A stretch of DNA of 64,000 nucleotides from assembly GCA_965262725.1 (NCBI GenBank), contig OZ253555.1, positions 3,456,001 through 3,520,000 on the forward strand, read 5' to 3'. Origin of the DNA: Dehalococcoidia bacterium. GTDB taxonomy: Bacteria; Chloroflexota; Dehalococcoidia; UBA2979. Positions within the stretch are counted from its first letter, which is position 1; the number at the start of each line of letters is the position of its first letter. The notes below the pieces were generated by a model. It ran no database searches, was not told where the DNA came from, and saw only the letters and a program-made list of their open reading frames with translations. Made by a program: the position numbers and the translations under genes. Below are positions 1 through 64,000 of this stretch, piece after piece.

Positions 1-540
1 TACTCCACGGGGATGAAGCAGCGCGTGAAGCTCGCGCAGGCGCTCGCCCACGACCCCAAGGTGCTCTTCCTCGACGAGCCGACGAACGGCCTCGACCCAA
101 GCGGGCGCGACGAGATGCTCGATCTTGTCGCCCGAACGGGGCACGAGTTCGGGATCTCGATCGTCATGTCCTCACACCTGCTCAACGAGATCGAACAAGT
201 CTGCGACGAGCTGATCGTGATCGAGAGCGGCAAGCTGCTGCGCACCGGCCGCATCGCCGAACTCACCGACCAGACCGCCGTCCTCGCCGTGGAGGTGGAG
301 CGGGACGCCGACCGCCTCGCCGCGACGCTCGCCGAGCGCGGTCTCGAGGTACAGGCCCTTGGACGCACTCTCGAGATCGCCGCGGGCGGCGCCGCGGAGG
401 GCGTGCACGACACGATCCTCGGCGCCGTCGTGGCGCTGGAGCTACCGCTCGTGCGTCTCGAGCGGCGCCGCCGCACGCTGGAGGAGCTGTTCCGGCCGGG
501 GGCCGGCCCGGCGACGCGGACGCCCGGTGACCGCTCCTGA
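1..540 (+). CDS. ABC transporter ATP-binding protein, 5'-truncated by window edge
   Basis: Signature YSTGMKQR, Walker B LFLDEP, H-loop SSH; the frame is open from base 1. Confidence 0.9.
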   Translation, partial: YSTGMKQRVKLAQALAHDPKVLFLDEPTNGLDPSGRDEMLDLVARTGHEFGISIVMSSHLLNEIEQVCDELIVIESGKLLRTGRIAELTDQTAVLAVEVERDADRLAATLAERGLEVQALGRTLEIAAGGAAEGVHDTILGAVVALELPLVRLERRRRTLEELFRPGAGPATRTPGDRS

Positions 541-1447
541 CCCCGCGCCGAGCGGCGCGATCTACGACCTCGGTTATCAGGGCTACGAGGGACCCCGGCT
601 CGGCCGCGCCTACGCCCTCTGGTCTCTCTACCTGCTGAGCGTGCGCAACTCATTCGGGATCGGGCGCGGGGCGCTGCCGAAGGTGCTCGCCTTCACGCTC
701 GTGCTTCTCGCGCACGCGCTCGCCATCGTCCAGCTGATCCTCGGGGCCGTGCTACCGGTCGACGAGTTCGAGCTGGTGCGACCACACGAGTACTACCAGC
801 TCATTCACTTCATCCTGATCCTCTTCGTCGCCGCGATCGCCTCCGACCTCGTCGGCAACGACCGACGTGCCCGCACGCTCGCGCTCTACTTCTCGCGGCC
901 GATCGAGCGCGACGACTACGCGCTCGCCAAGATTGCCGCGCTCTCCAGCACCCTGCTCGCGCTCACCATCGCGCCGCAGATGCTGATGTTCGCGGGGAAC
1001 GCTCTCGGCGCGGCCGACGGCCTCGAGTGGATCCGGGACAACGCCGGCGACGTGCCGCGGATCCTCGTCAGCGGCCTGATCCTCTGCGTGACGTTCGGAG
1101 CGGTCGGCATCATGGTCGCCTCCTACGCCGAGCGCCGCGCCTTCTCGCTGATCAGCGTGGTGGCGATCTTCCTGATCTCCTTCACCGTCGCGGGAATCGT
1201 CGTCTCCGAGTTCGGCAACGAACAGACGCGCTATGCGCTCTTCCTCAGCCCGCTGCACGTGGTAGAGGGCTCCACGCTCTATCTGTTCGACGCTCTGCCG
1301 GCGCTGGAGGCATCCACGAGGAACGGCCCGCCCAACCAACAGGTCGCCTGGGCCGACTTCCCCACCTGGGTCTGGCCGCTCGTCTCTATCGCCTGGGCCA
1401 CGCTCGCCGCGGCGATCGTCGTACGCCGCTTCCGGGGGTCGATCTGA
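527..1447 (+). CDS. ABC-2 type transporter permease
   Basis: GTG at 527 overlaps the upstream gene; multiple TM segments; LYFSRPI motif typical of ABC-2 permeases. Confidence 0.85.
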   Translation: MTAPDPAPSGAIYDLGYQGYEGPRLGRAYALWSLYLLSVRNSFGIGRGALPKVLAFTLVLLAHALAIVQLILGAVLPVDEFELVRPHEYYQLIHFILILFVAAIASDLVGNDRRARTLALYFSRPIERDDYALAKIAALSSTLLALTIAPQMLMFAGNALGAADGLEWIRDNAGDVPRILVSGLILCVTFGAVGIMVASYAERRAFSLISVVAIFLISFTVAGIVVSEFGNEQTRYALFLSPLHVVEGSTLYLFDALPALEASTRNGPPNQQVAWADFPTWVWPLVSIAWATLAAAIVVRRFRGSI

Positions 1448-2376
1448 TGACGACAGAGGCGGTGGCCCCGGCGATCGTGGCGCGCAACGTCTCGCGCTGG
1501 TACGGCGACGTCGTCGCGGTGAACGACATCTCGTTCTCCGTCGGGCCCGGGATCACCGGCCTGCTCGGTCCCAACGGAGCGGGCAAGAGCACGCTACTGC
1601 ACATGATCTCCGGCTTCCTGCGCCCCTCCGCGGGGGCCGTCGAGGTTCATGGCGAGGCTCCGTGGCGTCATCCCACCCTCTTCCGGCGCCTCGGGCTCGT
1701 GCCGGAGCGGGAGGCAGTCTACCCCTTCCTTGGCGCACGCGACCTCGCGCTCGCCAGCGCCCGCTTGCACGGGCTCGCCGATCCCGAGGCAGCCGCCCGA
1801 CGGGCGATCGCCCTCGTCGAGCTGGAGGACGCGCAGGACCGACCGATGGGCGGCTACTCGAAGGGGATGCGCCAGCGCGCCAAGATCGCCGCCGCCCTGG
1901 TCCACGACCCCGACGTGCTGATTCTCGACGAGCCGTTTAACGGCACCGACCCGCGCCAGCGCCTCCAGCTCATGGAGATGCTGAGGCGCAGGGCCGCCGA
2001 GGGCCGCACGATCCTCTTCTCGTCGCACATCCTCGAGGAGGTCGAGCGCCTCGCCGAGAACGTCCTGGTCGTCGTCAACGGGCGGCTCGCCGCCTCCGGC
2101 GACTTCCACCAGATCCGCCGCCTGATGACCGACCGCCCGCACGTCTTCGAGCTGCGTTCCAGCGACAACCGCACGCTGGCCGCGGCCCTCGTCGGCCTGC
2201 CCCACGTCTCGGCCATCGAGCTCCAGGACGGCAGGCTCGACGTGCGCACGACCGACTTCGGGGCCTTCACCGCCGCGATCGCACGCACGACGCTCGACTG
2301 CTCCGTCACACTCCACGAGCTGCGCCCGGCTGACGAATCGCTCGAGAGCGTCTTCTCCTATCTGGTGGGATCATGA
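1447..2376 (+). CDS. ABC transporter ATP-binding protein
   Basis: TGATG coupling; Walker A GPNGAGKS, signature YSKGMRQR, Walker B ILDEP. Confidence 0.92.
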   Translation: MTTEAVAPAIVARNVSRWYGDVVAVNDISFSVGPGITGLLGPNGAGKSTLLHMISGFLRPSAGAVEVHGEAPWRHPTLFRRLGLVPEREAVYPFLGARDLALASARLHGLADPEAAARRAIALVELEDAQDRPMGGYSKGMRQRAKIAAALVHDPDVLILDEPFNGTDPRQRLQLMEMLRRRAAEGRTILFSSHILEEVERLAENVLVVVNGRLAASGDFHQIRRLMTDRPHVFELRSSDNRTLAAALVGLPHVSAIELQDGRLDVRTTDFGAFTAAIARTTLDCSVTLHELRPADESLESVFSYLVGS

Positions 2377-3101
2377 CGCGTACGCTGCTCTCGCTCACGG
2401 CGCATCAGCTGCTCGGGCGGCGTCGGGGGTTCCTGATCGCGCTGCTGGCGCTGCTCCCGATCGGCATCGCGCTGCTCTTTCGACTCGCGGGTGACGGAGA
2501 CGAGGCGACGGACTTCGCCGCCGGCATGATCAACGGCTTCGTGTTCACGCTGCTTCTACCGATCGGCGCGCTCGTCTTCGGTACCTCTGCGCTGGGCGCC
2601 GAGATTGAGGACGGAACGATCGTCTACCTGCTGGCGCAGCCGGTCGCGCGCTGGCGCATCGTCGTCGTGAAGGCCACCGTCGCCTCCCTCGCGACGATCG
2701 CGCTCACCGTCCCCGCCGCCCTGATCACCGCCGTGATCGTGCTCGACGGCTTCGACTCCGAGTCTCTGTGGTGGGGCGCCACGGTCGCCACGGTCGCCGG
2801 CAGCATCGTCTACAGCACGCTCTTCGTCGGCCTCAGCACCATCACCGGGCGCGCGCTCATCATCGGCCTCGTCTACGTCTTCGTCTGGGAAGCATTCATC
2901 ACGAGCATCTTCGACGGCACGCGCTGGATCAGCGTCCGTGAGTACGTCTTCGCCATCGCCGATGCGCTCACCACGGCGGAGCCGGTGAGCTCCAGTCTCA
3001 CGGGCTCCCAGTCGCTGGTTGCCTCAGGGGTCGTCGTGGCGATCGCGCTTGCCGCCGGATCGCACTTCCTCCAGCGCTTTGAGATCGGCGAGCAGTCCTA
3101 G
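2373..3101 (+). CDS. ABC-2 type transporter permease
   Basis: ATGA overlap; about 6 TM segments; EIEDGTIVYLL motif. Confidence 0.85.
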   Translation: MTRTLLSLTAHQLLGRRRGFLIALLALLPIGIALLFRLAGDGDEATDFAAGMINGFVFTLLLPIGALVFGTSALGAEIEDGTIVYLLAQPVARWRIVVVKATVASLATIALTVPAALITAVIVLDGFDSESLWWGATVATVAGSIVYSTLFVGLSTITGRALIIGLVYVFVWEAFITSIFDGTRWISVREYVFAIADALTTAEPVSSSLTGSQSLVASGVVVAIALAAGSHFLQRFEIGEQS

Positions 3102-3270
3102 ACCGAACGACGTAGCCGGCCCCGCCCCCGCGCGACCGCGGTGATCGCCGTGACCGAGAGGGTGCGCTGCGGTGTCTGCTCCCCGGCGGGACGTGCCGAG
3201 GCATAGCGGACATCGACTTCCTCCTCGGTGGCTGAGTGGATCGAATACCCGGTCGGCGCCCGCGCCGGTG

Positions 3271-4221
3271 CTACTCCTCGGTGAGCGCGAAGTACCGCCC
3301 GACCGGCCTGGCGGGATCCGGTCGATAAACGTACATCCGCCCGGGAGCCAGCGCCTCTTCGTAGAGCACTTCCTCGCGGCCACCGGCGGTAACAGCCAGC
3401 GCGTAGTTGGCCGCTCCCGGCAGATAGAATCTCGCCAAGCCCCTGCGATTGGTCCTTGATCGGCTCAGACCCGCGACGACCACCTCTGCTCCGGGAACCG
3501 GATTGTCGCCGCCGTCGAGCACCAGCAGTCTCGCGGCCTGACGTGGGAGGAAGTGAACCGCAAGAAACTGTCTGAGCCGCCCGGCACGACCGGGCACGGT
3601 CCCCTCCGGCATATTGTCGAGGACATCTTTCTCGTAGCCAACCTGCTTCGGTGTGGCCCAATCGGGGCCGTACTTGAAGCGGAGGTACTCCTCGGGCGGG
3701 CTTGGGACGAGATACTTCTCGCCGATGAAGTCGACCGCGGCTAACTCCGTGAAGAGGCTGACGGGGAACGGCACTCCCGGGTAGTGTGCGATCGTCCCCT
3801 TCACGACTCGGTAGCACTGCCAATCTATTCTGATGCGGTATTTCATGATCTTCACGGAGACATATAGGCCGTCGTGGAGCACCTCAACGTAGCAGCCGTG
3901 CGCCCGAAGCGTCTCCACGGTGGGCTCGATTAGGTCCTCCGTGAAACCGTGAAGCCCTATGATCGATCCGAGATCGAGGTCATCGTCCCATGCGATCAGC
4001 GCGTGATCGCGCACCGCGCCCAGGCATGTGCCCTGGCGGAGGAAGAAGACGACACCGTGCTGTTCGAAGACCTGTCGGACTTCGCGGAGCAGCCGCTCGG
4101 CGTCCCCGAGGTCCATCGGCGGAATCGTTCGCTCAAGGTGCTCCATGAGAGCGGCGTTCTCGGCGTCGCTCTCTGCGTTGCCTGATGTCGTGGCCTCGTC
4201 GTCCCGCAGTCGTTCGATCAC
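3271..4221 (-). CDS. LicD-family nucleotidyltransferase-fold transferase with C-terminal beta domain
   Basis: GTCLGAVR...IAWDDDLDLG and EYLRFKYGPDW motifs of the LicD/fukutin family. Confidence 0.85.
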   Translation of the reverse strand: MIERLRDDEATTSGNAESDAENAALMEHLERTIPPMDLGDAERLLREVRQVFEQHGVVFFLRQGTCLGAVRDHALIAWDDDLDLGSIIGLHGFTEDLIEPTVETLRAHGCYVEVLHDGLYVSVKIMKYRIRIDWQCYRVVKGTIAHYPGVPFPVSLFTELAAVDFIGEKYLVPSPPEEYLRFKYGPDWATPKQVGYEKDVLDNMPEGTVPGRAGRLRQFLAVHFLPRQAARLLVLDGGDNPVPGAEVVVAGLSRSRTNRRGLARFYLPGAANYALAVTAGGREEVLYEEALAPGRMYVYRPDPARPVGRYFALTEE

Positions 4222-4227
4222 CGGCGC

Positions 4228-6081
4228 CTACAGCAGTGCCGCGAGCGCCTCGACGAGGACGCGATTCTCCGCCGGAGTGCGCGACGCGATGCGCAAGTAT
4301 CGGTTCGCGTCGGGCATGCTCTTTCCGGAACAATCCTTGATCAGGATGTTGTGCTCGACATAGAGACGCCGTGCGAGCTCGGGGCCCGTGGCGGTGGGAT
4401 CCGTCATCCGCCCGAGCACGAAATTCGCGTCCGACTCGACACAGTCGAGCCCTGGAAGTGCCGAAAGGTCCGTGTACAGGTCCCTGCAGATCGTTCGGGT
4501 CAACTCGCAGCTCTTCGCGAACTCGGCGCGGTACCTGCCGACGACGCGCAGGAACTCCTCCGCCAGCCCGTTGACGTTCCAGATCGGCAGGGACCGGCGC
4601 ACCCTCGTGACGAACGCCCGATCCGCGCTGAGGAGGTAGCCGATGCGGAGGCCGGCGATCCCAAATACCTTGCTCATGCTCTTGATCACCACGAGGTTGG
4701 GATATGCCGCGACGTCGCCTTCCGTGCTTCCGCCGCCGCCTGTGCGCGAGAACTCGATGAACGACTCATCGACGACGAGGCGGCAGTTGTGAGATTCCAG
4801 CAGGCGAGCGAGGCGCAGGATTTCGTCACGTGACGCGGACACGGCAGTCGGGTTGTTCGGCGTGACGACGACCGCTGTATCGGACCTCCAACGAATTGCG
4901 GACTCGGCGAATGCATCAACATCCAACGCGAACGTCTCCGGGTCAAGCGGGAAGCGGTTCAGCCCTCCGGCGTCAACCACCTCCTCGTACTCATTGAAGG
5001 ACGGCGTCGGGATCGTCAGACGCTGCACGAACTGATTGCCGAGGATCTTGATCAGCTCCGCAGCGCCGTTGGCCACCGCGAGATTGTCCGGATCCGCGCC
5101 CGTCCAGTCGGACACCAAACGCGCCAATTCCTCTTGGGCGACCGGGTAGTTCGCGACGATTTGGCGGAGGCCCGAGCGAAACCCTTCCAGCATTTCGACC
5201 GGTGGGAAGTGCATATTGTATAAGTAGGAATGGTCGGTGAACCCATACCTCCAGTAGGCGCCGTGAAGCTGCTGAATGCGGTCGAACTGCGCGCTGCGGT
5301 CGAGGAACAGGAATCGCGCAGCTTCCAGATCACGATGGTCGTCGATCTCATACCAGCGGGCCCCAGAAACATCAACCGCCGCGAGATCACTGAGCGATCC
5401 ATCGGCCACGCAGTCGCGCAAGATCGTCTCGTAATACCGATCGACATGGCCAGCGTCGATTGCCAGGCGGAGGCGAGGGAGCAGGGTCTCGCGCAGCACC
5501 CTTTCGCGCAGCAGGTAGACATTGGCAGTCTTGAATGAGTCGGAAAAGTCGAACTGAGAACCCTGATCGGCGCGGAGAATGAAGCTCGTCACGCGCTTCT
5601 CGCGATCGCACCGGACCACTGTGCCGGATAGTGCCCGGTGGTAGGGCACCACGGCAGCGCTGCTGCCGGACTCCTCGAGCAACGCCGTAATGACCGCTGC
5701 ATCCAACGCCACGTCCCCCTCGATCAGCAGGACGTCCTGGTCGAGGTAGGCGCGAGCGTGCCAGAGGGAGCGAATGTTGTTGGTCGTCTCGTAGTCGGGC
5801 GCCGTGACGTAGTGGATGTCGATGCCGAAGAAGCGAGAGCCAAAGGCGTTGCGAACAACGTCGCCCTTGTAGCCAATCACCACGACCGCCTCGCTCGTCC
5901 CCTGCGCTGCAAGCTCTCTGAGCGTGCGCTGGAGAAGCGGCTCACCTCCGACCTCGACCATGCACTTGGGGAGAGCCTCCGTCAGCGGCCGCAGGCGGTC
6001 CCCCACGCCCGCAGCAAGGACCACCGCACGGCGAATGCCCGACCGGGGAGTGCCGCAGGCCTCACTCTCTATCGGCATCAT
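4228..6081 (-). CDS. Fusion of LicC-like NTP transferase and class I/II PLP enzyme (HisC/CobD-like)
   Basis: N-term LAAGVGDRLRPLT-LPK and WYEIDD; C-term PNNPT, VDESF, SMSKVFGIAGLRIGY with the PLP lysine. Confidence 0.88.
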   Translation of the reverse strand: MMPIESEACGTPRSGIRRAVVLAAGVGDRLRPLTEALPKCMVEVGGEPLLQRTLRELAAQGTSEAVVVIGYKGDVVRNAFGSRFFGIDIHYVTAPDYETTNNIRSLWHARAYLDQDVLLIEGDVALDAAVITALLEESGSSAAVVPYHRALSGTVVRCDREKRVTSFILRADQGSQFDFSDSFKTANVYLLRERVLRETLLPRLRLAIDAGHVDRYYETILRDCVADGSLSDLAAVDVSGARWYEIDDHRDLEAARFLFLDRSAQFDRIQQLHGAYWRYGFTDHSYLYNMHFPPVEMLEGFRSGLRQIVANYPVAQEELARLVSDWTGADPDNLAVANGAAELIKILGNQFVQRLTIPTPSFNEYEEVVDAGGLNRFPLDPETFALDVDAFAESAIRWRSDTAVVVTPNNPTAVSASRDEILRLARLLESHNCRLVVDESFIEFSRTGGGGSTEGDVAAYPNLVVIKSMSKVFGIAGLRIGYLLSADRAFVTRVRRSLPIWNVNGLAEEFLRVVGRYRAEFAKSCELTRTICRDLYTDLSALPGLDCVESDANFVLGRMTDPTATGPELARRLYVEHNILIKDCSGKSMPDANRYLRIASRTPAENRVLVEALAALL

Positions 6082-6106
6082 CAATCGCCCCGCCACCGCA
6101 TCGCTG

Positions 6107-7315
6107 TTACTCGTTGACGCCCGGTGCAATCTCGACAGAGCGCTGCGTCCCAGAACCTCGGCGTGCCCACGCTGGGGACGTGAAATATTCGCGCAGTCGG
6201 TCGATCCCTTCCTCGTAGCGGTCGTTGCAGAAGGCTAGGCGCAGGTCGTGCGGCAGGCCAAAATCGGTTCCCGGCACGACCGCGACGTGGACGCTCTCCA
6301 GTATGTCGCGAGCCAATTCCTTCGATGACGCGAACCCCATGCGAGCGTTCCACTCTTCGCAGCGGAGGATGGCGTAGAACCCGCCCTCCGACGCGATCGG
6401 GTGACATCCGGCATCCGCGAGTCGTTCCGTCGTGTACTCCGCTCTGGATCGATAAATTCCAGTGAGCTCCTCGAGGCTCTCGTCGTCCTCGAGCGCGGCG
6501 ATCATTCCATACTGGTAGCACGGGTCTGTACACAACAACGTGTGTTGCTGGATGACACGCAGGTTCACCTGCAGCTCCTCCGGGAGGATCGCGAAGCCGA
6601 CACGCTTCGTGTACATCCGGTAGCCCTTGGAGAAGCTGTTCGTGACGATTGTCGTGTGCGCATGTTCTGGAAGCAGCTTCAGCGGCGAGTGAAAGTCGTC
6701 ATAGAACATCGTGTTGTTGTAAATCTCGTCGTTCAGAACATATGCTTGGCCATCAACGATCCGGTACATCTCTCGCAGTTCTTCCGGCGTGACGATGTTC
6801 CCCACGGGGTTGCCGGGTGAGTTGATTACGACGAGCGATGTCCGTTCTGGCGAGAAATTCTGACGAAACGAGTCCATGTCGACTCGTTTTGTGTTGATGT
6901 CAATGTCGTAGAATTTGACGGTAGCTCCGGCCAGCGTGGCACAGTACAGATACAGGGCGTAGTACGGGCGCGGTATCATAATCTCGTATTCCGGCCCGGA
7001 CAGTAGTTGGAAGATGTTGCGGAAAATCGGTGATGTGCCGGTATTGACGATCACTTGCGCGGCCGACACGCTCGCTCCGTGCCGCCGGCTGTAGAAGTTC
7101 GCGATCGCCGCGCGAAGCTCCGGTAGCCCCTCCGGGTAGACGCGGCGAACGAAGTCGGGATCGTGGAGCTTGGCGACCATCCGATCCAGAACGACGGGAG
7201 GAATCGGAAGCTCGGGTACGCCGATCGTGAGCTTCAGGACATCGGCTCCCCGTTGCTTCAATTCGTCTGCGAGTTCGTCTAGGACAAACATTTGAAACTC
7301 GAGATCTCTCGGCAT
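6107..7315 (-). CDS. PLP-dependent class I/II aminotransferase
   Basis: NSPGNPVG, DEIY, SFSKGY...KRVG motifs; start placed at MPRDLEF. Confidence 0.88.
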   Translation of the reverse strand: MPRDLEFQMFVLDELADELKQRGADVLKLTIGVPELPIPPVVLDRMVAKLHDPDFVRRVYPEGLPELRAAIANFYSRRHGASVSAAQVIVNTGTSPIFRNIFQLLSGPEYEIMIPRPYYALYLYCATLAGATVKFYDIDINTKRVDMDSFRQNFSPERTSLVVINSPGNPVGNIVTPEELREMYRIVDGQAYVLNDEIYNNTMFYDDFHSPLKLLPEHAHTTIVTNSFSKGYRMYTKRVGFAILPEELQVNLRVIQQHTLLCTDPCYQYGMIAALEDDESLEELTGIYRSRAEYTTERLADAGCHPIASEGGFYAILRCEEWNARMGFASSKELARDILESVHVAVVPGTDFGLPHDLRLAFCNDRYEEGIDRLREYFTSPAWARRGSGTQRSVEIAPGVNE

Positions 7316-7786
7316 GAAATCCCTTATTGTGCGTGGCAGCCGGGGCCTCCTGTCTCGCGGTGCTCTTGGCGAGGCGACGTGGCATGACATACCGCCTCGT
7401 CAGCCCATTCCGCCGTGCGGCCTCGGCCGCAGCGCGGCGGGAGCGGCGTGGCGCATCTCACCAGATAGATTGCGAATCACTGGAGACCGCACACCAGTCC
7501 GGCGCCTTGGCGCTCGCGATGATAGCGGAATTGGGACGCCAGCGCGGTGGGGGCGCAGATCGGCTCCCACGTGCGAACTCGCACGCTCGCCGTTCGGGCG
7601 GCCCTCACTCCGCGTACGGGAAGCGAGAACCCGAGATTCCCCATCCGCACGTAACCGGCAGGCCTACCACCCGGCTGGCGGGGCACACCGGCAAAGTGGG
7701 TCTCAGCGGGTCGGCACGACGGAGGGGGCGGATCCGCCAGGCGGGCAGCCAAACCGTTGTCTGGATGGCCCCCTCACGGCAGAGGC

Positions 7787-7862
7787 TGGCTCCCCGACGA
7801 GGACTCGAACCTCGAACCTAGCGGTTAACAGCCGCCCGCTCTACCGATTGAGCTATCGGGGA
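7787..7862 (-). tRNA. tRNA-Asn (GTT)
   Basis: Cloverleaf TCCCCGA...CTGTTAA loop...GGTTCGAGTCC...TCGGGGAG CCA. Confidence 0.97.
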
Positions 7863-7914
7863 CCGCCAGTGGTCAGTCTGCGGGAGAGTTGCGTGCCGGG
7901 CAATCCCCGTCCTC

Positions 7915-8778
7915 CTAGCTCCGGACGGGAGGCGCATCCACCGCCTCGAACGCGTAGCCCGCGCCATTACGCCGAATGCGACCGAGAGTAAGGATGGGGA
8001 AGTGCGGCCCCGTGAGCAGGGCGTCCGTTTCGATGGCGAGCTCGCAGATGCGCCGGCGTGCCTCCCGCGCCATGTCGCGGTCCTCGTCGTAGATGGACTG
8101 CCAGTCCAGGTGTGCGATGTGCGCGGGGTGATGCATCGCGTCGCCCACGAGAACGAGGGACTCCCCTTCCGACTGCACCAGCTGCACGCAGTGTCCGGGC
8201 GTGTGCCCGGGTGTCGCGATCATCGTGATGGACGGCGTGACGCGGGCATCCCCGTCGAAGACATGCACGAGGCCAGCGTCCATCAACGGACGGACGTGCG
8301 CGTCGGCGAAGCGCACGTCGCGCTCCGGCGCGCGGGGGTGTGGCGTCATCCAGAAGTCGATCTCTGCGGCGGCGACGTGCACCCGGGCCTCGGGAAACGC
8401 GACGGCTCCCTCCGCGGTCACATCCCAGCCGCAATGGTCGAGGTGGAGATGGGAGTGAAGCAACCCGTCCACCTCGCGAGGCGTGACGCCCGCGTCGCGC
8501 AGGCGCTCCGGCAACTCGGCGCAGGACTCCACGCCCGGCTCACGGGCGCGGGCTCCCATCCCGGTGTCGATCAGCGTTGTGTGACCGTCACCGCGTACCA
8601 GGAAGCCGGAGTAGCCGTACGGCACCGGATCTTCGGGATGGCTGATCCCGAGCTCGGCGGTCCACGCCGCCTCATCCACGCCGTCGAAGAAGATGCGCAG
8701 GTCGCGCTCGAACGCCGCATCCGAGAGCTGCGTCACCTCGAGCTTCCCGACACCAAAGCTGCCGATCACACGCTGCAT
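7915..8778 (-). CDS. MBL-fold metallo-hydrolase (AHL-lactonase/YtnP-like)
   Basis: HLHLDHCG, TPGHTPGH, GD, C-terminal HF. Confidence 0.9.
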   Translation of the reverse strand: MQRVIGSFGVGKLEVTQLSDAAFERDLRIFFDGVDEAAWTAELGISHPEDPVPYGYSGFLVRGDGHTTLIDTGMGARAREPGVESCAELPERLRDAGVTPREVDGLLHSHLHLDHCGWDVTAEGAVAFPEARVHVAAAEIDFWMTPHPRAPERDVRFADAHVRPLMDAGLVHVFDGDARVTPSITMIATPGHTPGHCVQLVQSEGESLVLVGDAMHHPAHIAHLDWQSIYDEDRDMAREARRRICELAIETDALLTGPHFPILTLGRIRRNGAGYAFEAVDAPPVRS

Positions 8779-9164
8779 GGAGACCCCTGCCTGCCGCCCT
8801 GACGACTGCCTGCTGCACCCGGCCGGCCCGCACCCGGCCGTCAGCCGGCACCGCGCGCGTGGCGCCGGGCATGGTAGGGGTCCGGTTTCCGCGGCGTCGA
8901 CGCGCGACCGTTCCCTCGCGTGACCGCCGGCTCGGCGTCGGGCCGGTCCCGCGGGCGTCATCCCCCGGCGCGTCGCTCTCGCGACCGGCCGAGACCAGAA
9001 CCCGGAAACGCCGGCGTCGGCCCCCGCATGACTTGCGAGCGACGCCCCGACGAGTCGAGGATCGTCGTGCTCGCCCGGCCACGCGCCGCCCCGCGCCGAG
9101 GGTCCGGCGGAAGCCGAGCGCGACGTTTCCGGTCGATCGGACCCTAGGAGCGAGCGGAGCGAAC

Positions 9165-10367
9165 GTGACGGGTGCCGACCGACTCCGCCGCGCGTTCGAG
9201 AGCGGTGACCTGCTGGCCCCCGTCACGGACGGTCCGAACCTCGTCGACCTCGGTCGGGCGGTCGCGTCCGCGTGTGGCGCGCCCGTGGCCCTCCCGACAC
9301 GCGGCGCCGCCCTCCTCCGTGATCTCATCGGCGAGCCGCACCACCTCGTGCTGGTGCTGGTCGACGGACTCGGTCTGAATCTGATCGAGCGGCGGCCGGC
9401 CCACTCGACACTCCGGCGGCTGCTCGCGATGGAGATCCGCTCCGTCTTCCCCTCGTCGACTGCGACCGCGATGACCTCGCTCGCCACCGGGGAGTGGCCC
9501 GCCCGACACGCGGTGGTGGGGTGGTGGACGCACCTGCCCGCCCTCGGCGAGGCCGCGGTTCTCCTCCCCTTTCAGCGCCGATCCGATTCGCGCGACCTCG
9601 GGGAGCTCGGGATCGGCCCGGAGCGCGCCTTCCCGGTGGCACCGCTGCTCGGCGCCTTTAGGCGCGACACGCTCTCCATCCTCCCGCAGGAGATCGTCGA
9701 CTCCCCCTACTCGCGATACGCGAGCGCCGGCTCCCCGCGTATCGGCTATGTGTCCGTGAGCGACGCGGCGGAGACGGTGTTCGACCGCGTTCGCGGGACA
9801 CGCGGGCCCACTTTCACCTACATCTACACGCCGCGGGTCGACGCGGCAGCCCACGCGATGGGCGGATCGAGTCCCGCGCTCGAGGCCGAGCTGGCGCGCG
9901 TCGAGGAGTTCGTGGAGCGCCTCGCTGTGGGGCTCGGTGCGGGCTCCCGACTTTTGGTGACGGCCGACCACGGGCACCTCGACGCGCCCACCGGTCTGCG
10001 TCACGAACTCCACCAGGGGAGCACCCTGGGCACGATGCAGCGCATCCCGCCCTCGGGGGATCCGCGCGCGATCTACTTCCACCTGCGGGCCGGCGGCCGC
10101 AGTCGCTTCCGCGAGAGCTTCGATGCCCGCTTCGGCACCGAATTCCTCTTGCTCTCGACCGACGAGCTGGAGGAGATGGAGCTTCTCGGCCCCGGCCTGC
10201 TGAGCGACGAGACACGCAGGAGGGTCGGCGACTCGGTCGCGATCTCTCTGGGCGCCTCGATTCTCGCGATGCCCGGCATCACCGGCGGCGACGAATGGCT
10301 CGCGCTCGCCTCGCACCACTCGGGCCTGACTCCTGCCGAGATGCGCATCCCGCTTCTCGTCGCGTAG
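9165..10367 (+). CDS. Alkaline phosphatase superfamily (nucleotide pyrophosphatase/phosphodiesterase)
   Basis: LVDGLG, FPSSTAT, DAAAH, TADHG, HHSG motifs; GTG start after AGGAG. Confidence 0.87.
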   Translation: MTGADRLRRAFESGDLLAPVTDGPNLVDLGRAVASACGAPVALPTRGAALLRDLIGEPHHLVLVLVDGLGLNLIERRPAHSTLRRLLAMEIRSVFPSSTATAMTSLATGEWPARHAVVGWWTHLPALGEAAVLLPFQRRSDSRDLGELGIGPERAFPVAPLLGAFRRDTLSILPQEIVDSPYSRYASAGSPRIGYVSVSDAAETVFDRVRGTRGPTFTYIYTPRVDAAAHAMGGSSPALEAELARVEEFVERLAVGLGAGSRLLVTADHGHLDAPTGLRHELHQGSTLGTMQRIPPSGDPRAIYFHLRAGGRSRFRESFDARFGTEFLLLSTDELEEMELLGPGLLSDETRRRVGDSVAISLGASILAMPGITGGDEWLALASHHSGLTPAEMRIPLLVA

Positions 10368-10454
10368 GGAGAGATCGGCGCACGGCGACCCCGCCGCCGC
10401 GCGGCCGGCGCACCCGCGACCACGACACCGCTATGACATCAGCCCATGGGCAGC

Positions 10455-10470
10455 GGGGGGGGGGGGGGGG
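10455..10470 (+). repeat. G16 homopolymer upstream of tRNA-Gln
   Basis: 16 consecutive G read directly. Confidence 0.8.
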
Positions 10471-10542
10471 CGTCGGCTCGTCGGAGTCCTCGGCGGGTGG
10501 CTACCGGAGCGGCTACGCTATCGGTGCCGCCAGCCCTCACCC

Positions 10543-10616
10543 TGCCGGGTGGTGTAACGGTAGCACGGGGGACTTTGGATCCCTGAGTCGAGGTTCGAAT
10601 CCTCGCCCGGCAACCA
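10543..10616 (+). tRNA. tRNA-Gln (TTG)
   Basis: TGCCGGG acceptor stem, anticodon loop CTTTGGA, GGTTCGAATCC, CCA end. Confidence 0.96.
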
Positions 10617-10804
10617 CTCCGTCGCCGCACATGGGGGCGTTGCCGCACCAGCCCCGGCGCCGCACCGCCTGACAGTCTCAGCAGCCCCCGCAGTGCAGCC
10701 AGCGGGCCCGCGGGGTGCCGTCGCGGTAGCGGGCGTCGTGGCCCCCTGGGCCGATAGACTGATTCGCGGGGGACGTGCGCCCGACCGCCTGGGCAGGAGG
10801 CAGC

Positions 10805-11263
10805 ATGAAACTCTTCCTACGCTTCTTCGTTCCGTTCCACATCTGTGTCTTCCGGCTGACGGGGGGACGGCTGCTGGGCCACTTCGAGCTGCCTGCGCTG
10901 CTGCTGACGACCACCGGCCGGCGGTCAGGGAAGCAGCGGACGGTACCCCTGCTCTACGTCGACGAGGACGGCACCCTGCTGGTCGTCGCCTCGAACGCAG
11001 CGGCGCCGACCAATCCGGACTGGTACCACAACCTCGTCGCCAACCCCACGGTCGAGATGCAGACGCGCGCGGGCAAGCGCTCGATGCGAGCCGAGCCCTC
11101 GGTGGGAGAGGCCCGGCATCGCCGGTTCGAGCTGTTCAAGGCCGCGGCGAGCCACTACGCGAAGTACGAGTCGCGGACCGACCGGGAGATCCCAGTCGTG
11201 GCGCTGCGGGAGATCTCGGAGCTGCACCTCCCTGAGGTGCCCGGGAAGCAGCCGACGCACTGA
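10805..11263 (+). CDS. F420H2-dependent oxidoreductase (Ddn/FDOR-A family)
   Basis: LLLTTTGRRSGKQRTVPL, VASNAA..PDWYHNL, REIPVV; AGGAGG RBS. Confidence 0.92.
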   Translation: MKLFLRFFVPFHICVFRLTGGRLLGHFELPALLLTTTGRRSGKQRTVPLLYVDEDGTLLVVASNAAAPTNPDWYHNLVANPTVEMQTRAGKRSMRAEPSVGEARHRRFELFKAAASHYAKYESRTDREIPVVALREISELHLPEVPGKQPTH

Positions 11264-11335
11264 GGCTCCAGCCCCGCCACCAGCCCGGGGGCGTTCCCGC
11301 GCGCGGGCGACCCCGCGCGAGTCCCCGGTCTGCGG

Positions 11336-11769
11336 CTACCTCTCGCCGGTCTCCAGATGGACCTGCCAGTTCACCCAGAACCGATCGGTGCAGGCGCCAA
11401 GGTAGCCGCCCCAGAACATGTCCTGGAGATCCATCGTGACCTGCCCGCCCTCCGACAGGGCGACGAAGACGCGTTCCGCGTCCTCGCGCGATTGGGGCGC
11501 ATAGCTGACCGCGAGTTGTTGCCGACGAGCAGAGGCGGTCCGAAGCCGGGTGGAACCTCGCTGCCCATCAGCATGCTGGAGCCCACGGGAGGGGCGACGT
11601 GCATCAGTTGATCCATCACCGCCTCCGGGACGCCCATATCGGCGGGACCGTCACGGAACGTCTGGATGTTCGAGAACTCCCCGCCGAACACGGACCGATA
11701 GAACTCGAAGGTCTCCCGGCACTGCCCCTCGAAGTTCAGGTAGAGCGAGAGCGCCGGCGGCGGCGTCAT
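11336..11769 (-). pseudogene. VOC/PhnB-like protein with a 1-nt frameshift near 11515
   Basis: YLNFEGQCRETFEFYRSVFGG in one frame; AVSYAPQ...LSEGGQVTMDLQDMFWGGYLGACTDRFWVNWQV in the shifted frame. Confidence 0.8.
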
Positions 11770-11962
11770 CTCAGCGGTCCCCCTCATCGCGCGGCCGGTC
11801 CCGCGGCGCGCGGCGTCCCGATTGCACGGGTACGCCGGACACCGGCCCATGCTGCGCCGGCACGCGGCTCGGGAGGCGTCGAGCGGGCCGGGCCGCTCGC
11901 GGGCCGGCGCCTGATCGTCCTCCCGGCGCGACGCTCGAACCGGGGACGCTCTCGCGCCCGCG

Positions 11963-13025
<1,063 letters not shown>

Positions 13026-13033
<8 letters not shown>

Positions 13034-14315
13034 CGCCCGAGCCCGCCTCCCCACTCCCGCGGGCGAGAGCCCCGATCAGTCCCTCGATGTCGAGGGTGCG
13101 CTCCTCCCCCGAGGCCGCAAGCGGCTTGAGTTGCACGACTCGATCCGCGGCCTCCCTCTCCCCCGCGATCACGGCGTAGCGTGCCCCCAGGCGCCCGGCG
13201 GCGCGGAGCTGGGCCCGCAGCGAGCGGCCCGTCGTCCCGCCGCGAACGGCGAGGCCGGCGCGGCGCAACTCGCGCGCGACGTGCATCGCCCACGCGGCCC
13301 CCTCCTCGCCGACCGGCACCGTCACCACGTCGACGGCGGCCGGACACGGGCCCTCGACGCCCTGCTCCCGCAGGTTGAGGACGATCCGCTCGATGCCGGT
13401 CGCAAAGCCGGTGCCCGGAGTCGGCGGGCCGCCCAGGAGCTCGATGAGCCCGTCGTAGCGACCGCCCGCCCCCACCGTCGACTGGCCCCCGCCGCCCGCT
13501 GGTTCGAACTCCCACACCGTGTGCGCGTAGTAGTCGAGGCCCCGCACGATGCGATGGTCGACGTCGTGCTCGATGCCGAGGGCATCGAGCAGGCGCCGTA
13601 CCTCAGTGAAGTGCGCCCGGTCGTCGGGGCCGAGCGCGTCCGCGATCGAGGGCGCGTCCCGGAGCGCCGGGTTCCCGGCATCCTCCTTGGAATCGAGCAC
13701 GCGCAGGACGTTGGTCGACAGCCGCCGCTGCGAGTCCCGAGAGAGGGTCGCGGCGTTCGGCTCGAGATGGGCGCGGAGCGCCTGCTCGTAGCGGCGCCTG
13801 GACTCGGGCGTCCCGATCGAGTTGATGCGCAGCGCGATCTCGCTCAGGCCGAGCTCGCGGTAGAGCGTGTGCTGCATCTCGATCACCTCGACATCGGCCG
13901 CCGGGGAGGCGTCGCCGATGCACTCGACGCCGAATTGCCAGAGCTGGCGGTAGCGGCCCGCCTGCGGGCGGTCGTAGCGGAACATCGGGCCAAAATAGGC
14001 GAGCCGCACCGGCTGCGGCCGACTCGCCATCCCGTGCTCCACGTAGGCGCGGCACACGGCGGCGGTGGCCTCCGGACGCAGCGCGACCCGGCCACCTCCC
14101 CGGTCCTCGAAGAGGTACATCTCCTTCTGCGCCAGGTCGCTCTCGGAGCCGACCGAGCGCAGGAAGACCCGCTCGTCCTCGACGATCGGCGTCGTGATGA
14201 AACCGTAGCCGTAGCCGCGCGCGACGCGCTCGCAGATGTCGCGCACGTGACGCCACAGCGGCTCGTCCTCCGGCAGGAGGTCGTGCATACCGCGGGGAGA
14301 CTGGAGCTCAGGCAT
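13026..14315 (-). CDS. hisS: Histidine--tRNA ligase
   Basis: [38 protein letters not shown]. Confidence 0.97.
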
Positions 14316-14450
14316 GTGGTCGATCCTACGGGCACGCCTGCGCCGGTGCACGGGTGGCACGTGGAGGGGGCGCTCCGGCGAGCCCGCCGCGGCGTGCTAA
14401 TCTGGGCGGAAGGGTCGAGAGCCCCGAGCGGGCCACGAGGAGCAGCCGGA

Positions 14451-16607
14451 GTGGTCGTCTCCGAGCACACCCCTGCCGGCACTGATCATCTCTTCGAGTC
14501 TCTGGAGGGCTATCTCCCGCCGGCGCGCGTCGACGAGGTGCGCGCCGCCCTGGCCTTCGCCATCGAGGCCCACGCGGGACAGACCCGGCGGTCCGGTGAC
14601 GCGTACATCACCCACCCCGTCGCCGTCGCCCGCCTCGTGGCCGACCTGCGGATGGACGCGCAATCGGTGAAGGCCGCCCTGCTGCACGACGTCATCGAGG
14701 ACTGCCAGGTGACCGCGAAGCAACTGCGCGAGCACTTCGGGCCCGATGTCGCGACGCTGGTCGAAGGCGCGACCAAGATCGAGCACATTCCGCAGCCGGG
14801 AGGCCGCCCCCTCGCCGCCACGGACGCGGAGACGCTTCGGAAGATGCTCCTCGCGATGGCGGAGGACGTCCGAGTCGTCATCATCAAGATCGCCGACCGC
14901 CTCCACAACATGCAGACGCTCGAGCACCTCACTGCGGACCGCCGCGAGGCGATCGCGCGGGAGACGATGGACATCTACGCCCCGCTCGCCGGGCGCCTCG
15001 GGATCTGGCAGATGCGCTGGCAACTCGAGGACCTCGCGTTTCGCTTCCTCGATCCGGAAGGCTACCGCAGCGTCGCGGCGATGGTCGCCTCGCGCCGACA
15101 GGAGCGCGAGCGCTTCGTGCGCGGCGTCGCGACCGAGCTGGGCCAAGCGCTCGAGGCGACTGGGATCGCCGCAGATGTCTCGGGGCGAGTCAAGCACCTG
15201 CGCTCGATTCACGACAAGGTGCGCCGGTACCAGGCGGAGGGGAAGAGCTTCGACCAGATCCACGATCTCATCGCCGTGCGGGTGCTCGTACCGGAGGTGG
15301 CGGATTGCTACGCCGCGCTCGGCATCATCCACCAGATCTGGCGCCCCATTCCCGGCACGTTCGACGACTACATCGCGAACCCGAAGGAGTCGCTCTACCA
15401 GTCGCTGCACACCTCAGTGATGGGACCGGAGACGCATCCCTTCGAGGTGCAGATCCGCACCCACGAGATGCACGACGTGGCCGAGTACGGCGTAGCCGCC
15501 CACTGGCGCTACAAGGAGGAGCCGCGCAGCCGCCGGGACGCGCGCGACGAGGAGCGGATGGCCTGGTTGCGCCATCTGCTCGAGTGGCAGCGCGAGTCGT
15601 CGGGAGCTGAGGATTTCCTGGAGTCGGTGAAGACCGACGTCTTTCGCGACCAGGTCTTCGTCTATACCCCGCGCGGGGACGTCCGCGTCCTCCCGGCCGG
15701 GAGCACGCCGATCGACTTCGCGTTCCGCATCCACACCGATCTCGGGCTGCACTGCATCGGCGCGACGTTGAACGGCCACGTCGTGCCGCTCAACACCAGG
15801 CTCTCCAACGGCGATGTCGTCCACATCGTGCGCGGGCGGGCCGAGCGCGGCCCGTCACGTGAGTGGCTCAACCCGGCGCTCGGCTACATCGGCTCGTCGA
15901 ACGCGCGCCAGAAGGTGCGACAGTGGTTCCGTCGGCAGCAGCGCCACGAGAACGTGCAGCGCGGAAGCGAGCAGCTCGAACTCGAGCAGCGGCGCCTCGG
16001 CCTGCGGAGCGTCCCTGCGGACCTCGTTGCGCAGCTGGGGTTCGAGACCGCGGACGAGATGCTGGAGGCCATCGGCTACGGCGGAGTGTCCACCGAGCTA
16101 CTGGCGCAGAGGCTGGTCGAGCACGTGGCGCCATCTCGACCCGCTCTGCAGGGCCGCGACGACGCGACGGCCGTTCGCGTCTACGGCACCCTCGGGCACA
16201 AGGCGACGCTCGCCGGCTGCTGCCGGCCAGCCCCGCCCGATCCGATCGTCGGTTTCGTCACGCGCTCAGGCGGCGTGACCGTGCACCGCCACGACTGCCG
16301 CTCGGCAGCGCGTCGGGAGGAGCCGGAGCGCTACGTCGAATGCGACTGGGAGCCCTCGGCCATCCGCTACTCCGGGACCATCGAGGTGCACGCGTGGGAC
16401 CGCGTGGGCCTCCTCCGCGATATCAGCACCATGGCCGCCGCGGCCGGCGTCAACATGGTCGAGGTGCGCACGGAGGAGCAGCCGGACCGCACGACGATCG
16501 TCCACCTCCGGCTCGAGACCAAGGGTGGTGCCGAGTTCGCTCAGCTACTGCAGCACCTGGACGGCGTGCGCGGCGTAGTCTCCGTCCGCCGCGCGGACGC
16601 CTCCTGA
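14451..16607 (+). CDS. rel: Bifunctional (p)ppGpp synthetase/hydrolase (long RSH, Rel)
   Basis: Intact HD (LLHDVIED), synthetase YQSLHT/EVQIRT, TGS, ZFD (CC..P) and ACT (DRVGLL) domains. Confidence 0.95.
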   Translation: MVVSEHTPAGTDHLFESLEGYLPPARVDEVRAALAFAIEAHAGQTRRSGDAYITHPVAVARLVADLRMDAQSVKAALLHDVIEDCQVTAKQLREHFGPDVATLVEGATKIEHIPQPGGRPLAATDAETLRKMLLAMAEDVRVVIIKIADRLHNMQTLEHLTADRREAIARETMDIYAPLAGRLGIWQMRWQLEDLAFRFLDPEGYRSVAAMVASRRQERERFVRGVATELGQALEATGIAADVSGRVKHLRSIHDKVRRYQAEGKSFDQIHDLIAVRVLVPEVADCYAALGIIHQIWRPIPGTFDDYIANPKESLYQSLHTSVMGPETHPFEVQIRTHEMHDVAEYGVAAHWRYKEEPRSRRDARDEERMAWLRHLLEWQRESSGAEDFLESVKTDVFRDQVFVYTPRGDVRVLPAGSTPIDFAFRIHTDLGLHCIGATLNGHVVPLNTRLSNGDVVHIVRGRAERGPSREWLNPALGYIGSSNARQKVRQWFRRQQRHENVQRGSEQLELEQRRLGLRSVPADLVAQLGFETADEMLEAIGYGGVSTELLAQRLVEHVAPSRPALQGRDDATAVRVYGTLGHKATLAGCCRPAPPDPIVGFVTRSGGVTVHRHDCRSAARREEPERYVECDWEPSAIRYSGTIEVHAWDRVGLLRDISTMAAAAGVNMVEVRTEEQPDRTTIVHLRLETKGGAEFAQLLQHLDGVRGVVSVRRADAS

Positions 16608-16665
16608 CAGGGACCCGCACCCACAACGGGACGGGCGAGGAGGCGCACCCGGTCGGGCGAGGCGC

Positions 16666-16680
16666 GGGGGGGGGGGGGGG
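16666..16680 (+). repeat. G15 homopolymer upstream of tRNA-Arg
   Basis: 15 consecutive G read directly. Confidence 0.8.
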
Positions 16681-16706
16681 TAGCGGGCGGCGGCCAGCTC
16701 CGCGCC

Positions 16707-16736
16707 TTGCGAGCGCTTCGAGCCGCTTCGTACACT
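16707..16736 (+). promoter_or_regulatory. Putative sigma70-type promoter of tRNA-Arg
   Basis: TTGCGA-N18-TACACT ending 10 nt before the tRNA. Confidence 0.5.
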
Positions 16737-16746
16737 CCGTAGGCAC

Positions 16747-16821
16747 GCCCTCGTAGCTCAGCGGATAGAGCACCGGCCTCCGGAGCCGGGAGCGCAGGTT
16801 CGAGTCCTGCCGAGGGTACCA
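16747..16821 (+). tRNA. tRNA-Arg (CCG)
   Basis: GCCCTCG stem, anticodon loop CTCCGGA, GGTTCGAGTCC, CCA end. Confidence 0.96.
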
Positions 16822-16864
16822 TCCCCCCATTCAGCGGTTCCGCCCGCTGGCGTACCCTCGATCC

Positions 16865-17200
16865 ATGAGCGACTCATCGGGAGCCGTCCCGGCCGCGACC
16901 GTCGTGACGGTCTACCCCATGACCGGCCGGCAACTCTTCTTCACCATCCCTCACGCTTTTTGCGAGGAGTGCGACCTCACCGTCCGCCTCGTCCAGCGCG
17001 TTGCCTCCGACCTCCCCGAGGTCGAAGTGCGCATCAGGCCCTGGTTCAACCACCTCTTCGACGCCCTGCGTCGCGGCGGCTGGCACCCGCCCGTCGTGAC
17101 GATCAACGGGACGATCGCCACCCAGGGTGTCGTCCCCGACGAAGACGGGCTCCGCCGCGCCCTCGTGCGCGCCGGCCGTAGCGCCCGCCGTCGCCGGTGA
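16865..17200 (+). CDS. Small thioredoxin/glutaredoxin-like protein
   Basis: CEEC motif, cis-Pro-like HPPVVTING, GVVP. Confidence 0.7.
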   Translation: MSDSSGAVPAATVVTVYPMTGRQLFFTIPHAFCEECDLTVRLVQRVASDLPEVEVRIRPWFNHLFDALRRGGWHPPVVTINGTIATQGVVPDEDGLRRALVRAGRSARRRR

Positions 17201-18132
17201 CGCCTGACCACCCCGGTCCGGCCGTAACCGCCGCCGCGGAGGCTCCACGCACCCTCCTCGGTGGCTATCTCGCCGTCGGCTCCACCCGCGAATGGCTGAG
17301 GGTCTGGGCAGCCATCCTCATCCTCCTCGGCCCCGCGAGGCTCGTCCTTCGCCTCGCCGCCGTGCTGCCGGAGCGGGGCCCGGCACGCACCCGCGGCCGT
17401 GCGGCCTGCCGGGCCGCCGAGCGCTGGTGGGCTCGGCTCGCCGCCCGCCTCCTCGGTCTGCGCATCCACATCAGCGGTCTCGAACACATCGACCCGCAGG
17501 AGCGCTACGTGGTCGCCTCCCTCCACGAGGGCTTCGCCGACGGCCTCGCCCTGCTCCATCTCCCCCTCTCGCTCACGGCCGTCGCCCGCGACGAGCTCGC
17601 CACCTTCCCGTTCCTCGGCAACCAGCTCGTGCGCGGGCGGCACATCCTGATCCGCCCCGAGCGCCCGGTCCATGCCGCCCGTACCGTCCAGCGCGAGGCC
17701 CACGCTGCCATCGAGTCCGGCGACAGCGTCCTGTTCTTCCCCCAGGGCTCCATCCTCGGCATCGAGATCGCCTTCCAGCCTGGAGCCTTCAACCTCGCGC
17801 GCCGCCTCGGCCGCCCGCTCCTCCCCATAGTCGTCACGGGCGGCCATCGGGTCTGGGAGCACCCCTTCACGCCCACCCTGCGCGCCAACCAGTCCATGAG
17901 CGTCGCCGTGCTCCCGCCCGCCCCACCCGACGAAACCGTCTCCCGGCAAGCAACGATCGAGCGGTGCATGAAAGAGCGTGCCCTCGCGAGCGCCACGCCA
18001 CCTCGCCGCTTCGACCCGAGCCGCGACGGCTACTGGGACGCCTACCGCTATGAGATCGACCCCGCCTTCCCCGACCTCGCCCAAGACATCGCCAGCCACC
18101 GCCGCGGTGCGGTGCGAGCCCACCCCCGCTAG
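17197..18132 (+). CDS. Lysophospholipid acyltransferase family (PlsC-like)
   Basis: HxxxxD (HEGFAD), FFPQGS, FQPGAF; GTGA overlap with the upstream gene. Confidence 0.8.
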   Translation: MTPDHPGPAVTAAAEAPRTLLGGYLAVGSTREWLRVWAAILILLGPARLVLRLAAVLPERGPARTRGRAACRAAERWWARLAARLLGLRIHISGLEHIDPQERYVVASLHEGFADGLALLHLPLSLTAVARDELATFPFLGNQLVRGRHILIRPERPVHAARTVQREAHAAIESGDSVLFFPQGSILGIEIAFQPGAFNLARRLGRPLLPIVVTGGHRVWEHPFTPTLRANQSMSVAVLPPAPPDETVSRQATIERCMKERALASATPPRRFDPSRDGYWDAYRYEIDPAFPDLAQDIASHRRGAVRAHPR

Positions 18133-18273
18133 CCCTGGTCCCGCCATCGAAGCGAGCACGCCGGGCGCGACCCCAACCAGACCGACGGCCTGGCGGCTAC
18201 AGCGTCACGGGCGCTCGAACGTTCGTAGGACAGTCGGGTCGGGCGTCGCAGGCCGGATAACGACCGCCGGCGC

Positions 18274-19161
18274 TCAGTCGAACTCCAGCGGCAGCGACGG
18301 ATCGGCGGCGTACTCCGACATCGAGGCGTCATAGACCGCGACGTCCTCGTAGCCCAGGAGCGAGAGGACGAAGGCGTCGTTGGACGCGGCGATGCCGCCC
18401 CCGCAGTACGTGACCACGCGCTGCGTGTGGTGCGCCCCCGCCTCTTCGAAGAGCGGCGCCAGCTCCTCCGCCGGGCGGTAGAGGCCGGTCTGGGGGTCGG
18501 TCAGCTCCATCGCCGGCACGTTGGTCGCGCGGGGGATGTGTCCGGCACGCCCGTAGGCTCGGCCGCCGTCGGCGCCCGAGTGCTGCTCCCGCCCGAGGGC
18601 GTTGATGAGGCAACTCCCGCCCCCGCCGCCCGACTCGACGAACGCGCGGACCTCGGCCAGGTCGGCGAAGCGGGCCGGGTCGGCGGTCGGCGTGAAGGTC
18701 GTGGGCGCGTACGCCGCCTCCCCCGTCGAGACGGGCCGGCCCTCGGCCGTCCAGCGACGCCAGCCGCCGTCGAGGACGGCCGCGCCCTCGCAGCCCATCG
18801 AGCGGAACATCCACCACAGCCTCGCCGCCCACGCCGAGCCCGAGCGGTCGTAGAGGACCAAGGTCGACGACTCCGAGATGCCGTGCCGTCCGGCCGCCGC
18901 TGCGAACGCCCCGGCCGAGGGCATCATGAAGCGCAGGCGGTGGTCGTTGTCTGAGAAGTCGGCCTGCAGGTCGAGGAAGGCCGCCCCGGGGATGTGTCCC
19001 GACTCATACTCCGCCCGTCCCGACTCGACGCGGTAGCCACCACCCTCCTGGGGACGCAGGAAGACGGTCGTCTCGAAGACGCACACGTCGTCGTCCTCCA
19101 CGTGCTCCGCCAGCCACTCGGTCGACACGAGGAACTCTGGATGCGCGAATGCCATGGTCAA
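18274..19161 (-). CDS. Sulfurtransferase (two-domain rhodanese, SseA/MST-like)
   Basis: LVSTEWL, GHIPGA, LDGG, active site YCGGGIAA, YDASMSEY. Confidence 0.92.
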   Translation of the reverse strand: MTMAFAHPEFLVSTEWLAEHVEDDDVCVFETTVFLRPQEGGGYRVESGRAEYESGHIPGAAFLDLQADFSDNDHRLRFMMPSAGAFAAAAGRHGISESSTLVLYDRSGSAWAARLWWMFRSMGCEGAAVLDGGWRRWTAEGRPVSTGEAAYAPTTFTPTADPARFADLAEVRAFVESGGGGGSCLINALGREQHSGADGGRAYGRAGHIPRATNVPAMELTDPQTGLYRPAEELAPLFEEAGAHHTQRVVTYCGGGIAASNDAFVLSLLGYEDVAVYDASMSEYAADPSLPLEFD

Positions 19162-20396
19162 CTCCAGCCGGCGCGGGCCTGCGGTGAGAAGGCCGGTTCG
19201 CGGTCTAGTATCCCCATCCCGCGGACCGTCCGCGATCGCTTTCGGCCGGAGCGGGAGTCTACTCGCTCGCCGCCGCCTCGCGCAGCCGCCCGAGATCGAT
19301 GCTCTGCATCGTCAGCAGCACCTCCATGACGCGATCGGGCGCGATCGCCAGCAGCTAATGGGAGCCGAACCAGAGGACCAGAGCGATCTGGGAGGATGGT
19401 TCCGGACCCGCCAGCCGGAGAGCATTACCAGTAGCTGAGGCGCTTGCGACCTCCAAGGGGAGACCGTGCCCCGGCTGGTTCGTTCGGGCCTGCGATGCAC
19501 TGATGGGGTGTCGTGCCGGTAGAGCACCGTGCCATTAGCTCGTTGCGGAGCAGCCCGGCGGGGCCAGCCAGCCAGGTGGGACAGGAAGGGAGCACGGGTT
19601 GACGGTGTACGTGGGGGACGACTGGTCCGAGGACCATCACGACGTCCACGTCATGAACGAGGAGGGCGAGAGCCTCGAGGCGAAGCGACTCCCCGAGGGA
19701 GCGGAGGGCATGACCGCCCTCCACGCCCTGCTCGCCGAACACGCACAGGACGCCGGCCAGGTCGTGGTCGGCATCGAGACCGACCGCGGCCCGTGGGTCG
19801 CAGCGCTCATCGGCGCGGGCTACCGGGTCTACGCCATCAACCCGCGGGTGGCGTCCCTCTACCGCGAGCGCCACCAGGTCGGCGGCGGGAAGTCGGACCG
19901 GGGCGATGCGCGCATGCTCGCCAACCTCGTCCGCACCGACAGCCACAACCACCGGCCGGTCGCGGGCGACAGCGCCCTCGCCTCCGCCGTGCAGGTGCGT
20001 GCCCGCGCCCAGCAGCAGCTGGTCTGGAATCGCACCCGCGAGAGCAACCGACTGCGCAGCGCGCTGCTGCAGTACTTCCCGGCCACACTCCAGGCCTTCC
20101 CCGACCTCACGCATCCCGATGCGCTCTCGGTGCTAGCCGTCGCCCCGGACCCGCTCGCAGCGGCGAAGCTGACGCGGGCGCAGATCCGTGCGGCGCTCAG
20201 GCGCGGGGGCCGCAAGCGCAACCTGGACACGCGGACGGAGGAGATCCACGAGAAGCTCCGCCTCCGCACGCTCCACGTCGCGCCCGTCCTCACCGAGGCG
20301 TTCGCCGACAGCGTGCTCGTCCAGGTTGCCCAGCTCCAGGAGATCAACCGGCAGCTCGAGGGACTGGAGTCGAAGCTGGCCCCGTCTACCGACTAA

Positions 20397-21836
20397 CTAC
20401 ACCGTCGCCAAACCTGTGATCGGCGGTCCGGGAGCTCCGGTTCCATCCGCTTCGTGGCCTCCGAGCGGCACCAGCTGGTAGCCGAGCTTCCTGGCCCTGC
20501 GTCTCGCGTTGCGGAGGGCTCTCTCGTGGTGCTGCGCCTCGTAGTACTCGGCTCCGGCGTCCGTGTACCCGTGTCCGTACTTCAGGCTCGAGTAGATGAT
20601 CCTCGCCAGCTTGTGAGCCGTCGCAGTGATGGCCTTGGCTGGCCCCAGCTGCGCCTTCTTCCTCCGCAGGAACGCCCCCAGGGCGCTGTCGGAGCGGTGA
20701 AGACCGAAGGCGGCAAGACGCAGGGCCGCTGCTGCCCGGTTCGCCGACGGCGTGGTCCGGGAGCTGATGACCTTGCCTCCGGTGACGCGGTTGTTCGGGC
20801 TCAGGCCCAACCACGATGCGAAGTGCTTCGGGGTTTCCCAGCGGCTCATGTCCACTCCGACCTCGCTGACGACCTTCAGCGCCGTATGGGCGTCCACGCC
20901 ATCGATGCGCGTCAGGTCCACCCCCGTCATCCGGTAGAGATGGCTCCGCACGTCGAACGCCGGCGCATTCTTGGCGCGCTTCGACCGCTTGGGCTTCCCG
21001 AGAGGCGGCCGGGGGTCGCCGGAATCGTCCCACTCCTCCAGTAGCGCCTCGAGCTTCCCGTCGCACTCGGCGATCTTGCCCTGGTACACCCGGTAGAGAT
21101 CCCGGGCCTGCGCCAGTTCGAAGAGGTGCTCCTCCCGCCAGTGCCCCTCCAGTGACCGGGCGATCATCGACGTGTCCGCCCGGATCCTCGGGTCACGCAG
21201 CTGCGCCAGCTTCACGGGGTCACGCTCGCCACCAATGACGGCATCAATGATGGCCAGTCCCGTCGCGCCGGTGATGTCGCTGATGACGTGCTGGAGCTTG
21301 ACGTTCATCTGGGTCAGGGCCTTCTGCATGTGCTGAACGTGTCTGGCCGCGTCCTCGACCAGCAGGGCTCGCTGCCGCATGTAGCTGCGCAGTCGGCGGA
21401 TATCCTCATCGGGACGGAAGGCTCCGGAGAGCAGCCCGTAGGTGTGAAGCTGCTGGATCCACTGGCTGTCCAGCACATCCGTCTTGCGGCCGGGCGCATT
21501 CTTGATGCCCCTCGGGTTCACCAACAGCACCTCGAATCCCCGCTCCTCCAGCACTCCGAAGAGCGGGATCCAGTACACCCCCGTCGACTCCAGCGCCACG
21601 GTCTCGATGCCGCACTCGGCCAACCAGTCCGCCAGGCGGTACAGGTCGCCCGTGAAAGCTGCGAACTCCCGCACCGGCGTATCGGAACGGTCCTCGGGGA
21701 CTGCCACGAAGTGGCTCTCGGCGCCCACATCGATCCCGGCCGCGTTCAGGTTCACCCGGGACAGCGCCGCGGGCAGTACCGGCGGATCGCCCCGCGTTCC
21801 GTCGGCGCGCCGGGCACTCTCGCCTCGTGTCTCCAT
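20397..21836 (-). CDS. IS110 (DEDD) recombinase, copy 1
   Basis: AGIDVG, ALESTGVYW, RKTDVLD, FASWLGLSP..RVTGG. Confidence 0.95.
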   Translation of the reverse strand: METRGESARRADGTRGDPPVLPAALSRVNLNAAGIDVGAESHFVAVPEDRSDTPVREFAAFTGDLYRLADWLAECGIETVALESTGVYWIPLFGVLEERGFEVLLVNPRGIKNAPGRKTDVLDSQWIQQLHTYGLLSGAFRPDEDIRRLRSYMRQRALLVEDAARHVQHMQKALTQMNVKLQHVISDITGATGLAIIDAVIGGERDPVKLAQLRDPRIRADTSMIARSLEGHWREEHLFELAQARDLYRVYQGKIAECDGKLEALLEEWDDSGDPRPPLGKPKRSKRAKNAPAFDVRSHLYRMTGVDLTRIDGVDAHTALKVVSEVGVDMSRWETPKHFASWLGLSPNNRVTGGKVISSRTTPSANRAAAALRLAAFGLHRSDSALGAFLRRKKAQLGPAKAITATAHKLARIIYSSLKYGHGYTDAGAEYYEAQHHERALRNARRRARKLGYQLVPLGGHEADGTGAPGPPITGLATV

Positions 21837-21849
21837 CCTCTCGCCCCCT

Positions 21850-22030
21850 CCCCCACAGCGTGGGCGTGTGACCGGAGGGAGCCACGACCAGACCGACACT
21901 CTACCGAACGGGATCGCCCCGACGGGACGTCACCAGTGATGCAGTCGCAGGGCTCCCGGACCATGCTTTTGAACGGGCAGATCGCACCAACGATGTACCG
22001 GCCTCGGCCCGGTCATCACGCCTCGCCGCG
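21850..22030 (-). ncRNA. Predicted bridge RNA in the IS110 left end (second copy 1715 bp downstream)
   Basis: Two parallel motifs: CTACCGA-ACGGG (21901) matches the donor junction and CTTTTGA-ACGGG (21966) matches the target site; boundaries approximate. Confidence 0.65.
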
Positions 22031-22100
22031 ACTATACATCGCCGCTCGGCCCACCCCAGTTAGTGGCTTGCTGCACCGCCCGGCCGCCGGGGGTGGGGTG

Positions 22101-23817
22101 CTACCGACTAACTACACCGTCGCCAAACCTGTGATCGGCGGTCCGGGAGCTCCGGTTCCATCCGCTTCGTGGCCTCCGAGCGGCACCAGCTGGTAGCCGA
22201 GCTTCCTGGCCCTGCGTCTCGCGTTGCGGAGGGCTCTCTCGTGGTGCTGCGCCTCGTAGTACTCGGCTCCGGCGTCCGTGTACCCGTGTCCGTACTTCAG
22301 GCTCGAGTAGATGATCCTCGCCAGCTTGTGAGCCGTCGCAGTGATGGCCTTGGCTGGCCCCAGCTGCGCCTTCTTCCTCCGCAGGAACGCCCCCAGGGCG
22401 CTGTCGGAGCGGTGAAGACCGAAGGCGGCAAGACGCAGGGCCGCTGCTGCCCGGTTCGCCGACGGCGTGGTCCGGGAGCTGATGACCTTGCCTCCGGTGA
22501 CGCGGTTGTTCGGGCTCAGGCCCAACCACGATGCGAAGTGCTTCGGGGTTTCCCAGCGGCTCATGTCCACTCCGACCTCGCTGACGACCTTCAGCGCCGT
22601 ATGGGCGTCCACGCCATCGATGCGCGTCAGGTCCACCCCCGTCATCCGGTAGAGATGGCTCCGCACGTCGAACGCCGGCGCATTCTTGGCGCGCTTCGAC
22701 CGCTTGGGCTTCCCGAGAGGCGGCCGGGGGTCGCCGGAATCGTCCCACTCCTCCAGTAGCGCCTCGAGCTTCCCGTCGCACTCGGCGATCTTGCCCTGGT
22801 ACACCCGGTAGAGATCCCGGGCCTGCGCCAGTTCGAAGAGGTGCTCCTCCCGCCAGTGCCCCTCCAGTGACCGGGCGATCATCGACGTGTCCGCCCGGAT
22901 CCTCGGGTCACGCAGCTGCGCCAGCTTCACGGGGTCACGCTCGCCACCAATGACGGCATCAATGATGGCCAGTCCCGTCGCGCCGGTGATGTCGCTGATG
23001 ACGTGCTGGAGCTTGACGTTCATCTGGGTCAGGGCCTTCTGCATGTGCTGAACGTGTCTGGCCGCGTCCTCGACCAGCAGGGCTCGCTGCCGCATGTAGC
23101 TGCGCAGTCGGCGGATATCCTCATCGGGACGGAAGGCTCCGGAGAGCAGCCCGTAGGTGTGAAGCTGCTGGATCCACTGGCTGTCCAGCACATCCGTCTT
23201 GCGGCCGGGCGCATTCTTGATGCCCCTCGGGTTCACCAACAGCACCTCGAATCCCCGCTCCTCCAGCACTCCGAAGAGCGGGATCCAGTACACCCCCGTC
23301 GACTCCAGCGCCACGGTCTCGATGCCGCACTCGGCCAACCAGTCCGCCAGGCGGTACAGGTCGCCCGTGAAAGCTGCGAACTCCCGCACCGGCGTATCGG
23401 AACGGTCCTCGGGGACTGCCACGAAGTGGCTCTCGGCGCCCACATCGATCCCGGCCGCGTTCAGGTTCACCCGGGACAGCGCCGCGGGCAGTACCGGCGG
23501 ATCGCCCCGCGTTCCGTCGGCGCGCCGGGCACTCTCGCCTCGTGTCTCCATCCTCTCGCCCCCTCCCCCACAGCGTGGGCGTGTGACCGGAGGGAGCCAC
23601 GACCAGACCGACACTCTACCGAACGGGATCGCCCCGACGGGACGTCACCAGTGATGCAGTCGCAGGGCTCCCGGACCATGCTTTTGAACGGGCAGATCGC
23701 ACCAACGATGTACCGGCCTCGGCCCGGTCATCACGCCTCGCCGCGACTATACATCGCCGCTCGGCCCACCCCAGTTAGTGGCTTGCTGCACCGCCCGGCC
23801 GCCGGGGGTGGGGTGCT
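22101..23817 (-). mobile_element. IS110-family element, copy 2 of the tandem
   Basis: Same sequence and identical ORF translations as copy 1. Confidence 0.93.
22112..23551 (-). CDS. IS110 (DEDD) recombinase, copy 2
   Basis: Translation identical to copy 1. Confidence 0.95.
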   Translation of the reverse strand: METRGESARRADGTRGDPPVLPAALSRVNLNAAGIDVGAESHFVAVPEDRSDTPVREFAAFTGDLYRLADWLAECGIETVALESTGVYWIPLFGVLEERGFEVLLVNPRGIKNAPGRKTDVLDSQWIQQLHTYGLLSGAFRPDEDIRRLRSYMRQRALLVEDAARHVQHMQKALTQMNVKLQHVISDITGATGLAIIDAVIGGERDPVKLAQLRDPRIRADTSMIARSLEGHWREEHLFELAQARDLYRVYQGKIAECDGKLEALLEEWDDSGDPRPPLGKPKRSKRAKNAPAFDVRSHLYRMTGVDLTRIDGVDAHTALKVVSEVGVDMSRWETPKHFASWLGLSPNNRVTGGKVISSRTTPSANRAAAALRLAAFGLHRSDSALGAFLRRKKAQLGPAKAITATAHKLARIIYSSLKYGHGYTDAGAEYYEAQHHERALRNARRRARKLGYQLVPLGGHEADGTGAPGPPITGLATV

Positions 23818-24574
23818 TTTGAGGAGCACCCGGACGCCGCGATTTACCTGTCGATGCCGGGCCTGGGGCCCGTGCTCGGCGCCCGGGTGCTGGGCGAGTT
23901 CGGGGATGACCCCGAACGCTACGAGTCCGCGAAGTCTCGCAGGAACTACGCGGGCACGTCGCCGCTCACCATAGCATCGGGGCGGAAGCGGACGGTCACC
24001 GCGCGCCACGTGCGGAACCGGCGCCTCTACGACGCGGTACACATGTGGGCGTTCTGCTCGCTCCAGGCGAGTCCCGGGTGCCGGGCGTACTACCAGCAGC
24101 GGCAAGCGCTGGGCGACGGGCACCACCAGGCGCTGCGCGCCCTCGCCAACCGCCTGGTCGCGTTCCTGCACGGCTGCCTGAGCACGCGTCGGCTCTACGA
24201 CGAGGAGGCGGCCTGGGGCAGCCTGAAGACTGAGCCTGCCGAGCTCGCCGCCTGACGGAGGTCGTTGAGCGCCTCGGCGGGCCCGGACTCATCCAGGGTC
24301 TGGAGCTCGTTGAGGGCGCAACACGGCGCGACGAGTCCCTGCACACCCCGATCACGGACGCCGGCAGCGGTCGGTGAGCCACCGCATGTCCGCGAAGCTG
24401 AGACGCAGCTCACGCCGGCCAGGACCATCCTCTCCGGCGGCGTCGACATCGGAACACCGCCGCGATCACGGCTCTAGCACGGCGCTCCGGCTGCTCACGA
24501 TCTCCTTCGCCTCGCGCACCCGACGCCCCGATCCGCTGCCCGGGTGGGGGCGCCCCTTGCGCGTTACGGACATG

Positions 24575-24920
24575 GGGTGTCTCCCCGGGCACCGCGGAGA
24601 CGACCTGCCAGGAAACGCCGAACTCCTCCTCGAGCCCGCCGCACTGGCCGGGGGCGCCGCCCTCAAAGAGCCGCTTCCGGAAGTGGTCGATCTCCTCGTG
24701 CGTCGTGCAGGTGACGACGAAGGAGATCGCCGGCGTGAACTCACCCATCGGACCACCGTCGGGGGCCTCGAAGCGATGTCCGTCAACCTCCAGCCCCGGC
24801 ACCGCGCCGACCCCGGCGGAGCACCACGGGATCTCCGAGCCGGAGAGGATGCTCGATCCGGGGAAGACGCCGGCGCAGAACTCGGCGGCAGCGGTCCGCG
24901 TCCGGGCATCAGGGCGTCCG
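24575..24920 (-). pseudogene. Degenerate VOC / 3-demethylubiquinone-9 3-methyltransferase-like gene; C-terminus probably at 19258-19345
   Basis: LEVDGHRFEAPDGGP..FTPAISFVVTC..EEIDHF..GQCG..FGVSWQVV; tail DRVMEVLLTMQSIDLGRLREAAASE* lies on the far side of the IS stack. Confidence 0.65.
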
Positions 24921-25048
24921 CCGCGGCGCCCGCACTCTCCGTCGCTGCCCCTCGACTCGATGGGTGCGGGCGCTCCGCTGCGGGCGGCCGCTATGGTGGC
25001 GACGCGGGCGGATGTCACATCCTGTCGGACGGCCGTCGGAGGCGGGCG

Positions 25049-28000
25049 ATGAGTACGGTGGGCGTCGAGGAGCGCACGCGGGAGTTGGGGCTCGCCCTGC
25101 TCGCGGAGGCGGCGCGCTACCGGCCGGGCCCGGCGGAGCGCATCCAGGACTGGCTGCTGGGCCTGACCGCCGCCAATGAGCGCTTCCGCGCCCGCCTGCT
25201 TCGTTACCTCGACGTACTCGCCTCGGTCGACCACGACACCAGCGGCCTGGAGGCGAAGCGGCTCGCGGCCGAGTACTTCGGCGACGACTTCCCTGAGCTG
25301 CCCCGCGGACTGCGCTGGCTGCTCCGGCTCGCCCGCGACAAACACGTGCCGGCGCGCCTCATGGGCGAGACGTCGCGTCGCGGGGCCGAGCTGTTCGCAC
25401 GGCGCTTCATCATGCCTCCCGGCGCGGAGACGGTGGCCGAGACGGTACGGCAGCTGCGCGATCACGGCCGCCTCCCCTCGTTCGATCTGCTCGGGGAGGC
25501 CGTGCTCAGCGAGCGCGAGGCCGAGGCCTACCTCGAGCGCTACCTCGCACTCGTCCGGCAGCTCGCCGATGACGCCGCGGCCGGCGAGATCACGGCGGGT
25601 GGCGTGTTCGCGCTCCAGGTCTCGCTCAAGATCTCCTCACTCACCGCGCACTTCAGCCCCGTCGACCCCGACGGCACGATCGCGCGCGTTCGTCCCCCGC
25701 TCGAGGCGATCGTCGAGGCGGCGGAGACTGCGGGCGTCGGCGTCACGGTCGACATGGAGCAGTTCGAGTACCGCGACCTCACGTGGGAGATGTTCACCCG
25801 CACGTTCGCGCGCGGCGAGCGCTTCGGCGGCTGGCCGGGCGCGGGGATCGTGTTGCAGGCCTACCTGCGCGAGGCCGACGCCCACGCGGATGCCCTCGTC
25901 GCGTTCGCCCGGGTGCGCGGCGTCCCGTTCCAGGTGCGGCTGGTCAAGGGCGCGTACTGGGACTACGAGAACATCGTCGCCCGCGCGGCAGGCTGGAGGC
26001 CGCCGGTCTTCACTCGCAAGGCCGCCACGGACGCGGCGTTCGAGCGCGTGCTCGCGCGACTGGTGAGAGCGCACCCGGCGCTCCACGTGGCGGTCGGAAG
26101 CCACAACGCGCGCGCCCACGCGCTGGCCGAGGCGCTCGCGGAGGCCTCGGGTCTCCCGCAGGGGGCGGTGGAACACCAGACGCTCTTCCGCACGGCTGAG
26201 GGCACGAGCCGCGCACTGGCGGGGCTCGGCTGGGCGGCCCGCGACTACGTGCCGTCGGGTGAGCTGCTGCCGGGCATGGCCTACCTGGTGCGGCGCGTGC
26301 TCGAGAACTCCTCGCAGGCCGGCATCCTCCTGCAGGGACGCACCGGCGCACCGCCCGAGGAGCTGCTACGCGCCCCGCCCGCGCTCGGGCCGGCTGCGCA
26401 GCCCCCGCCCGCGGCGTCGGGAGGACTCAAGCGGACGCCGGAGGCGCGCTGGTTCGACCCGGACTTCCGCGATGCGTTCGAGGCGGCGCTCGCCTCGACT
26501 CGCGCGCGCTGGGGAGAGCGCGTCGCGCTGCGCGCCGGCGGGGTTGCGCTGCCCGCCGCCGAGACGCGCGCGGTGCAGAGTCCCTCGCACCCCGAGGCAG
26601 AGCCGGTGGGCGTCGTCGAGTTCGCGGCCGCCGAGAGCGCCGGGCGCGCGATCGCCGTCGCCGCCTCGGGGCTCCGCGGCTGGGCGGCCAGGCCGGCGGC
26701 GGAACGGGCGTCGGTGCTGCGTCGGGCGGCCGATCTGCTCCGGGTGCGAGGCCACGAGTTTGCCGCGTGGATCGTGCACGAGGGCGGCCGCGACCGCGCC
26801 GGCGCGTGGACCGAGGTCGAGGAGGCGATCGATTTTCTGCACTACTACGCATCGCAGGCGGAGGCACTGTTCGGGGCGTTTGGTGACCGCATCGCGCCCC
26901 GGGGCGTGGTGGCCGTGATCCCGCCGTGGAACTTCCCCCTCGCGATCCCCAGCGGAATGACGGCGGCGGCTCTCGCCTGCGGGAACGCGGTCATCCTCAA
27001 GCCCGCCGAGCAGACGCCGCTGCTCGGCGGGCGCCTCGCCGCGCTGCTGCACGAGGCCGGCGTGCCCGACGACGCGCTGATCTCTCTACCCGGCCGCGGC
27101 GAGACGGTCGGTGCCGCGCTGGCGGAGAGCTCCGATGTCTCCATGGTGGCGTTCACGGGGTCGCGCGCCGTCGGCACGCTGCTCCACGAGATCGTCGCGC
27201 GCGTCGAGCCCGCCGGCGGGGCGGCGACGAAGACGCTCGTCGCGGAGATGGGGGGCAAGAACTCGGTGCTCGTCTTCCCGGACGCCGACCCCGACGAGGT
27301 CGTGGACGGCGTCATCCGCTCCGCCTTCGGGCACGCCAACCAGAAGTGCTCGGCGGCCTCGCTCATCCTCGTGGCGGAGCCCGCCTACGAGCCGATCCGC
27401 GACCGTCTGGTCGAGGCCGCGCGCAGCCTCCGCGCCGGGAGGGCCGACGCGCCCGGGACGCAGATCAATCCGGTCATCGATCGCGACGCCCGTGAGCGGC
27501 TCCTGCGCGACGCCGAGACCGCCCGCGCCGAAGGGGAGGTGCTCCTCGATCGCTTCGAGGAGCCTGCCGCGGTCGGCGGGCAGCTGGCGCTCGGTCCGCT
27601 CGTGATCGAGCTCCCGGCCTGGCGAGCGCGCGAAGCGCGCACGACGACCGAGGAGCTCTTCGGCCCGATCCTCGCGCTGATCCCGTTCGCGACCGAGGAG
27701 GAAGCCTACGCGGTCGCGAACGGGACGGACTACGGGCTCACCGCCGGCGTCTTCTCGCGCAGCCCCGCGACCATCGAGCGCGCCGCCCGGGCGCTCGAGG
27801 CCGGCAACATTTACGCCAACCGCGCCATCACGGCGGCGCGCGTCGGCGTCGAGCCGTTCGGTGGAATGAAGATGTCCGGCACCGGCCCGAAAGCCGGCGG
27901 AGCCGACTATCTCTGGGCGTTCGTGCACCGCACCGACGCGCCCGCAGGCGAGTGCGACGCTCCGCAAGAGGCTTCATCGTCCGGCGGGGAGACACGGCGG

Positions 28001-28684
28001 CCCGCCCTGCCGTCGGGCGGCTGGGACGAGGAGCTCGACGCGCGCATCGACGTCGTCGAGCGCGCCGCGGTGCTGCTCGCCGAAGACGGTCGCAGCGAGG
28101 ACGCCTCCGCGCTGCTGACGGCGGCGCAGGCCGCCCGCCGCGAGCTCGGACGCCCGCAGCCGACGATCCCGGTCGCCGGCCAGCGCACCGAGTTGCGATA
28201 CGACACCCCCCGCGGTATCGGCCTGCTCCACGCGGCGGGGCGAGATGCGGCGTGGTGGCTCGTCGCGCCGCTGCTCGCGGGGAACGCTCTCGCGCTCTTC
28301 TCCTCGCCGGCGCTCCCACCGGTCGTGGACGCGCTCCTCCGCGCGGGCATGGCCCCGGAGGCCGTGCGCCCCGGCGGGGGTGTCGACTCCATGCTCCGGG
28401 CGGCCCGCCGTCCCGAGGTCGCCTTCGCCGCGTCGGACGGCGGCGCCGGGTTCGCACGAGCGCTCAATAGAGAGCTGGGCGCGACCGCTCCCGGGCAGCG
28501 CTCGCTGAAGGCGCTGCTCTCCCGCCTCGACGGTCCCCAGGCGGGTGAGCCGGGCTTCGTGCAGCGCTTCGCGTGGCCGAGGGTCGTCGCGGTGCGCACG
28601 TTGCGCCACGGGGCCGACCTGGGGCTGGGGTCGGGTCGACACGCCGGGGGCGGCGCGGGCAGCCGGTGGGCGCCGGGCGGCTAG
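25049..28684 (+). CDS. putA: Bifunctional proline dehydrogenase / P5C dehydrogenase
   Basis: VDME, RLVKGAYW, YLVRRVLEN (PRODH); PWNFP, FTGS, EMGGKN, QKCSA, EELFGP (GSALDH). Confidence 0.95.
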   Translation: MSTVGVEERTRELGLALLAEAARYRPGPAERIQDWLLGLTAANERFRARLLRYLDVLASVDHDTSGLEAKRLAAEYFGDDFPELPRGLRWLLRLARDKHVPARLMGETSRRGAELFARRFIMPPGAETVAETVRQLRDHGRLPSFDLLGEAVLSEREAEAYLERYLALVRQLADDAAAGEITAGGVFALQVSLKISSLTAHFSPVDPDGTIARVRPPLEAIVEAAETAGVGVTVDMEQFEYRDLTWEMFTRTFARGERFGGWPGAGIVLQAYLREADAHADALVAFARVRGVPFQVRLVKGAYWDYENIVARAAGWRPPVFTRKAATDAAFERVLARLVRAHPALHVAVGSHNARAHALAEALAEASGLPQGAVEHQTLFRTAEGTSRALAGLGWAARDYVPSGELLPGMAYLVRRVLENSSQAGILLQGRTGAPPEELLRAPPALGPAAQPPPAASGGLKRTPEARWFDPDFRDAFEAALASTRARWGERVALRAGGVALPAAETRAVQSPSHPEAEPVGVVEFAAAESAGRAIAVAASGLRGWAARPAAERASVLRRAADLLRVRGHEFAAWIVHEGGRDRAGAWTEVEEAIDFLHYYASQAEALFGAFGDRIAPRGVVAVIPPWNFPLAIPSGMTAAALACGNAVILKPAEQTPLLGGRLAALLHEAGVPDDALISLPGRGETVGAALAESSDVSMVAFTGSRAVGTLLHEIVARVEPAGGAATKTLVAEMGGKNSVLVFPDADPDEVVDGVIRSAFGHANQKCSAASLILVAEPAYEPIRDRLVEAARSLRAGRADAPGTQINPVIDRDARERLLRDAETARAEGEVLLDRFEEPAAVGGQLALGPLVIELPAWRAREARTTTEELFGPILALIPFATEEEAYAVANGTDYGLTAGVFSRSPATIERAARALEAGNIYANRAITAARVGVEPFGGMKMSGTGPKAGGADYLWAFVHRTDAPAGECDAPQEASSSGGETRRPALPSGGWDEELDARIDVVERAAVLLAEDGRSEDASALLTAAQAARRELGRPQPTIPVAGQRTELRYDTPRGIGLLHAAGRDAAWWLVAPLLAGNALALFSSPALPPVVDALLRAGMAPEAVRPGGGVDSMLRAARRPEVAFAASDGGAGFARALNRELGATAPGQRSLKALLSRLDGPQAGEPGFVQRFAWPRVVAVRTLRHGADLGLGSGRHAGGGAGSRWAPGG

Positions 28685-29283
28685 CCCGTAGCGGTTCCCG
28701 CCATCCCGAGCACGCCGCGCAGCGCCTCGATGCTCCCGAGGTGGCGGTAGGCATGGATCGCGTGGAACTGCACGCAGTAGGCCACCGTGGTGACGCCCAC
28801 CTGCGTGCCGTAGTAGTGCTCGCACGCCTCGCCGAGCGCGGAGGCATCGAGCGCCCGAATCGCCTCGTCAGCCGCGCCGAAGGCGTCGCGCGCGTAGCCG
28901 AGCAGCGCCTCACGGCCCGGGAAGCACATCGAGAGGGTCGACTCGTCCTCCATCTGCGAGCCCGCCTCCCGGTGACCCAGCGCGGCCGGATCGAGGCCCC
29001 AGGCCGTGGCGATTTCTCGCGTGTGCCAGATCTGCGACCGCGCCCCCAGACGCTCGGCCAGGGTCGGCGTCGCCTGCGCGAGACTTGCCTGCGTCACGTC
29101 GGCCCAGCGCGCCATGTGCCAGAGGTGCCAGCCGATGCACGGCACCGTGCGCCCGCCCGACTGAAAGAGCCGGCGCTCGCTGAGCTCCGCGGTGATCTTC
29201 AGGAGCAAGACGTGGGCGGTCGTGACGCGATCCGTCAGCACGATGGCCGTCGCCTCGCCGCCGTCCTGAGCACCCGCCATCAT
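28681..29283 (-). CDS. DinB-family four-helix protein
   Basis: IGWHLWHMARWAD and HAYRHLGSIEALRG metal-binding His pattern. Confidence 0.82.
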   Translation of the reverse strand: MMAGAQDGGEATAIVLTDRVTTAHVLLLKITAELSERRLFQSGGRTVPCIGWHLWHMARWADVTQASLAQATPTLAERLGARSQIWHTREIATAWGLDPAALGHREAGSQMEDESTLSMCFPGREALLGYARDAFGAADEAIRALDASALGEACEHYYGTQVGVTTVAYCVQFHAIHAYRHLGSIEALRGVLGMAGTATG

Positions 29284-29505
29284 CCGCCTCCTGCTGCACC
29301 CCGCGCGTCCCCCCGGAGATGGTAGGACGCGCGCTGGCCTGATCGCACGCCCGCCCCGACGAGACGGGCGGCGGGGGCGCCGCGCGGGCCAGACGCTTCG
29401 CCTGACAGCGCGCCGCGTCCGGCCGTCGGGCGGCTGAGGGCGCGGCCTGAAACTGCTACCGTCGGGGTGGCCCACGGCGCCGGGCCGCTCCGAGGGGGGT
29501 TCGTG

Positions 29506-30336
29506 GTGAGCAGCAGCGTTCAGGTCGGCCGGGTCGAGATCGTCGCGCTGCTGGACGCGCCGCTCGGCGGCCCGCTCGGCGTGATCTTCCCCACCGTCGG
29601 CGAGCAGGAGTGGCAGCCGTACCGCGAGATCTATCCGCGATCCTGGGACGGCGCGCAGTTCAGCCATAACGCCCAGTGCTTCCTGCTCGTCACACCGACG
29701 GAGCGCGTGCTGGTCGACACCGGACTCGGACCGGGGCCGCACGCGATGCTCGGCGGCGCGACCGGGGCGCTGCTCGACGACCTCCGCGACGCCGGAACGG
29801 GGCCCGGCGAGATCGACCGGGTGGTCTTCACGCACCTGCACGGCGACCACATCGGCTGGACGGTGCGCGACGGAGCGGCCACCTTCCCCGCGGCCCGCCA
29901 CCTGGTGCCGCACGCCGACTGGGAGCACTTTCGCGCTCCGGACGGCGGGGAGACGGACCCGGCCGTCGCGGCGCAGATCGAACCTCTCGAGGAGATGGGC
30001 CTTCTCGACCTCGTGGAGGGCGAACACTCCGTGACGCCGGAACTCACGCTGGTGCCGACGCCCGGCCACACGCCCGGCCACCAGAGCCTCCTCGTCACCT
30101 CGGGCGGCGAGCGGGCGCTGATCCTCGGCGACGTCGCCAATCACCCGGCCCAGGTGGAGGAGGTGGAGTGGTCACCGATCTTCGACGGCGACGCGGAGGC
30201 GGCAGCGCACACCAGGCGCGGCGTCATGGAGCGCCTCGAGCAGGGCGGCGATCTCGTCGCCGCCGGACACTTCCCGCACCCGGGATTCGGCCACATCGTG
30301 AGGCTGGAGGGTCGGCGCATCTTCCGGGCGCTCTGA
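29506..30336 (+). CDS. MBL-fold metallo-hydrolase
   Basis: THLHGDHIG, TPGHTPGH, GD, GHF. Confidence 0.92.
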   Translation: MSSSVQVGRVEIVALLDAPLGGPLGVIFPTVGEQEWQPYREIYPRSWDGAQFSHNAQCFLLVTPTERVLVDTGLGPGPHAMLGGATGALLDDLRDAGTGPGEIDRVVFTHLHGDHIGWTVRDGAATFPAARHLVPHADWEHFRAPDGGETDPAVAAQIEPLEEMGLLDLVEGEHSVTPELTLVPTPGHTPGHQSLLVTSGGERALILGDVANHPAQVEEVEWSPIFDGDAEAAAHTRRGVMERLEQGGDLVAAGHFPHPGFGHIVRLEGRRIFRAL

Positions 30337-30395
30337 TCGCGCCCGGCGCTCCGAGCCTCCCGGGCACGGCCGCGCGGCGCGGGTAGACTGCGCCG

Positions 30396-31748
30396 ATGTC
30401 CGATCACGCCCCGACTCCCCCGCGGAGCCCGCCGCGCATCTTCTGGGGCTGGTGGGTCTTCCTCGGAGCCTCGGTCGGGCAGTTCGTCACGGTCGGTTTC
30501 GGCCTGCAGGTCACCGGCGTCTTCCTAGAGCCGATGAGCGAAGACCTCGGCTGGACGCGCTCACAGTTCGTGCTGGCAGGATCGCTCGGCTTCATCGTCG
30601 GCGGCTTCGCGGCCTTCTTCGTCGGGCCACTCATCGACCGCTACGGGGCGCGGCCGCTGATGCTCGCCGGCGCCACCATCGCCGGCCTCGTTTTCTTTGT
30701 CACCTCACAGGTGCAGGAGCTGTGGCAGTTCATCGCCCTGCGCGGGCTGATCGGGCAGATCGGCCTCCTGATGATGGGTCCCCTCGTCGTCAACGTGGCG
30801 CTCGCGAAGTGGTTCGTTGCGCGACGCGGTGCCGTGATATCCCTCGCCTCGGTCGGCATCTCGCTCGGTGGGATCCTGCCGCCGATCCTGCTGACGCGCG
30901 TCGTGGACGCCGGAGGATGGCAGAGCGGCTGGGTCGTGCTCTCGGTCGCGATTGTGGTCCTCATTTACCCGGTCGCCCTGCTCATGCGGCGGCAACCCGA
31001 GGACTACGGGTGGCTCCCCGACGGTCGCACACACCGAGACGGCTCAGCGCTCAGCGTCGACGAGGCCCACGCGCAGGCACTCGCCGCGCGCGACTTCCAG
31101 GGCTCCTATACCCGCGCGGAGGCCCTCCGCACGCCGGCCCTCTGGGTGCTGGTCGCGGCGGTCGCCTTCGGCGTGGCCGCAGCGGGCTCGCTGGGAGTGC
31201 ATGCCATCCCGCTCCTCACCGACGCGGGCTTCAGCCGAAGCGAGGCGGCGCTCCTGTTCGGGATGCACGGCGGCTTCTCGCTTCTCTCGAAGTTCGTGTG
31301 GGCGTGGGCGCTGCAGCGCTGGCCGGTGAAGCCGCTCGCCGTGCTGACGATGTCGAGCCTCGCGGTGGCGCTGCTGCTTCTGGTCACCGTCGCGGAAGCC
31401 GGCTCGCTCCCCCTGATGTTCCCGGTCGTGGCTCTGTGGGGAAGCGCCGTCGGCGGCTTCCTCCCCATCACCGAGTTCATCTGGGCTTCCTACTTCGGCC
31501 GGCGCCACCTCGGCGCCGTGCGGAGCACGGGCCTGCCGATCTCCGTCATCTTCGGGGGGGCGGCGCCGGTGCTGGCGGGGCTCTACTTCGACCGCGTCGG
31601 GGACTACCGGGGCGCCTTCTTCGTGCTCACGCTGCTCATGCTCGCCTCCGCGGCGCTGCTGGCGTTCGCGCGCCGGCCACCCGTGAAGACAGCCGGCGTT
31701 CCGCCCACCGGTGGGCGGGGCGCGGCGGGAGCCCGCCCGGCTGCCTGA
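30396..31748 (+). CDS. MFS transporter
   Basis: About 12 TM segments; motif A GPLIDRYGAR. Confidence 0.92.
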   Translation: MSDHAPTPPRSPPRIFWGWWVFLGASVGQFVTVGFGLQVTGVFLEPMSEDLGWTRSQFVLAGSLGFIVGGFAAFFVGPLIDRYGARPLMLAGATIAGLVFFVTSQVQELWQFIALRGLIGQIGLLMMGPLVVNVALAKWFVARRGAVISLASVGISLGGILPPILLTRVVDAGGWQSGWVVLSVAIVVLIYPVALLMRRQPEDYGWLPDGRTHRDGSALSVDEAHAQALAARDFQGSYTRAEALRTPALWVLVAAVAFGVAAAGSLGVHAIPLLTDAGFSRSEAALLFGMHGGFSLLSKFVWAWALQRWPVKPLAVLTMSSLAVALLLLVTVAEAGSLPLMFPVVALWGSAVGGFLPITEFIWASYFGRRHLGAVRSTGLPISVIFGGAAPVLAGLYFDRVGDYRGAFFVLTLLMLASAALLAFARRPPVKTAGVPPTGGRGAAGARPAA

Positions 31749-31778
31749 ACGCCAGGCCTCCCCGGCCGGCCGGCGCCC

Positions 31779-32624
31779 TCAGAGGTCGGGGTCAGTGAGG
31801 AAGGCACGGACCTCCCGCGCCCACACGTCCGGCGCCTGCTGCGCGTAGAAGTTCCCCTCGCTCGGCAGGCGCACGCCGCGGGCGTTCGTGAGGGTCGCGA
31901 CGAACTTCTCGTGCGAGCGCCCGAGCTGGCTGCCCGTCCCGTGGATCACCAGCGTCAGGGCCTGGATGCGCGGGACCGTCTCCCAGATGTCGTGGTGCGT
32001 CATCGCGTAGGGACCGGCGCCCTCCCAGCCCATCCCGCCGTAGATCCCGGCGCCCTCGTTCGAGTTGACGATGAGGTTGTCCAGGAAGTGCTCGGAGACG
32101 CGCCGCATGTCCACCCCCGGGCGATCGCCGCCGACCTTGCGCCAGAGCTCCAGCAGGTGGCCGCCATCGGGGCGCGGCTCGATGTAGCGGTGGAGCCTCT
32201 CGTGCGCCTCCCGGCGGTGAGGCGGCGACCAGTTGAAGATCTCCTCGAGGATGAGGCGATCGACCCGCTCCGGGTGCTCGGCGGCGAGCATCGCCGCGAA
32301 CTCCGAGCCCGTGCGGTTCCCGTCGACGTGCGCGCGCTCGATGCCGAGGCCGTCCATCAGCCAGGTGACCGAACGGGCGAACTCCTCGAGCGTCGTGTAC
32401 GGGGGATCCGGCCGATCGGACTGGCCGTAGCCCACCGTCGTCATCGCGATGACGCGGAACGCATCGGCGAGGAGAGGCGCCACGTTGCGGTAGGACATGG
32501 CGCTCATCGGCGTGCCGTGCAGCAGAATCAGAGGGGGCCCCGAGCCGACCTCCATGTACTCGATGTTCCCGTCGGGGCCGTGAACGAAGCCCCGTCGGAT
32601 CTGCGTGGCGGCGGCTGTACCCAT
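31779..32624 (-). CDS. Alpha/beta-hydrolase fold protein, atypical elbow GNRTG
   Basis: LILLHG, GYGQSD, HPERV, LVIHG. Confidence 0.85.
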   Translation of the reverse strand: MGTAAATQIRRGFVHGPDGNIEYMEVGSGPPLILLHGTPMSAMSYRNVAPLLADAFRVIAMTTVGYGQSDRPDPPYTTLEEFARSVTWLMDGLGIERAHVDGNRTGSEFAAMLAAEHPERVDRLILEEIFNWSPPHRREAHERLHRYIEPRPDGGHLLELWRKVGGDRPGVDMRRVSEHFLDNLIVNSNEGAGIYGGMGWEGAGPYAMTHHDIWETVPRIQALTLVIHGTGSQLGRSHEKFVATLTNARGVRLPSEGNFYAQQAPDVWAREVRAFLTDPDL

Positions 32625-32732
32625 CCTCGCTGCTCCCCTGCTGCCGGCGCGGTCCGCCGGCCCCTCCGCGCCGCCTCCGTGGCGCCGCGAGTCACCCGCA
32701 TCCTACGATGCGCGCCCGCGCGGCGGCGCGCG

Positions 32733-33572
32733 TCAGTGCGGCGTGAAGAAGCGCCTCAGCGAACCGGCGAAACGCACCGGATCGTCGGCCGCGATGAAGT
32801 CCGTGGCGTCCTCCAAGATCTCCCACTCCGCGAGCGGGAGCAGGCGGCGCGCGTCGGCGAACCAGCCGTAGACGCGATCGCGGGTGCCGCCGAACAGGAG
32901 CACCGGCGCCTCCAGGCGCGCCGCCCCCGCCCGAAGGTCGTAGCGCCAGATGGCGCGGTAGCCGAGCGCGAAGTCGGGTCCCGCCGCGAGGTAGCGCTCC
33001 ACGTGCCACCCGACCTCCTCCGGGATCAGGTAGGGGTACTGCCCCAGCACGCGGTTCCAGAGGCGCTCGAGGTGAGCCCCGCCGGCCACGGGCTCGATCG
33101 GCCCGCCGAATTCTCGGTCCGAGAGCCGGCCGGCCTTGGTTGCCTCGTCGTAGACGGGGAGGCCGTGGAGCGCCAGCGCGCGCACCCGCTCCGGTTGCTG
33201 CGCCGCCGCCTCGACCGCGAGCACCGAGCCGGTCGCGCGCCCGAAGAGGTAGATGCGGCCTCCGCCGAGGGCCTCCACGATCTCCCAGACCAGGCGGCCG
33301 TACTCGGCGACCCCCCACTCGTCGCCGCCGGAAAGCAGTGGTGGCCGGTCCGAGAGGCCGTAGCCCGGCGAGTCGACGGCGACGGGCCGCGAGAACTCGG
33401 CGAGGAGCGGCAGGACTCGCTCGTAATGCGAGGAGTCGAGCGGCGTCTGGTGCAGCATCACCAGCAGGGGCGGATCCTCACCCCCCGATGGTGGGGACGC
33501 GCCGGCCACCATCCGATAGTGCACCTGCCCCCAGGCCAGATCGAGATAGCCTCGCCTCACCACTCCCGCCAT
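32733..33572 (-). CDS. Alpha/beta-hydrolase fold protein, atypical elbow GRATG
   Basis: VMLHQTP, DSPGYGLSD, PERV, GTRD. Confidence 0.85.
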   Translation of the reverse strand: MAGVVRRGYLDLAWGQVHYRMVAGASPPSGGEDPPLLVMLHQTPLDSSHYERVLPLLAEFSRPVAVDSPGYGLSDRPPLLSGGDEWGVAEYGRLVWEIVEALGGGRIYLFGRATGSVLAVEAAAQQPERVRALALHGLPVYDEATKAGRLSDREFGGPIEPVAGGAHLERLWNRVLGQYPYLIPEEVGWHVERYLAAGPDFALGYRAIWRYDLRAGAARLEAPVLLFGGTRDRVYGWFADARRLLPLAEWEILEDATDFIAADDPVRFAGSLRRFFTPH

Positions 33573-33705
33573 CGACGACTCCGCCCTCTCCCCCGCGTCA
33601 CGCCTCTCCGCGATTCTAGACGCCCGGCCCCGCCGGCCGGCACCGCTCCCCCGGCCGAGCCGGGACCGACTATCCTGATCGCATCGCGCGCGAGGGGAGA
33701 CGCCG

Positions 33706-34377
33706 GTGGCCAACGCGAACGCCCGAGAGCCGGTCACGCTCACGGTCTACTCCGACTTCGTCTGACCCTGGTGCTATATCGGCCTCGTGCAGGTCGAGCG
33801 GCTCCAGCGGGAGTACAGTGTCGCGGTCGACTGGGCGCCCTTCCTCCTCAACCCTGACACACCGCCCGAGGGGGCGCCGGCACGCTACCGGCGCGCCGAC
33901 GACGATCCGCCGAGCCCCGCCGAGGAGCGCGCCGCCCGCGAGGGGCTCACCTTCACCCGCGGCCGGGAGCGCAGCTCCTACTCGCAGCTCGCGCTGGAGG
34001 CGGTCGCCTTCGGCGAGGAGGCCGGCCTCGACGTCATCGCGCTGCACCGATCGCTCTTCCGCGCCTACTTCGAGGAGCTGGCCGATCTCGGCGATCCGGA
34101 GGTCGTCGTGGAGGCGGCGGCGCGCGGCGGCGCCGACCCGGATGCCCTGCGCGCGGCCCTCGCCGAGCGCCGGCACCAGGCTCACGTTGAGCGCGGGATC
34201 GAGGAATCGCGTCGGATCGGCGTGACCGGGATCCCGACCTTCGTCTTCGGCGACCGTTTCGCCCTCGTCGGCGCCCACGAGTACCCGGTCTTCCAGACGA
34301 TGATGGAGAGGCTGGGACAGCCGCCGCCCGGGGGATTCGACAGGGATCGCGTCGAGCTGACCTTCCCAGGGGAGTAG
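33706..34377 (+). CDS. Selenocysteine-containing DsbA/FrnE-family oxidoreductase
   Basis: GTG start after GGAG; VYSDFV-TGA(33763-65)-PWCYIG gives UPWC; GVTGIPTF cis-Pro loop. Confidence 0.88.
33779..33803 (+). promoter_or_regulatory. Putative bacterial SECIS
   Basis: CTCG-TGCAGGT-CGAG hairpin shortly after the UGA; GCAGGUC resembles the fdhF SECIS apex. Confidence 0.5.
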
Positions 34378-34598
34378 CGCCGGGTGCCCCGACGCGGCGC
34401 GCCACCGGCGGGGCGAGGTCCCGGCCCGGAGTCCGGGCATCGATCGGCTCGTGATCGCAGGGAGCGCACGTGCGCCGTCACGGGGATCGCGCGGCCACCC
34501 GGGCCCTCCCCGGCGGATCCGGGGGCGGCGCCGTCGTAGGATGGGGTCCCAGGCGGCCGGCAGCGCGCCCTGCGGGGAGCGGCGCGACGGGAGGCGCG

Positions 34599-35684
34599 AT
34601 GGAACGGATGCGGGTTGCGATCGTCGGGCTCAGGCGCGGCGAGACATTCCTCCGCGTGCTGCGCACGATGCCCGATGCCGAGGTGGTCGCGCTCGTCGAC
34701 CCGGATCAGGAGCAGCGCGCCCGGGCGCGCGCCCTTCTGCCCGCCAGCGGCGACGCAGCGGAGGCCGACTCGCTCGCTTCGCTGCTCGCCGCCGACGCCC
34801 CGCCCGACCTCGTGGTGCTGGCGACGCCGCCCATCGGGCGCGTCGCGGACGCCGTGATGGCGCTCGAGCGCGGCATCCACGTGCTCAGCGAGATTCCGGC
34901 CGCGTCGAGCGTCGAGGAGTGCGACCAGCTGCTCGCCGCCGCGGAGGCCTCCGAGGCCACCTATATGCTCGCCGAGAACGCCCTCTACTGGGGCTTCGTC
35001 GACAGCGCGCGCCGGATGCACGGCTCCGGCGAGTTCGGCAGGATCTTCTACGCCGAGGCCGAGATGATGCAGGATATGCGCTCGATCCTGCGCGACGCCT
35101 CCGGCGCCCCGACCTGGCGGCTCGAGCGCACCGATCCGATCACCTACTGCACGCACAGCCTCGGTCCGCTGCTCGCGATCACCGGACAGTACCCGACCGA
35201 GGTCACCTGCATGGGGACCGGCGGCTCCTTCGACGAGCCCCAGATCCACGACGTGCAGACCGCGCTCATCCGCCTCACCGACGGCGCGCTCGTGCGGCTC
35301 ACCGTCTCCCTCGCGAACGCCCACTGGCACGGCCACCGCTTCACCCTCTTCGGCACGGAGGCCTCGCTCGACACCGGCTGGGTGTGGCTCGACCGCCCGC
35401 GGCTGTGGAGCGAGCGCATCCCCCACCTCACCGGACCGATCGAGCTGCCGCTCGGGACGGAGGTGCCGGGCGCCCCCGCCGCCGCGGTCGGGAGCGGCGT
35501 GGCGACGATGAACTGGATGATGATGCGCGATCTGCTCGATGCCCTGCGGGAGGGGCGCCCGCCCCCCGTCGACATCTACGACGCGCTGATGTTCTCGCTG
35601 CCGGGGCTGCTCGCCGCCGAATCGGCACGAGCGGGCGGCACGCGAATTGAGATCCCGCAGTACCAGCTCCGCCGCCCCGCGTGA
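34599..35684 (+). CDS. Gfo/Idh/MocA family oxidoreductase
   Basis: RVAIVGL, LATP, HVLSEIP, YCTHSLG. Confidence 0.9.
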   Translation: MERMRVAIVGLRRGETFLRVLRTMPDAEVVALVDPDQEQRARARALLPASGDAAEADSLASLLAADAPPDLVVLATPPIGRVADAVMALERGIHVLSEIPAASSVEECDQLLAAAEASEATYMLAENALYWGFVDSARRMHGSGEFGRIFYAEAEMMQDMRSILRDASGAPTWRLERTDPITYCTHSLGPLLAITGQYPTEVTCMGTGGSFDEPQIHDVQTALIRLTDGALVRLTVSLANAHWHGHRFTLFGTEASLDTGWVWLDRPRLWSERIPHLTGPIELPLGTEVPGAPAAAVGSGVATMNWMMMRDLLDALREGRPPPVDIYDALMFSLPGLLAAESARAGGTRIEIPQYQLRRPA

Positions 35685-35712
35685 GGCGGCGGGCGGCACG
35701 AAGGGAACGTCG

Positions 35713-35931
35713 ATGCGCTCGATGACCAACCGCGGCTCCTGGCTCGGGCTACTGGTCGCCGTCTTCATCTGGCAGCTCTTCGTTCGTCCGGGAGTCGCGG
35801 TGGCGATCGGATACACGGGCGGGCTCAGCCTCCCCCTGCTCGTGCTCGCGGGCTCCTTCGGCGCCGTGGGAGCGGCCATAGGCACGATGGCCTGGAACGC
35901 GCTCCATGACCGTTCGCAGAACGGACGCTAG
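35713..35931 (+). CDS. Small two-TM membrane protein
   Basis: Two hydrophobic helices; sits in an operon between the oxidoreductase and the CoA transferase. Confidence 0.55.
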   Translation: MRSMTNRGSWLGLLVAVFIWQLFVRPGVAVAIGYTGGLSLPLLVLAGSFGAVGAAIGTMAWNALHDRSQNGR

Positions 35932-38362
35932 CTCCTCCGACGACCCGGGGCCCGGGGAGGGCTCGCTCGCGGGCCTGCGCGTCGTCGACTGCTCCGAGGG
36001 GATCGCGGGCGCGCTCGCCTCACGCCTCCTTGCCGATCTCGGAGCCGACGTCGTGCTCGTCGAGGCCCCGCACAGGGAGGCGCCGGCGGGGCGGCGGCTG
36101 CGCGCACTCGGCCCCTTCGCCGGCGATCCCTCGGCGGAGGGAGGCGGCCTGCACCTCGCGCTCGACGCCGGGAAGCGCTCCTGGGCGCTCGACCCCGGGC
36201 GCCCGGGCGACGCCGCGCGGCTCGCCGCCCTGGTGGCGGCGTCCGACCTGCTCGTCGAGGACCGGGGCGCGGGAGCGATGGTGGAGGCAGGCCTCGACTA
36301 CGCGGCCGCGAGCGCCGCCCATCCCGCTCTCGTCTACGCCTCGCACAGCCCGTTCGGAGAGCAGGGCCCCTACGCCGGTCGCCTCAGCGCCGAGATCGTC
36401 GACTACGCGATGGGCGGCTGGATGTACTTCTGCGGCGAGCCGGGGAAGCGGCCGCTGCTCGTCTCCGGCCGCCAGTCCGAGCTCCACGCCGGAGCCCAGC
36501 TCGCGACCGGGGCCCTCGCCGCGCTCTGGGAGTCGCGGCGATCCGGACTGGGCCAGCACGTCGAGGTCACGACCTTCGAGGCATCGGTCAGCTCGCACCT
36601 CTTCGTAATCTCGGAGTGGACTCAGGAGGGGCGCGTCCGCCATCGCGTCGGCACGACCGTGCTCCCCTGCGCCGACGGCCACCTGCTGGTCACCTCGCTC
36701 AACCGCGCCGTCTTCTCGCTGCTGGGGGAGCCGGAACGGGCCGACGACCCCCAGATCGCCACGCCCGAGGGCTGGCGCTCAGCCCAGCCCGAGGTGCTCG
36801 CTCGCCTCGCCGTCTGGGCTCAGCCGCTCGCGCGCGAGGAGATCTACCGCCGCGCGCAGGAGGCCCGCGTCACCGGGCTCACGCCGATCGCCGTGACCGG
36901 GGAGCTCCTCAGCTCGCCACAGCACGAGGCGCGCGGGTGGTGGCTCGATGTCGAGGAACCCGCGGCGCGCCTGCGCATCCCCGGCTCCCCGTGGCGGATG
37001 TCGCGGAGCGCCGTCGGCCCCCGCCGGCGCGCGCCGATGCGGGGCGAGCACACCGGCGAGGAGCCCGCCCCCCGCCCCGTGCGGCCTCCGGCGCCCACCG
37101 CGGGCGGGGCACCCCCACCAAGCCTCCCCTTCGACGGCCTGCGGGTGCTCGAGGTCACCAGCGCGTGGGCGGGTCCGCTCGCTGGCCAGTACTTCGCCGA
37201 TCTCGGCGCCGATGTGGTGCTCGTCGAGTCGCCGCGCGCGCAGTTCATGCGCTCGTGGCACTTCGCCGGAAACCAGGAGTGGCCCCGAGCCTACGACCGC
37301 GGGCACGGCTTCAACCAGCTGAACCGCAACAAGCGCGGCGTGTGCATCGACCTCGCGAGCGAGGCCGGGCGCGATCTCTTCCTGCAGCTCTGCGAGCGGG
37401 CCGACGTCGTGCTCGAGAACAACAGCCCGCGCGTCTTCCCCAGGCTCGGCCTCGGCTACGAGGCGCTCGCGGCGCGCAACCCGCGCCTGCTCCTCGTCTC
37501 GATCTCCGGCTTCGGCGCGAGTGGGCCGTACGCCGGCTACCGCGCAGCCGGCTCGACGATGGAGGCCACGACCTCGATCGTCTCCCGCACGGGCTACGGG
37601 CCGGGCGAGCTCCACCAGACCGGCTCCTTCCACACGGACCCGATCGCGGGAACGAGCGCGGTGGCGGCGACGATCGCCGCCCTCGTCGAGCGCGAGCGCA
37701 GCGGCCTCGGGCAGCACATCGAGGTCTCGCTCTTCGCCTCGGGGACGCTCTTCTCGGTGGAGTCTCTGATGGCACATCAGCTCTCCGGGCTCACCCCCGG
37801 GCCGCTCGCGAACCGCTCGCTGCGCTCGGCGCCGCAGGGCGCGTACCGCTCCGCCGGGGACGACTGCTGGCTCGCGCTCACCTGCGAGACGGATGAGCAG
37901 TGGGCGGCGCTCTGCCAGGTGGTGGGCGCCCCGGAGCTCGCGCGCGCCCACCCGACGCTCGCCGACCGCATCCGCGCGCACGACCCCATCGACCTGGTGA
38001 TCGACTCCTGGAGCGCGTCACTCGATCACAACGAGGCGGCGAGGCGGCTGCAGGCGGCCGGCGTCCCCGCCGGCCCGGTCTTCGCCAACTGGGAGGTCGC
38101 GAGCGACCCGCACCTCTACGAGTGCGACTACTGGGTCGACGTCGTGCACGAGGAGGTCGGCTACCAGCGCTACGAGGGACAGCCGTGGCGGCTCTCGCGC
38201 TCCCGACCCCCGCGCCGCGCGCGCCCGGCGCCCCGCTTCGGCCAGCACAACGACGAGGTGCTGAGAGGCGCGGCGGGACTCACGTCGCATCAGATCGAGT
38301 CTCTGCGCGCCGCCGGAGTCGTCCTCGACGAGCCCACCGAGCTCCGCGGCGCGACGCCGTAG
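35906..38362 (+). CDS. Class III CoA-transferase (CaiB/BaiF), two fused domains
   Basis: LAGLRVVD..LADLGADV and FDGLRVLE..AGP..FADLGADV, LNRNKR, catalytic-type HTD in domain 2. Confidence 0.92.
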   Translation: MTVRRTDASSSDDPGPGEGSLAGLRVVDCSEGIAGALASRLLADLGADVVLVEAPHREAPAGRRLRALGPFAGDPSAEGGGLHLALDAGKRSWALDPGRPGDAARLAALVAASDLLVEDRGAGAMVEAGLDYAAASAAHPALVYASHSPFGEQGPYAGRLSAEIVDYAMGGWMYFCGEPGKRPLLVSGRQSELHAGAQLATGALAALWESRRSGLGQHVEVTTFEASVSSHLFVISEWTQEGRVRHRVGTTVLPCADGHLLVTSLNRAVFSLLGEPERADDPQIATPEGWRSAQPEVLARLAVWAQPLAREEIYRRAQEARVTGLTPIAVTGELLSSPQHEARGWWLDVEEPAARLRIPGSPWRMSRSAVGPRRRAPMRGEHTGEEPAPRPVRPPAPTAGGAPPPSLPFDGLRVLEVTSAWAGPLAGQYFADLGADVVLVESPRAQFMRSWHFAGNQEWPRAYDRGHGFNQLNRNKRGVCIDLASEAGRDLFLQLCERADVVLENNSPRVFPRLGLGYEALAARNPRLLLVSISGFGASGPYAGYRAAGSTMEATTSIVSRTGYGPGELHQTGSFHTDPIAGTSAVAATIAALVERERSGLGQHIEVSLFASGTLFSVESLMAHQLSGLTPGPLANRSLRSAPQGAYRSAGDDCWLALTCETDEQWAALCQVVGAPELARAHPTLADRIRAHDPIDLVIDSWSASLDHNEAARRLQAAGVPAGPVFANWEVASDPHLYECDYWVDVVHEEVGYQRYEGQPWRLSRSRPPRRARPAPRFGQHNDEVLRGAAGLTSHQIESLRAAGVVLDEPTELRGATP

Positions 38363-38398
38363 CGCGGCCGGAAGGCCAGTCACGCCGCCACGGGCGCC

Positions 38399-38749
38399 CT
38401 ACTCCATCCCCGCGCCGATGCTGCGTGCGAAGGCCGCCGGGTCGGAGGGGCTGATGTAGTAGACGGCTCCCGCCCGCAGCGTGATCCGGAGCCCGTCGGT
38501 CAGGCGATTCGCACAGCCGCGCCGGCGGCCGGCTCCCCAGCCGAGCACACGGGGGATGAAGCCCACCCGCCCGACCGATGCGACCTCCCCGCGCGGGATC
38601 TCCGCCGGAACACGAACCCCGAACGGAGCCGGAGCGTCCGATCCGAGATCTCGTAGGAGGTGTTCGGGCCGCGTGGAGCGGAACGAGAGCCAGTCCTCCC
38701 AGCGCGACGTAGAGCACGGGGGCGGCCGCCTGCCCGACGCGTCCCGCAT
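38399..38749 (-). CDS. Hypothetical, possibly degenerate PH-like protein
   Basis: C-term GLRITLRAGAVYYISPSDPAAF resembles bacterial PH tails; N-terminus unconvincing. Confidence 0.35.
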   Translation of the reverse strand: MRDASGRRPPPCSTSRWEDWLSFRSTRPEHLLRDLGSDAPAPFGVRVPAEIPRGEVASVGRVGFIPRVLGWGAGRRRGCANRLTDGLRITLRAGAVYYISPSDPAAFARSIGAGME

Positions 38750-38820
38750 CCCGCAGCCGGGCGGTCGCGCGGCGGGCCCTCCCCCAGGGAACGGCCCCCG
38801 GCCGCGCCGGGGGGACGGCG

Positions 38821-39687
38821 CTACTCCTCCGTCAGGAAGCGCGTGACCTCGCCCGACCAGAGATCGAGATCCCGGTTCGGGTTCCAGAGCTGCGGGGCGA
38901 CGGTGCTGTCGCCGGAGTTCCCCGACGGCGGACGGATGCCGCGCGCGGCGGGCATCAACTCGAGGAACTTCTCGTGCGATCGGCCGAGCTCGCTGTCCGA
39001 GCCGTGGATCACAAGCGCCGGCGCCTGGATGCGTTGCACGTGCTCCCAGGTGTCCCACGTCGTCATCGCGTGCGGGCCGGCGCCCTCCCAGCCCATCCCC
39101 TCGTAGAGCGCCTCGACGCCCTCGTCATCGTTGACGAGGAGGTAGTCGATCAGCATCTCGGAGAGCACGCGGAAGTCGGTCCCGTCCTTGTCACCGCCCC
39201 GACGCTTCCAGATCTCGACGAGGTGCCCGCCGTCCGCCCGGGGCGGGTAGTAGCGATGGCGCCGGAGGTGGGCCGCGCGCCGCGCGGGGGTCCCCCAGTG
39301 AAAGGGCTCCTCGAGGACGAGCTTGCCGACGCGCTCCGGGTAGTCCGCCGCGAGGGAAATGGCAATCTGCGAGCCGGTCTGCCCGCCGTAGAGATGGGCG
39401 CGCGCGATGCCGAGATCGTCGAAGACCCAGATGAAGGCGCGCGCGAACTCCTCGACCGTCGTGTAGGGCTCCGGTGGACGGTCGGACTGGCCGTAGCCCG
39501 GCGTGGAGATCGCGACGCAGCGGAAGTCCCGCTCCAGATGGGGCATCAGCGTCGAGTAGCGCGCCGAGGAGTGGGGCGTGCTGTGCAGCATGACGAGCGT
39601 CGGCCCGCTGCCGCGCTCGCGGTACTCGATGTTGCCGTGCTCCGTGTGCGCAAAGCCCCGGCGCTCGCCCGGGATCGTCCTCGCCAT
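38821..39687 (-). CDS. Alpha/beta-hydrolase fold protein, atypical elbow GGQTG; paralog of 31779-32624
   Basis: Shares GYGQSDRP.PYTT.EEFAR and GMGWEGAGP.AMT with 31779-32624. Confidence 0.87.
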   Translation of the reverse strand: MARTIPGERRGFAHTEHGNIEYRERGSGPTLVMLHSTPHSSARYSTLMPHLERDFRCVAISTPGYGQSDRPPEPYTTVEEFARAFIWVFDDLGIARAHLYGGQTGSQIAISLAADYPERVGKLVLEEPFHWGTPARRAAHLRRHRYYPPRADGGHLVEIWKRRGGDKDGTDFRVLSEMLIDYLLVNDDEGVEALYEGMGWEGAGPHAMTTWDTWEHVQRIQAPALVIHGSDSELGRSHEKFLELMPAARGIRPPSGNSGDSTVAPQLWNPNRDLDLWSGEVTRFLTEE

Positions 39688-39837
39688 CGCCCGACCTCCT
39701 TCACCCGGCGCCATGGCCGCTCGGGGTCCCGCGGAGTCGCGCGGGGCGCACTCCTCGGGCTTGACCCGCACCCGGCGGCCCTCCCGGCCCGCCGCGCTAC
39801 ACTGGCCCAATCGGGCCACCGGCGGCGGGATCGGGCG

Positions 39838-40548
39838 ATGTGCGGACGCTTCACGCTCACGGCGGGTGATCGCGAGTGGCTGGCGCGCCAACTCGGCGTC
39901 CCCATCGACGCGATCGACGCGGATCGCTACCGGCCACGCTACAACATCGCGCCGACCGATCTCCACTGGGTGCTCAGGCTGAGGCGCGAGGACCGCGAAC
40001 TGCTCGGTGCCCGCTGGGGACTCGTGAACGAGGGCGCACCCTCGCGCCGGCGCGCGGCGGCGCAGATCAATGCGCGGTCGGAGAGCGCGGCGCGCGCGCC
40101 GGCCTACCGCTCGGCCTTCGCCGACCGCCGCTGTGCCGTGCCCGCCGACGGCTTCTTCGAGTGGAGCGGAGCGGCCCGAGAGCGGCGGCCGTACTGGTTC
40201 CACCGCCCCGACGGTGGCCTCCTGCTGTTCGCCGGCCTCTTCGAGCAGTGGACGCCGCCCCGCGGCGAGGACGCGGCGGCCGCGCCCGAGACCACCTTCA
40301 CGATCCTGACCACCGACGCGAACCGGACGGTGGGCGCCGTCCACGACCGCATGCCCGTGATCCTGCCCGAGGAGAGGGTCGACGACTGGCTCTTCGAGGG
40401 GGAGCACGACCGGCGGCACCTCGAGTCGCTGCTTGAGGCGGCGCCCGACGACCTCCTCGTCGCCACCCCCGTCTCCCCGCGCGTCAACTCCGTCCGCCAC
40501 GACGATCCAGCGTGCCTGGAACCGGCCGCCGAGCAGCTCTCGTTCTAG
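39838..40548 (+). CDS. yedK: SOS response-associated peptidase (SRAP/YedK/HMCES)
   Basis: N-terminal MCGRF, RYNIAPT, INARSE, DGFFEW, HDRMPVIL. Confidence 0.95.
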   Translation: MCGRFTLTAGDREWLARQLGVPIDAIDADRYRPRYNIAPTDLHWVLRLRREDRELLGARWGLVNEGAPSRRRAAAQINARSESAARAPAYRSAFADRRCAVPADGFFEWSGAARERRPYWFHRPDGGLLLFAGLFEQWTPPRGEDAAAAPETTFTILTTDANRTVGAVHDRMPVILPEERVDDWLFEGEHDRRHLESLLEAAPDDLLVATPVSPRVNSVRHDDPACLEPAAEQLSF

Positions 40549-40561
40549 GGCCGGCTCCGCC

Positions 40562-41480
40562 TCAGCGCGCCTTCTCGAGCACAGCGTTGAGCGAGGCCTC
40601 GAGTTCCTCCTTGGCGACGAACGCCTCGAAGCGGGCGGCGACGCGCCCATCGGCGCCCACGACGAAGGTCCACTCGTCGCTCTCGATGCCCCAGTCCTCC
40701 AAGACGCACGCCCGGACCGCTCGCCCGAGGTCGCCCGCGATCCCCGCGGGTTCTCGTAGAGGTCGGCATGGAGGAAGTTCGCGCGTCCGGCATGCCTCGC
40801 CGCGATCGTCCAGAGCACCTACACGCGCGGCCCGCAGAGCTCGCTCGTGCAGAACGCCGGGCTGGCGAAGGCGACGAAGAAGGGGCGCCCCACGGCGACG
40901 GCCCCGGCGATGGAGAACCGATAGAGAGCCGGATCGGGATCGCCCCCGATCGTGAGATCGGCGAGCGAGTCGACGTCGGCTGTGGTACTTGTCGCGCTCG
41001 CCGGCACCGGATCGCCAACGGCCGGAGCCCGGGTTCGCTCCGCTACGGGGACGAGGATCAGCGCCGTCCGCGCACCGCCGTCGCGCCGGAGCATGGCGAT
41101 CACGGGCGCCCAGTCGCCGGGCCGGCCGAACGAGAGCCCGCCGCTGTAGGCGCCGCGGCCCCCGGCGGAGAACTCGAACAAGCGCGCGACCGACCGATCC
41201 ACCGGACCCTCCCGCGGCCGTCGACACCCCGCGGGTAGGGGTAGGAGCGGACGCGCACGGAGGGGAGCCTCACCAGTCCCTCCTCGCGGTCCGCGAGCAC
41301 GAAGGCGACGCGATGCCGCCCCGAAGCGAGAACCGGCGTCCCCAGGATCACGAGGATCACGCGAAGTCCCGAGTCCGGATCCTCGTAGGCGGGGAGGCGG
41401 CGAGCAGCGGCCGGACCGACAGGCGCCCCGCACGCCACGGCGAGAGCTGCGGGCGCACAGAGCAGGAGAGGCCACAGGGG
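40562..41480 (-). pseudogene. Thioredoxin-fold lipoprotein-like gene with frameshifts and an internal stop
   Basis: Fragments across three frames: RVAFVL, FASPAFCTSELCGP then TAG, ANFLHADLYENP, WGIESDEWTFVVGADGRVAARFE. Confidence 0.65.
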
Positions 41481-41602
41481 CGCAGCGTCTCGCGTCCGTG
41501 CCGCGCCCGCTCGCTCCCCCCGGAGGGCTCGGAACTCCGGCGGCCCCCGCACAGGGCGGTCGAGGGGACGCTGCCCGGCCCGATACGCAGAGGGCCTCGA
41601 CG

Positions 41603-43768
41603 CTAGACCGGGTCGTAGAGTTCGAGGCGCTCCTGCCGCATTCGGTCCCCGAACACCGCGAGCAGGACATCGAACTCGCCGATGTCGTGCTCGGAGACGA
41701 GAGTGATCGCCGTCCCGTGCCGCCCCGCACGACCGGTGCGCCCGACGCGGTGCACGTATTCCTCCGCGTTCTGGGGGACATCGAAGTTGACGACGTGCGT
41801 GATCTCCGGGATGTCGAGGCCGCGCGCCGCGACGTTCGTCGCGACCAGCAGGTCGAGCTCCCCCGCGCGGAAACGCCTCACCACTTGATCGCGGCGCTTC
41901 TGATCCATGTCACCGTGGAGCGCCCCGGCGCTAACGCCCATCTCACGAAGCCGGGCCGAGACGTAGTCGACTCCGCGCCTGGTGCGCGAGAAGACCAGCG
42001 TTCGTCCCTTGAGCTCGCGCTCCACCAACTCGCGCAGTCCCCGCAGCTTGTCGCGGTGCGCGACCTCCACGTAGTACTGGTCGATGGTGTCCACCGTGTC
42101 GTGTTGCTCGGCGACGGAGACCGTCTCCGGATCCTGCATGTAGCGGCGGACCAATCGCATCACCGCGTGCGGCATCGTCGCCGAGAAGAGCGAGGTCTGC
42201 CGCCGGCGCGGCGTCCTCTGGAGGATGCGCGTGATGTCCGGCAGGAAGCCAATGTCGAGCATCTCGTCCGCCTCGTCGAGGACGGCGTAGCGCACGCGGC
42301 GCAGCTCGAGCGTCCCGCGCCGCAGGTGGTCGAGAACACGGCCCGGCGTCCCCACGACGACGTGCGGACGACCCTCCAGCGCGCGGAAGTCGCCGGCGAG
42401 CGCGCGGCCCCCGAGGAGCCCCACCACCGCCAGCCCGTAGGGCGCAGCGAGCCCCTCGAGCACGCCGAGCACCTGCTGTGCCAGCTCGCGCGTGGGGACG
42501 AGGACCACCGCCTGCACCTCGCGCCGCTCTACGTCGATGCGTTCCACGAGCGGGAGCCCGAAGGCGAGCGTCTTCCCGCTCCCGGTCTGGGCGACGCCCA
42601 CCACGTCGCGTCCGGCGAGCAGGGCGGGGATCGAGCGCTCCTGAATCGGCGTCGGCTCCTCGAAACCCATCTCCGCCAGCATCCGCAGCGAGAGATCCGT
42701 CACGCCGAGTGCGGAGAACGCCCGGGGAAGCTCCCCCGAGGGACGGCGCGACACCGCCGGCGTCGCGCGGCGCGGTCCCGGGGCGGCCGACCCCTCCGTC
42801 GGCGTCGCGTCGCCCGCGTCGACTCCGCCGCTCTCGTCCTGTGCCCGCGGTGCGTCGCCCGCGTCGACTCCGCCGCTCCCGTCCTGTGCCCGCGGCGCGT
42901 CGCCCGCGTCAACTCCGCCGCTCTCCTCCTGTGCCCGCGGCGCATCGCCCGCGTCGACTCCGCCGCTCTCGTCCTCCGCCGCGTCGGGGGCGGCGTCACC
43001 GCGACGGTGGCGTCGCCCGCCACGTCGGCCTCGCCGCCGCCTGCGCGGAGCGGCCTCGTCCTCCGCCGGCGTCGTGTCGCCTGCGTCGGGGGGTGGCACG
43101 TCCTCGGGCACGGTGAGCGTGAGCTCCGGGTCCGGCGGCGACTCGTGAGGTGGTTCCGGGGGCGCCTTCGGGAGCGCCTTCGGCGACTCCGCCTGCTTGT
43201 GCGATGCCCCCACGGCCGGGAGGTACCGTCGGCCGCCGACGAGAATCACGCGTTTGGTCGTGCGCAGCCCCGGCGGAGGGCGGCGCCGTCCCGGCAGCAG
43301 CGATCCGTCGCCGCCCTCGGCGGCCGGGCGGAAAGCGACATCCTCGGGAAGCGGCTCCTCCAGCCGGCGCTCCCGCCCCCGGCGTCGGTCGCCGAGGCCG
43401 CGGATCGTCCCGCTCCCCCGGCGACGGCCGCCCGCGACGGCGACGTCCCGGCCCCGGGAGCGCTCGTCCCCTGAGCGAGGCTTCTCGGCGGCCGGTCTGG
43501 GAGCCGGCTGGTCCGATCGTGGCTCGGGAGCCCCCGTGCCCGGCCCGGCGCCGTTGGTCGCCGTGCCGCCCGGAGCGGCGCCACTCCCGCGACCGCCCCG
43601 CCCGCGCCGCCCCCGGCGGCGGCGCTTGCGCGTCCCCTCATCGAGCGCACCGGCGCTTGCGAGATCGGAGGCGCCCTCTACGCCCGTCGCGACCGAAGCG
43701 CTGGCCGCCTGCTCCCGGGCCGGCCCGCGATCGGCGACGCGCGAGAGAATGCGGCGCAGCGCCTTCAC
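41603..43768 (-). CDS. DEAD-box RNA helicase with a long disordered N-terminal extension
   Basis: Q-motif GFEEPTPIQ, AQTGSGKT, PTRELA, DEAD, SAT, ARGLD, HRVGRTGR; GTG start inferred. Confidence 0.93.
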   Translation of the reverse strand: MKALRRILSRVADRGPAREQAASASVATGVEGASDLASAGALDEGTRKRRRRGRRGRGGRGSGAAPGGTATNGAGPGTGAPEPRSDQPAPRPAAEKPRSGDERSRGRDVAVAGGRRRGSGTIRGLGDRRRGRERRLEEPLPEDVAFRPAAEGGDGSLLPGRRRPPPGLRTTKRVILVGGRRYLPAVGASHKQAESPKALPKAPPEPPHESPPDPELTLTVPEDVPPPDAGDTTPAEDEAAPRRRRRGRRGGRRHRRGDAAPDAAEDESGGVDAGDAPRAQEESGGVDAGDAPRAQDGSGGVDAGDAPRAQDESGGVDAGDATPTEGSAAPGPRRATPAVSRRPSGELPRAFSALGVTDLSLRMLAEMGFEEPTPIQERSIPALLAGRDVVGVAQTGSGKTLAFGLPLVERIDVERREVQAVVLVPTRELAQQVLGVLEGLAAPYGLAVVGLLGGRALAGDFRALEGRPHVVVGTPGRVLDHLRRGTLELRRVRYAVLDEADEMLDIGFLPDITRILQRTPRRRQTSLFSATMPHAVMRLVRRYMQDPETVSVAEQHDTVDTIDQYYVEVAHRDKLRGLRELVERELKGRTLVFSRTRRGVDYVSARLREMGVSAGALHGDMDQKRRDQVVRRFRAGELDLLVATNVAARGLDIPEITHVVNFDVPQNAEEYVHRVGRTGRAGRHGTAITLVSEHDIGEFDVLLAVFGDRMRQERLELYDPV
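42806..42975. repeat. 45-bp tandem repeat, about 3.8 copies, in frame (ESGGVDAGDAPRAQD)
   Basis: Units begin at 42806, 42851, 42896 and 42941. Confidence 0.9.
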
Positions 43769-43920
43769 GGTCGGCGCGCCACAAGGGGGGCGGCGCTGCC
43801 GCCGCGCGTGGCCGGGAGAACATCGTGGTGCAAGGGCGCGCTGGCCGGTCGCGGCGCGCGGCCCGGAGACTGGGTCATCGGCTACATCATAGCAGGCGAT
43901 CCACCTCCGGCACGCCGCTC

Positions 43921-44802
43921 CTAGCGGAGGACGATGACCCGGCGGCCGTGCACGAAGACGCGACCCTCCACGTGCCACCCCACCGCGCGAGCGAGCACCG
44001 AGCGCTCCACCTCGCGGCCGATGCGGACGAGATCGGGGTAGAGATCGCGGTGAGTCACGCGGGCGACGTCCTGCTCGATGATCGGCCCCGCGTCCAGCTC
44101 CTCCGCCGCGTAGTGGGCGGTGGCACCGATGACCTTCACCCCCCGCTCGAAGGCCTGCCGATACGGCGCCGCGCCCGGGAAAGCCGGCAGGAACGAGTGG
44201 TGAATGTTGATCACGCGTTGCGGGTAGCGCGCGAGGAACTCTCTCGAGAGCACCTGCATGTAGCGCGCGAGCACGACGAGGTCGATGTCGTCCCCCAGCG
44301 CCTCGTGGATCGCCCGCTCCTGCTCGGGCCTGGTCTCGGGCGTCACGGGTAGGTGCTCGTAGCGGATGCCGAACGCCTCCACCTGATCGCGCAACACGTC
44401 GTGATTGGAGACGACGACGGGAATCTCGATCGGCAGATACCCCCGGCTCCAACGCCAGAGCAGCTCGAGCAGGCAATGCTCGGCGCGAGAGACGAGCACG
44501 GCGACGCGCGGCCTGCTGCCTGCATCGACGAGGTGCCACTCCATGTCGAGGGGCCCGGCAACCGTCTCCTCGAAGCCGCGAGCCACTTCGTCGAGCGGCG
44601 CATCGATACCGGCGACGGCGATCTCCGCGCGCAGGAAGTAGCGGGGTTCCTCTCCCGGCGCGTCGTCCCTCGTCACATGCTGATCCGCCTGCACGATGTT
44701 CGCGCCGCACCGCGCCAGGTAGGAGAAGACGGCCGCGTTGATCCCCGGGCGATCGCCGCAGTGCGCGACCAGCCGCCAGAGCGCGCTCGCATGAGTCGCC
44801 AT
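43921..44802 (-). CDS. purU: Formyltetrahydrofolate deformylase
   Basis: ACT domain CGDRPGI, LARYMQVLS, INIHHSFLPAF, GATAHY, LDAGPII. Confidence 0.96.
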   Translation of the reverse strand: MATHASALWRLVAHCGDRPGINAAVFSYLARCGANIVQADQHVTRDDAPGEEPRYFLRAEIAVAGIDAPLDEVARGFEETVAGPLDMEWHLVDAGSRPRVAVLVSRAEHCLLELLWRWSRGYLPIEIPVVVSNHDVLRDQVEAFGIRYEHLPVTPETRPEQERAIHEALGDDIDLVVLARYMQVLSREFLARYPQRVINIHHSFLPAFPGAAPYRQAFERGVKVIGATAHYAAEELDAGPIIEQDVARVTHRDLYPDLVRIGREVERSVLARAVGWHVEGRVFVHGRRVIVLR

Positions 44803-44855
44803 GGGCCCCATCGTACGACGCCCCAGCCCCCGGAGACCGGGATCGGCCGGAGCGA

Positions 44856-45863
44856 CTATCCGGGGCGGGGCCGCGCCGGGACCAGGCTCCTGGTCGGCAC
44901 GTCGAGGCGCAGCCTCTCGGTACGGGGGAGGTAGCACTCGCGCTCCGAGCAGGCCTGGTAGCTCACCTCGATGTCGAGCGGAATCGTGCCCTCGCGACTC
45001 TCGCTCACCAGCGGCACGACGACCACGATTTCGCCAACGAAGGCCGGGAGCTCCGCGTCGATGCCCGCGACGCGGTACGGCTCCGTCGGCGGGTACCGCG
45101 CCGCCGCGACCTCAAGCGGTGACGTCGAGGTGACCCGCACGGTCGTCGGGTAGAAGCCCTCCGGCACCGGCCGGCCGTAGAGGTGCAGCCCCGGCTGAGG
45201 CTCCAGCCGGACCGCGAGGTCGACGACCTGGCCGAAGCGGAAGACGGGCGCCTCGAGGGTAGCGCTGACGGCCACCACGCCCTCCGCCGACGAGGCGCTC
45301 GGCCAGGAGTCGGGAGCGGCGCGTCCCCCCACCCGACGGATGACGGCCGCACCGGACTCCCGAACGCGGTGCGAGCGGTGGAAGACCTTCTGCTCGACGC
45401 GCCCGTCGCGGCCGACGAGATAGGAGCCCGGGAGGGCGATCCCATAGTGCTCCTCCCCCGGGAGGAGCGCGGTGTTGAGGATGCCGTAGCGGCGGATGAC
45501 CGCAGAGCCCTCGTCTGAGAGCAGCGGGTACGCGATGGCGTGGTCGGCGGCGAAGCCAGAGAGGACCGTCGGCGCGTCGTAGCTCACGGCGAGGGGCACG
45601 ATGCCCTGCCCGGCGAGGTCAGGAAGGCTCCTCTGCAGCTCCACGAGCTGCGTGCGGCAGAACGGTCACCAGCGCGCGGAGCGGTAGAAGACGACGAGCG
45701 CGCGGGACCCCTCCAGCACCTGGGAGAGCGTGACGGGCAGGCCGTGCTGGTCGGGGAGCGAGAAGTCGGGGACGAGATCGCCGACCGCGGGTCCCGTCGG
45801 GAGGCCATCGCTCTCTGGGGCGGGGAGCCCTGAGCCGTCCCGCGCGCCGCGCTCGTCGGTCAC
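44856..45863 (-). CDS. Selenocysteine peroxiredoxin-like (AhpC/TSA) protein fused to a DsbD-N-like domain
   Basis: VGDLVPDFSLPDQ..FYRSARW-TGA(45666-68)-PFCRTQL gives UPFC; C-term YQACSERECYLP. Confidence 0.88.
45635..45655 (-). promoter_or_regulatory. Putative SECIS hairpin
   Basis: GCAGCTC-GTG-GAGCTGC perfect stem starting about 15 nt after the UGA. Confidence 0.55.
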
Positions 45864-47033
45864 TTCGCCCCTTCTCCCGTGACCCAGGCGGACGGGCATC
45901 CACACGGATCTGGGCTGGCCAGGACGACCCTAGGCAATCTCGAGCCCGGAACGCAGCCTACTCTCAATCCACCGAATGGCGCCGAACCGCGCCGCGCCGG
46001 ATGGTGTAGCCAATGACGACCGCAGACGCTCGAGACCCGCGTGAGGATCGCGCGGCACTCGAAGGGCTGCTCGGCCCCGCTGAAGCGATCGAGACGCACC
46101 TGTTGCACTGGACGTCGACCCGGTTTCCAGGGGGTGACGACGCCCGATCGGGCCTCCCGTACGACGCCGATCGCCATGAGGCGGTCTATTACCATCACGA
46201 CCCCACCTCCGGCCTCCGAGCGATGATCGCGTTGCACGCGACCGTCCTCGGTCCCGGTCTGGGAGGGGCGCGCTGGCAGCCATACGCGGACATCGGCGAA
46301 GCGCTGACCGACGTGCTGCGACTCTCGGCGGCCATGACGGCAAAGATGGGAGTCTCGGGCCTCGACTGCGGCGGCGGCAAGGCCGTGATCGTCGGGGACC
46401 CGACGACCAAGACGACCGACCAACTCGCCGCCTACGGCCGCTTCGTCGAGCGGCTGCACGGGCACTACGTCACCGGCACCCACGTGGGCACCACCCTGGA
46501 TGAACTGCCAAAGATCGCCCAGCAAACGTCCCATATCGTGGGCCTCAGTCCGACCGGCGATGTCGTCAAGGACACGGCGGAGCCGACGGTGCTCAACGGT
46601 ATGCGCGCGGCGCTGCGCGCCGTGTTCGGAGACGGCTCGCTGGGCGGGGCGTCGCATCGTTGTCATCGGCGTGGGCAAGGTCGGCGGGGAGGTGACGCGC
46701 CGGGCCACCGCCGAGGGCGCTGAGGTCGCGGTAGCGGACCTGCACGAGGACGTCGCCGCTGATCTCGCGAATCAGATCGGCGCCGAACTCATCGCCCTCG
46801 ACGCCGCTTATCTCGAATCCACCGAACGAAGCTTGACGAGGCGGGGTGCCGGGCTGCCGGAGAGTTCGGCGGGCGTGCCGGCGTTCGCCGGGCGGCGCCG
46901 GGGGCGGGCCGGAGCCAGGAGCCGTCGCTCAGCACCGCTCGGGGGCGCTGAGGGTGCGGGCGCGAGGGTGCGCGAGGCGTGGGCGGGCATGCTGGCGCGA
47001 GCCTCGGACCCGGGTCGGCGCTGTGAGCGGGCG

Positions 47034-48359
47034 TCAGGCCGGGAGCGGTATCGCCCGTAGTCGCGCGAGCGCGGCTGCCAGCTGCTCTGCCCAGGGCCAG
47101 CGCTTCGGGAGGTGCAGAGTCCACCGCCGGGCAGAGCGGGTGAGCCGTCCGGCGAGAGAGAAGTAGCGCCGCCTGAGCGTCCTGGTCGTCATGATTCCCT
47201 CGCCGAGCCCGAGGCGCGCCGTCCAGCGGGCGAGGTTGTGCGCGATCACCTGCACCGCGAGCCACGCCGCGTTCGCGGCGAAGCGGCCCGAGGGGAGATG
47301 GTTCAACCCGACGCCGTACTTGAGGTCGCGGATCGCGTTCTCGATCTCGGCGTGACGGCGATGGTCGGCCTCCAGCTCCATCATCTCCCCCGCGCGGTTG
47401 GTGATGAAGACGTGGTAACTGTAGTCCACGAAGAGCGCGAGCTGTGACCCGGGCGTCGGCGTGACGCGCCGCACGATGAGCCGCACCGCAGTGGCGTCCC
47501 CCGTGTGCTGGAACGGCGTGTAGGTCGTCTCGGCGACAGCGGCGCCGCCCGCCAGCCAGTACGGGATCGGCGTCCAGTCCTCTTCCGGTATCGCCTCGAT
47601 CAGCGTGCGTAGGTTCCGCTGCTGGCGGACCGTGACTGAGAAGCGGACATCCATCGCGCGGCAGGCGGCGACGACGGCGTGGGTGTAGAAGCCGCTGTCG
47701 GCGCGCACCGTGAGCTGCCCGCTCGCCCCGGCGTCGCGCACCCGCGCCACCGTCTCACGCAGGAAGTGGGCGGCCCCCCGAGCGGTGTTGGCACGGCCCC
47801 CGCGCAGCCGGGCCATCAGCACCTCACCCGTCCCGGCCGCCACCGCGAACAGCGGGTGATAGCCCCGCACGCCCGTGTAGCCGTGGTGCCGGGCGCCCTC
47901 TTTCGCCAGTCCGTAGGTCTCGCAGAGCGTCGAGTCGAGGTCGATCGTGAACGGCGCCGCGCCGGGTCCCGCCCCGGCCGCCCAGCTGCGGGCCAGCAAC
48001 TCGCGGCTGACGCGGTCGAGCTGACGGACGTGGCCCCAGCGAAAGCTGCGCAGGAAGGTCCCGAGGGTGGACGGCGCCTTCACGGTGCAGCCGAGCACGC
48101 GCCCGGCGCCGCCTGAGCGCATGGCATCGGCGTCATCGATGCAGTCGCCGCCCGCGAGCGCCGAGGCGATGAGAGTCATCAGCTTGTCGCCGACGTTCGC
48201 CCGCCCCGCTGCGTCACCGAGGTCGAGGTGGGCGTCTGCCAGTTCACGGAGGCCGAGCCGGCCAGCGAGCGTGGCCGGGAGCAGCAGGCCCGCGTCGTCC
48301 ACGAGGCGGTCGTCGTCGAAGGCGATGTGTATCCGGTCGGGGCTGCTCGTTGGTAGCAT
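47034..48359 (-). CDS. IS1380-family DDE transposase
   Basis: AGLL, APSTLGTFLR, IDLDST, GYHPL, VRADSGFY, HRRHAEIENAIRDLK. Confidence 0.93.
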   Translation of the reverse strand: MLPTSSPDRIHIAFDDDRLVDDAGLLLPATLAGRLGLRELADAHLDLGDAAGRANVGDKLMTLIASALAGGDCIDDADAMRSGGAGRVLGCTVKAPSTLGTFLRSFRWGHVRQLDRVSRELLARSWAAGAGPGAAPFTIDLDSTLCETYGLAKEGARHHGYTGVRGYHPLFAVAAGTGEVLMARLRGGRANTARGAAHFLRETVARVRDAGASGQLTVRADSGFYTHAVVAACRAMDVRFSVTVRQQRNLRTLIEAIPEEDWTPIPYWLAGGAAVAETTYTPFQHTGDATAVRLIVRRVTPTPGSQLALFVDYSYHVFITNRAGEMMELEADHRRHAEIENAIRDLKYGVGLNHLPSGRFAANAAWLAVQVIAHNLARWTARLGLGEGIMTTRTLRRRYFSLAGRLTRSARRWTLHLPKRWPWAEQLAAALARLRAIPLPA

Positions 48360-48532
48360 CGAATGGGTGCTCCCTGTGGCTGTGACGTGATTCGTTGAAA
48401 AACCATTGTCCCAGCTACAGCGGAGCACCCATTCGCAGCCGCGCATGCGCTCTTCTTCGGTTCGCGGTAGGGATGCCGGTTGCCCGGCACCCCCCGCACA
48501 GATCCGGACGTGCCCTCTCGGGCATCCGGCTC

Positions 48533-49861
48533 CTACCTCAAGTGCGTGACGGCAAATCGCTCCGCAGGCCACGGGTGAAGGATGGAGATTCGGGGCCAGT
48601 GTTTCTGGCACAGGGCAAGGATGCGCTCCCACGTGAAACGGTCGCGCTGCGACCGCCGTCGGAGAACGCGCAGCCAGAGCCGCTTCACGACACGAACAAA
48701 CTGCGTGAGCGCCGGCGAGCTGGTCGGCACCGCGTAGTAGCCAAGCCACCCACGCAGTACCCGCCCCAGCCACTGCCCCGTCGTCACGGGGTTGTCGTGC
48801 ATGCGCCGCCACAACTCGGCCTTGATGGCCTTCAGCGTCCGGCGCATCCGCTTCGCAACGGGCTTGCGCCCCAGCCCGAATCTCCCGTCGCGTCGGGTCC
48901 GGCAGTAGTGCGTCATGCCGAGAAAGTCGAACGTCTCCGGTCGGCCCTCCCCGCGCTTCCGCCTGTTCGCCAGCGCGAACCTGCCGAACTCAAGTAGACG
49001 GGTCTTCTCCGGGTGCAGCTCCAGCCCGTAGGCCGCGAACCGCTCCCGGAGTGCCTCCATGAACCGCACCGCATCGCTGCGGTGCTGGAACCCCAGGACG
49101 AAGTCATCGGCATACCGCACGATGTACGCCTCGCCCCGGACCTCCCGCGGTCGCCACTCGCGCGCAAACCAGTCGTCGAGCACGTTGTGCAGGTACACGT
49201 TCGCAAGCAGCGGCGATATCGGCGCCCCCTGCGGCATCCCCCGCACGAAATCGACTTCCGGCTCCGCGTCCATGACGCCGACGCTCAGCCACTTTCGTAT
49301 CAGGCGCAACACCCGCTGGTCCCCGATGCGCATCTCCAGAAACGACATCAGCCGCCCCCGGTCGATGCTGCCGAAGAACTCCCGGATGTCCACCTCGACA
49401 ATCCAGCTGACCTTGCGCCGTTCGACCGCGTAGGCCAGTGCGTCCAGCGCGTCATGCGCCGAACGCCCCGGCCTGAAGCCATGCGAGAAGCCGTAGTAGC
49501 CCGACTCGTAAATCGGGTTCAAAAGATTGTCCACCACCGCCCGCTGAACGATCTTGTCCTCCAGCGAGACGATACCGAGCGGCCGTATTCCCCCGTCCGG
49601 CTTGGGTATCTCTACCCGCCTGACGGGCTTCGCCCGGTACGCTCCACGGTGTACGCGGCCATGCAGGTCGAGCAATCGCTCGTCCAGCCCGTCCCCGTAT
49701 TCTCGCCACCTCACCCCGTCCACGCCCGGAGCCGCATCCCGCTTCAACGCGAGATACGCCTCCCGCAGCGCCTCCGGCGTGATGTGGTGCAAGAGCGCGG
49801 TGAGTTTCTCTCCCGGCTTCCGTTCCACGAACTGCCGTATCCTCTCCGCTCCGGGTGACAC
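48533..49861 (-). CDS. ltrA: Group II intron reverse transcriptase/maturase
   Basis: APGVDG, IPKPDG..RPLGI, GFRPGRS, PQGAPISPLLAN, RYADD, FDFLG, maturase X domain; no HNH. Confidence 0.95.
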   Translation of the reverse strand: MSPGAERIRQFVERKPGEKLTALLHHITPEALREAYLALKRDAAPGVDGVRWREYGDGLDERLLDLHGRVHRGAYRAKPVRRVEIPKPDGGIRPLGIVSLEDKIVQRAVVDNLLNPIYESGYYGFSHGFRPGRSAHDALDALAYAVERRKVSWIVEVDIREFFGSIDRGRLMSFLEMRIGDQRVLRLIRKWLSVGVMDAEPEVDFVRGMPQGAPISPLLANVYLHNVLDDWFAREWRPREVRGEAYIVRYADDFVLGFQHRSDAVRFMEALRERFAAYGLELHPEKTRLLEFGRFALANRRKRGEGRPETFDFLGMTHYCRTRRDGRFGLGRKPVAKRMRRTLKAIKAELWRRMHDNPVTTGQWLGRVLRGWLGYYAVPTSSPALTQFVRVVKRLWLRVLRRRSQRDRFTWERILALCQKHWPRISILHPWPAERFAVTHLR

Positions 49862-50089
49862 CGCACCCCGACTCTGCGTCCGGACCGTGCCGGTGCTTTG
49901 AGGATTCCTCTCGGTTGGGGCCCTTTGCTCCAGCGACTCCGCCGGGGCTCGCGCCCCCTTCTATGAGGGTCGTCTGATCCGCAAGGCCGACGTGGCGGCC
50001 TTCTGCACCGTTCTACCGATCGCGCCTCCCGTCCGCAGCCCTGTGGTGGTTGTCGGTGCCGATGCGAGTGGTGCCGCCGTCTTGTCCCC

Positions 50090-50240
50090 GGGACGTTGTG
50101 GTGACCGTGCTTCTATTCGCACTCGTCGAGGGGCCGCTCCGGGCCCGGTGCATGATGATCAGCCTGTCTCCAGGGTGTGGGCGCTGCCATCTTGTTCCCG
50201 TCCTCGTTGGGACCAGGGGGTTCCGCAGTCGCCCGCGTGT
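50090..50240 (-). ncRNA. Predicted bridge/seek RNA of the IS1111-type element
   Basis: Target loop CCCCCT..hairpin..GAACAAG and donor loop TCATC..hairpin..ATAGAAG on the minus strand; boundaries approximate. Confidence 0.75.
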
Positions 50241-50306
50241 CGGCATCTCTCGTATCCTCCGAAGCCCACCGGCCGCCCGGTCGCCTCGCTCCTCGCGTGC
50301 TGTCTG

Positions 50307-51398
50307 CTACGCCGCCTCGGCCGCGCGCGCGTGGCGCAACGGCTCGTAGACCTCCCCGCTCTTCCAGAGCGCAAGCATCAGCACCGCCAGTCGCCTCGCG
50401 ACCGCGACGACGGCACGCTTCTTCGCATTGCCGGCCCCCGACTCCGCGTAACGCAGCCCCCACCTGCGGAGGTCGCTGTCGGGGCCGAAGGGGCCCAGGA
50501 TGTAGTGCGCGGCCTGGTTCAGCACCCGGCGCAGCGCCACGTCCCCTTCCTTCGTGATCCGCAGCTGGGGCTGCCGATCACCGGAATCGCGGCTCCGGGG
50601 CACCAGCCCCAGGTAGGGCCCCACCTCCCTGTTCTTGGGGAAGCGGGCCGGGTCCTCGATGGTGAGGATGAAGGTGAGCGAGGTGATCGGGCCGACGCCC
50701 ACGATCTGCCGCAGCGCGCCGGTCTCCGCGTAGCGCTCGCACATCGCGGCGAGCTTCTTGTCGGCCTGGCGGATCTCCCCGGTCAGCTGCTCGATCTGGT
50801 GGAGCACCGGCAGCAGCGCCGGGCCCAGCTCCTCGGGGATGTGCTCTCTGACCGCGCGGTGGAAGGCCGGCGCCGTGCAGCCCGGAAGCGCCGCGCCCCA
50901 CGCCTTCACCGCGCCCCGGACGTGGTTGATGAACATCGTGCGCGCCCGGACCAGCGCCTCGCGGCTGCGGAGCACCTGGAGGTCCGCCTGCGCCATGGCG
51001 CTTCGGTGCCGGATGGGGAAGAGGAGCGCCGGGTCGAATCGGCCGAGCCGTGCGAGGTGCTCGGCATCGGAGCGGTCGGTCTTGCGCTGGCTGCGCGCGA
51101 TCAGCCTGACCTGCCTCGGGTTGGCGACGATCACGTCGTGACCGAGCTCCGCGAACATCCGGCTCAGCCACGGGGAACGCGGCCCCACCTCCATCACCAC
51201 CCGGGCGCCCTGCAGTGGGGTGAGCGCCCGCGTGAGCGCCGCGGTCGTGGTGCGGACTCGCTCCTCCCGCACGATCTCCCCGTCGCCACCGAGGACGCAG
51301 AGGTGGCTGTAGCGGTCGCTGACGTCGATGCCGACAGTCACGAGCTCCGCATCCCCCACCTTCCTGCTCTCTGTGACATCTGATGTACGCTGTGCCAC
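50307..51398 (-). CDS. IS110/IS1111 recombinase
   Basis: GIDVS, VMEVG, KTDRSDA, YLGLVP..DSG; GTG start after AGGAG. Confidence 0.95.
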   Translation of the reverse strand: MAQRTSDVTESRKVGDAELVTVGIDVSDRYSHLCVLGGDGEIVREERVRTTTAALTRALTPLQGARVVMEVGPRSPWLSRMFAELGHDVIVANPRQVRLIARSQRKTDRSDAEHLARLGRFDPALLFPIRHRSAMAQADLQVLRSREALVRARTMFINHVRGAVKAWGAALPGCTAPAFHRAVREHIPEELGPALLPVLHQIEQLTGEIRQADKKLAAMCERYAETGALRQIVGVGPITSLTFILTIEDPARFPKNREVGPYLGLVPRSRDSGDRQPQLRITKEGDVALRRVLNQAAHYILGPFGPDSDLRRWGLRYAESGAGNAKKRAVVAVARRLAVLMLALWKSGEVYEPLRHARAAEAA

Positions 51399-52294
51399 GG
51401 TCGGTCTCCTACCTCTCTCGGCTCGCCTGAGCCGTTCTCCTGGGCCACCACGTGAGCCCGTGCTTGGAGGGGAAGTATCCCCTCTGAGGAGGGGACCGAC
51501 CCTCATGTCATCTTGTTCGCCGCCTTCATCGCTCGTACGGCCCCATCAGACTGCTGCGCATCGTTCATCATCGGCTACGGTTTACGTCCCTTCCCGACGC
51601 GGTCCCGGCGTACGACTCGTCGGGACAACGCGCAGCTCTCCCAAGTCCCGGCGATAGACGTGTGTGCGTGCATGGGGTCTTCGACACCGTGGGGCCCGAC
51701 CACGACTCGCCAGTAGCGCCGTCGCCGGTATTGCCTTCGACCAATCCAAGAGCCTCGGCACCCCAAATGGCCCTTTCGATGCTCATTAGCCCCGCCCGCA
51801 CACCCCGCTGCCGACGCTTCACAAGCCGCCTCGCGACGACCCGCGCACGGCTCGCGGAATGACATGAGTGGCTAGCTCTTTGCCATAGAGGACTTCCACC
51901 TCCTGCCTACTCGCCAGTTAGCCTGGCGCTCTGGATCAGGGCTTATGCGCAGCCGTGCGACGTGCTCTCGCCGAACGCACTCGGCGGCGTGTTGAACGAT
52001 GTGACGATCCGCAAGTTGCGCTGCCGCATCGTCTGCGGCGGGGCGAACAACCAGTTGCAACGCGACCCCGCCGACGCCGAACTCCTTAGCCGCACGCGGG
52101 ATCGCGTATGCGCCGGACTACGTCGTGAACGCTGGCGGCGCCATCGAGGTCGGTGTCGACTACGGCGTCGGCTCGACGGCGTCGGAGCAACCGTGCTGGA
52201 GCTGCTAAGCCGCGCAGAGCGCGAGGGCATCTCGACCGCGGAGGCGGCGTTGCGGAGCGTTGACGTCCGACTCGCGCGGGCGCTGGCCGGGTGA

Positions 52295-52485
52295 GGCGGA
52301 ACGGCGCGGCCGGGCCACACGAGACGTACGGACGCGGGTGTCCCAACGCCTCAACCCGTCACCGTTGCGCCGTGCCCCGCGTGCCCCGCTGCGCTCGCCG
52401 CAGCCCGCGCCTACCTGCGCCGAGACGCCGGCGTCCACTACCGCCTTGAGCGCCGCCTCGGCCTCGCGCAGAACATCCGCAGACG
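52295..52485 (-). pseudogene. IS256 (Mutator) transposase N-terminal remnant
   Basis: DVLRE..VVDAGVSAQVGAG.GERS..R...RNG...RRWDTRV matches the IS256 N-terminal pattern. Confidence 0.65.
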
Positions 52486-52545
52486 AGACGGCTGATGGGA
52501 GGACGAGAGGCGACGGGTGGGGCGCGGGCGTGACACACTGACGGG

Positions 52546-53241
52546 GTGGGGACGCCGGAGCCGGGGCTGTGCGGGGACTGCCGGTGGGCACGGGCGGTCG
52601 TGAGCGACCGCGGCTCGCGCTTCCTGCGCTGCGGCCGCGCCGACGACGATCCCTCGTTCCCGCGCTACCCCGCCCTTCCCGTGCGGGAGTGCCCGGGCTT
52701 CTCGCCGGCTCCGCGTGTGGCCGGAGGGCGCGAGAGGACCGCGAACGGCGGGCCCGGCGCCCGCTCCCCGGGCGTGATCCCGCTCACCCCCGCGGCGACG
52801 GCGGCGGACCCGACCACGACACCCGGGCCGGAATCCACGCTCTTCCGGCGCATCGGCGGCCGCCCGACCGTTGAGCGTCTCGTCGCCGAGTTCTACGCAC
52901 GCATCGAGCGCGACCCCGAGCTGCGCCCGCTCTTCCCCGCGGACCTCGGGCCGGGCCGCGAGAAGCAGGCGCTCTTCCTCGAGCAGTGGCTCGGCGGCGA
53001 GCCGCGCTACAGCGCGCTCTACGGCCACCCGAGGCTCAGGAGGCGCCACTTCCCGTTCGTGATCGATGAGCGGGCCGCCGGCCGCTGGCTGCACCACATG
53101 GCGGAGGCGACGCGGGCGACCGGTATCGCCGCACCCGAGCGCACCGAGATCGTGCGCGGCCTCGGCCCGCTCGCCCGTCACATGACGAACGCCGGTGACG
53201 ACGTGCCGCGGGCTCCGCTCGAGGACCCACGGCTCTCCTAG
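52546..53241 (+). CDS. Group II truncated hemoglobin with a fused N-terminal four-Cys domain
   Basis: LFRRIGG..LVAEFY..LRPLFP..FLEQWLGG..Y..GHPRLRRRH.PF..W; N-term CGDC..C..C. Confidence 0.8.
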   Translation: MGTPEPGLCGDCRWARAVVSDRGSRFLRCGRADDDPSFPRYPALPVRECPGFSPAPRVAGGRERTANGGPGARSPGVIPLTPAATAADPTTTPGPESTLFRRIGGRPTVERLVAEFYARIERDPELRPLFPADLGPGREKQALFLEQWLGGEPRYSALYGHPRLRRRHFPFVIDERAAGRWLHHMAEATRATGIAAPERTEIVRGLGPLARHMTNAGDDVPRAPLEDPRLS

Positions 53242-54414
53242 TGTCCTGATTCGTAATAGCGACAGATAACGGGTATGGTGGCACAGCGGGGTTTTGCCCC
53301 ATGGGGCAGACTCTGGAGTGTCATGAGCACCCGAATCGGACGGCCGACGGTCGCGATCGTCCTGAGCGACGAGGAGCGTGAGACGCTGGAGCGGTGGGCG
53401 CGCCGGCCGACATCGGCCCAGGCGCTGGCGCTGCGCTGTCGCATCGTCCTGGCAGCGGCCGAGGGGACATCGAATAAAGCGATCGCCGCGGCGCTCGATT
53501 GCCATCCGGTCACCGTCGGCAAGTGGCGCCGGCGCTTTGCGCAGGGGCGGCTCGATGGGCTACAGGATGAGCCGCGCCCCGGGGCGCCGCGCACGATCGC
53601 CGATGCACAGGTGGAAGCGGTGATCGTCACGACGCTGGAGGAGCAGCCTCCCAACGCGACGCACTGGTCGACCCGATCGATGGCAGCCGCGGTCGGGATG
53701 TCGCAGTCGGCGATCTTCAGGATCTGGCGCGCCTTCGGCCTGAAGCCGCACCTCGTGGAGAGCTTCAAGCTGTCGCCCGACCCGCAGTTCATCGACAAGG
53801 TGCGCGACGTGGCCGGGCTCTATCTCAACCCGCCCGACGCGGCGGTTGTGCTGTGCGTGGACGAGAAGACCCAGATCCAGGCACTCGACCGCACCGCGCC
53901 GACGGTGCCGATGATGCCCGGCGTCCCCGCCCGCCAGACGCACGACTACATCCGTCACGGCACGACGAACCTCTACGCGGCGCTCGATGTCGCCTCGGGA
54001 TGCGTGATCACGGAGATGACCCCCCGGCACCGGGCTCGGGAGTTCCAGCAGTTCCTCGCCCTCATCGACCAAAGCGTTCCCCATGAGCTGGCGGTGCATG
54101 TCGTGCTCGACAACGTCTCCACGCACCGCACGCCCGCCATCCAGCGCTGGCTCCAGCGCCATCCCCGCTTCACCTTCCATTTCACGCCGACCTACAGCTC
54201 CTGGATGAACCTCGTGGAGCGCTGGTTTGCAGAGCTCACCAGCAAGTGGCTCCGGCGCGGCACGCACCATAGCGTCCCTGATCTGATCCGCTCAGTGGAG
54301 ATGTGGGTCGCCAGCTGGAACGAGAATCCGAGGCCCTTCATCTGGCACAAGTCCGCGGACCAGATCCTTGACAACCTCGCCGGATATCTAGAGCGCATCC
54401 CTGAATCGGGACAC
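53241..54414 (+). mobile_element. IS630-family element, TA duplication
   Basis: IRs GTGTCCTGATTC / GAATCGGGACAC; TA at 53239-40 and 54415-16. Confidence 0.93.
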
Positions 54415-54417
54415 TAG
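53323..54417 (+). CDS. IS630 transposase
   Basis: HTH, CVDEKT, HDYIRHGT, LDNVSTH, SSWMNLVERWF. Confidence 0.95.
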   Translation: MSTRIGRPTVAIVLSDEERETLERWARRPTSAQALALRCRIVLAAAEGTSNKAIAAALDCHPVTVGKWRRRFAQGRLDGLQDEPRPGAPRTIADAQVEAVIVTTLEEQPPNATHWSTRSMAAAVGMSQSAIFRIWRAFGLKPHLVESFKLSPDPQFIDKVRDVAGLYLNPPDAAVVLCVDEKTQIQALDRTAPTVPMMPGVPARQTHDYIRHGTTNLYAALDVASGCVITEMTPRHRAREFQQFLALIDQSVPHELAVHVVLDNVSTHRTPAIQRWLQRHPRFTFHFTPTYSSWMNLVERWFAELTSKWLRRGTHHSVPDLIRSVEMWVASWNENPRPFIWHKSADQILDNLAGYLERIPESGH

Positions 54418-55625
54418 GGGTTCTCTGAACAGGTCGCCGCGTCGTTACTGGAGCACATGCACACTCCGATGACTATATGCGATCATGGCACTCCTCCGGG
54501 AAAGGGGAGCGCTGCCATGCATCAGCCGACATTCGCGAGAGTCGAGTTCGAGCGGGATGGCTACAAGACGCGCCGCCAGAAGTTCCTCGAACGGCTGGAT
54601 GGCCTCGTCCCGTGGCAGAGGTTCGAAGCAGCCATCGAGCCCCACTACCCGAAACCGGGCCGCGGGCGGAGGCCCTACCCGCTCTCCGTGATGCTGCGCA
54701 TCCATACCGTGCAACTCTGCTACAACCTCAGCGACCCCGGCATGGAGGATCTGCTCCACGAGGCCGAGTCGGTGCGAGCCTTCTGCTTCCTCACGCTCTC
54801 CGAGCCCATCCCCGACGAGACGACGATCCTCAACTTCCGGCACCTGCTCGAGCGCCACTCCCTGGGTAGCAGGATCCTCCAACTCATCAACGAGCACCTC
54901 ACGAGCAAGGGATTGAAGCTGAGCGAGGGCAGCATCGTGGATGCGACCATCATCTCGGCGCCATCGTCGACGAAGAATCGCGGGCGGGCGCGGGACCCGG
55001 AGATGCATCAGACCAAGAAGGGGAAACAGTGGTTCTTCGGGATGAAGCTGCACATCGGCGCCGACAGGGATACTGGACTGGTCCACAACTTCACGACCAC
55101 GCCTGCGAACGTGTCGGACGTGTCTGAGACGCACCGCCTGCTGCACGGCGAGGAAGCCGAGGTCTACGGCGACGCCGGGTACCGGGGCGTGCAGAAGAGA
55201 CCCGAGAACGCGGACTCCAGGGTCAAGGACTGGAACGTGGCGATGCGCCCGGGCCTCCGGCGTGCGCTCGACCCGGAGAGTCCTGAGGCCGTCGAGGAGA
55301 AGCGGAAGGCATCGGTGCGAGCGCTGGTGGAGCACCCGTTCTACAGCGTGAAGCGGCGCTTCGGCTACGCCAAGGTGCGGTACCGGGGTCTCTTCAAGAA
55401 CCACGAGCGGTGTGCGGTCTTGCTGGGGTTCCACAACCTGCTCACCGCGAAGCCGCACCGTGCCTGACCGTGGGTGGAGTGCGCCCTCCCCGCCCCACAC
55501 GGGGCGAGGAGGGGAGCCACAGGGGCCCGCGAGGGGGCGGATATGACCACTGTCATCGGGAATCCGCCTGAGAGCGCCTGACCGCGGCGAAACTGGGTCG
55601 CTAGACCCACCTGATCAGACTTGCC
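54418..55625 (+). mobile_element. IS5-family (IS5 subgroup) element, CTAG duplication
   Basis: CTAG at 54414-17 and 55626-29; imperfect IRs GGGTTCTCTGAACAG / GGCAAGTCTGATCAG. Confidence 0.9.
54517..55467 (+). CDS. IS5 transposase
   Basis: LSDPGMED, PDETTILNFR, VDAT, GMKLHIG, GDAGY, RALVEHPF. Confidence 0.95.
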   Translation: MHQPTFARVEFERDGYKTRRQKFLERLDGLVPWQRFEAAIEPHYPKPGRGRRPYPLSVMLRIHTVQLCYNLSDPGMEDLLHEAESVRAFCFLTLSEPIPDETTILNFRHLLERHSLGSRILQLINEHLTSKGLKLSEGSIVDATIISAPSSTKNRGRARDPEMHQTKKGKQWFFGMKLHIGADRDTGLVHNFTTTPANVSDVSETHRLLHGEEAEVYGDAGYRGVQKRPENADSRVKDWNVAMRPGLRRALDPESPEAVEEKRKASVRALVEHPFYSVKRRFGYAKVRYRGLFKNHERCAVLLGFHNLLTAKPHRA

Positions 55626-56396
55626 CTAGCCGCTGCTCCGCTCCGCGAGGTGCAGCGAGACGCCGCCGAGCGCGAGGAGACGTACCTCGGTGACGCGGAA
55701 GCCTGAGCGCCGGATCGCCGCCGTCAGCTCCCGCGCCGAGAGGAAGTGCCCCACCGACTCCGGAAGGTAGCTGTAGGCGTCGCGGTGGCGGGAGACGACG
55801 CGGCCGAGCGCCGGGACGACGCCGCGCATGTACATCCTCCCCGCCAGGGCGAGCGGGCCGCCCTCCATCCGGGGCAGGTCGAGGATCGCCAGGCGGCCCG
55901 ACGGCCCGAGCACGCGATGCGCCTCTGAGAGCGCCGCGCTCAGATCCGGGACGTTGCGCACGACGAAGGCCGAGCACCAGGCGTCGAGGGAGCCGGCGGC
56001 GAGGGGCAGCGCGGTCGCATCCGCGATCGCGAACGAGGTGGCGGCTCCCCCCCGCCCGGAGCGCTTCGCCGCCTTCTCCCGGGCGCGCACCACCATCGGA
56101 GCCGCGAAGTCGACGCCCAGCACCGACTCGGCGCCCGCCTCGGCGAGGGCGAAGGCGAGGTCGCCGGTTCCGCACCCGACGTCGACCACGCTGTCGCCCG
56201 GCCTCACCAGGGCGCTTGCGGCAAGCCTCCTCCACGCCTGGTGGCGCCCGCCCGTCATCAGCGTGTTCATCACGTCGTAGCGGGGCGCGATGCTCGCGAA
56301 CATCGACCGCACGTAGCGCGCACGGTCCGCCCCCGGATCGAAGGGGCTCGTCCCGGCCGCCGCCCGGTCAGCGCCGGCGCGTCGTGACTGCTCCAT
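55626..56396 (-). CDS. ubiE: UbiE/MenG quinone biosynthesis methyltransferase
   Basis: MFASIAPRYDVMN, DVGCGTGD, RNV, AYSYLPES. Confidence 0.9.
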   Translation of the reverse strand: MEQSRRAGADRAAAGTSPFDPGADRARYVRSMFASIAPRYDVMNTLMTGGRHQAWRRLAASALVRPGDSVVDVGCGTGDLAFALAEAGAESVLGVDFAAPMVVRAREKAAKRSGRGGAATSFAIADATALPLAAGSLDAWCSAFVVRNVPDLSAALSEAHRVLGPSGRLAILDLPRMEGGPLALAGRMYMRGVVPALGRVVSRHRDAYSYLPESVGHFLSARELTAAIRRSGFRVTEVRLLALGGVSLHLAERSSG

Positions 56397-56550
56397 CGGC
56401 TCTCCCCTGCGGCCCAGCCTACGGCGAAGCGGGCGCAGCGGGGAGGCGGGCCGCGGGCGGGCGCGCGCGGACCCTTCCGGCCTCGCCGCTTATACTCCGG
56501 CCATCCCGACGACTCCCCGTCCGGCCGGCTCCCCGGCGTGGTGGTGCGCG

Positions 56551-57555
56551 ATGGCGCTTAGGCTCCTTCCCTGGGCCTCCGAGTTCGGGGCCGGCATCGA
56601 GGCGGCCGTCGAGCCCACGCCGCTCCAGGCGATCGAGGTCGACACAGGCGTCGAGCGCGCCGAGTGGAGTGCCGTGACGCCGGCCGCCCCCGAGCCCGGG
56701 GCCATGCGCATCGTGGACGGCGTGCGCCGCGTCGAGGCGCACGCGATGGAGGACGAAACCGGGGACTCGCCGTGGGGCGATGACGGCCCGGCGATCGGCC
56801 TCTTCGGCTCCTTCGCAGTGGGTGCCGTCGCCCTCGACTCCGGGGCGCCCGCGCGCATCCTGGAGTCGTCCATACGCCTCGAACGCCGCTACCTCCGGAC
56901 CTCTGGAGAGCCGGCGGAGCGGGTGATGTCGGCTGGACGGGCGGAGCTTCGCTTCCGACCGCGGCTCGCGCAGAAGGCCTCCACCCCCCGCGACCTCGTC
57001 GCCGCGCTGAACCGGGCGATGCTGGATGAGGAGGCGGCGCTCGCGGCCGAGCTCTCAGCCCCCGGCGACGCGCTCGTCCTCGTCGACGGGCCGCTCCGGC
57101 TGCGCCAGCCGGGGGACCGCGCCGTCGGCTACGTGAAGCGCATCCACCAGTGGTACGTGGGGCCCGCGGAGCGCGCGCTCGCCGGGACGCTCGCCGTCGG
57201 CGAGCGCACGCCGCTCTTCCGCATCGAGGGGGCGCCCCAGCCGGGGCGCTACGCCTGGTACGCGCGGACGGCGGAGCTCGGGCGGCGCTTCCACCCGCTC
57301 GGCGGCGTGGTGCGAATGGAGTGCCACGGCGCCCTCCCCGTGGGCGGCGCCGCGCGACTCGCCGACGAGGCAACCTCCGCGCTTCCCCGCCTCGTCCCGA
57401 CGCCGGCCCGCGATCCCCGGGCCCCGCAGAACCTGCTGCCGGTCGGCGCGCTGGAGCGGGCGCTCACGCACCGCCTCGGCGATCGCCGCTGGGTGCGGCG
57501 GATCCTCACCGCCTCCTTCTCCGAGGGATCCGCCTTCGTGGAGCGTCCGGCGTGA
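56551..57555 (+). CDS. nurA: NurA-like nuclease
   Basis: IVDGVRR, LVDGPL, VGYVK, DPRAPQNL..LE; first gene of the herA-sbcD-sbcC run. Confidence 0.75.
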   Translation: MALRLLPWASEFGAGIEAAVEPTPLQAIEVDTGVERAEWSAVTPAAPEPGAMRIVDGVRRVEAHAMEDETGDSPWGDDGPAIGLFGSFAVGAVALDSGAPARILESSIRLERRYLRTSGEPAERVMSAGRAELRFRPRLAQKASTPRDLVAALNRAMLDEEAALAAELSAPGDALVLVDGPLRLRQPGDRAVGYVKRIHQWYVGPAERALAGTLAVGERTPLFRIEGAPQPGRYAWYARTAELGRRFHPLGGVVRMECHGALPVGGAARLADEATSALPRLVPTPARDPRAPQNLLPVGALERALTHRLGDRRWVRRILTASFSEGSAFVERPA

Positions 57556-59267
57556 GCGTGGGGGCCGGGGGGCCCGGAGTCGACGCTGCCGAGAGCGTCG
57601 GGCTGGTGATCGGGACGGCGGGCCAGCCCGCGACGCCGCTCGGCTTCTGGATCTACGTCGACCCCGAGCGCACGCTGCAGCTCGACGACGTCGTCCACGT
57701 CGCCCACGAACTGCCCGGCGGCGGCCACGTCGACCTCTACGGCATCGTCGACGAGCTCACCGCCGTCCACGAGGGGGTCACCTTCGATTCCGACGTCCGG
57801 CTCGTCACCGACGGCGTGCTGCCGGCCGACACCGCCGTCACCGCGCACGTCGCCGTCACGCGCGTCGCGCCCGAAATCTACACGCCTCCCCTCCCCGGCC
57901 GCGTGGCGAACCGCGCTCGCGGCGCGACCCGCGACCGCGCGCTCTCCTTCGACCGCATGGAGCAGCATCTCCCCCTCGGCCTCTCCCGCGGCGGGGAGCC
58001 GATCGTCGGAAATCTCGCCTTCCTGGACGGACGCCGCGGCGCCCACGTCAACATCTCCGGCGTCTCCGGGGTCGCCACGAAGACCTCCTACGCCGTCTTC
58101 CTCCTGCACGCGCTCTTCTCAGGCGACGTGCTTGGCGCGCTCGCCCCCAACGCCCGCGCCCTCATCTTCAACGTGAAGGGGGAAGATCTCCTCTTCCTCG
58201 ACCGCCCGGGGCCGGACCTCGACGCCGACGACCGGGCGCGCTACGCAGCTCTCGGCCTCCCCGCCGAGCCCTTCTCCTCCGTCGCCTTCTACGCGCCGGC
58301 GCGACGCGGCGAGCACCCGATCCCCGACACCGGATCGCGGCTCGCGGGGGTGACCGGCTTCTTCTGGACGCTGCGCGAGTTCTGCGCCCGCCGGCAGCTG
58401 CGCTTCCTCTTCACCGATGCCGACGACGAGCGGACCCAGCTCGGCACCGTGATCGACGCGGTCGAGCGCCAGCTCGCGCTCGCGGCCCGGCTCTCGCTCC
58501 CCGTGGAGGCGCCGGACGTCGAGATCGGCGGCGAGCGCATCCGCGACTTCGAGGCGCTGGTCGAGGCGATCTCGCGGCAGACCGACGAGGCCGAGGGCGG
58601 GACGTGGGCCAGGCGGGCCGCCCCCGCGACGGTCCAGGCTTTCCTGCGGCGCCTTGAGGCGGCGATCCCGCACGTCGGCCACCTGCTCAGGGGAGCGGGC
58701 GAGGCGGATCCCGAGCGCCACCTCATTGACTGGTCGCGGGAGCAGGTCACGGTGGTCGACCTGCACCGGCTGCACGACCGGGCACAGCGCTTCGTCGTCG
58801 GGGCGCTCCTCGCCGACGTGCTCGAGGTGCGCGAGCAGCTCAGCGCGGCGGGGGGCGCCGCGCCCGTGTTCGTCGTGCTCGACGAGCTCAATAAGTACGC
58901 ACCGCGCGAGGGGCGCAGCCCCATCAAGGAGCGGATACTCGACATCGCCGAGCGCGGGCGATCGCTGGGGATGATCCTGATCGGCGCGCAGCAGACCGCC
59001 TCCGAGGTCGAGCCGCGCGTCGTGGCGAACTGCGCGTTCCGCGTGGTCGGACGTCTCGACGCGGCCGAGGCTCAGCGCAGCGAGTACGGGTTCCTGACGC
59101 AGGCGGCGCGCGCGCGCGCCCACCTGCTCACGCCCGGCACGATGATCGTGCAGCAGCCGGAAATCCCGGTCCCGCTGCTGCTGCAGTTCCCGCGGCCGGC
59201 ATGGGCGACGCGCCCCTCCGAGGCGGCGTCCCCCGCCCAGGACCCTTTCGCGCGCTTCGCCACGTAA
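57552..59267 (+). CDS. herA: HerA-like ATPase
   Basis: N-terminal HAS-barrel-like region, variant Walker A GVSGVATKT, Walker B VLDELNKY, ERGRSLG, AQQ. Confidence 0.82.
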   Translation: MSVGAGGPGVDAAESVGLVIGTAGQPATPLGFWIYVDPERTLQLDDVVHVAHELPGGGHVDLYGIVDELTAVHEGVTFDSDVRLVTDGVLPADTAVTAHVAVTRVAPEIYTPPLPGRVANRARGATRDRALSFDRMEQHLPLGLSRGGEPIVGNLAFLDGRRGAHVNISGVSGVATKTSYAVFLLHALFSGDVLGALAPNARALIFNVKGEDLLFLDRPGPDLDADDRARYAALGLPAEPFSSVAFYAPARRGEHPIPDTGSRLAGVTGFFWTLREFCARRQLRFLFTDADDERTQLGTVIDAVERQLALAARLSLPVEAPDVEIGGERIRDFEALVEAISRQTDEAEGGTWARRAAPATVQAFLRRLEAAIPHVGHLLRGAGEADPERHLIDWSREQVTVVDLHRLHDRAQRFVVGALLADVLEVREQLSAAGGAAPVFVVLDELNKYAPREGRSPIKERILDIAERGRSLGMILIGAQQTASEVEPRVVANCAFRVVGRLDAAEAQRSEYGFLTQAARARAHLLTPGTMIVQQPEIPVPLLLQFPRPAWATRPSEAASPAQDPFARFAT

Positions 59268-59302
59268 AGCCGCCCGGCCGGGGCGCGAGCGGGAGGAGCT
59301 AC

Positions 59303-60466
59303 ATGCGCGTCCTGCACACCGCCGACTGGCACCTCGGCCGCACCATCCGCGGCCGCAGCCGCGCCGTCGAGTTCGAGGCCGTGCTCGGCGAGATCGTCGA
59401 GATTGCCAGAGCCGAGCGCGTGGACCTGCTGCTCGTCTGCGGCGACATCTGGGACGCGGCCTCCCCCTCGCCCGAGTCGGACAAGCTGCTCTTCGAGACG
59501 CTGCGCAGCCTGATCGAAGCCAGAGTCCAGGTCGTGCTGCTCGCCGGGAACCACGACTCCGCGCGCAAGCTCGAGGCGGTGGGGCGGCTCTCCGACCTGC
59601 TCGGCGTGTATACCCAGCACCAGGTGTGCCGCCCGGAGGAGGGGGGCGTGCTGACCCTCCGCGCCGGCTCCGAGATCGCCCGCATCGCCGCCGTCCCCTG
59701 GATCCAGGAGAGGCACCTCGTCGGCGCCAAGGAGGTGTTCGACCTCTCCCCGGAGGAGACCTTCGCCGGCTACGCACAGAGCTGCGGCGACATCTACCGT
59801 GCGCTCTGCTCGGGCTTCACGCCCGAGACGGTGAACCTCTTCGCCGGGCACCTCTTCGTCGACGGGTCGCGGGTGGCCTTGATCGACGGCTCGGAGCGGC
59901 GCCTGCACATCGGGCAGAGCTACGGCGTCCCGCCCGGCATGCTGCCGGGGACGCCCCAGTACATCGCGCTCGGCCACGTCCACGAGCCGCAGGAGCTCAG
60001 AAGCACGGCCGCCCCCGCCGCCTACGCCGGATCGCTGCTGCAGCTCGACTTCGGCGAGCGGGGACAGCAGAAGGTCGTGCGCCTCATCGAGGTGACCGCG
60101 GGCGCGCCCGCCCGGCAGCGCGCGATTCCCCTCAGCTCCGGGCGGTCGCTGATCGAGCTGCGGGGACGCCTCCCCGAGGTGCTCGCGCGCGCCGCCGAGG
60201 CGGCCGGGAGCTACGCACGCGTGGTTGTCGAGGTCGAGCGCCCCGAGCCGGGCCTCGCGGCGCGGGTGCGGGAGGAGATCCCCACCGCCGTCGACGTCCG
60301 GCTCGAGTACGAGCACGAGCGCGCTCTCCCCGAGCCGGAGCTGGCGAGGCTCGCGCCCCGCGAGCTCTTCGTGCGCTACTACGCGGCTCAACACGGCGCG
60401 GCGCCAGCCGGGGAGCTGACGGCGCTCTTCGACGAGCTCATCGAGCAAGCAGCGGACGCCCCGTGA
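59303..60466 (+). CDS. sbcD: SbcD/Mre11 nuclease
   Basis: HTADWHLG, GDIWD, GNHD, GH, LGHVH. Confidence 0.95.
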   Translation: MRVLHTADWHLGRTIRGRSRAVEFEAVLGEIVEIARAERVDLLLVCGDIWDAASPSPESDKLLFETLRSLIEARVQVVLLAGNHDSARKLEAVGRLSDLLGVYTQHQVCRPEEGGVLTLRAGSEIARIAAVPWIQERHLVGAKEVFDLSPEETFAGYAQSCGDIYRALCSGFTPETVNLFAGHLFVDGSRVALIDGSERRLHIGQSYGVPPGMLPGTPQYIALGHVHEPQELRSTAAPAAYAGSLLQLDFGERGQQKVVRLIEVTAGAPARQRAIPLSSGRSLIELRGRLPEVLARAAEAAGSYARVVVEVERPEPGLAARVREEIPTAVDVRLEYEHERALPEPELARLAPRELFVRYYAAQHGAAPAGELTALFDELIEQAADAP

Positions 60467-63400
60467 GACCGCTCCGGCTCGAGCTCCGCGGCTTCACGGC
60501 CTTCCGTGAGGCGGTCGCCGTCGACTTCTCGGGACGGGAGCTCTTCGCGATCACGGGACCGACCGGCGCGGGCAAGTCGTCGCTGCTCGACGCGATGACG
60601 TGGGCGCTCTACGGACAGGTGCCGCGCGTCGGGCGGGCGACGCGGCAGCTCCTCGCGCACGGCGAGCAGTCGATGTCGGCACGCCTCGACTTCACGGCCC
60701 GCGGCAAACGCTACCGTGTCACACGGCGCGCGCCCGCCTCCGTCGGCACCCGCCTCGAGGAGCTGCTCCCCGACGGGGAGTCGCGGCCCCTCGCCGATCG
60801 CGCCTCCGATGTGACCGAGCAGGTTACTTCCCTGCTCGGGCTCGACTACGCCACCTTCACGAAGACCGTCTTGCTGCCGCAGGGGGCGTTCGATTCCTTC
60901 CTGCGGGGCGACGACCAGCAGCGCCGCGCGATCCTGACGCGGCTGCTCGGCCTCGGCACCTACCAGGAGGCGGGGCGGCTCGCCCGGGCCAGATCCCAGC
61001 GCGCCGCCGCGGCCGCGGCGCTCCTCAGCGGGGAGGTCGAGCGGCGGCCGCTCGCCGCGCCCGAGGCCCGGGCCGCCCTCGACGAACGCTACGTGCGGGC
61101 CCGGGAGCACCATCAGGCGCTGGAGACGCGGCGCGGACGGATCGCCGAGCTCTCCGGGCTCGCCGCAGCGCTCGAGCGCGCACGCGCCGCCGAGGCGCAG
61201 CTCGCCGCCTCCGCCTCGAGTTCGGCGCACCGCGCCGCGGAGGCCTCGGAGAGCCTCGCTCAGACCCGGCGCGAGCGCGAGGCGGCCCAGGCGGAGTTCC
61301 TCCGCGTCGAGCAGGCGCGAACAGCCATCGAGCACGACCCGGAGGAGCGCGCACGTCTCACCCGCGAACTGGAGCGAGCCGCGCTGCGCGAGGCGGCCCG
61401 AGCCGCGCTCGTTCGCGCCCGCTCCGAGCTCGAGGGCGCCGCCGCCTCCGAGCGCGATGCCGTCCTCGCCGCCGAGGTCGCTCGGGCGGAGGCGCGCGCC
61501 CGCGGCGAGAGCGCGGCCGCCGCCTCAAGCCGGCTCGAGGCGGCCCGAGCTCAGCTCGCCCGCGCGGCGGCCGCGGGCCGCCTCGCCGCACTCCGGCTCG
61601 CCCGCGAGGCGGGCGAGCGAGAACGCGTCGAGCGCGAGGCGGAGCGCGACGCCGAGCGGGAGGAGCGGCGCGGCGCGGCGCTCGATGGCGTAGCGAGCCG
61701 CCTGGCGGCCGCGCTCGCCCGGCGCGACGCCGCCCGGGAGGAGGCCGGGGCCGCAGCGGAGCGCGCGCGCGAGGCGGCGGAGGCCGCGGCCGGGGCGCGC
61801 CTGGCGCTCGCCCAGGCGGAGAGCGCCCACGGCGAGATGCGGGCGGCGCGGGAGGCGGCGCACCGCGAGCACGCCGCCGACGCGCTCCGGCAGGGGCTCG
61901 CGCCGGGCGACCCGTGCCCGGTCTGCGGCGAGCCGGTCGGGGCGCTCCCTCAGGGGAAGGCGCCCGACCTCAACGCCACCGAGCGGGCCGAGGAGGCGGC
62001 GGAGCGCTCGCTCGCGGAGGCCCGTCAAGAGTCGGAGTGGCGCTCGGCCCTCGAGCTGCGCGCGGCCGACCGGGCCGAGAGCGCCCGCGAGGCGCTCGCA
62101 GGTGGCGAGCACGCGCTCGACGCTCTCGACGCGGAGATGGCCGAGGCCGGGAGCGCGCGCGCGACGCTCTCTTCCGACGCTGCGCGCGCGCGCGACGCCG
62201 TCCTCGCGCTCCGGGCGGAGGCGGCCGTGGCTGCCTCCGAGCTCGGGACTATCCGCGACGAGGAGCGCGCACTCTCCGCGCTGGTGGAGCGGGCGGGAGC
62301 CGCCGTCGGCGTCGCTCCGCCCGACGGCGACGCCGACGGCGTGCCCCCCGCCGAAGCCGCCGAAGCGCTTCGCGAGGGGCTCTCAGGACACGGCCCGGCC
62401 GCGGAGGTGTCCGGGCGCGCCGACGCCGCGCTTCGCGACGCGACCGAGCGCGAGCGCTTCCAGGCCGCGGAGGCACGCGCGCGCTCCGAGCTCCGCCTGC
62501 GGGTCGAGCGGAACGCGGACGAGGCGAGGGAGCGGCTGGGGGCGCTCGCCCCGGGGGCTGACCCGCAGGCGGCCGCCGCCGACATCGGGGCGCTCCGGGC
62601 GCGCATCGCAGATCTCGAGGACGCGGAGCGACGCGCCGCCGCGCTCGAGCGCGACGCACGCGAGGCCGAGTCCGCCGCCGCCACGCAGGCGGCCCGCGAG
62701 GAGGAGCGGACCGCCGAGGAGGAGCGCCTCCGCACCGAGGCCGCCCGCTCCCGCGCCGAGGCCCGCGCGGGAGCCGAGCGCGCGGCGGAGGCGGAGCGGG
62801 TGCTGCTCGCGCTCGGGCGGACGCTCGTCGACGACGCGGCGGCAGGCGGAGCGGCGAGCGCGACGGGGACCGGCCTGGACGCCGCCGCCCTCACGGCGCT
62901 GCTCGATGACGAATACCGGGCGCGCGAGCAGGCGGCCGCCGAGCTCGCCGAGGCGCAGACGCTGCTGCAGCAGGCGAGGCGCGATGCCGAGGAGGCGCAG
63001 CGACTTCAGGGCGAGGTGACAGCCCACCGGGGCAGCGCGGCGCTCGCCGGGGCGCTGGAGCAGGAGCTCCGCGGCAACCGCTTCATTGCCTACGTGCAGC
63101 GCGAGGCGATGGCGGTGCTCGCGACCGACGCCGGCTCGCGGCTCGAGCAGCTCACGTCGGGCCGCTACCGGCTGATCTCCGCCGACGACGCCTTCACCAT
63201 CGTCGACCACCACAACGGCGACGAGGAGCGCTCCGTGCGAACGCTCTCCGGCGGCGAGACCTTTCTCGCGAGCCTCGCTCTCGCCCTCGCTCTCGCCGAG
63301 CGCCTCCCCGAGCTCGCGGGGACGGGCGCCGCCGTCTCGCTGGAGTCACTCTTCCTCGACGAGGGCTTCGGCGCGCTGGACTCGGAGTCGCTCGACCTCG

Positions 63401-63540
63401 CGGTGCAGGGGCTCGAGACGCTCGCGGGGGGGGAGCGCATGATCGGCGTCGTCTCCCACGTCCCGGAGATCGCCGAGCGCCTCCCCGACCGCATCGAGGT
63501 GGTGCCGGGGATTCACGGGAGCGCGATCGCGTCAGGCTAG
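60463..63540 (+). CDS. sbcC: SbcC/Rad50 SMC-family ATPase
   Basis: GPTGAGKS, Q-loop LPQG, zinc hook CPVC, LSGGE, FLDEGFG, coiled coils. Confidence 0.95.
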   Translation: MRPLRLELRGFTAFREAVAVDFSGRELFAITGPTGAGKSSLLDAMTWALYGQVPRVGRATRQLLAHGEQSMSARLDFTARGKRYRVTRRAPASVGTRLEELLPDGESRPLADRASDVTEQVTSLLGLDYATFTKTVLLPQGAFDSFLRGDDQQRRAILTRLLGLGTYQEAGRLARARSQRAAAAAALLSGEVERRPLAAPEARAALDERYVRAREHHQALETRRGRIAELSGLAAALERARAAEAQLAASASSSAHRAAEASESLAQTRREREAAQAEFLRVEQARTAIEHDPEERARLTRELERAALREAARAALVRARSELEGAAASERDAVLAAEVARAEARARGESAAAASSRLEAARAQLARAAAAGRLAALRLAREAGERERVEREAERDAEREERRGAALDGVASRLAAALARRDAAREEAGAAAERAREAAEAAAGARLALAQAESAHGEMRAAREAAHREHAADALRQGLAPGDPCPVCGEPVGALPQGKAPDLNATERAEEAAERSLAEARQESEWRSALELRAADRAESAREALAGGEHALDALDAEMAEAGSARATLSSDAARARDAVLALRAEAAVAASELGTIRDEERALSALVERAGAAVGVAPPDGDADGVPPAEAAEALREGLSGHGPAAEVSGRADAALRDATERERFQAAEARARSELRLRVERNADEARERLGALAPGADPQAAAADIGALRARIADLEDAERRAAALERDAREAESAAATQAAREEERTAEEERLRTEAARSRAEARAGAERAAEAERVLLALGRTLVDDAAAGGAASATGTGLDAAALTALLDDEYRAREQAAAELAEAQTLLQQARRDAEEAQRLQGEVTAHRGSAALAGALEQELRGNRFIAYVQREAMAVLATDAGSRLEQLTSGRYRLISADDAFTIVDHHNGDEERSVRTLSGGETFLASLALALALAERLPELAGTGAAVSLESLFLDEGFGALDSESLDLAVQGLETLAGGERMIGVVSHVPEIAERLPDRIEVVPGIHGSAIASG

Positions 63541-63902
63541 CCTCGCCGCCCCCTGGCGGCCACGCGGCTCAACAGGGGCTGCGCGGCGAGCGAGACAAGC
63601 GAGACGACGAGCGCCCCGCCCACCGCCGACCAGAAGCCCTCGATGCGGAGGTTCAGCCCGAGCTGGCCCGAGAGCCACGCCGTGACCGCGAGCATCGCCG
63701 CGTTCACGACGACGAAAAAGAGCCCGAACGAAAGCACGATGAGACAGCACGAGGCGGCGGCGGCGAGCGGCTTGAGCAGCGCGTCGACGAGTGCCAGGAG
63801 CGCCGCTCCCGCGACCACCGATTGCCAGTCCGAGACCGCGAACCCGGGGACGATCGCGCTCGCCGCCACGAGCCCGGCCGCGTTCACGGCGAGCCGGGCC
63901 AC
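63537..63902 (-). CDS. 4-TM phage-holin-like membrane protein (YvlD family); frame stays open to the window end
   Basis: NA.L..A..VPG, LKP, LSFGLF..VVNA.ML, GFWSA..GA. Confidence 0.8.
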   Translation of the reverse strand: MARLAVNAAGLVAASAIVPGFAVSDWQSVVAGAALLALVDALLKPLAAAASCCLIVLSFGLFFVVVNAAMLAVTAWLSGQLGLNLRIEGFWSAVGGALVVSLVSLAAQPLLSRVAARGRRG

Positions 63903-64000
63903 CAGTCCCGCCGGGGAGCGGTCGGGTCCCTCGTAGCGAACGGTGACGACGCGACCACGGATCGGCCAGCCCCTCTCCCGTCGGCGGGCGCCACGGCGCC

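What the first reader, a model, noticed from the sequence alone, without database searches (positions are those of the whole stretch)
20386..23817. Exact head-to-tail IS110 dimer that fixes the circle junction in the chromosome
Seen: two identical 1715-bp units bounded by three CT cores, with the middle join GGGGTG-CT-ACCGAC. On the minus strand the join forms TTGGCG-N17-TAGCAC (22126-22098), whose -10 spans the core and exists only at this join. Established: IS110 circle junctions create a promoter for the bridge RNA and recombinase. Inference: copy 1 may be constitutively expressed and the dimer carries a ready donor site. The -10 is weak, and an assembler could build this dimer from circle-derived reads.
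Basis: partly seen in the sequence, partly recalled or inferred. Interest (0 to 1): 0.75.

Follow-up and report, generated by a model that had tools for sequence, protein, structure and literature searches.

The report
Exact tandem dimer of an IS110 element
Two identical copies of a small RNA-guided jumping gene sit head to tail inside another jumping gene, preserving the joint its circular form would have; the pair looks real, but this kind of tandem is known and the proposed new promoter at the joint is not supported.

Summary
Window 20386-22100 and 22101-23815 are identical (0 of 1715 differ), bounded by three CT cores. Each unit is a 1713-bp IS110-family element on the minus strand: a 264-nt left end encoding a bridge RNA, a 479-aa recombinase and a 9-nt right end. 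The dimer splits the recombinase gene of another IS110-family element.

The genome has two more single copies in the same target. All 3 target copies with T after the core are occupied. Both copies with C there are empty.

The middle join is a complete donor site (LD-core-RD). A TAnnnT hexamer 65-70 nt inside the left end is conserved in 31 of 31 relatives and is the likelier bridge-RNA promoter.

The dimer is probably real. The assembly is one contig that resolves long repeats, and public-run contigs break exactly at both element ends in three runs. No spanning read was seen.

It most likely formed when the element's own circle re-inserted at its own boundary, or by exchange between sister chromosomes. 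Tandem IS110 insertions are already in print. Interest is moderate.

The parts
19352..20385 (+). Left part of the host element, another IS110-family IS. It includes the N-terminal fragment of its recombinase ORF (19599-20396).
   Evidence: BLAST against other host-IS copies in the genome starts at query position 353 of 19000-20387. Pfam DEDD_Tnp_IS110 E 2.7e-35. An intact 408-aa homologue lies in L096.
20386..20387 (.). Core dinucleotide CT (AG in element orientation), outer boundary at the right end of copy A.
20388..22100 (-). IS copy A (1713 bp), the copy downstream of the join in element orientation.
   Evidence: Identical to copy B.
20397..21836 (-). Recombinase gene of copy A (479 aa plus stop; ATG preceded by GGAGG). 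The stop codon lies 9 nt from the element end.
   Evidence: Aligns to IS621 transposase 8wt6_A, E 7.3e-6.
21837..22100 (-). Left end of copy A with the bridge RNA. It holds the target guide UUCAAAAG (21966-21973), donor guide UUCGGUAG (21901-21908), conserved TATAGT (22031-22036), subterminal repeat ACTAACT (22058-22064) and GC hairpin (22079-22091).
22101..22102 (.). Middle core CT. Together with its flanks it forms a complete donor site (right end, core, left end), the same sequence a circle junction would have.
   Evidence: The 240-bp junction-centred probe matches in full only here among 99 genomes of the order.
22098..22126 (-). Judged to be a chance-level match.
22103..23815 (-). IS copy B (1713 bp), the upstream copy in element orientation. 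Recombinase gene 22112-23551; left end with bridge RNA 23552-23815.
23816..23817 (.). Core dinucleotide CT, outer boundary at the left end of copy B.
23818..24585 (+). Right part of the host IS110-family element, with the C-terminal fragment of its recombinase ORF (23854-24255).
   Evidence: BLAST to other host copies over 1-768 of 23818-24800. Pfam Transposase_20 E 2.7e-13.

Best explanation
This is a genuine homotypic tandem insertion of an IS110-group bridge-RNA element, sitting at its normal, highly specific target inside another IS110-family recombinase gene.

Most likely formation route (inferred): a circle copied out of this very copy re-inserted at the copy's own boundary. That boundary is a hybrid site matching half of the target guide set and half of the donor guide set. 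An equivalent route is the excision reaction running between sister chromosomes. Either route gives flank, IS, right end-core-left end, IS, flank.

The middle join is a full donor site fixed in the chromosome. It can be used again by the recombinase and bridge RNA. One unit can also be released as a circle, by the recombinase or by homologous recombination, without loss of the resident copy.

Expression of the downstream copy is more likely driven by a conserved promoter inside the left end, plus read-through from the upstream recombinase gene, than by a promoter created at the join. The dimer is probably a transient by-product, favoured here because every full-match target in the genome is already occupied, and not an evolved device.

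Shown: the anatomy, the guides, the target specificity and the occupancy. Inferred: the formation route, reuse of the join and the source of expression.
For: - The two units are identical (0 of 1713 differ), whereas the two other genomic copies differ from them at 3 and 4 positions. This points to a local origin of the second unit.
- All three insertion loci share the target GCC[C/G]CGT|CT|TTTGAGGAGC in copies of the host IS.
- The two uninterrupted host copies carry CGTCTCTTGAGG, a change at the base next to the core that pairs with the target guide. So 3 of 3 matching targets are full and 2 of 2 variant targets are empty.
- The target guide was identified by covariation. It agrees with the left target plus core at 6 or more of 8 positions in 50 of 63 related elements, against about 11% of shuffled pairings. 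Mutual information peaks at LT -4..-1.
- The element's own target guide UUCAAAAG matches its own right end GTCGGTAG at only 4 of 8 positions. The dimer is therefore not a programmed insertion.
- The donor guide UUCGGUAG matches the right end plus core.
- Preprints report that half-matched sites suffice for IS621 insertion and that excision leaves the donor copy in place (10.64898/2026.08.31.748434, abstract and section 8; 10.1101/2025.10.25.684509, abstract).
- Reality of the dimer, assembly side: the assembly is one 3.67-Mb contig. It resolves arrays of 330-bp repeats over about 14 kb, five host-IS copies and another exact 863-bp tandem duplication.
- Reality of the dimer, read side: in runs X1, X2 and X6, whole contigs start exactly at 20386 and end exactly at 22102 or 23817. 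This needs a branch immediately outside CT on both sides, as the join would give. In X5, contigs run through both boundaries.
- Promoter: TAnnnT at left-end positions +65..+70 is present in 31 of 31 aligned relatives, just upstream of the conserved bridge-RNA core.
- No terminator-like site lies on the minus strand between the recombinase stop of copy B and the left end of copy A.
Against: - No listed record spans the whole dimer. The runs were available only as contigs, so 1 versus 2 copies between the flanks was never seen directly.
- The contig breaks at CT could also come from circles, or from insertions with other flanks in these mixed samples.
- Depth ratios are rough (IS to unique flank about 3.0-4.0 in X1 and 3.5-4.1 in X2). 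The tool warns that they are not copy numbers. The T:C split at 20856 in X1 (53.9:17) does not fit the assembly's 2:2.
- No other exact homotypic dimer was found: 0 of 78 related loci, and only G000 among the 5 of 99 genomes of the order that hold this lineage.
- The right-side guides (RTG, RDG) were not identified, so the half-match argument rests on the left-side guides only.
- The internal TAnnnT has no recognisable -35 and no canonical TGn extension. No transcript data exist.
Confidence: 0.6

Rival explanations
1. Assembly artefact. The chromosome holds one copy here. Reads from excised circles, or a minority variant, led the assembler to run through the unit twice.
For: - The two units are exactly identical, as a loop traversed twice would be.
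- No listed record spans the dimer.
- The dimer is unique among 78 related loci and 99 genomes of the order.
- Circles of IS110 elements exist and can be abundant (10.64898/2026.08.14.744561, passages).
Against: - The single 3.67-Mb contig resolves long tandem arrays and multi-copy 1.8-kb repeats. This implies reads much longer than 3.4 kb, and such reads would contradict a false dimer.
- A 1.7-kb circle cannot yield reads that link flank, unit, unit and flank.
- The rough summed IS depth in X2 is about 3.5-4.1 times the unique flank. That fits four copies better than three, but the tool says depth is not a copy number.
Confidence: 0.2
2. The dimer is real and the join creates a sigma-70 promoter (TTGGCG-N17-TAGCAC) that makes the bridge RNA and recombinase of copy A constitutive.
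For: - The hexamers are at the stated coordinates with a 17-nt spacer.
- IS621 reconstitutes a promoter across its right end-left end junction, with the -35 in the right end (PMC11208160 and PMC13626964, passages).
- In the sister subclade, the right end has GTGAC[AG] 18 nt upstream of a left end that starts CAnnnT. A junction promoter may exist there.
Against: - TAGCAC matches only 3 of 6 and lacks T at position 6. The standard scan finds 0 sites.
- Equal-quality matches are fewer than in shuffles, and one lies at the outer boundary.
- The hexamer is made of a programmable donor base, the core and the first three left-end bases. It is not TAnnnT in relatives.
- In this subclade the left end starts CACCCC, CAACGC or CAACTC, so the possible junction -10 of the sister subclade is lost.
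- The guides lie 128-200 nt from the join, further than expected if transcription began at the join.
Confidence: 0.15
3. The dimer is real but was made by host homologous recombination. A free circle crossed over with the resident copy anywhere in the 1.7 kb (Campbell-type integration). The element's recombinase played no part at the boundary.
For: - The product would be sequence-identical to what is seen.
- 1713 bp of perfect homology is an ample substrate.
Against: - It cannot explain the head-to-tail stacks of 80-87% identical relatives joined through the same 2-bp core in related genomes. Those show that this clade's recombinase does act at resident boundaries.
- A circle from copy C or D would have left 3-4 differences between the units, so the circle must still have come from this copy.
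Confidence: 0.2

Closest known systems
IS621 and other IS110-group bridge-RNA elements (Durrant 2024, PMC11208160; Hiraizumi 2024, PMC11208158)
   Same: - DEDD RuvC-like domain plus Tnp domain, with the four acidic residues aligned.
- Long 5' non-coding left end encoding a structured RNA, with a guide equal to left target plus core and another equal to left donor plus core.
- 2-bp core, strict target choice and no long terminal inverted repeats.
   Different: - The core is AG in element orientation, not CT.
- The recombinase is 479 aa, against 326.
- The residue aligned with catalytic S241 is Thr.
- A 7-bp subterminal inverted repeat is present.
- The guide that equals the target top strand lies on the 3' side of its loop in the predicted fold.
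- No junction promoter is recognisable.
- The right-side guides were not found.
[quoted passage not shown]
   Same: [quoted passage not shown] It argues that IS110 lacks target immunity.
   Different: [quoted passage not shown] Here the internal boundary is an intact LD-core-RD pair between two identical units. Its figures and supplements could not be seen, so exact dimers of this kind may be among its cases.
IS117, the Streptomyces coelicolor 'minicircle' (IS110 family)
   Same: Tandem insertions of an IS110-family element with a circular form were studied in 1994. Only the title of Smokvina et al., Mol Microbiol 12:459, was seen, in the reference list of PMC2194683.
   Different: The paper itself was not read, so its proposed origin of the tandems is unknown to me. 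IS117 is 2.5 kb and belongs to another lineage.
(IS30)2 and similar tandem dimers of copy-out-paste-in elements (PMC9333248, abstract)
   Same: A tandem dimer carries the same abutted-end junction as the minicircle, and this junction is the reactive site for later transposition.
   Different: IS30 uses a DDE transposase and inverted-repeat ends with a spacer. Here the junction is read by a guide RNA, and recombination is conservative and site-specific.
ISPpu9 of Pseudomonas putida (PMC12288879, passages)
   Same: [quoted passage not shown] It makes several circular forms.
   Different: It targets REP sequences and carries an extra sRNA module. No exact homodimer is described in the passages read.

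Membership tests
IS110 family, IS110 group (bridge-RNA elements) | N-terminal DEDD RuvC-like domain with four acidic catalytic residues | tested here: met
   PF01548 E 3.1e-22. GIDVG, ESTG and KTDVLD align with IS621 D11, E60, D102 and D105 (residue roles from PMC11208158 passages).
IS110 family, IS110 group (bridge-RNA elements) | C-terminal Tnp domain with the catalytic serine followed by glycine (IS621 S241-G242) | tested here: inconclusive
   PF02371 E 7.4e-12. The aligned residues are Thr-Gly (RVTGGK). In the 78 related loci the motif reads TGG[KR] 64 times and SGGK 16 times. The T-bearing elements are evidently mobile (4 near-identical copies at precise sites). Whether Thr is the nucleophile was not tested.
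IS110 family, IS110 group (bridge-RNA elements) | Site-specific insertion with a 2-bp core at both boundaries and no long terminal inverted repeats | tested here: met
   The same target and a CT core occur at 3 of 3 loci. An empty site with the exact predicted sequence is seen as a joint in run X5.
IS110 family, IS110 group (bridge-RNA elements) | Non-coding RNA upstream of the recombinase with guides for target and donor that covary with the DNA | tested here: met
   Met for the left guides only.
- The left end is 264 nt.
- The consensus fold has 43 pairs, 12 of them with compensatory changes.
- LTG versus LT agrees at 6 or more of 8 positions in 50 of 63 elements, against about 11% of shuffled pairings.
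- LDG plus a conserved motif locates the right end at the expected distance in 46 of 63 elements.
- RTG and RDG were not identified.
IS110 family, IS110 group (bridge-RNA elements) | Promoter reconstituted across the right end-left end junction | tested here: not met
   0 sites in the standard scan. The loosened match is at or below chance. The -10 is not conserved. This is a sequence test only; no transcript data exist.
IS110 family, IS110 group (bridge-RNA elements) | Free circular intermediate | not testable with these tools
   Contig breaks at CT in X1, X2 and X6 fit junction-bearing molecules but cannot separate a circle from a dimer.
IS1111 group of the IS110 family | Subterminal inverted repeats, and the non-coding (seekRNA) region downstream of the recombinase gene | tested here: not met
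   A 7-bp subterminal repeat, AGTTAGT/ACTAACT, is present and covaries in relatives. However, only 9 nt follow the stop codon, and the RNA lies upstream. Group definitions are from the abstract of PMC11187229.
Reactive tandem IS dimers, (IS)2 type | Two complete copies abutted so that the minicircle junction is present in the replicon | tested here: met
Reactive tandem IS dimers, (IS)2 type | High instability and high transposition activity of the junction | not testable with these tools
   Rarity only hints at it: 0 of 78 related loci, and 1 of the 5 genomes with this lineage.

The most novel reading that the evidence does not exclude
Head-to-tail stacking may be a regular part of this clade's life style and not an accident. 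In related genomes, an element's target guide often equals the donor guide of the element just upstream. These elements would then use each other's right ends, or circle junctions, as landing pads and build trains joined through the 2-bp core.

The homodimer in this window would be the unprogrammed, half-match form of the same reaction. The result is a chromosomal donor site from which circles can be issued without loss of the resident copy.
Probability: 0.3. Interest if true: 0.6.

Novelty: new member of a known kind. Interest (0 to 1): 0.4.

Why it matters
- Bridge recombinases are being developed as genome editors, so their behaviour at their own boundaries matters. A natural, exact dimer with an intact donor site shows that a resident copy does not protect its own boundary from a second insertion.
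- It gives a concrete substrate on which to test the recently proposed half-match and copy-out models.
- The genome also offers a clean natural specificity experiment. One base next to the core separates 3 occupied targets from 2 empty ones.
- This active clade has threonine where IS621 has its catalytic serine.

Tried and rejected
- Reads: only assembled contigs were available. No listed piece bridges 22101 with both flanks, and 408 pieces were not shown. So 1 versus 2 copies could not be read directly. No RNA holder was listed.
- Junction 30-mer: 0 hits in genome contigs and in metagenome contigs. A 28-mer of the element end alone also gave 0 hits in metagenome contigs. The element itself is therefore not in that collection and the blank says nothing.
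- Rfam: no bridge-RNA family matched 19000-25000. The only hit was Ms_AS-4 in the host IS.
- A single-sequence fold of the left end was no more stable than shuffles (z = 0.52). Structure came only from the alignment.
- The search for right-side guides by mutual information over 43 elements gave no clear diagonal. My attempts to read them by eye were inconsistent between the window, G003 and L017.
- I first read TGTATAGT as an extended -10. The TG is adjacent to the hexamer, not in TGn register, so I dropped that claim.
- Near-identical neighbours in L081 and L087 are separated by 819 and 389 bp. They are not abutted dimers.
- Tandem duplication by slippage on the 2-bp CT was considered and rejected. 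It would have to hit both element ends exactly by chance.
- Earlier notes of this scan: nothing near this place.
- Literature:
  - Searches for IS110 with dimer, tandem and circle junction, for nested or inserted-into-another-IS and for S241T found no description of an exact IS110 homodimer with intact junction, of an IS110 targeting another IS110 recombinase gene, or of a Thr variant.
  - These searches cover only the held library.
  - Supplements were closed.


Full report
**Observation**

Window 20386-22100 and 22101-23815 are identical over 1715 bp with 0 mismatches. The repeat does not extend leftwards and extends only 2 bp (CT) rightwards. The layout is: flank ...CCCCGT, CT, a 1713-bp unit (ACCGAC...GGGGTG), CT, the same unit, CT, flank TTTGAGG.... 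A tandem repeat of this length and precision is not a chance feature.

**What the unit is**

Each unit carries, on the minus strand, an ORF with Pfam DEDD_Tnp_IS110 (E 3.1e-22) and Transposase_20 (E 7.4e-12). It aligns to the IS621 recombinase 8wt6_A (E 7.3e-6), with the four acidic residues in place.

The likely start is an ATG preceded by GGAGG, which gives 479 aa. The stop codon is 9 nt from the element end, and 264 nt of non-coding left end precede the gene. This is the layout of the IS110 group, with the RNA upstream, and not of the IS1111 group (abstract of PMC11187229). In element orientation the core is AG, as reported for ISPpu9 (PMC12288879 passage).

**Bridge RNA**

I fetched 78 related loci, mostly from records titled Dehalococcoidia MAGs, at 55-90% protein identity. 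I aligned their left ends.

- A segment CCCG-N6-AG-CAUGGUC equals the left target plus core. It agrees at 6 or more of 8 positions in 50 of 63 elements, against about 11% of shuffled pairings. Mutual information peaks at LT -4..-1. In the window this guide is UUCAAAAG, against the flank CTCAAAAG.
- The same-genus relative G003 (90% nt identity) has UACGAAAG against the flank GACGAAAG.
- A second segment, CCCG-UU-N4-AG, equals the right end plus core (window UUCGGUAG against AGTCGGT-AG). Used as a probe, it locates the right end at the expected distance in 46 of 63 elements.
- A consensus fold of 18 sequences gives 43 pairs, 12 of them with compensatory changes.
- The right-side guides were not found.

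**Context**

The dimer splits the recombinase gene of a different IS110-family element, the host IS (about 19352-20385 and 23818-24585, plus strand). An intact copy of that gene encodes 408 aa.

The genome is one contig of 3,674,403 bp and holds four copies of the unit: the two here and two single copies with 3 and 4 differences. All three loci are the same site in host-IS copies. The two uninterrupted host copies read CGTCTCTTGAGG where the occupied ones imply CGTCTTTTGAGG. That is a change of the base next to the core on the side read by the target guide. So 3 of 3 matching targets are occupied and 2 of 2 variant targets are empty. An empty site with the exact predicted sequence exists in run X5 (joint 20385 to 23816).

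**Is the dimer real?**

Only assembled contigs of public runs were available. No listed piece spans the dimer. Three indirect lines favour reality.

1. The assembly resolves about 14 kb of 330-bp repeats, five host-IS copies and another exact 863-bp tandem duplication. This implies reads much longer than 3.4 kb.
2. In X1, X2 and X6, whole contigs begin exactly at 20386 and end exactly at 22102 or 23817.
   - With the three known flanks alone, the graph would branch 3 nt further left and about 30 nt further right.
   - A branch immediately outside CT on both sides is what the join adds.
   - In X5, contigs pass through both boundaries (20358-20694 and 23278-23845), which shows a monomer without the join.
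3. The rough summed depth of the unit over the unique flank is about 3.0-4.0 (X1) and 3.5-4.1 (X2). The tool states that such depths are not copy numbers, and the T:C split at 20856 in X1 (53.9:17) does not fit the assembly.

Circles could also produce the branch. I put the probability that the dimer is real at about 0.75-0.8.

**How rare is it?**

- A 240-bp probe centred on the join matches in full only in G000. The four other genomes of 99 in the order that hold this lineage match only one half at a time.
- None of the 78 related loci has abutted copies of 95% identity or more.
- The join and the element end are absent from the two large collections scanned, which is uninformative because the element itself is absent there.

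**Head-to-tail stacks of diverged relatives are common**

- Of 63 elements, 22 (in 20 of 55 loci) have a left flank that looks like a right end of the clade.
- In the 44-element table, 8 are followed directly by another left end and 11 are preceded directly by another right end, always through the 2-bp core.
- In several, the downstream element's target guide equals the upstream element's right end in all 7 informative positions (L037, L041, L044, L048, L050, L051, L053). In others it does not (L040, L052, L058, L059, L070).
- The recombinases of this clade therefore do act at resident boundaries, sometimes by programmed match and sometimes by partial match.

**Formation (inferred)**

The window element's target guide matches its own right end at only 4 of 8 positions, so the homodimer is not programmed. 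A resident copy's boundaries are hybrids (LT-core-RD and LD-core-RT), each matching half of each guide set.

Preprints report the following:

- For IS621, one matched half-site on the partner suffices when the other substrate is a full donor.
- LD-only, RD-only and LD+RD sites are used in vivo.
- Excision leaves the donor copy in place.

These come from 10.64898/2026.08.31.748434 (abstract and section 8) and 10.1101/2025.10.25.684509 (abstract).

A circle copied from this copy and re-inserted at its own boundary gives exactly this structure. So does the excision reaction run between sister chromosomes. Both routes also explain why the two units are identical while copies C and D differ. With all full targets occupied, such half-matched sites are what remains. 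Homologous recombination of a circle with the resident copy gives the same product and cannot be excluded, but it does not explain the diverged stacks.

**Consequences**

The join is a complete LD-core-RD site. Reuse as a donor, or release of one unit as a circle, follows from the known reactions but was not tested.

The promoter claim does not hold up on sequence:

- TTGGCG-N17-TAGCAC scores 4 of 6 plus 3 of 6 and lacks T at position 6.
- The standard scan finds no site.
- Equal matches number 2 in the region, one of them at the outer boundary (TAGACG), against 6.0 +/- 2.4 in shuffles.
- In relatives the hexamer varies with the programmable donor base.

In contrast, TAnnnT at left-end positions +65..+70 (TATAGT; 22031-22036 and 23746-23751) is present in 31 of 31 aligned relatives. 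It lies just upstream of the conserved RNA core. It has no clear -35.

The recombinase gene of copy B ends 9 nt before the join with no terminator-like site on that strand. Read-through into the bridge RNA of copy A is therefore expected. For IS621, read-through suffices for excision (PMC13626964 passages).

**Comparison and novelty**

- Tandem insertions of the IS110-family element IS117 were studied in 1994. Only the title was seen.
[quoted passage not shown] Its figures and supplements were not visible to me.
- The IS30 dimer is the classical analogue (abstract of PMC9333248).

This is a new, clean instance of a known kind. Its intact junction between identical units may be uncommon.

Noticed in passing
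window 19352-24585; G000:C1 about 124321-127868, 3421304-3424201, 678313-680119, 1914547-1916366: The element is a parasite of another IS110-family element. All 3 insertion loci lie at one site in the linker between the two domains of the host recombinase gene. The 2 uninterrupted host copies differ by one base next to the core (F to L in the host protein).
   Followed up: partly
L034, L037, L038, L040, L041, L044, L048, L050-L053, L058, L059, L070: Related elements that are 80-87% identical lie head to tail through the 2-bp core. In about half of the cases the downstream element's target guide equals the upstream element's right end, which looks like programmed stacking.
   Followed up: partly
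window 20397-21836 and 22112-23551 (motif RVTGGK); L017-L094: The residue aligned with the catalytic Ser241 of IS621 is Thr in this element. In the 78 related loci the motif instances read TGG[KR] 64 times and SGGK 16 times.
   Followed up: partly
window 22058-22064 and 20392-20398 (also 23773-23779 and 22107-22113); 22079-22091: A 7-bp subterminal inverted repeat (AGTTAGT/ACTAACT) covaries in relatives (GTTACT with AGTAAC). A GC hairpin near the left-end start shows compensatory changes. The function of either is unknown.
   Followed up: partly
window 23853-23934 (-): Rfam Ms_AS-4 hit (55.8 bits, gathering score 50), antisense to the conserved C-terminal domain of the host-IS recombinase gene. 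It is probably a match to conserved coding sequence.
   Followed up: no
G000:C1:549499-551223 (L095 1700-3424): A second exact head-to-tail duplication (863 bp, 100% identical) lies next to an ORF with group II intron reverse transcriptase and maturase domains. Copies of a 562-bp part, 87% identical, lie elsewhere in the genome.
   Followed up: partly
L037 about 2650-2693; L048 about 1560-1601: A left-end fragment is followed directly by a right end. This looks like an internally deleted mini-element sitting just upstream of a full element.
   Followed up: no
window 24374-28684 (+): A 1436-aa open frame begins inside the right end of the host IS. The real gene start is probably further downstream. 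Not examined.
   Followed up: no

Follow-up and report, generated by a model that had tools for sequence, protein, structure and literature searches.

A chain of nested mobile elements in a Dehalococcoidia genome, with two inner insertions that are probably RNA-guided

Results

The window analysed here (a 64,000-nt stretch of a Dehalococcoidia genome) contains, at positions 46013-52294, a four-layer nest in which a Glu/Leu/Phe/Val-dehydrogenase pseudogene is split by an IS1380-family element, itself interrupted by a group II intron that in turn carries an IS1111-type element. The nest lies at 3.50 Mb of the genome, the 3.67 Mb of which were surveyed for copies of each element. The 5' fragment of the host gene (46013..46811, plus strand) matches PF02812 (E 7.1e-19), and the 3' fragment (51947..52294, plus strand), which on its own has no Pfam match, continues in frame from 46811 once the nest is removed. 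As proposed in an initial annotation, taking out 46812-51941 and one CTTAT restores the dehydrogenase frame, with LDAAY joined to AQPCDV. At least one further frameshift lies near 46650, where the open reading frames 46013-46723 and 46500-47060 overlap in two frames (contigs of runs X1 and X9 span 46500-46811 with zero differences), and from our reading of the sequence the 3' fragment probably holds two more.

With the intron removed, the IS1380-family element is 1659 bp long, for an expected family size of ~1.65 kb. Its positions 1-1649, beginning with an intact left inverted repeat at 46812, occupy 46812..48460 (minus strand) and include the transposase gene (48362..47034), the product of which scores 337.8 bits against NF033539 (cut-off 180) and matches PF13701 (E 1.1e-60). 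The outer 10 nt of the right inverted repeat (51932..51941, minus strand) are separated from the rest by the intron. Removing 48461-51931 was said to restore this end, and indeed yields ...CTTCTTCGG joined to TGGATCAGGG, the right end of 7/7 uninterrupted copies; the left end matches at 11/14 positions, as reported. The element is flanked by a CTTAT target duplication (left copy 46807..46811, right copy 51942..51946, unstranded), and perfect 5-bp duplications are present both at the nest locus and at 7/7 uninterrupted copies. A DDE transposase, terminal inverted repeats and a short target duplication (4-5 bp in this family) thus characterize the element, of which ~17 further copies were found in the genome.

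The intron (48461-51931 less the IS1111-type element; 1917 nt, minus strand) sits 10 nt inside the IS1380 right inverted repeat. Positions 1-417, i.e., domain I and the following stems, lie at 51515..51931 (RF02005, 170 bits vs. a cut-off of 49), and positions 418-1917 at 48461..49960, with a reverse transcriptase/maturase ORF (49861..48533, 442 aa; TIGR04416, 327.3 bits vs. a cut-off of 300). The sole Pfam match of the encoded protein was RVT_1 (E 1.6e-36), an endonuclease domain not being detected by Pfam. Domains V-VI (48534..48460, minus strand) score 39.9 bits against RF00029, 0.1 under the gathering score of 40 (E 3.2e-05). The consensus boundaries of group II introns are 5' GTGYG and 3' AY; the 3' end (...GAAC) fits, and the 5' end (GAGCG) departs once, aligned relatives beginning with GTGCG.

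The innermost layer, an IS1111-type (IS110 family) element of 1554 bp (49961..51514, minus strand), encodes a DEDD transposase with an IS110 C-terminal domain (about 51350..50307, minus strand; NF033542, 217.3 bits vs. a cut-off of 140; PF01548 and PF02371). Because AAG (sense strand) is present at both junctions, the boundary of the element is ambiguous by up to 3 nt, and moving it 1 nt inward within this AAG gives extensions of 7 and 3 nt beyond the 10-bp perfect subterminal inverted repeats (51506..51497 and 49972..49963, minus strand). For IS1111 elements, the accessible text of PMC11187229 describes a 7-nt left and a 3-nt right extension, with repeats usually of 11-13 bp. The 3' non-coding region is 346 nt long (50306..49961, minus strand), vs. 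~165 nt on the 5' side; such a long 3' non-coding region, subterminal repeats with extensions and no target duplication are features of the IS1111 subgroup that this element shares. The insertion point is intron position 417/418, and removing 49961-51514 restores, as had been claimed, the intron sequence seen at 10 empty copies of the same site in this genome. The corresponding joined form (49957 to 51512, skipping 1554 nt) is also found in contigs of three out of four public runs.

When the flanks of all copies were tabulated, a check suggested in the initial annotation, insertion points proved base-identical in 14/14 introns and 4/4 full IS1111 elements. The 14 intron 5' ends of this genome (at least 97.9% identity) all follow an IS1380-type repeat tip ending in ATCCA, and 12 out of 13 intron 3' ends (at least 98.98% identity) directly precede CCGA or CCGG, the 13th being that of a truncated copy (genome 3381100). 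Eleven introns occupy a right or left repeat of the main IS1380 family and two an 82% variant, and the remaining copy lies in repeat-like sequence with no transposase nearby. The inverted repeat is present twice per IS1380, in opposite orientations, and introns were found at both ends. Intron homologues likewise occupy IS1380-type ends in two other genomes (L015 and L042).

EBS1 (51748..51743, minus strand) pairs 6/6 with the last 6 nt of the outer part of the IS1380 repeat, and EBS2 (51774..51770, minus strand) pairs 5/5 with the 5 nt preceding the EBS1 target in the right repeat. EBS1 and the 5' exon covary: where relatives have a different target, the EBS1 sequence has changed, yet 6/6 pairs are kept, with Watson-Crick pairs only in an 81% family (where EBS2 also pairs 5/5) and in L022/L043, with one wobble in L006/L021, and with three in a copy at 734k. 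This supports an intron that is site-specific for the IS1380 repeat, with the EBS segments as its putative guides.

All four full IS1111 copies share the same intron site and flanks, one of them within a diverged hybrid intron, and a homologue occupies this site in another genome (L016). By our inferred domain assignment, the stem-loop on which they land is probably intron domain III. Reprogramming, cognate scores, invariant stems and fold led us to predict a seekRNA/bridge RNA at 50085..50262 (minus strand), within the 3' non-coding region. Its target loop consists of patch 1 (50225..50215), a hairpin (50214..50198) and patch 2 (50197..50191; all minus strand), and its hypervariable patches match the target flanks: patch 1 is the reverse complement of the right flank, and patch 2 is the left flank plus AG. 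Segments complementary to both target strands thus overlap at the core, with the top-strand complement first; this order, the 3' non-coding position and the 7/3-nt extensions agree with the IS1111 description in the accessible text of PMC11187229. The match is short at the nest element (6 nt plus 7 nt, overlapping on AG). In a variant with a different target (92-96% identity), the differences fall exactly in the two patches, which fit the flanks of that variant over 8 and 7 nt. Both patches are also reprogrammed across relatives.

Across 14 element/target pairs, the guide-flank score was on average 8.29/14 for cognate and 4.21 for non-cognate combinations (sd 1.62, max 8, n = 170), these guide/target counts, like the copy counts, including related copies and hence non-independent observations. 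Cognate scores reached at least 10 in 8/14 pairs, and were low for L002, L005, L009 and L010 (6-7) and especially for L014 and L015 (2 and 3 of 14). A register error of the fixed scoring windows partly underlies the values of L005 and L009.

In 10 sequences of the non-coding region, the stems are invariant and the patches hypervariable, and only 2/30 pairs show a compensatory change because the stems are invariant. The predicted guide RNA fold was no better than that of shuffled sequences (z = -0.42), and the region matched no Rfam family at E <= 1. Donor patches are tentatively predicted at 50158..50154 and 50116..50110 (minus strand); in 10/10 sequences, changes in the right-end extension are matched by the 3' donor patch, and L001 is an exception in that its 5' donor patch misfits the left end. 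No RNA run contained this stretch, and no circle junction was found among the contig joints of the public runs. The IS1111-type element is supported as site-specific, with predicted guide patches that match the intron it sits in.

Discussion

We consider it highly probable that the nest is a chain of successive real insertions, the two inner ones being RNA-guided and site-specific. The EBS1/EBS2 pairing and the two IS1111 patches support the earlier proposal that the inner elements carry RNA segments complementary to the element they occupy. First, an IS1380-family element would have entered the dehydrogenase gene by ordinary DDE transposition, without an RNA guide, and left the 5-bp duplication. 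A group II intron would then have retrohomed into the IS1380 right inverted repeat, 10 nt from the tip, recognizing it through EBS1/EBS2 pairing. Last, the IS1111-type element would have entered a conserved stem-loop, between two of its bases and just 5' of the intron ORF region, through a DEDD recombinase guided by a seekRNA/bridge RNA from the element's own 3' non-coding region, of which one patch would pair with the top strand right of the core AG and the other with the bottom strand left of AG. We infer the recombination chemistry of this third step from published ISEc11 and IS621 work, and the intron and guide RNAs are presumed to be expressed. Copy identity by level, which bears on the order of events, is lowest for IS1380 (median 97.06%), then 99.74% for the introns and 99.74-100% for IS1111. 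It is tempting to speculate that multi-copy, selectively neutral mobile DNA makes a safe landing site, and that a sense orientation within a transcribed intron could supply transcription to the inserted element.

This genome contains three instances of the three-level architecture (IS1380, intron and IS1111), in which the inner elements are nearly identical; among the three host IS1380 copies, two share 99.69% identity. The nest might therefore have been built once and then copied as a unit, via IS1380 transposition or via retrohoming of an IS1111-carrying intron (the intron might stay mobile when only a peripheral stem-loop is interrupted), in which case the repeated architecture would be uninformative on target specificity. 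We find this improbable, as the nests are at different ends of IS1380 (right repeat at genome 334k and 3502k, left repeat at 3302k), the third host IS1380 shares only ~96% identity with the others, and every IS-bearing intron is closest to an IS-free one. Each of the three is one SNP from an IS-free intron, and not from one another, although gene conversion among intron copies could blur this argument. Copying as a unit also fits poorly with the IS1111 in the diverged hybrid intron and with the L016 copy, which lies in a 76%-identical intron within a decayed version of the same nest, and would leave the guide-target co-variation unexplained.

Misjoined repeats, with a nest at this locus not as drawn, have to be considered since all elements are multi-copy at no less than 99.5% identity (96% for IS1380) and the public contigs aligned to the locus are short, breaking at repeats. 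No public-run contig has 31 letters or more on both sides of an outer junction, and the single X1 contig joining 46805 to 51941 is weak evidence because its shorter side has only 24 letters. Yet these junctions are found again at three further sites of this genome and in a second genome, X9 contigs leave the host DNA on either side and enter the element for 25 nt, X13 and X9 contigs extend up to or past the IS1111/intron junction (<31 letters on one side), and the matching CTTAT copies tie both host junctions to one insertion. An assembly artefact is thus very unlikely.

Random piling, whereby mobile elements gather in decayed sequence or in a terminus-proximal hotspot with no sequence-specific targeting, is barely credible. 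In its favor, mobile elements are highly abundant in the genome, with many lying in a 1.6-2.6 Mb GC-skew plateau, and the host is a pseudogene with further frameshifts. However, the locus is outside this plateau, the guides match their targets, and the copy tables, with their base-identical insertion points, contradict it, in line with the chain favored in the initial annotation. The term "specialised hyperparasites" used there holds in that both inner elements are site-specific, but is too strict for relatives L002, L004 and L015, which show some off-target insertions in host genes.

Each mechanism in this chain is already known, and the chain itself and the intron target appear to be new. 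RmInt1 of Sinorhizobium meliloti homes into ISRm2011-2 and is present in many copies in one genome (PMC1802570, PMC8914252, accessible text). It is, like the intron studied here, a bacterial group II intron with a protein lacking an endonuclease domain (none detected here) and a natural homing site in an insertion sequence; here, in contrast, the site is an IS1380-family terminal inverted repeat, with two opposite sites per element, both used, and the host phylum differs. The likeness is one of features; the best plasmid-borne relatives are ~55% identical.

Known IS1111-type elements similarly combine subterminal inverted repeats with one fixed position in another mobile element (PMC11187229, accessible text), whereas the present element targets a stem-loop of a group II intron ribozyme. 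Neither PMC11187229 nor PMC11208160 uses the word "intron" in the accessible text. According to the same portions of these two papers, the seekRNA of IS1111-type elements is located 3' of the gene and has the top-strand complement as its first guide segment, and ISEc11 and ISXne4 are documented examples of natural reprogramming between relatives. The predicted RNA resembles the seekRNA of ISEc11/ISKpn4/ISPa11 and the IS621 bridge RNA, as partially described, in deriving from the non-coding end, and differs in being predicted only, in its core (AG, CT on the other strand) and in a donor-binding part that is tentatively placed. Group IIC-attC introns and IS1111-attC elements in integrons are also alike, both lineages specializing on a site of another mobile system (PMC3001079, accessible text); there, they target the same third party, whereas here the order is IS1380 < intron < IS1111.

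With two levels of RNA-guided targeting at a single locus, the nest is a natural case that carries its own internal controls. It suggests that a group II intron ribozyme domain can act as a recombinase landing pad, and that an intron can specialize on an insertion-sequence inverted repeat, filling about half of the copies. Intron occupancy probably disables those IS1380 ends, and chains of this kind may therefore hold back the expansion of insertion sequences where mobile DNA abounds in a genome.

In other Dehalococcoidia MAGs, most targets of the relatives are again mobile elements. Closely related IS1111 elements (70-96% protein identity) provide about ten different guide/target pairs, a set useful for deriving how guides work in the IS1111 branch, on which fewer studies exist than on IS621. 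Of the 10 guide sets extracted, 8 have an observed target that lies within another mobile element or adjacent to one (two different intron sites, IS1380, IS3 twice, IS21, another IS110-family element and an HTH-type transposase gene). We would give even chances to a broader reading, in which group II introns and this IS1111 clade mainly parasitize mobile elements in these Dehalococcoidia, repeatedly re-aiming their guides there; if true, guide reprogramming would be a normal route to new niches, and the nest one snapshot of a network. In relatives, introns and IS1111 elements possibly target each other: in an intron variant found in L006 and L021, EBS1 is matched to the left end of IS1111 itself, which, if this is the true target, would make the parasitism reciprocal.

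Anatomy and boundaries of the nested locus

The genome carrying the locus is a single contig (3.67 Mb, G+C 70.6%), and the named genomes closest to it in a public collection are MAGs with the label Dehalococcoidia bacterium. Reading the sequence of 45700-52600 together with its ORFs confirmed, to the base, the organization reported by the initial annotation, i.e., a host gene containing an IS1380-family element, which contains a group II intron, which in turn contains an IS1111-type (IS110-family) element. The host gene belongs to the Glu/Leu/Phe/Val dehydrogenase family (PF02812, E 7.1e-19); it starts at 46013, is broken after 46811 and restarts in frame at 51947, with a CTTAT duplication (46807-46811 and 51942-51946) on both sides of a 5130-bp insert made of the three elements. 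The outermost of these, the IS1380-family element (46812-48460 and 51932-51941), encodes its transposase on the minus strand (NF033539, 337.8 bits vs. a cut-off of 180). The group II intron (48461-49960 and 51515-51931, minus strand) was recognized by RF02005 (170 bits) and by its RT/maturase (TIGR04416, 327.3 bits vs. 300), while RF00029 scored 39.9 bits, slightly below its cut-off of 40; RVT_1 was the sole Pfam match of the intron protein, and thus no endonuclease domain was detected by Pfam. The innermost element (49961-51514) is also on the minus strand (NF033542, 217.3 bits vs. 140).

The three excisions proposed from the sequence alone all hold. Removing 46812-51941 plus one CTTAT restores the dehydrogenase frame, position 51947 continuing in frame with 46811. 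Removing 48461-51931 restores an IS1380 end identical to that of all seven uninterrupted copies at other genomic sites, every one of which (7/7) is flanked by perfect 5-bp duplications. Finally, removing 49961-51514 restores an intron of 1917 nt, a length identical in ten full genome copies; the same site is empty ten times in the genome, and the joined form occurs in contigs from three of four public sequencing runs. These public contigs are all short: none spans the nest stretch (uncovered parts carry no weight), and none has a piece with 31 letters on each side of a host/IS1380 junction. One contig of run X1 joins 46805 to 51941, as would an uninterrupted host gene, a joint counted as a hint only because its shorter side is just 24 letters.

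The dehydrogenase gene carries at least one extra frameshift near 46650 (46640-46660), visible as overlapping ORFs, at which the assembly is matched by contigs from two public runs; by our own reading, two further frameshifts may be present in the 3' fragment (about 52085-52180). An intact IS630-family transposase gene (53275-54417, plus strand; NF033545, 271.6 bits vs. a cut-off of 100) follows the host gene at a distance of ~1 kb. On the other side, upstream of where the host gene starts, a second copy of ATCCACCGA, a 9-mer of the intron homing site (45967-45975), was considered as a solo-repeat candidate and discarded as a probable chance match, since two such matches also arise in the window in 7 of 100 shuffles.

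Probable intron homing into IS1380 terminal repeats

A BLAST search of the intron against the genome returned 14 intron 5' ends at >=97.9% identity, every one of them directly after an IS1380-type repeat tip (the outer part of the terminal inverted repeat) ending in ATCCA. At the other extremity, CCGA or CCGG immediately follows 12 of 13 intron 3' ends (>=98.98% identity), the 13th being a truncated copy (genome position 3381100). By our count, 11 of the 14 introns are hosted by the main IS1380 family, with both the right and the left repeat used, two by an IS1380 variant (82% identical), and one by a repeat-like sequence with no transposase nearby. Introns 94-98% identical, with unchanged EBS1, likewise occupy IS1380-type tips of two further genomes (loci L015 and L042), so that the expected residence of intron homologues in IS1380 ends is found both within and beyond this genome.

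The proposal that the intron carries RNA complementary to its host element is borne out by its target-pairing loops. EBS1 (intron positions 184-189, window 51748..51743) pairs 6/6 with the final six bases of the repeat tip, and EBS2 (51774..51770) pairs 5/5 with the five bases that come before these in the right repeat. These loops change with the target: EBS1 letters differ yet still pair 6/6 in relatives with other targets, namely a second family (81% identical), the introns of L022/L043 and those of L006/L021, and EBS2 is also altered in the second family, whose insertion point is 8 nt ahead of the start codon of the IS1380 transposase gene. This behavior resembles that of RmInt1 with ISRm2011-2, a group II intron homing into an insertion sequence (PMC1802570), here aimed at the terminal repeat. 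A plasmid search with the intron gave ~55% identity to many proteobacterial ltrA genes, from which no named class was assigned.

In 10/14 copies, and in 5/5 outside a flat zone at 1.6-2.6 Mb, the sense strand of the intron runs with the replication fork as deduced from GC skew, a bias that is not significant. It is suggestive of lagging-strand-template homing at the replication fork by an endonuclease-less intron. Across the whole genome, the cumulative GC skew climbs from ~0.41 Mb, is flat over 1.6-2.6 Mb and falls afterwards; the flat zone contains many IS1380, intron and IS1111 copies.

An IS1111-type element with a predicted guide RNA aimed at the intron

The innermost element has 10-bp subterminal inverted repeats, end extensions of 7 and 3 nt (provided that an ambiguous AAG is split accordingly), no target duplication, and 346 nt of non-coding DNA on the 3' side of its gene, all of which are described as IS1111 family traits (PMC11187229). 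All four full copies in the genome share their flanks: three lie in primary introns (the 1917-nt type of the nest) at position 417/418, and the fourth is in a hybrid intron that has diverged. Their target lies within a conserved stem-loop of the intron, located after the upstream domains and before the ORF region. Across six introns, the outer stem of this stem-loop has two pairs with compensatory changes, and we infer the stem-loop to be intron domain III. The anticipated presence of IS1111 homologues in introns thus applies to 4/4 full copies here, and also to a locus of another genome (L016), where a relative occupies the same site of an intron only 76% identical, itself in an IS1380-type tip.

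Among relatives, the 3' non-coding region comprises an invariant stem around a large internal loop that is hypervariable on both sides and has a small hairpin, likewise invariant, at its middle. On the 5' side, patch 1 (50225..50215), with CT at its end, is here the reverse complement of 6 nt of the right flank; on the 3' side, patch 2 (50197..50191) is the same as the left flank plus AG, over 7 nt. This order, top-strand complement first, agrees with that reported for IS1111 seekRNAs (PMC11187229). A second IS1111 element of the same genome (92-96% identical), inserted in an IS3-type element, differs in exactly patches 1 and 2; these agree with the flanks of that element over 8 and 7 nt. To score this match, 14 element/target pairs from six genomes were compared over fixed windows (14 positions): cognate pairs matched at a mean of 8.29 of 14 positions vs. 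4.21 for non-cognate pairs (sd 1.62, maximum 8, n=170), and eight of the 14 cognate pairs scored >=10. Low cognate scores were obtained for L014 (2), L015 (3), and L002, L005, L009 and L010 (6-7), those of L005 and L009 partly because the fixed windows were one base out of register.

Two further patches are tentative candidates for donor guides: one, on the 3' side, changes together with the right-end extension in 10/10 sequences, and the other, on the 5' side, is a misfit in L001. Rfam (E <= 1, 45000-53500) returned no family for the non-coding region, and a single-sequence fold of the guide region was not better than shuffles, so that its structure is argued from conservation and from the variability of the patches rather than from folding energy. 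Overall, the suggestion that the IS1111-type element carries RNA segments complementary to its host intron is upheld by patches that match the flanks and differ with the target, both in the variant and in relatives. Taken with the intron loops, this supports the original interpretation of the nest as a probable RNA-guided chain of specialized elements.

Targets of IS1111 relatives in other genomes

IS1111 relatives fetched from other genomes appear to lie mostly in other mobile DNA, these target-gene labels being provisional because flanking ORFs were chosen by third-position G+C and named by Pfam domains only. Relatives were located at intron position 12/13 in antisense (L007), three times at IS1380 position about 322-325 (L011-L013), between IstA and IstB of an IS21 (L003, and L020 with identical flanks, placed by flanks alone), at the end of an IS3 gene (L010), upstream of another IS110-family gene (L009), in HTH-type transposase-like genes (L001 and L008), and in an IS5-like gene where the guide match is absent (L014). 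Three others were assigned to ordinary genes, for a subtilase (L002, flank match 7 of 14), a VWA-domain protein (L004, 10 of 14) and a cadherin-like protein (L015, 3 of 14), and L005 was left unassigned. At two loci (L006:3843 and L021:3835), an IS1111 relative lacks the first 4 nt of its left subterminal repeat, which directly adjoins the 5' end of an intron, and the EBS1 of this intron fits the IS1111 left end 6/6. An intron inside an IS1111 element is a tentative reading here, based on the EBS1 fit only.

Order of insertion

IS1380 copies have a median identity of 97.06% (minimum 95.78), compared with 99.74% among introns and 99.74-100% among IS1111 copies. The inner elements thus spread after the IS1380 copies had diverged, which agrees with the nesting order and argues against the nest having been copied as one unit. 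The three IS-bearing primary introns also differ from one another, and a single SNP separates each of them from an IS-free copy, a pattern in favor of separate insertions.

Relation to described systems

Group II introns homing into insertion sequences (PMC1802570), IS1111 elements targeting repeats of Tn21-type transposons or attC sites (PMC11187229), and RNA guides for both kinds of element (for the seekRNA/bridge RNA, PMC11187229 and PMC11208160) have all been published. At the level of abstracts, our literature search returned no description of a group II intron as the target of an IS110/IS1111 element, of an IS1380 repeat as the target of an intron, or of such a chain; the word "intron" is absent from the main text of PMC11187229 and PMC11208160, whose supplementary tables give many IS targets and may hold an intron among them. 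Within the literature so covered, each component mechanism is therefore known, and the combination (the chain and its two targets) appears without published description.

Other nested arrangements

Several other nests were observed. At genome positions 2018986-2030896 (L023), one IS1380 copy holds two different introns: an 81%-family intron at IS1380 position 1559, antisense, 8 nt upstream of the transposase start and enlarged to ~6.7 kb, and a primary intron in the right repeat; a second IS1380 copy adjoins the first, tail to tail, with ATAAG in common. The nesting is reversed at 1949794-1958887 (L025), where an IS1380 copy lies within a primary intron at intron position 387; the adjacent hybrid intron (5' 287 nt primary-like, remainder like the 81% family) holds the fourth IS1111 copy and ~2.2 kb of extra DNA. 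A three-level nest is found at 1707874-1712033 (L024:3875-8034), where the variant IS1111 lies in an IS3-type element and is in turn interrupted by an IS21-type element of 2604 bp that has IstA and IstB. Finally, a locus of another genome (L007:1932-5531) has a twintron-like layout with an IS, i.e., one intron occupies an IS1380-type tip, another is inserted into it near its position 124, and this inserted intron holds the antisense IS1111 relative at position 12/13.

Follow-up and report, generated by a model that had tools for sequence, protein, structure and literature searches.

A group II intron in the terminal inverted repeats of IS1380-family elements of a Dehalococcoidia genome: sequence evidence for homing to both element ends

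Introduction

The group II intron RmInt2 of Sinorhizobium meliloti uses both the left and the right inverted repeats (IRs) of ISRm17 as targets, and its retrohoming has been shown experimentally (PMC4615759; Toro et al. 2018, PMC5894124). According to the published rationale, inverted targets guarantee that one site lies on the lagging-strand template (PMC4615759, PMC5894124). RmInt1 of the same species shows a lagging-strand bias, and its insertion is said to block the spread of ISRm2011-2 (PMC5894124, PMC4615759). Both introns are assigned to ORF class D (IIB3) in the passages describing them (PMC4615759).

Here we analyzed a 64,000-nt stretch of DNA (the window) from a Dehalococcoidia genome, in which a group II intron splits the terminal IR of an IS1380-family element. 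An initial annotation had singled out IR-directed homing as the notable new part; in light of the published RmInt2/ISRm17 passages (PMC4615759, PMC5894124), this was overstated. Both RmInt2, as there described, and the window intron are endonuclease-less and IIB-type; each occurs in multiple copies that lie without exception in IS terminal IRs, with both ends used, and both show relaxed EBS2-IBS2 pairing in which four of five pairs are tolerated. The two nevertheless differ in class, target, host and kind of evidence. RmInt2 is described as belonging to class D, with a 419-aa intron-encoded protein (IEP) carrying the C-terminal motif LX3AX3PXLF[V/A]HW (PMC4615759), whereas the 442-aa window IEP, whose C-terminus reads ...LALCQKHWPRISILHPWPAERF..., shows no match to this motif by eye. 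ISRm17 is given as an ISNCY-family element (PMC10194956), whereas the window target belongs to the IS1380 family. RmInt2 resides in an alphaproteobacterium and its homing is experimental; the window intron resides in a Dehalococcoidia-like genome and its homing is deduced from sequence comparison.

RmInt1 and the window intron likewise share group II membership, the lack of an endonuclease and a natural target in an abundant IS, but they differ in class (ORF class D versus RNA type D1D4-6). In the passages describing it, RmInt1 has a single site within ISRm2011-2 and no IR is mentioned, whereas the window intron occupies an IR, a DNA-level signal. Splicing could therefore in principle restore a transcript in the former case, while it cannot restore an IR in the latter.

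Results

Architecture of the locus

The IS1380-family element spans 46812-51941, is flanked by a 5-bp duplication and interrupts a dehydrogenase gene, the rest of which continues from 51947 (Table 1). Weak NAD-binding Rossmann-type matches cover 46500-46814, and a Pfam search of the 3′ remainder of the gene gave no match. Without the intron the element measures 1,659 bp, with IRs CCCTGATCCACCGAA and CTCGAATCCACCGAA, and its transposase ORF is intact. IS1380-family elements typically generate 4-5 bp duplications and end in CC; other IS copies in this genome also carry 5-bp duplications, such as CTAAG and CTTAA, as read from their flanks.

Comparison with empty IS ends places the group II intron on the minus strand at 51931-48461 (3,471 nt), inserted exactly 10 nt into the terminal IR. 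These boundaries are exact relative to the main IS type (8 upstream and 15 downstream ends, all empty), since excising 51931-48461 yields CCCTGATCCA/CCGAAGAAGAG, the junction found in the 8 empty upstream ends. The initial annotation had extended the intron over 48461-51946; its 48461 end stands, whereas 51932-51941 is the IR tip and 51942-51946 the target-site duplication. The 5′ exon that it quoted, ...GCCCTGATCCA, lies on the minus strand at 51942-51932, and AATCCA of the opposite IS end is indeed located at 46816-46821, although that tip begins at 46812 rather than 46816.

Nor is the 3.47-kb interval intron alone, as had been assumed: it comprises a 1,917-nt intron and a nested 1,554-nt IS110-family element that had been missed. 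The IS110 insertion lies directly after intron nucleotide 420, within domain IV and 5′ of the reverse transcriptase (RT) ORF, with a boundary ambiguous by the triplet AAG, and is missing from 9 other intron copies. With this 1.55-kb element in domain IV, the window copy may no longer be mobile. Of the five full-length IS110 copies, four share the insertion point CGGCGAACAAG/GGGGCGCGAG; their host introns comprise three haplotypes and a diverged intron. Two further intron copies have their RT ORF interrupted by an IS5-family element.

Table 1. Coordinates of features at the intron-bearing IS1380 locus (window positions; a slash marks the intron insertion point)
Feature	Coordinates	Strand	Evidence or remark
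Disrupted Glu/Leu/Phe/Val dehydrogenase, 5′ part	46013..46811	+	Pfam ELFV_dehydrog_N on 46013-46723
Target-site duplication CTTAT, left copy	46807..46811	+	Same pentamer at 51942-51946
IS1380 downstream-end IR, CTCGAATCCA/CCGAACGAAGC...	46812..46834	+	Empty potential intron target, 46821/46822
IS1380-family transposase ORF, 442 aa	47034..48362	-	NF033539 transpos_IS1380, 337.8 bits (NCBIfam cut-off 180); Pfam DDE_Tnp_1_4, 204 bits
IS1380 leader and inner upstream-end IR, intron 3′ exon CCGAAGAAGAG...	48363..48460	-	Joined directly to CCCTGATCCA in the 8 upstream ends that are empty
Intron domains V and VI, 3′ splice site	48461..48534	-	RF00029; 3′ boundary from empty-site comparison
RT/maturase, 442 aa, YADD	48533..49861	-	TIGR04416 group_II_RT_mat, 327.3 bits (cut-off 300)
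IS110-family element, 1,554 nt	~49958..51511	-	NF033542 transpos_IS110, 217.3 bits (cut-off 140)
IS110 transposase	about 50307-51347	-	Pfam DEDD_Tnp_IS110, Transposase_20
Intron nt 1-420, domains I-III and start of IV	51512..51931	-	RF02005; near-identical or identical in 13 other copies
EBS1 UGGAUU	51743..51748	-	Terminal loop of conserved GCCGAG...GAAGGC hairpin (RF02005); 6 pairs covary
EBS2 A-GGGC	51770..51774	-	Variable internal-loop strand just 5′ of EBS1 hairpin (RF02005)
10-nt tip of upstream-end IR, CCCTGATCCA	51932..51941	-	IBS1 51932-51937; most of IBS2 51938-51941
Target-site duplication CTTAT, right copy	51942..51946	+	First base is minus-strand G at -11, completing IBS2

Ribozyme, encoded protein and exon pairing

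The Rfam model RF02005 (group-II-D1D4-6) matches 51896-51675 on the minus strand over its full length (1-225) with 170 bits, against a cut-off of 49. Domains V and VI score 39.9 bits with RF00029, whose cut-off is 40, and include a single non-standard pair, G-A, below the AGC triad. D5 (48532-48501) is conserved in relatives and its upper helix covaries; a candidate bulged branch A, assigned by eye, lies at 48468, and the 3′-terminal nucleotide is 48461. The ribozyme is also atypical at its 5′ end, which reads GAGCG rather than GUGYG. In the IEP, the TIGR04416 match covers residues 30-403 of 442; RVT_1 was the sole Pfam match, and no endonuclease/HNH domain was found. To judge from these matches, the window element is an endonuclease-less, IIB-like group II intron of Rfam type D1D4-6.

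Both exon-binding sites proposed initially, EBS1 and EBS2, fall in variable loops of domain I where such sites are expected, and a check of the domain I structure with RF02005 places the EBS1 hexamer in a variable hairpin loop. In an alignment of 21 related intron-plus-exon rows, each of the six IBS1-EBS1 pairs showed compensatory change of both partners, with 90.5% of cells paired. The whole structure reached 16-51% in sliding controls, and none of 500 shuffles matched the observed covariation score. One further intron (L019), left out of this count, formed 6/6 pairs by hand. The covariation spans at least six target types. These comparisons indicate that IBS1-EBS1 complementarity exceeds chance. 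Pairing of the EBS2 core GGGC (51770-51773) with positions -11 to -8 was found in 70% of cases; this core of the proposed AGGGC is conserved, whereas the pair between A (51774) and U (-7) is seen in just 2 of 20 rows. A second intron, which occupies an internal site of the same IS1380 element, carries EBS1 CCCAUU facing IBS1 AAUGGG and EBS2 GAUGC facing IBS2 GCAUC, each at the homologous loop.

Genomic copies and target choice

The genome contains 14 intron copies, and all 14 of their 5′ junctions follow nucleotide 10 of an IS1380-type IR. Nine occupy upstream-end IRs, three downstream-end IRs and two variant tips, with four tip variants represented; the intron was also found inside an 82%-identical IS1380 relative. 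The downstream-end IR in the window is itself empty, with T at -11 and leading-strand orientation, while three other sites in the genome hold an intron in this IR type, which bears out the earlier suggestion that the opposite end could serve as a target. Homing to IS1380 ends, as originally proposed, is thus strongly supported by these junctions in both IR types.

The 12 full intron copies vary at only 11 of 1,917 columns, whereas 34-60 of 1,540 positions separate the window IS from any one of 13 other IS copies. That near-identical introns lie within diverged host elements indicates that retrohoming has occurred repeatedly, and into either IS end. For occupied IS copies there are empty twins with 0-3 differences, and seven IS copies with both ends empty exist alongside occupied ones.

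Altogether, 39 near-identical target sites were identified, 14 occupied and 25 empty. G at -11 was present at 13/14 occupied versus 13/25 empty sites (Fisher p = 0.013), one occupied site having C instead, and a flank consensus T-N-A-G upstream of the IR tip is conserved. Lagging-template orientation was not significantly enriched genome-wide (10/14 occupied versus 11/25 empty; p = 0.18). At sites of clear GC skew it was found in 6/6 occupied versus 3/11 empty sites (p = 0.009, with the flat-skew region at 1.8-2.56 Mb excluded post hoc), and variants of the local-skew analysis gave p values from 0.02 to 0.18. At least four ends are empty despite G at -11 and favourable orientation (290777, 2592009, 2444940 and 2455803), so other determinants or chance must also matter.

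Related introns

Sister introns (L001, L003-L021, L023 and L024) occur in five other Dehalococcoidia metagenome-assembled genomes (MAGs), with IEPs 82-89% identical to that of the window by best aligned segment. They resemble the window intron in ribozyme, GAGCG or GUGCG start, D5 and EBS loop positions, but differ in EBS1 and EBS2 sequences and in their targets: several adjoin IS110- or IS21-type genes, others lie in ordinary genes or intergenic DNA, and one is located at the extreme left terminus of an IS110-type element. At two other Dehalococcoidia MAG loci (L002 and L022), the 5′ exon is the same IS1380 tip. The 3′ exon at both loci is unrelated despite this tip.

Among S. meliloti introns, one in the pSymA record CP140958.1 is of the same RF02005 type (D1 137-170 bits) and has the same IEP length, although the two IEPs are only 54% identical (53-57% among RF02005 introns); by annotation it lies immediately upstream of istA of ISRm9. 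Other pSymA introns, with 33-34% IEP identity, differ from the window intron in being of type D1D4-2 rather than D1D4-6, and another with 42% identity matches D1D4-3 and D1D4-1. These other pSymA introns presumably include RmInt1-type introns.

Discussion

Our comparisons make it very probable that the intron RNA recognizes IS1380 IR tips and reverse-splices after IR nucleotide 10, an insertion that should disable the IS end. Recognition would involve base pairing with the outermost 10-11 nt of the terminal IRs: EBS1 UGGAUU would pair with (G/A)AUCCA at -6 to -1, and the EBS2 core GGGC with GC(C/U)C at -11 to -8, the G at -11 being contributed by the target-site duplication of the IS, of which it is the final base. 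Reverse splicing would then target the strand read inwards from the IS tip, and the intron's own RT would copy the RNA into DNA. Because the IEP lacks an endonuclease, priming would most likely come from the nascent lagging strand at the replication fork; since the two IRs are inverted, each IS copy would offer one favourably oriented end. The window copy would be one of 14 such products. It probably invaded an old and diverged IS copy, by then already disrupting the dehydrogenase gene, at the upstream IR, and the IS110-family element landed in domain IV afterwards.

A single entry of the intron into one IS1380 copy, followed by passive spread of the transposing composite, would require no IR targeting, and the intact 5-bp duplication around the composite in every checkable occupied IS would equally be expected from composite transposition. 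Such passive spread is nonetheless very improbable. It sits poorly with the occupation of both IR types and of an 82%-identical IS relative, with 11 variable columns of 1,917 among introns against up to 60 differences of 1,540 among their hosts, with near-identical empty twins of occupied copies, and with EBS1 and EBS2 sequences that match the IR tip by complementarity and, in relatives, change in step with the target; on these comparisons the idea is close to refuted. Chance might instead account for the EBS-IBS match itself, if the association with IS ends arose from, for example, single-strandedness of the termini or IEP-directed targeting. The conserved T-N-A-G flank could indeed be read by protein, and in class D introns distal exon positions are described as recognized by the IEP (passages of PMC4615759). 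However, a coincidental match is extremely hard to credit when covariation extends to every one of the six IBS1-EBS1 pairs, over at least six target types, and the hexamer falls in a loop that the Rfam model leaves variable.

Whether homing also immobilizes the element is a separate matter. A split or alternative end could still be used, or the composite could move, leaving the intron a neutral passenger; the intact transposase ORF of the window copy and the persistence of seven IS copies with both ends empty beside occupied ones would fit this. DDE transposases bind the inner IR and cleave at the tip, and here 1.9-3.5 kb of DNA lies between the tip and the inner IR, which should abolish end function. 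As RNA splicing cannot undo this DNA-level split, the IS end should be disabled. Moreover, among the IS copies inspected, none had an intron-bearing end with flanks requiring movement after intron gain. We therefore regard a neutral passenger as unlikely, and immobilization of the window IS copy by the homing intron as plausible on present comparisons.

It is possible, though doubtful, that the window samples a multi-layered network of mutually site-specific mobile elements in Dehalococcoidia, with an intron lineage specializing on IS termini and an RNA-guided IS110-family element on a conserved sequence of intron domain IV. If such targeting is real and reciprocal, these elements would act as natural brakes on each other, and the intron would be an independently evolved second example of DNA-level IS silencing. 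The repeated presence of IS110 at one intron site also provides a ready natural target pair for studying the RNA-guided IS110 recombinase.

Collectively, our sequence comparisons identify the window intron as an independent second example of homing to both IS ends, a clear case of an already published strategy. Homing to both IRs is thus not unique to RmInt2 but occurs with another Rfam D1 type, another IS family and another phylum, which favours the view that introns in need of replication-fork priming find a general solution in inverted targets. The 39 target sites, 14 of them occupied, constitute a natural experiment that suggests effects of G at -11 and of orientation, and the EBS-IBS rules could guide retargeting of a little-studied intron type.

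Nested insertions at the window locus

The window (G000:C1:3456001-3520000) belongs to a genome assembled as a single contig of 3.67 Mb with 70.6% G+C. Here a dehydrogenase gene is split by an IS1380-family element, one terminal inverted repeat (IR) of which is split by a group II intron that itself carries an IS110-family element, so that the nesting runs, from outside inwards, gene, IS1380, intron, IS110. The initial annotation had read the whole 3.47-kb interval as intron. An intron is indeed present, but the uninterrupted form comprises 1917 nt, nine other copies being free of IS110, and the interval reaches its full length because the 1554-nt IS110 element lies inside domain IV; the coordinates have been corrected (see table).

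Comparison with empty IS ends defined the boundaries. Intron-free upstream ends, named relative to the transposase, read CCCTGATCCA followed directly by CCGAAGAAGAG (8 IS copies), and intron-free downstream ends read CTCGAATCCA followed by CCGAACGAAGC (15 IS copies), the step between the two parts being the intron position in occupied copies. The intron therefore sits exactly after IR nucleotide 10, with unambiguous ends.

Features of the window locus and of related sites in the source genome (G000:C1)
Feature	Position	Strand	Remarks
IS1380-family element	46812-51941		CTTAT 5-bp duplication at 46807-11 and 51942-46
IS1380 transposase	47034-48362	(-)	NF033539, 337.8 bits
Glu/Leu/Phe/Val dehydrogenase gene, split by IS1380	46013-46723		Position is that of the ELFV_dehydrog_N match
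Group II intron	51931 (GAGCGCC...) to 48461 (...CCCUACCGCGAA)	(-)	3471 nt including IS110
Intron domain I			RF02005 (group-II-D1D4-6), 170 bits, whole model covered
Intron D5/D6			RF00029, 39.9 bits, 0.1 bit below cut-off
RT/maturase ORF, 442 aa	48533-49861	(-)	TIGR04416, 327 bits; YADD present
Nested IS110-family element, 1554 nt	~49958-51511	(-)	NF033542, 217 bits; domain IV, after intron nt 420
EBS1 UGGAUU	51748-43	(-)	Terminal loop of conserved hairpin GCCGAGGCU-loop-GGUCGAAGGC
EBS2 AGGGC	51774-70	(-)	Single-stranded stretch just 5′ of EBS1 hairpin
Tip CCCTGATCCA			9 intron copies
Tip CTCGAATCCA (opposite IR)			3 intron copies
Tip CCCGGATCCA			1 intron copy
Tip CCCGAATCCA			1 intron copy
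IS110 copies at intron nt 420	Window 49958-51511; G000:C1 ~337675-339228, ~3305830-3307383, ~1954815-1956368	(-) in window
Second intron sites	G000:C1 ~1921198, ~1951736, ~2020541		Homologous site empty in window, 48367/48368 (+)

No endonuclease domain was found in the 442-aa intron-encoded protein (IEP). All members of the intron clade have a G-A opposition under the AGC triad of D5 (window 48501-48532 (-)), and most start with GAGCG (window 51927-51931 (-)) rather than GUGYG; we attribute the RF00029 score just under cut-off to these two features. The 3′ remainder of the dehydrogenase gene gave no Pfam match. The gene also changes frame at 46500-46723 (+), ORF 46013-46723 overlapping ORF 46500-47060 in another frame, which reflects a pseudogene or else an indel in the assembly.

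Covariation of exon-binding sites with the 5′ exon

Related introns were found at 24 loci from six Dehalococcoidia MAG assemblies (IEPs 82-95% identical in the best aligned segment), and two diverged copies also occur in the source genome itself. Their 5′ exons vary, and the loop sequences vary correspondingly. We assessed covariation between exon-binding sites (EBS) and intron-binding sites (IBS) in a 21-row alignment (A2) spanning exon -20 to intron +220. This count excluded L019 (exon shifted one column by the aligner; 6/6 pairs by hand), L011 (EBS1 hairpin broken by an insertion), L020 and L023 (5′ end unmapped), L013-15, L017, L018, L021 and L024 (intron and 30-nt 5′ exon duplicating an included row), and 8/14 own-genome copies whose tip types were already represented.

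For IBS1-EBS1, both sides change in 6/6 pairs, and 90.5% of cells are paired. Across all 18 pairs of the structure, 85.4% of cells were paired, against 16-51% when the partner was slid by 1-3 columns, and 0/500 shuffles reached the observed covariation score. Both EBS1 and EBS2 occupy positions left variable in the RF02005 consensus. The domain I model places the hexamer proposed as EBS1 (51743-48) in a hairpin loop and not elsewhere, and the assignment therefore stands. The EBS2 originally proposed holds in its GGGC core, which pairs with -11 to -8 in 70% of cells, but its A-U pair at -7 occurs in only 2/20 rows.

Repeated invasion of IS1380 ends

All 14 intron 5′ junctions in the genome lie behind an IS1380-type tip, at both IRs and in diverged hosts, as expected from the homing to IS1380 ends that the initial annotation had claimed; the opposite IS end, also proposed as a target, accounts for three of these copies. 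An IS1380 relative at only 82% identity hosts 2/14. Could the intron instead have multiplied as a passenger of the IS? Introns far more alike than their hosts and the presence of empty twins make this very unlikely: the 12 full intron copies vary at 11 of 1917 columns, whereas the window IS and each of another 13 IS copies differ at 34-60 of 1540 positions, and empty twins of occupied IS copies differ from them at 0-3 positions. The intron has therefore made many invasions of pre-existing, diverged IS copies. Insertion into both IRs is shown by sequence comparison to be precise, repeated and RNA-complementary. The tip-plus-intron junction occurs in 2/400 other sampled genomes of the class (3/401 with the source genome) and was not found in the single other genome of the same genus sampled.

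Two loci from other MAGs, L002 (2521-4400) and L022 (2465-4470), are cases of this junction: their 5′ exon is an IS1380 tip plus a TAAG/TTAG flank, but their 3′ exon shows no relation to IS1380, and in L022 an IS110-type gene comes after it. These mismatched exons may have arisen through rearrangement between intron copies or through ectopic events. Sister introns that are more distantly related have different EBS sequences and occupy other sites, often adjoining IS110- or IS21-type genes. A sister intron from another Dehalococcoidia MAG, L012 (2380-4420; EBS1 UGGUAU), lies antisense at, or 1 nt inside, an IS110-like left-end tip; its 30-nt 5′ exon is common to L013-15, L017, L018 and L024, IS110 adjacency having been checked in L012 only. 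The closest proteobacterial relative examined, L025 (S. meliloti pSymA CP140958.1, 2300-4472; IEP 54% identical, Rfam D1D4-6), is directly upstream of istA in an IS21-like element annotated as ISRm9.

Site occupancy, replication strand and proposed IS immobilisation

The genome holds 39 target sites, 14 occupied and 25 empty. The base at -11, which comes from the IS target duplication in the flank, is G in 13/14 occupied versus 13/25 empty sites (Fisher p=0.013), an enrichment that fits a predicted pairing of EBS2 C(51770) beyond the IS tip. The intron would reverse-splice into the strand reading tip-inwards, and, since the IEP lacks an endonuclease, its cDNA would be primed by the nascent lagging strand, following the RmInt1/RmInt2 work (PMC4615759 and PMC5894124).

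Replication direction was defined by cumulative skew plus dnaA (dnaA at 478 kb, skew minimum near 0.4 Mb), by long-ORF strand bias, which proved uninformative for this purpose, and by local skew. With fixed ori/ter, 10/14 occupied versus 11/25 empty sites have the lagging-template orientation (p=0.18); omitting the flat-skew 1.8-2.56 Mb, an exclusion chosen post hoc, gives 6/6 versus 3/11 (p=0.009). Local-skew variants (two window sizes, three thresholds) yielded p 0.02 to 0.18. Ranging from p=0.009 to p=0.18 across definitions, the lagging-strand bias of occupied sites is suggestive only. The window copy conforms to both rules, since G at -11 and lagging orientation are found at its occupied end, and T at -11 and leading orientation at its empty end (46821/46822). 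No IS copy in the genome has both ends occupied.

An IS end split by the intron would lose its function. Because the IR acts as DNA, splicing cannot repair it, unlike a transposase ORF harbouring an intron. The proposed immobilisation of the window IS copy is plausible.

Opposite the origin region, GC skew is flat over ~0.7 Mb (G000:C1 1.9-2.6 Mb). Most of the nested IS1380/intron/IS110 debris lies there, with head-to-head IS copies at 2029222/2029247, which suggests rearrangements around the terminus.

Further insertions in the intron and in IS1380

Between CGGCGAACAAG and GGGGCGCGAG, at intron nt 420 in domain IV, an IS110-family element is found at one and the same position in a diverged intron and in three intron copies whose SNP haplotypes differ. 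These four insertions represent 4/5 full-length IS110 copies in the genome, and 10 matching sites are still empty. Such a pattern points to the intron as a site-specific target of IS110, possibly one chosen through an RNA guide. The 175-nt IS110 left end has few 7-mers in common with the target (GCGAGCC) or with the donor end (GACCGAC(C)), too weak a signal for calling a bridge RNA.

Three other IS1380 copies carry another group II intron, related to the first (GUGCG start, 81% alike in D1), antisense to the transposase and a short way upstream of its start; the same IS has therefore been struck by two introns at three sites. The homologous loops of this second intron pair perfectly (EBS1 CCCAUU/AAUGGG; EBS2 GAUGC/GCAUC).

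At two own-genome intron loci, L056 (G000:C1:1876050-1877520) and L057 (G000:C1:1522700-1525060), an IS5-family element (NF033581, 271 bits) splits the RT ORF at intron nt ~858-887, in opposite orientations and with extra DNA in one. IS elements break 5/12 full-length intron copies.

Comparison with known introns

The initial annotation had singled out IR-directed homing as the notable new part, but this behaviour is already known. According to PMC4615759 and PMC5894124, RmInt2 of S. meliloti GR4 sits in ISRm17 inverted repeats; its retrohoming has been demonstrated experimentally, favours the lagging orientation and copes with one mismatch in EBS2. The authors point out that a target present in inverted copies offers twice as many sites, one of which is always on the lagging-strand template. 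The present IEP is longer (442 versus 419 aa) and, compared by eye, leaves the class D C-terminal motif (PMC4615759) unmatched, and the target here is of the IS1380 family, whereas ISRm17 is of the ISNCY family (PMC10194956). The hosts also differ (a Dehalococcoidia-like clade versus S. meliloti). The RNA type here is D1D4-6, in contrast to D1D4-2 for the introns of an S. meliloti replicon whose IEPs are 33-34% identical and D1D4-3/-1 for a 42%-identical one there. ORF class D (Zimmerly/Toro) was rejected on the C-terminal motif and Rfam type. The comparison also took in class E and the unclassified groups (PMC3552965 and PMC3753933); the D5 loop here is GAGA and not the 5-nt loop described for IIE/IIF introns.

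Among the papers listed, we found no account of IR homing for group II introns with IS1380, and only unrelated work under terminal inverted repeat and retrohoming; searches for group II introns with Dehalococcoidia likewise returned only unrelated work. Two side findings are of most interest: the IS110 that nests in the intron at a repeatedly used specific site, and the additional intron that also inserts in this IS1380. The IR-homing strategy apparently had an independent origin here, and specialisation on IS termini may be a recurrent trait among introns of this clade.

Follow-up and report, generated by a model that had tools for sequence, protein, structure and literature searches.

Introduction

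IS4321 and IS5075 target the terminal repeats of Tn21-family transposons, and elements of the IS1111-attC group have a repeated recombination site as their address. Group II introns can home into insertion sequences, as RmInt1 does into ISRm2011-2. In IS621, the core is CT.

Among elements of the IS1111 family, a seekRNA has been proven for ISEc11, ISKpn4, ISPst6 and ISPa11 (Siddiquee et al. 2024, PMC11187229). According to the sections of that paper used here, IS1111 elements homologous to the one described below need the RNA for transposition, the RNA can be reprogrammed, and its match to the top strand of the target lies 5' of the match to the bottom strand. IS621, a member of the IS110 group, is described in the parts consulted as having a two-loop guide RNA, with a target loop and a donor loop that each read both strands, encoded in the left end upstream of the gene, and subterminal repeats of 2-3 bp (Durrant et al. 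2024, PMC11208160; PDB 8wt6).

Here, we analyzed a window of 64,000 nt from contig OZ253555.1 of a Dehalococcoidia bacterium, for which the original prediction, made from the sequence alone, held that an IS1111-type guide RNA is apparently programmed against a group II intron. Comparison with related sequences supports this interpretation: an IS1111-group element with a DEDD recombinase is very probably guided by a bridge/seek RNA in its 3' end to an address in intron domain IV. The mechanism itself is not new; the intron as a class of IS1111 target is apparently unreported. The original prediction knew of no described intron-targeting case, and no IS110/IS1111 element was reported as targeting a group II intron in the literature searched; the supplementary target tables of PMC11187229 and PMC11208160 might list one. 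Since RNA-guided recombinases are being developed as genome-writing tools, natural addresses show what an IS110/IS1111 system evolved to hit, and the present case would add a retroelement to the known natural targets (REP, attC, transposon and IS ends).

Ends and recombinase of the insertion sequence

The insertion sequence, of the IS1111 group, occupies 49958-51514 on the minus strand. These predicted coordinates all proved correct for a stretch of 1,557 nt, but this includes both copies of CTT (AAG in transposase orientation), so that the element proper comprises 1,554 bp. Its ends, set by comparison with 11 empty sites, read ...GCGCCCC|CTTCTATGAGG and ...GTCATCTT|GTTCGCC on the plus strand. 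An IS-free join from 49957 to 51512, which skips 1,554 nt, was present in public contigs of three out of four runs, with sides of 20-21 nt, below the 30 nt advised. The circle junction was not seen in the contigs of the four runs, contigs being unreliable for showing such junctions.

The recombinase (transposase) gene extends over 50307-51398 (minus strand) and encodes 363 aa followed by a stop codon, with a GTG start after GGAG. The protein matches Pfam families PF01548 (DEDD, RuvC-like, N-terminal; E 2.7e-19) and PF02371 (IS116/IS110/IS902 C-terminal domain; E 7.2e-18) as well as NCBIfam NF033542, 'IS110 family RNA-guided transposase' (217 bits, cut-off 140). Its C-terminal part matches the IS621 and ISCro4 transposases in the PDB; the similarity to the C-terminal domain of IS621 has an E-value of 2e-9, only residues 228-358 aligning by sequence. 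The translation contains GLVPRSRDSG, which, judged by eye and not from a family-logo alignment, fits the C-terminal motif GL-P----S(t)G given as a criterion of the IS1111 group in the relevant section of PMC11187229. The same source states a length of 330-350 aa for the family, whereas the protein here has 363 aa.

Members of the group further carry subterminal inverted repeats, 7-17 bp in length, and short terminal extensions. The right-end arm (ATGAGGGTCG on the plus strand, 49963-49972) and the left-end arm (CGACCCTCAT on the plus strand, 51497-51506) are 10 nt long and 100% complementary, with 5 and 8 nt separating them from the ends of the 1,557-nt stretch. The non-coding end downstream of the transposase gene (49958-50306) has 349 nt and is, as in IS1111 elements, the longer one, the 5' end having 116 nt. 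Judged by its Pfam and NCBIfam matches, its repeats and its non-coding end, the element belongs to the IS1111 group of the IS110 family. It resembles ISEc11, ISKpn4, ISPst6 and ISPa11, as far as the sections of PMC11187229 used here describe them, in the DEDD transposase with the GL-P----SG motif, the subterminal inverted repeats, the long non-coding region downstream of the transposase gene, and short RNA segments that match both target strands and overlap at the crossover. Set against these elements, the host is an uncultured Dehalococcoidia bacterium, the target a group II intron and not attC, REP or another of the targets given there, and the RNA and the activity are predicted. In contrast to IS621, as described in the parts of PMC11208160 consulted, the RNA would lie in the right end and the repeats have 10 bp.

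A 10-nt complementarity between the 5' flank of the putative RNA (50238-50247) and the GIDV codons of the transposase gene (51327-51336) was considered as a regulatory pairing and rejected, since a sequence of 1.5 kb should contain about one such pair by chance and the complementarity is lost in three relatives.

The insertion site in domain IV of a group II intron

The element interrupts a group II intron at 48461-51931 (minus strand), which measures 1,917 nt without the IS and whose boundaries were derived from 14 copies and an empty homing site (locus L080). Rfam models match at 51896-51675 (RF02005, 170 bits) and, marginally, at 48534-48460 (RF00029, 39.9 bits against a gathering score of 40); a match to sR41 at 51524-51575 (21.6 bits against 54) was dismissed as chance. 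Within the intron, the IS is inserted in domain IV at a distance of about 420 nt from the intron 5' end, its exact position being ambiguous because AAG is duplicated. The intron encodes a reverse transcriptase/maturase of 442 aa (48533-49861, minus strand; Pfam RVT_1, E 1.6e-36; TIGR04416, 327 bits, cut-off 300), whose start codon comes, in intron sense, 97 nt after the IS. A non-coding intron segment upstream of the RT gene had been predicted as the target, and this is where the site lies. The 22-bp intron segment that carries it reads CGGCGAACAAGGGGGCGCGAGCC, and the 11-bp address is at the foot of a GGGGC-GCGA-GCCCC hairpin of domain IV.

A putative guide RNA scaffold in the 3' non-coding end

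In relatives from eight Dehalococcoidia genomes, the window genome included, the non-coding end consists of an almost invariant scaffold around hypervariable loop segments. The conserved part, as defined by two alignments (A1, A2) and a consensus structure, is a putative bridge/seek RNA of 145 nt at 50105-50249 (minus strand). With an RNA model (R1), the scaffold was found in eight genomes of the family at E<1e-20, and a class-wide search gave matches in 2 of 151 sampled genomes, G000 included. At the consensus pairs, 99.5% of the alignment cells were paired, compared to 37-44% for slid partners. Most of the pairs (26/30) never vary, so that structural covariation rests on three pairs in one helix. 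Rfam 15, searched at 46000-54000 with E<=1, gave no family for the non-coding end; it may hold no model of an IS1111-type bridge RNA.

The basal stem of the target loop is formed by GGGCGACUGC (50225-50234, minus strand) and GCAGCGCCC (50179-50187), all nine pairs being invariant in 22 sequences. Within this loop, the 5' guide CCCCCU (50215-50220) is complementary to AG+GGGG of the transposase-sense target strand, and across the relatives the reverse complement of this segment corresponds to the core plus the right flank. The 3' guide GAACAAG (50191-50197) repeats the sequence of the left flank, GAACA, followed by that of the core, AG, and would pair with the other strand. Between the guides stands an apical hairpin, GUCC-CAACGA-GGAC (50200-50213; GTCC/GGAC arms at 50200-50203 and 50210-50213), which is seen in the consensus and likewise when the single sequence is folded (MFE and centroid). 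The match to the top strand is located 5' of the match to the bottom strand, the order described for IS1111 seekRNAs.

The donor loop contains a 5' guide, UCAUC (50154-50158), complementary to G+ATGA of the core and left end, and a 3' guide, AUAGAAG (50110-50116), identical to ATAGA of the right end plus the core AG. They enclose the apical stem GCACCGGGCC...GGCCC...GUGC (50119-50151), the only helix with compensatory changes (the three pairs mentioned). The right end varies between A and G, and the guide follows: ATGGAAG goes with AUGGAAG and ATAGAAG with AUAGAAG in every row where both are readable. The match to the left end is partial; the 5' guide segment mirrors left-end positions 4-5 (AC, GG, GC) in three clades, and one clade has a mismatch at position 5. 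Hence GATGA, predicted as a donor half, is weak as a 5-nt match alone, but gains meaning from the relatives.

All four predicted guide positions (on the plus strand CTTGTTC, AGGGGG, CTTCTAT and GATGA) were found as given, and the segments fall into internal loops of the consensus structure, between invariant stems, as expected of guides. Folding of the single sequence, which had been proposed as a check, gives the target module but does not reproduce the donor module of the consensus. Folding energy is not used as support, because neither the non-coding end (z = -0.78) nor the 145-nt core (z = -0.72) is more stable than shuffled sequences.

Guide segments change together with the insertion sites

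The window copy has short matches, the two target guides covering 7 and 6 nt and the two donor guides 7 and 5 nt. When the 349-nt end was shuffled 200,000 times (mononucleotide shuffling), a target pair (a 7-mer and a 6-mer in the right order within 40 nt) arose 84 times, a donor pair 11 times and both together never.

Guides and flanks were compared for 24 guide sets and 60 unique insertions. Common substrings of at least 7 nt occurred at the left flank in 28 of 48 cognate and 4 of 1082 non-cognate comparisons, and at the right flank in 28/52 and 21/1193, respectively; as the relatives are close kin from two genera, these counts overstate the number of independent events. Where the flanks could be read, a best match of at least 6 nt was found in 13 of 19 guide sets for the left flank, in 15/20 for the right flank and in 10/18 for both. 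When the 24 guide sets were permuted, none of 5000 permutations reached the observed score of 257 (mean 144.7, maximum 186). The guide-target covariation among homologs that the original prediction had named as a check is thus present. Mismatches occur in some relatives, namely in the flanks of L050 and L048, the right flanks of L047 and L112, and three of the seven copies of one IS type in genome G224. Comparison of the window IS with a 95%-identical relative (L036) showed differences in 9 of 13 guide columns and 76 of 1547 columns elsewhere (Fisher p 1.7e-9).

A rival reading leaves the choice of the site to the recombinase itself, as with classical site-specific recombinases; the segments of the non-coding end that match would then be leftovers of the IS ends and the target, without a guiding role. 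The shortness of the window-copy matches (5-7 nt) and a non-coding end no more stable than shuffled sequence would suit such a reading. Recombinases that are 88-95% identical, however, occur at unrelated sites with the loop segments changed to match, the permutation argues in the same direction, and homologous IS1111 elements depend on a reprogrammable RNA according to the sections of PMC11187229 used here. We therefore regard choice by the protein as highly improbable and guidance by RNA as the preferred reading.

In the proposed mechanism, a guide RNA encoded in the 3' non-coding end would direct the DEDD recombinase. Its target loop would read both strands of GAACA-AG-GGGG, CCCCCU pairing with AG+GGGG and GAACAAG with the complement of GAACA+AG, and its donor loop would read the joined IS ends, ...ATAGA-AG-ATGAC..., in like manner, as the two loops of IS621 do. 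Recombination at the common AG core (CT on the plus strand) would then insert the excised element. By analogy with ISEc11, ISKpn4 and IS621, we infer that the RNA is transcribed and bound by the recombinase, that the element passes through a circular form and that strands are exchanged at the core. With 24 guide sets on one nearly invariant scaffold, these elements of an uncultured phylum would provide a natural series showing which positions of an IS1111-type RNA can be freely reprogrammed.

Copies of the element and of its address in the genome

Four full-length copies of the IS, 100% identical over 1,557 nt, are present in the genome, all (4/4) at GAACA-AG-GGGG (CCCC-CTT-GTTC on the plus strand), in the same orientation and always in the sense of the intron. 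The unoccupied 11-mer occurs 11 times, ten times in group II intron copies and once elsewhere. Among intron copies free of the IS at this site, ten read GCGCCCC-CTT-GTTCGCC and one reads TTT; the predicted empty target CCCC-CTT-GTTC is therefore real, seen in ten intron copies beside the four occupied sites. Three nt are common to both IS junctions, and a long target duplication is absent. The element and its relatives share a crossover core of two nucleotides, AG in transposase orientation and CT on the plus strand, a core like that of IS621; the predicted CTT core holds for its CT part, but the third duplicated base is coincidental. In this genome the IS would land in intron copies because domain IV of the multicopy intron is almost the only place with its 11-bp address.

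The same distribution could result from one IS insertion and subsequent multiplication of the carrier intron by retrohoming or segmental duplication, the common 'target' then reflecting common descent. This would agree with the position of the IS in domain IV, where engineered group II introns tolerate cargo, with its orientation in intron sense and with the complete identity of the four copies. Yet three of the IS-bearing introns represent three SNP haplotypes (11 SNP columns) without a private SNP, each resembling a different empty intron, and they are located in different exon contexts. Moreover, the fourth copy (L003) resides in an ORF-less intron relic, recognized by BLAST and about 72% identical, which cannot be a recent copy of the others; an Rfam scan of this locus gave no match. 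On the strength of the haplotypes, retrohoming of a composite intron::IS was rejected. Common descent is not excluded absolutely, since haplotypes could be blurred where intron copies undergo gene conversion, but we consider it very unlikely. Together, the haplotypes and the diverged relic support four independent insertions.

It is also conceivable, if on balance unlikely, that the copies are immobile relics today and the guide-target match records past activity only. Broken or diverged copies exist in the genome, one split at C1:1707869-1712033 by a 2.6-kb insert (L005/L006; no match in an Rfam scan) and fragments at 423997 and 1681867, and ten matching intron sites are still empty. Empty sites, though, are normal for low-frequency transposition, and four identical copies with intact ORF, ends and scaffold indicate recent activity.

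An RNA-guided IS with its address in the intron would resemble IS4321/IS5075 and the IS1111-attC group, whose address likewise belongs to another mobile element or to a repeated recombination site and would offer a multicopy, harmless landing place. In contrast to these, the IS described here lands in a retroelement, namely an intron that encodes a ribozyme, and the relation is two-way.

Introns in the ends of insertion sequences

An intron lineage whose EBS1-like loop has changed was found in sister genomes, where it occupies the left end of related IS1111-type copies in antisense orientation. For the UGGUAU-type intron, the IS left-end site reads ...CCCTCATGCCA|T and its own-type site ...CCCTGATCCA|C. 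The nesting of IS and intron in both directions would be a natural example of two RNA-guided mobile elements that address each other, and may serve for studies of how selfish elements compete with or hitchhike on each other. That the two lineages were retargeted onto each other adaptively, not incidentally, through their own guide RNAs (bridge-RNA loops and EBS1) is a tentative suggestion that we hold doubtful. If true, an IS in domain IV would gain a phenotypically silent harbour, transcription as part of the host transcript of the intron and possibly passage by retrohoming, while an intron in an IS left end would have a homing site available in many copies and would disable a competitor.

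As in RmInt1, the RNA of the introns described here pairs with the 5' exon; the RmInt1 literature concerns introns that enter insertion sequences, whereas here an IS110/IS1111 element would be addressed to an intron. The homing of RmInt1 into ISRm2011-2 has its counterpart in the sister lineage in IS1111-type left ends and in the window itself, where an IS1380-family element harbours the intron in its left end. The transposase gene of this IS1380-family element lies at 47034-48350 (minus strand; NCBIfam NF033539, 338 bits), giving a nest of three levels, and the 162 nt downstream of the intron recur in many copies at about 93% identity.

An IS1111-type element nested in a group II intron

The window DNA is high in GC, and its nearest public relatives are MAGs labelled Dehalococcoidia. 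The element at 49958-51514 has one long minus-strand ORF (51398-50307), encoding a 363-aa protein with both Pfam domains of IS110-family transposases. This protein scored 217 bits (cut-off 140) against NCBIfam NF033542, "IS110 family RNA-guided transposase", and the solved IS621 and ISCro4 transposases aligned with its C-terminal third. A repeat search found perfect 10-bp subterminal inverted repeats (49963-72 and 51497-506); the leader 5' of the gene is 116 nt long and the 3' non-coding end 349 nt. Such repeats, together with a short leader and a long 3' non-coding end, are the traits that separate the IS1111 from the IS110 group (PMC11187229; PMC11208160), and all are present here.

The genome is one 3.67-Mb contig with four full copies of the element at 100% identity, each flanked by ...GCGCCCC CTT / IS / CTT GTTCGCC... 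on the plus strand. The empty target named in the original prediction, CCCC-CTT-GTTC, proved real: these flanks occur with the element at 4 sites and without it at 11, ten of which read GCGCCCC-CTT-GTTCGCC and one TTT in place of CTT. Because such IS-free flanks were seen, the element proper could be set at 1,554 bp, with 3 nt common to both junctions. Every guide motif that had been proposed was present in the window sequence at the coordinates given for it. When the non-coding end was shuffled 200,000 times, the target motif pair arose by chance 84 times and the donor pair 11 times; the two never arose together.

The element interrupts a group II intron lying on the same strand. Comparison of 14 copies bounded the intron at 51931-48461 (1,917 nt without the IS), with Rfam matches to D1-D4 (51896-51675, 170 bits) and, marginally, to D5/D6 (48534-48460, 39.9 bits, gathering score 40) and an RT/maturase ORF at 49861-48533 (TIGR04416, 327 bits). 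The IS sits in domain IV, ~420 nt from the intron 5' end and 97 nt before the RT start, at the base of a GGGGC-GCGA-GCCCC hairpin. The intron, with 5' exon TAAGCCCTGATCCA and a 3' exon beginning CCGAAGAAGAG, lies in turn within the left end, ~14 nt in, of an element of the IS1380 family (NF033539; 47034-48460 and 51932-51945), which gives three nested levels in the window: IS in intron in IS. The empty homing site of the intron was observed in a related locus, L080. Two further copies of this intron in the same genome carry different inserts, of ~2.2 kb (C1:1522773-1524988) and ~1.3 kb (C1:1876116-1877443), near intron position 855-885, within the RT gene.

The intron as an address

In transposase orientation the site reads GAACA-AG-GGGG. 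This 11-mer is unoccupied at 11 sites in the genome, 10 of them in intron copies and one elsewhere (C1:2481572), and all four occupied sites lie in intron-derived DNA. Copying of a single intron/IS composite could also have produced several occupied introns. Three IS-bearing introns are near-identical; their exon contexts differ, they represent three SNP haplotypes, each also found in IS-free introns, and at 11 SNP columns the IS-bearing introns have no private variant. The fourth copy lies in an ORF-less intron relic with only ~72% identity around the site and 22 nt of the target preserved. Together these observations favour four independent insertions over the copying of a single composite. 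The relic (L003, C1:1954270-1956800) is one arm of an inverted pair, each arm consisting of intron positions ~289-543 fused to ~1832-1917.

Guide segments covary with insertion sites

A scan of genome collections yielded 22 related loci, and a covariance model of the RNA scaffold, R1, was built on a 145-nt core. Strong R1 matches came from 8 genomes within the family, that of the window among them, with up to 32 copies per genome; in the family search it matched 12 of 99 genomes at E<=0.01, and in the class-wide sample only 2 of 151 genomes matched. Sixty more regions were fetched, and of 114 loci examined in all, 100 contained the scaffold. The guide tests drew on 24 distinct guide sets and 60 unique insertions, from 103 copies of the scaffold.

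The aligned scaffold is nearly invariant and is broken by two pairs of hypervariable segments. It consists of a basal stem (GGGCG.CUGC/GCAGCGCCC), an apical hairpin (GUCC-N6-GGAC), a small hairpin (CCUG/CAGG) and a larger second stem-loop. The consensus fold sets the variable segments in internal loops rather than stems, in line with the original prediction. In this fold 99.5% of cells are paired, against 37-44% with slid partners, 26 of 30 pairs showing no variation and compensatory change being limited to 3 pairs of one helix.

In the relatives, the left flank plus AG equals the 3' guide, and AG plus the right flank equals the reverse complement of the 5' guide. Since both rules include AG, the shared crossover core is AG (CT on the plus strand). 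Common substrings of >=7 nt were found for left flanks in 28/48 cognate and 4/1082 non-cognate comparisons, and for right flanks in 28/52 and 21/1193, near-identical guides being the source of most non-cognate right-flank matches. Counted per guide set, a best match of >=6 nt was seen on the left in 13 of the 19 sets, and on the right in 15 of the 20 sets, whose flank on that side could be read; both flanks reached it in 10 of the 18 sets readable on both sides. When guide sets were permuted among site groups, the observed score of 257 (permuted mean 144.7, maximum 186) was reached in 0 of 5000 permutations; guide and target thus covary across homologs. The window IS and its 95% identical relative at L036 differ in 9/13 guide columns and in 76/1,547 other columns. 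Own-guide mismatches are real, at L050, L048, the right flanks of L047 and L112 and some others.

In the related genome G224, three copies (L070, L086 and L109; guides GAGCGACCTGC / GCGGCAGAG) sit in the target of another, more abundant IS type, TTTTTC-AG-CAGCCTGCT; copies of the same type at L080, L110 and L111 sit at sites matching their own guides. Possible causes of the off-guide sites are trans-guiding by the RNA of that other IS type and inter-element recombination. The window genome also contains a second IS type (L005, L006 and L062; C1:1707869-1708743 and 1711348-1712033, 92-96% identical), split by a 2.6-kb insert at L005/L006. Its guides differ (GACGGAAGC / GGCCCTCAG), and its own right flank matches the reverse complement of the 5' guide over 8 nt.

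The donor loop and the IS ends

The donor loop of the window copy matches the joined ends through AUAGAAG (7 nt) and UCAUC (5 nt), as proposed. Every tabulated element ending ...ATGGA-AG with a readable guide carries AUGGAAG, and every one ending ...ATAGA-AG carries AUAGAAG; the right end is tracked by the 3' donor guide. Left-end positions 4-5 are mirrored by the 5' donor guide in three clades (AC, GG, GC), with a mismatch at position 5 in one clade and in L036.

On the model of ISEc11, ISKpn4 and IS621, the target loop in a complex of recombinase and RNA would base-pair with each strand of the intron site, the donor loop would read the joined ends of an excised circle, and strands would then be exchanged at the AG core. 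Transcription, RNA binding, the circle and catalysis we infer from these same elements. In IS1111 seekRNAs the top-strand match is reported to lie 5' of the bottom-strand match, and the window IS has the same order.

At L051 (~3330) and L081 the RNA gene is cut within or beside the 3' donor guide and the same foreign sequence, CGCCTCTATGTCAAACGG..., follows, which suggests a further element inserting at this guide. Downstream of some relatives, solo right ends of ~45 nt, ending ...CCCTCATAGAAG, stand in tandem arrays of 2-5 (L043:3776-3941, L045:3830-4611, L047:3856-3961); the L045 array also duplicates part of the RNA gene.

Other addresses and reverse nesting

Bridge/seek RNAs of IS1111 elements are already established. 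A literature search of full texts, excluding supplementary target tables, turned up no IS110/IS1111 element described with a group II intron as its address. Apparently new are the group II intron as a target class and the two-way nesting of IS and intron.

The relatives' addresses are mostly other mobile DNA: the end of a repeat family in G224, and two different sites inside conserved coding segments of repeated elements in G220 and G225. To judge by motifs, these addresses may be transposase genes of IS5/IS1182-like and IS21-like kinds. Of the 24 guide sets, two are intron-addressed, the window's (domain IV, sense) and that of L042 in G223. The L042 IS (L042:2385) is antisense to a group II intron, 10-12 nt from the intron 5' end, and its guides GGCAGTTAG and GGGTCAGGCT face CCAG(G/T)T-AG-CCTGGCGC, which gives the same IS clade another intron address, unlike that of the window IS. 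The right flank of the L042 IS runs on into another partial intron 5' piece.

Nesting also occurs in reverse. In G223 (L150), G222 (L152) and G225 (L155, L159, L162, L165, L168, L170, L171 and L172), and also at L041, L067 and L081, a related intron (82-84% identical in the three genomes) adjoins an IS1111-type left end, lying antisense and interrupting that end one base in. The bottom strand of the IS left end serves as the intron's 5' exon, ...CCCTCATGCCA. In G225, 8 of 9 full intron 5' ends abut an IS left end, and many of these 8 junctions may be copies of one nest; across the three genomes the exon sequences represent at least 4 different IS left-end contexts. A loop in intron domain I covaries with the 5' exon: UGGUAU of the reverse-nested lineage pairs with AUGCCA (5 Watson-Crick pairs and one G-U), and UGGAUU of the window-type intron pairs with GAUCCA. 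The position and complementarity of this loop suggest that it is EBS1. In G223 one IS subtype is both nested in an intron (L042) and entered by an intron (L041/L150).
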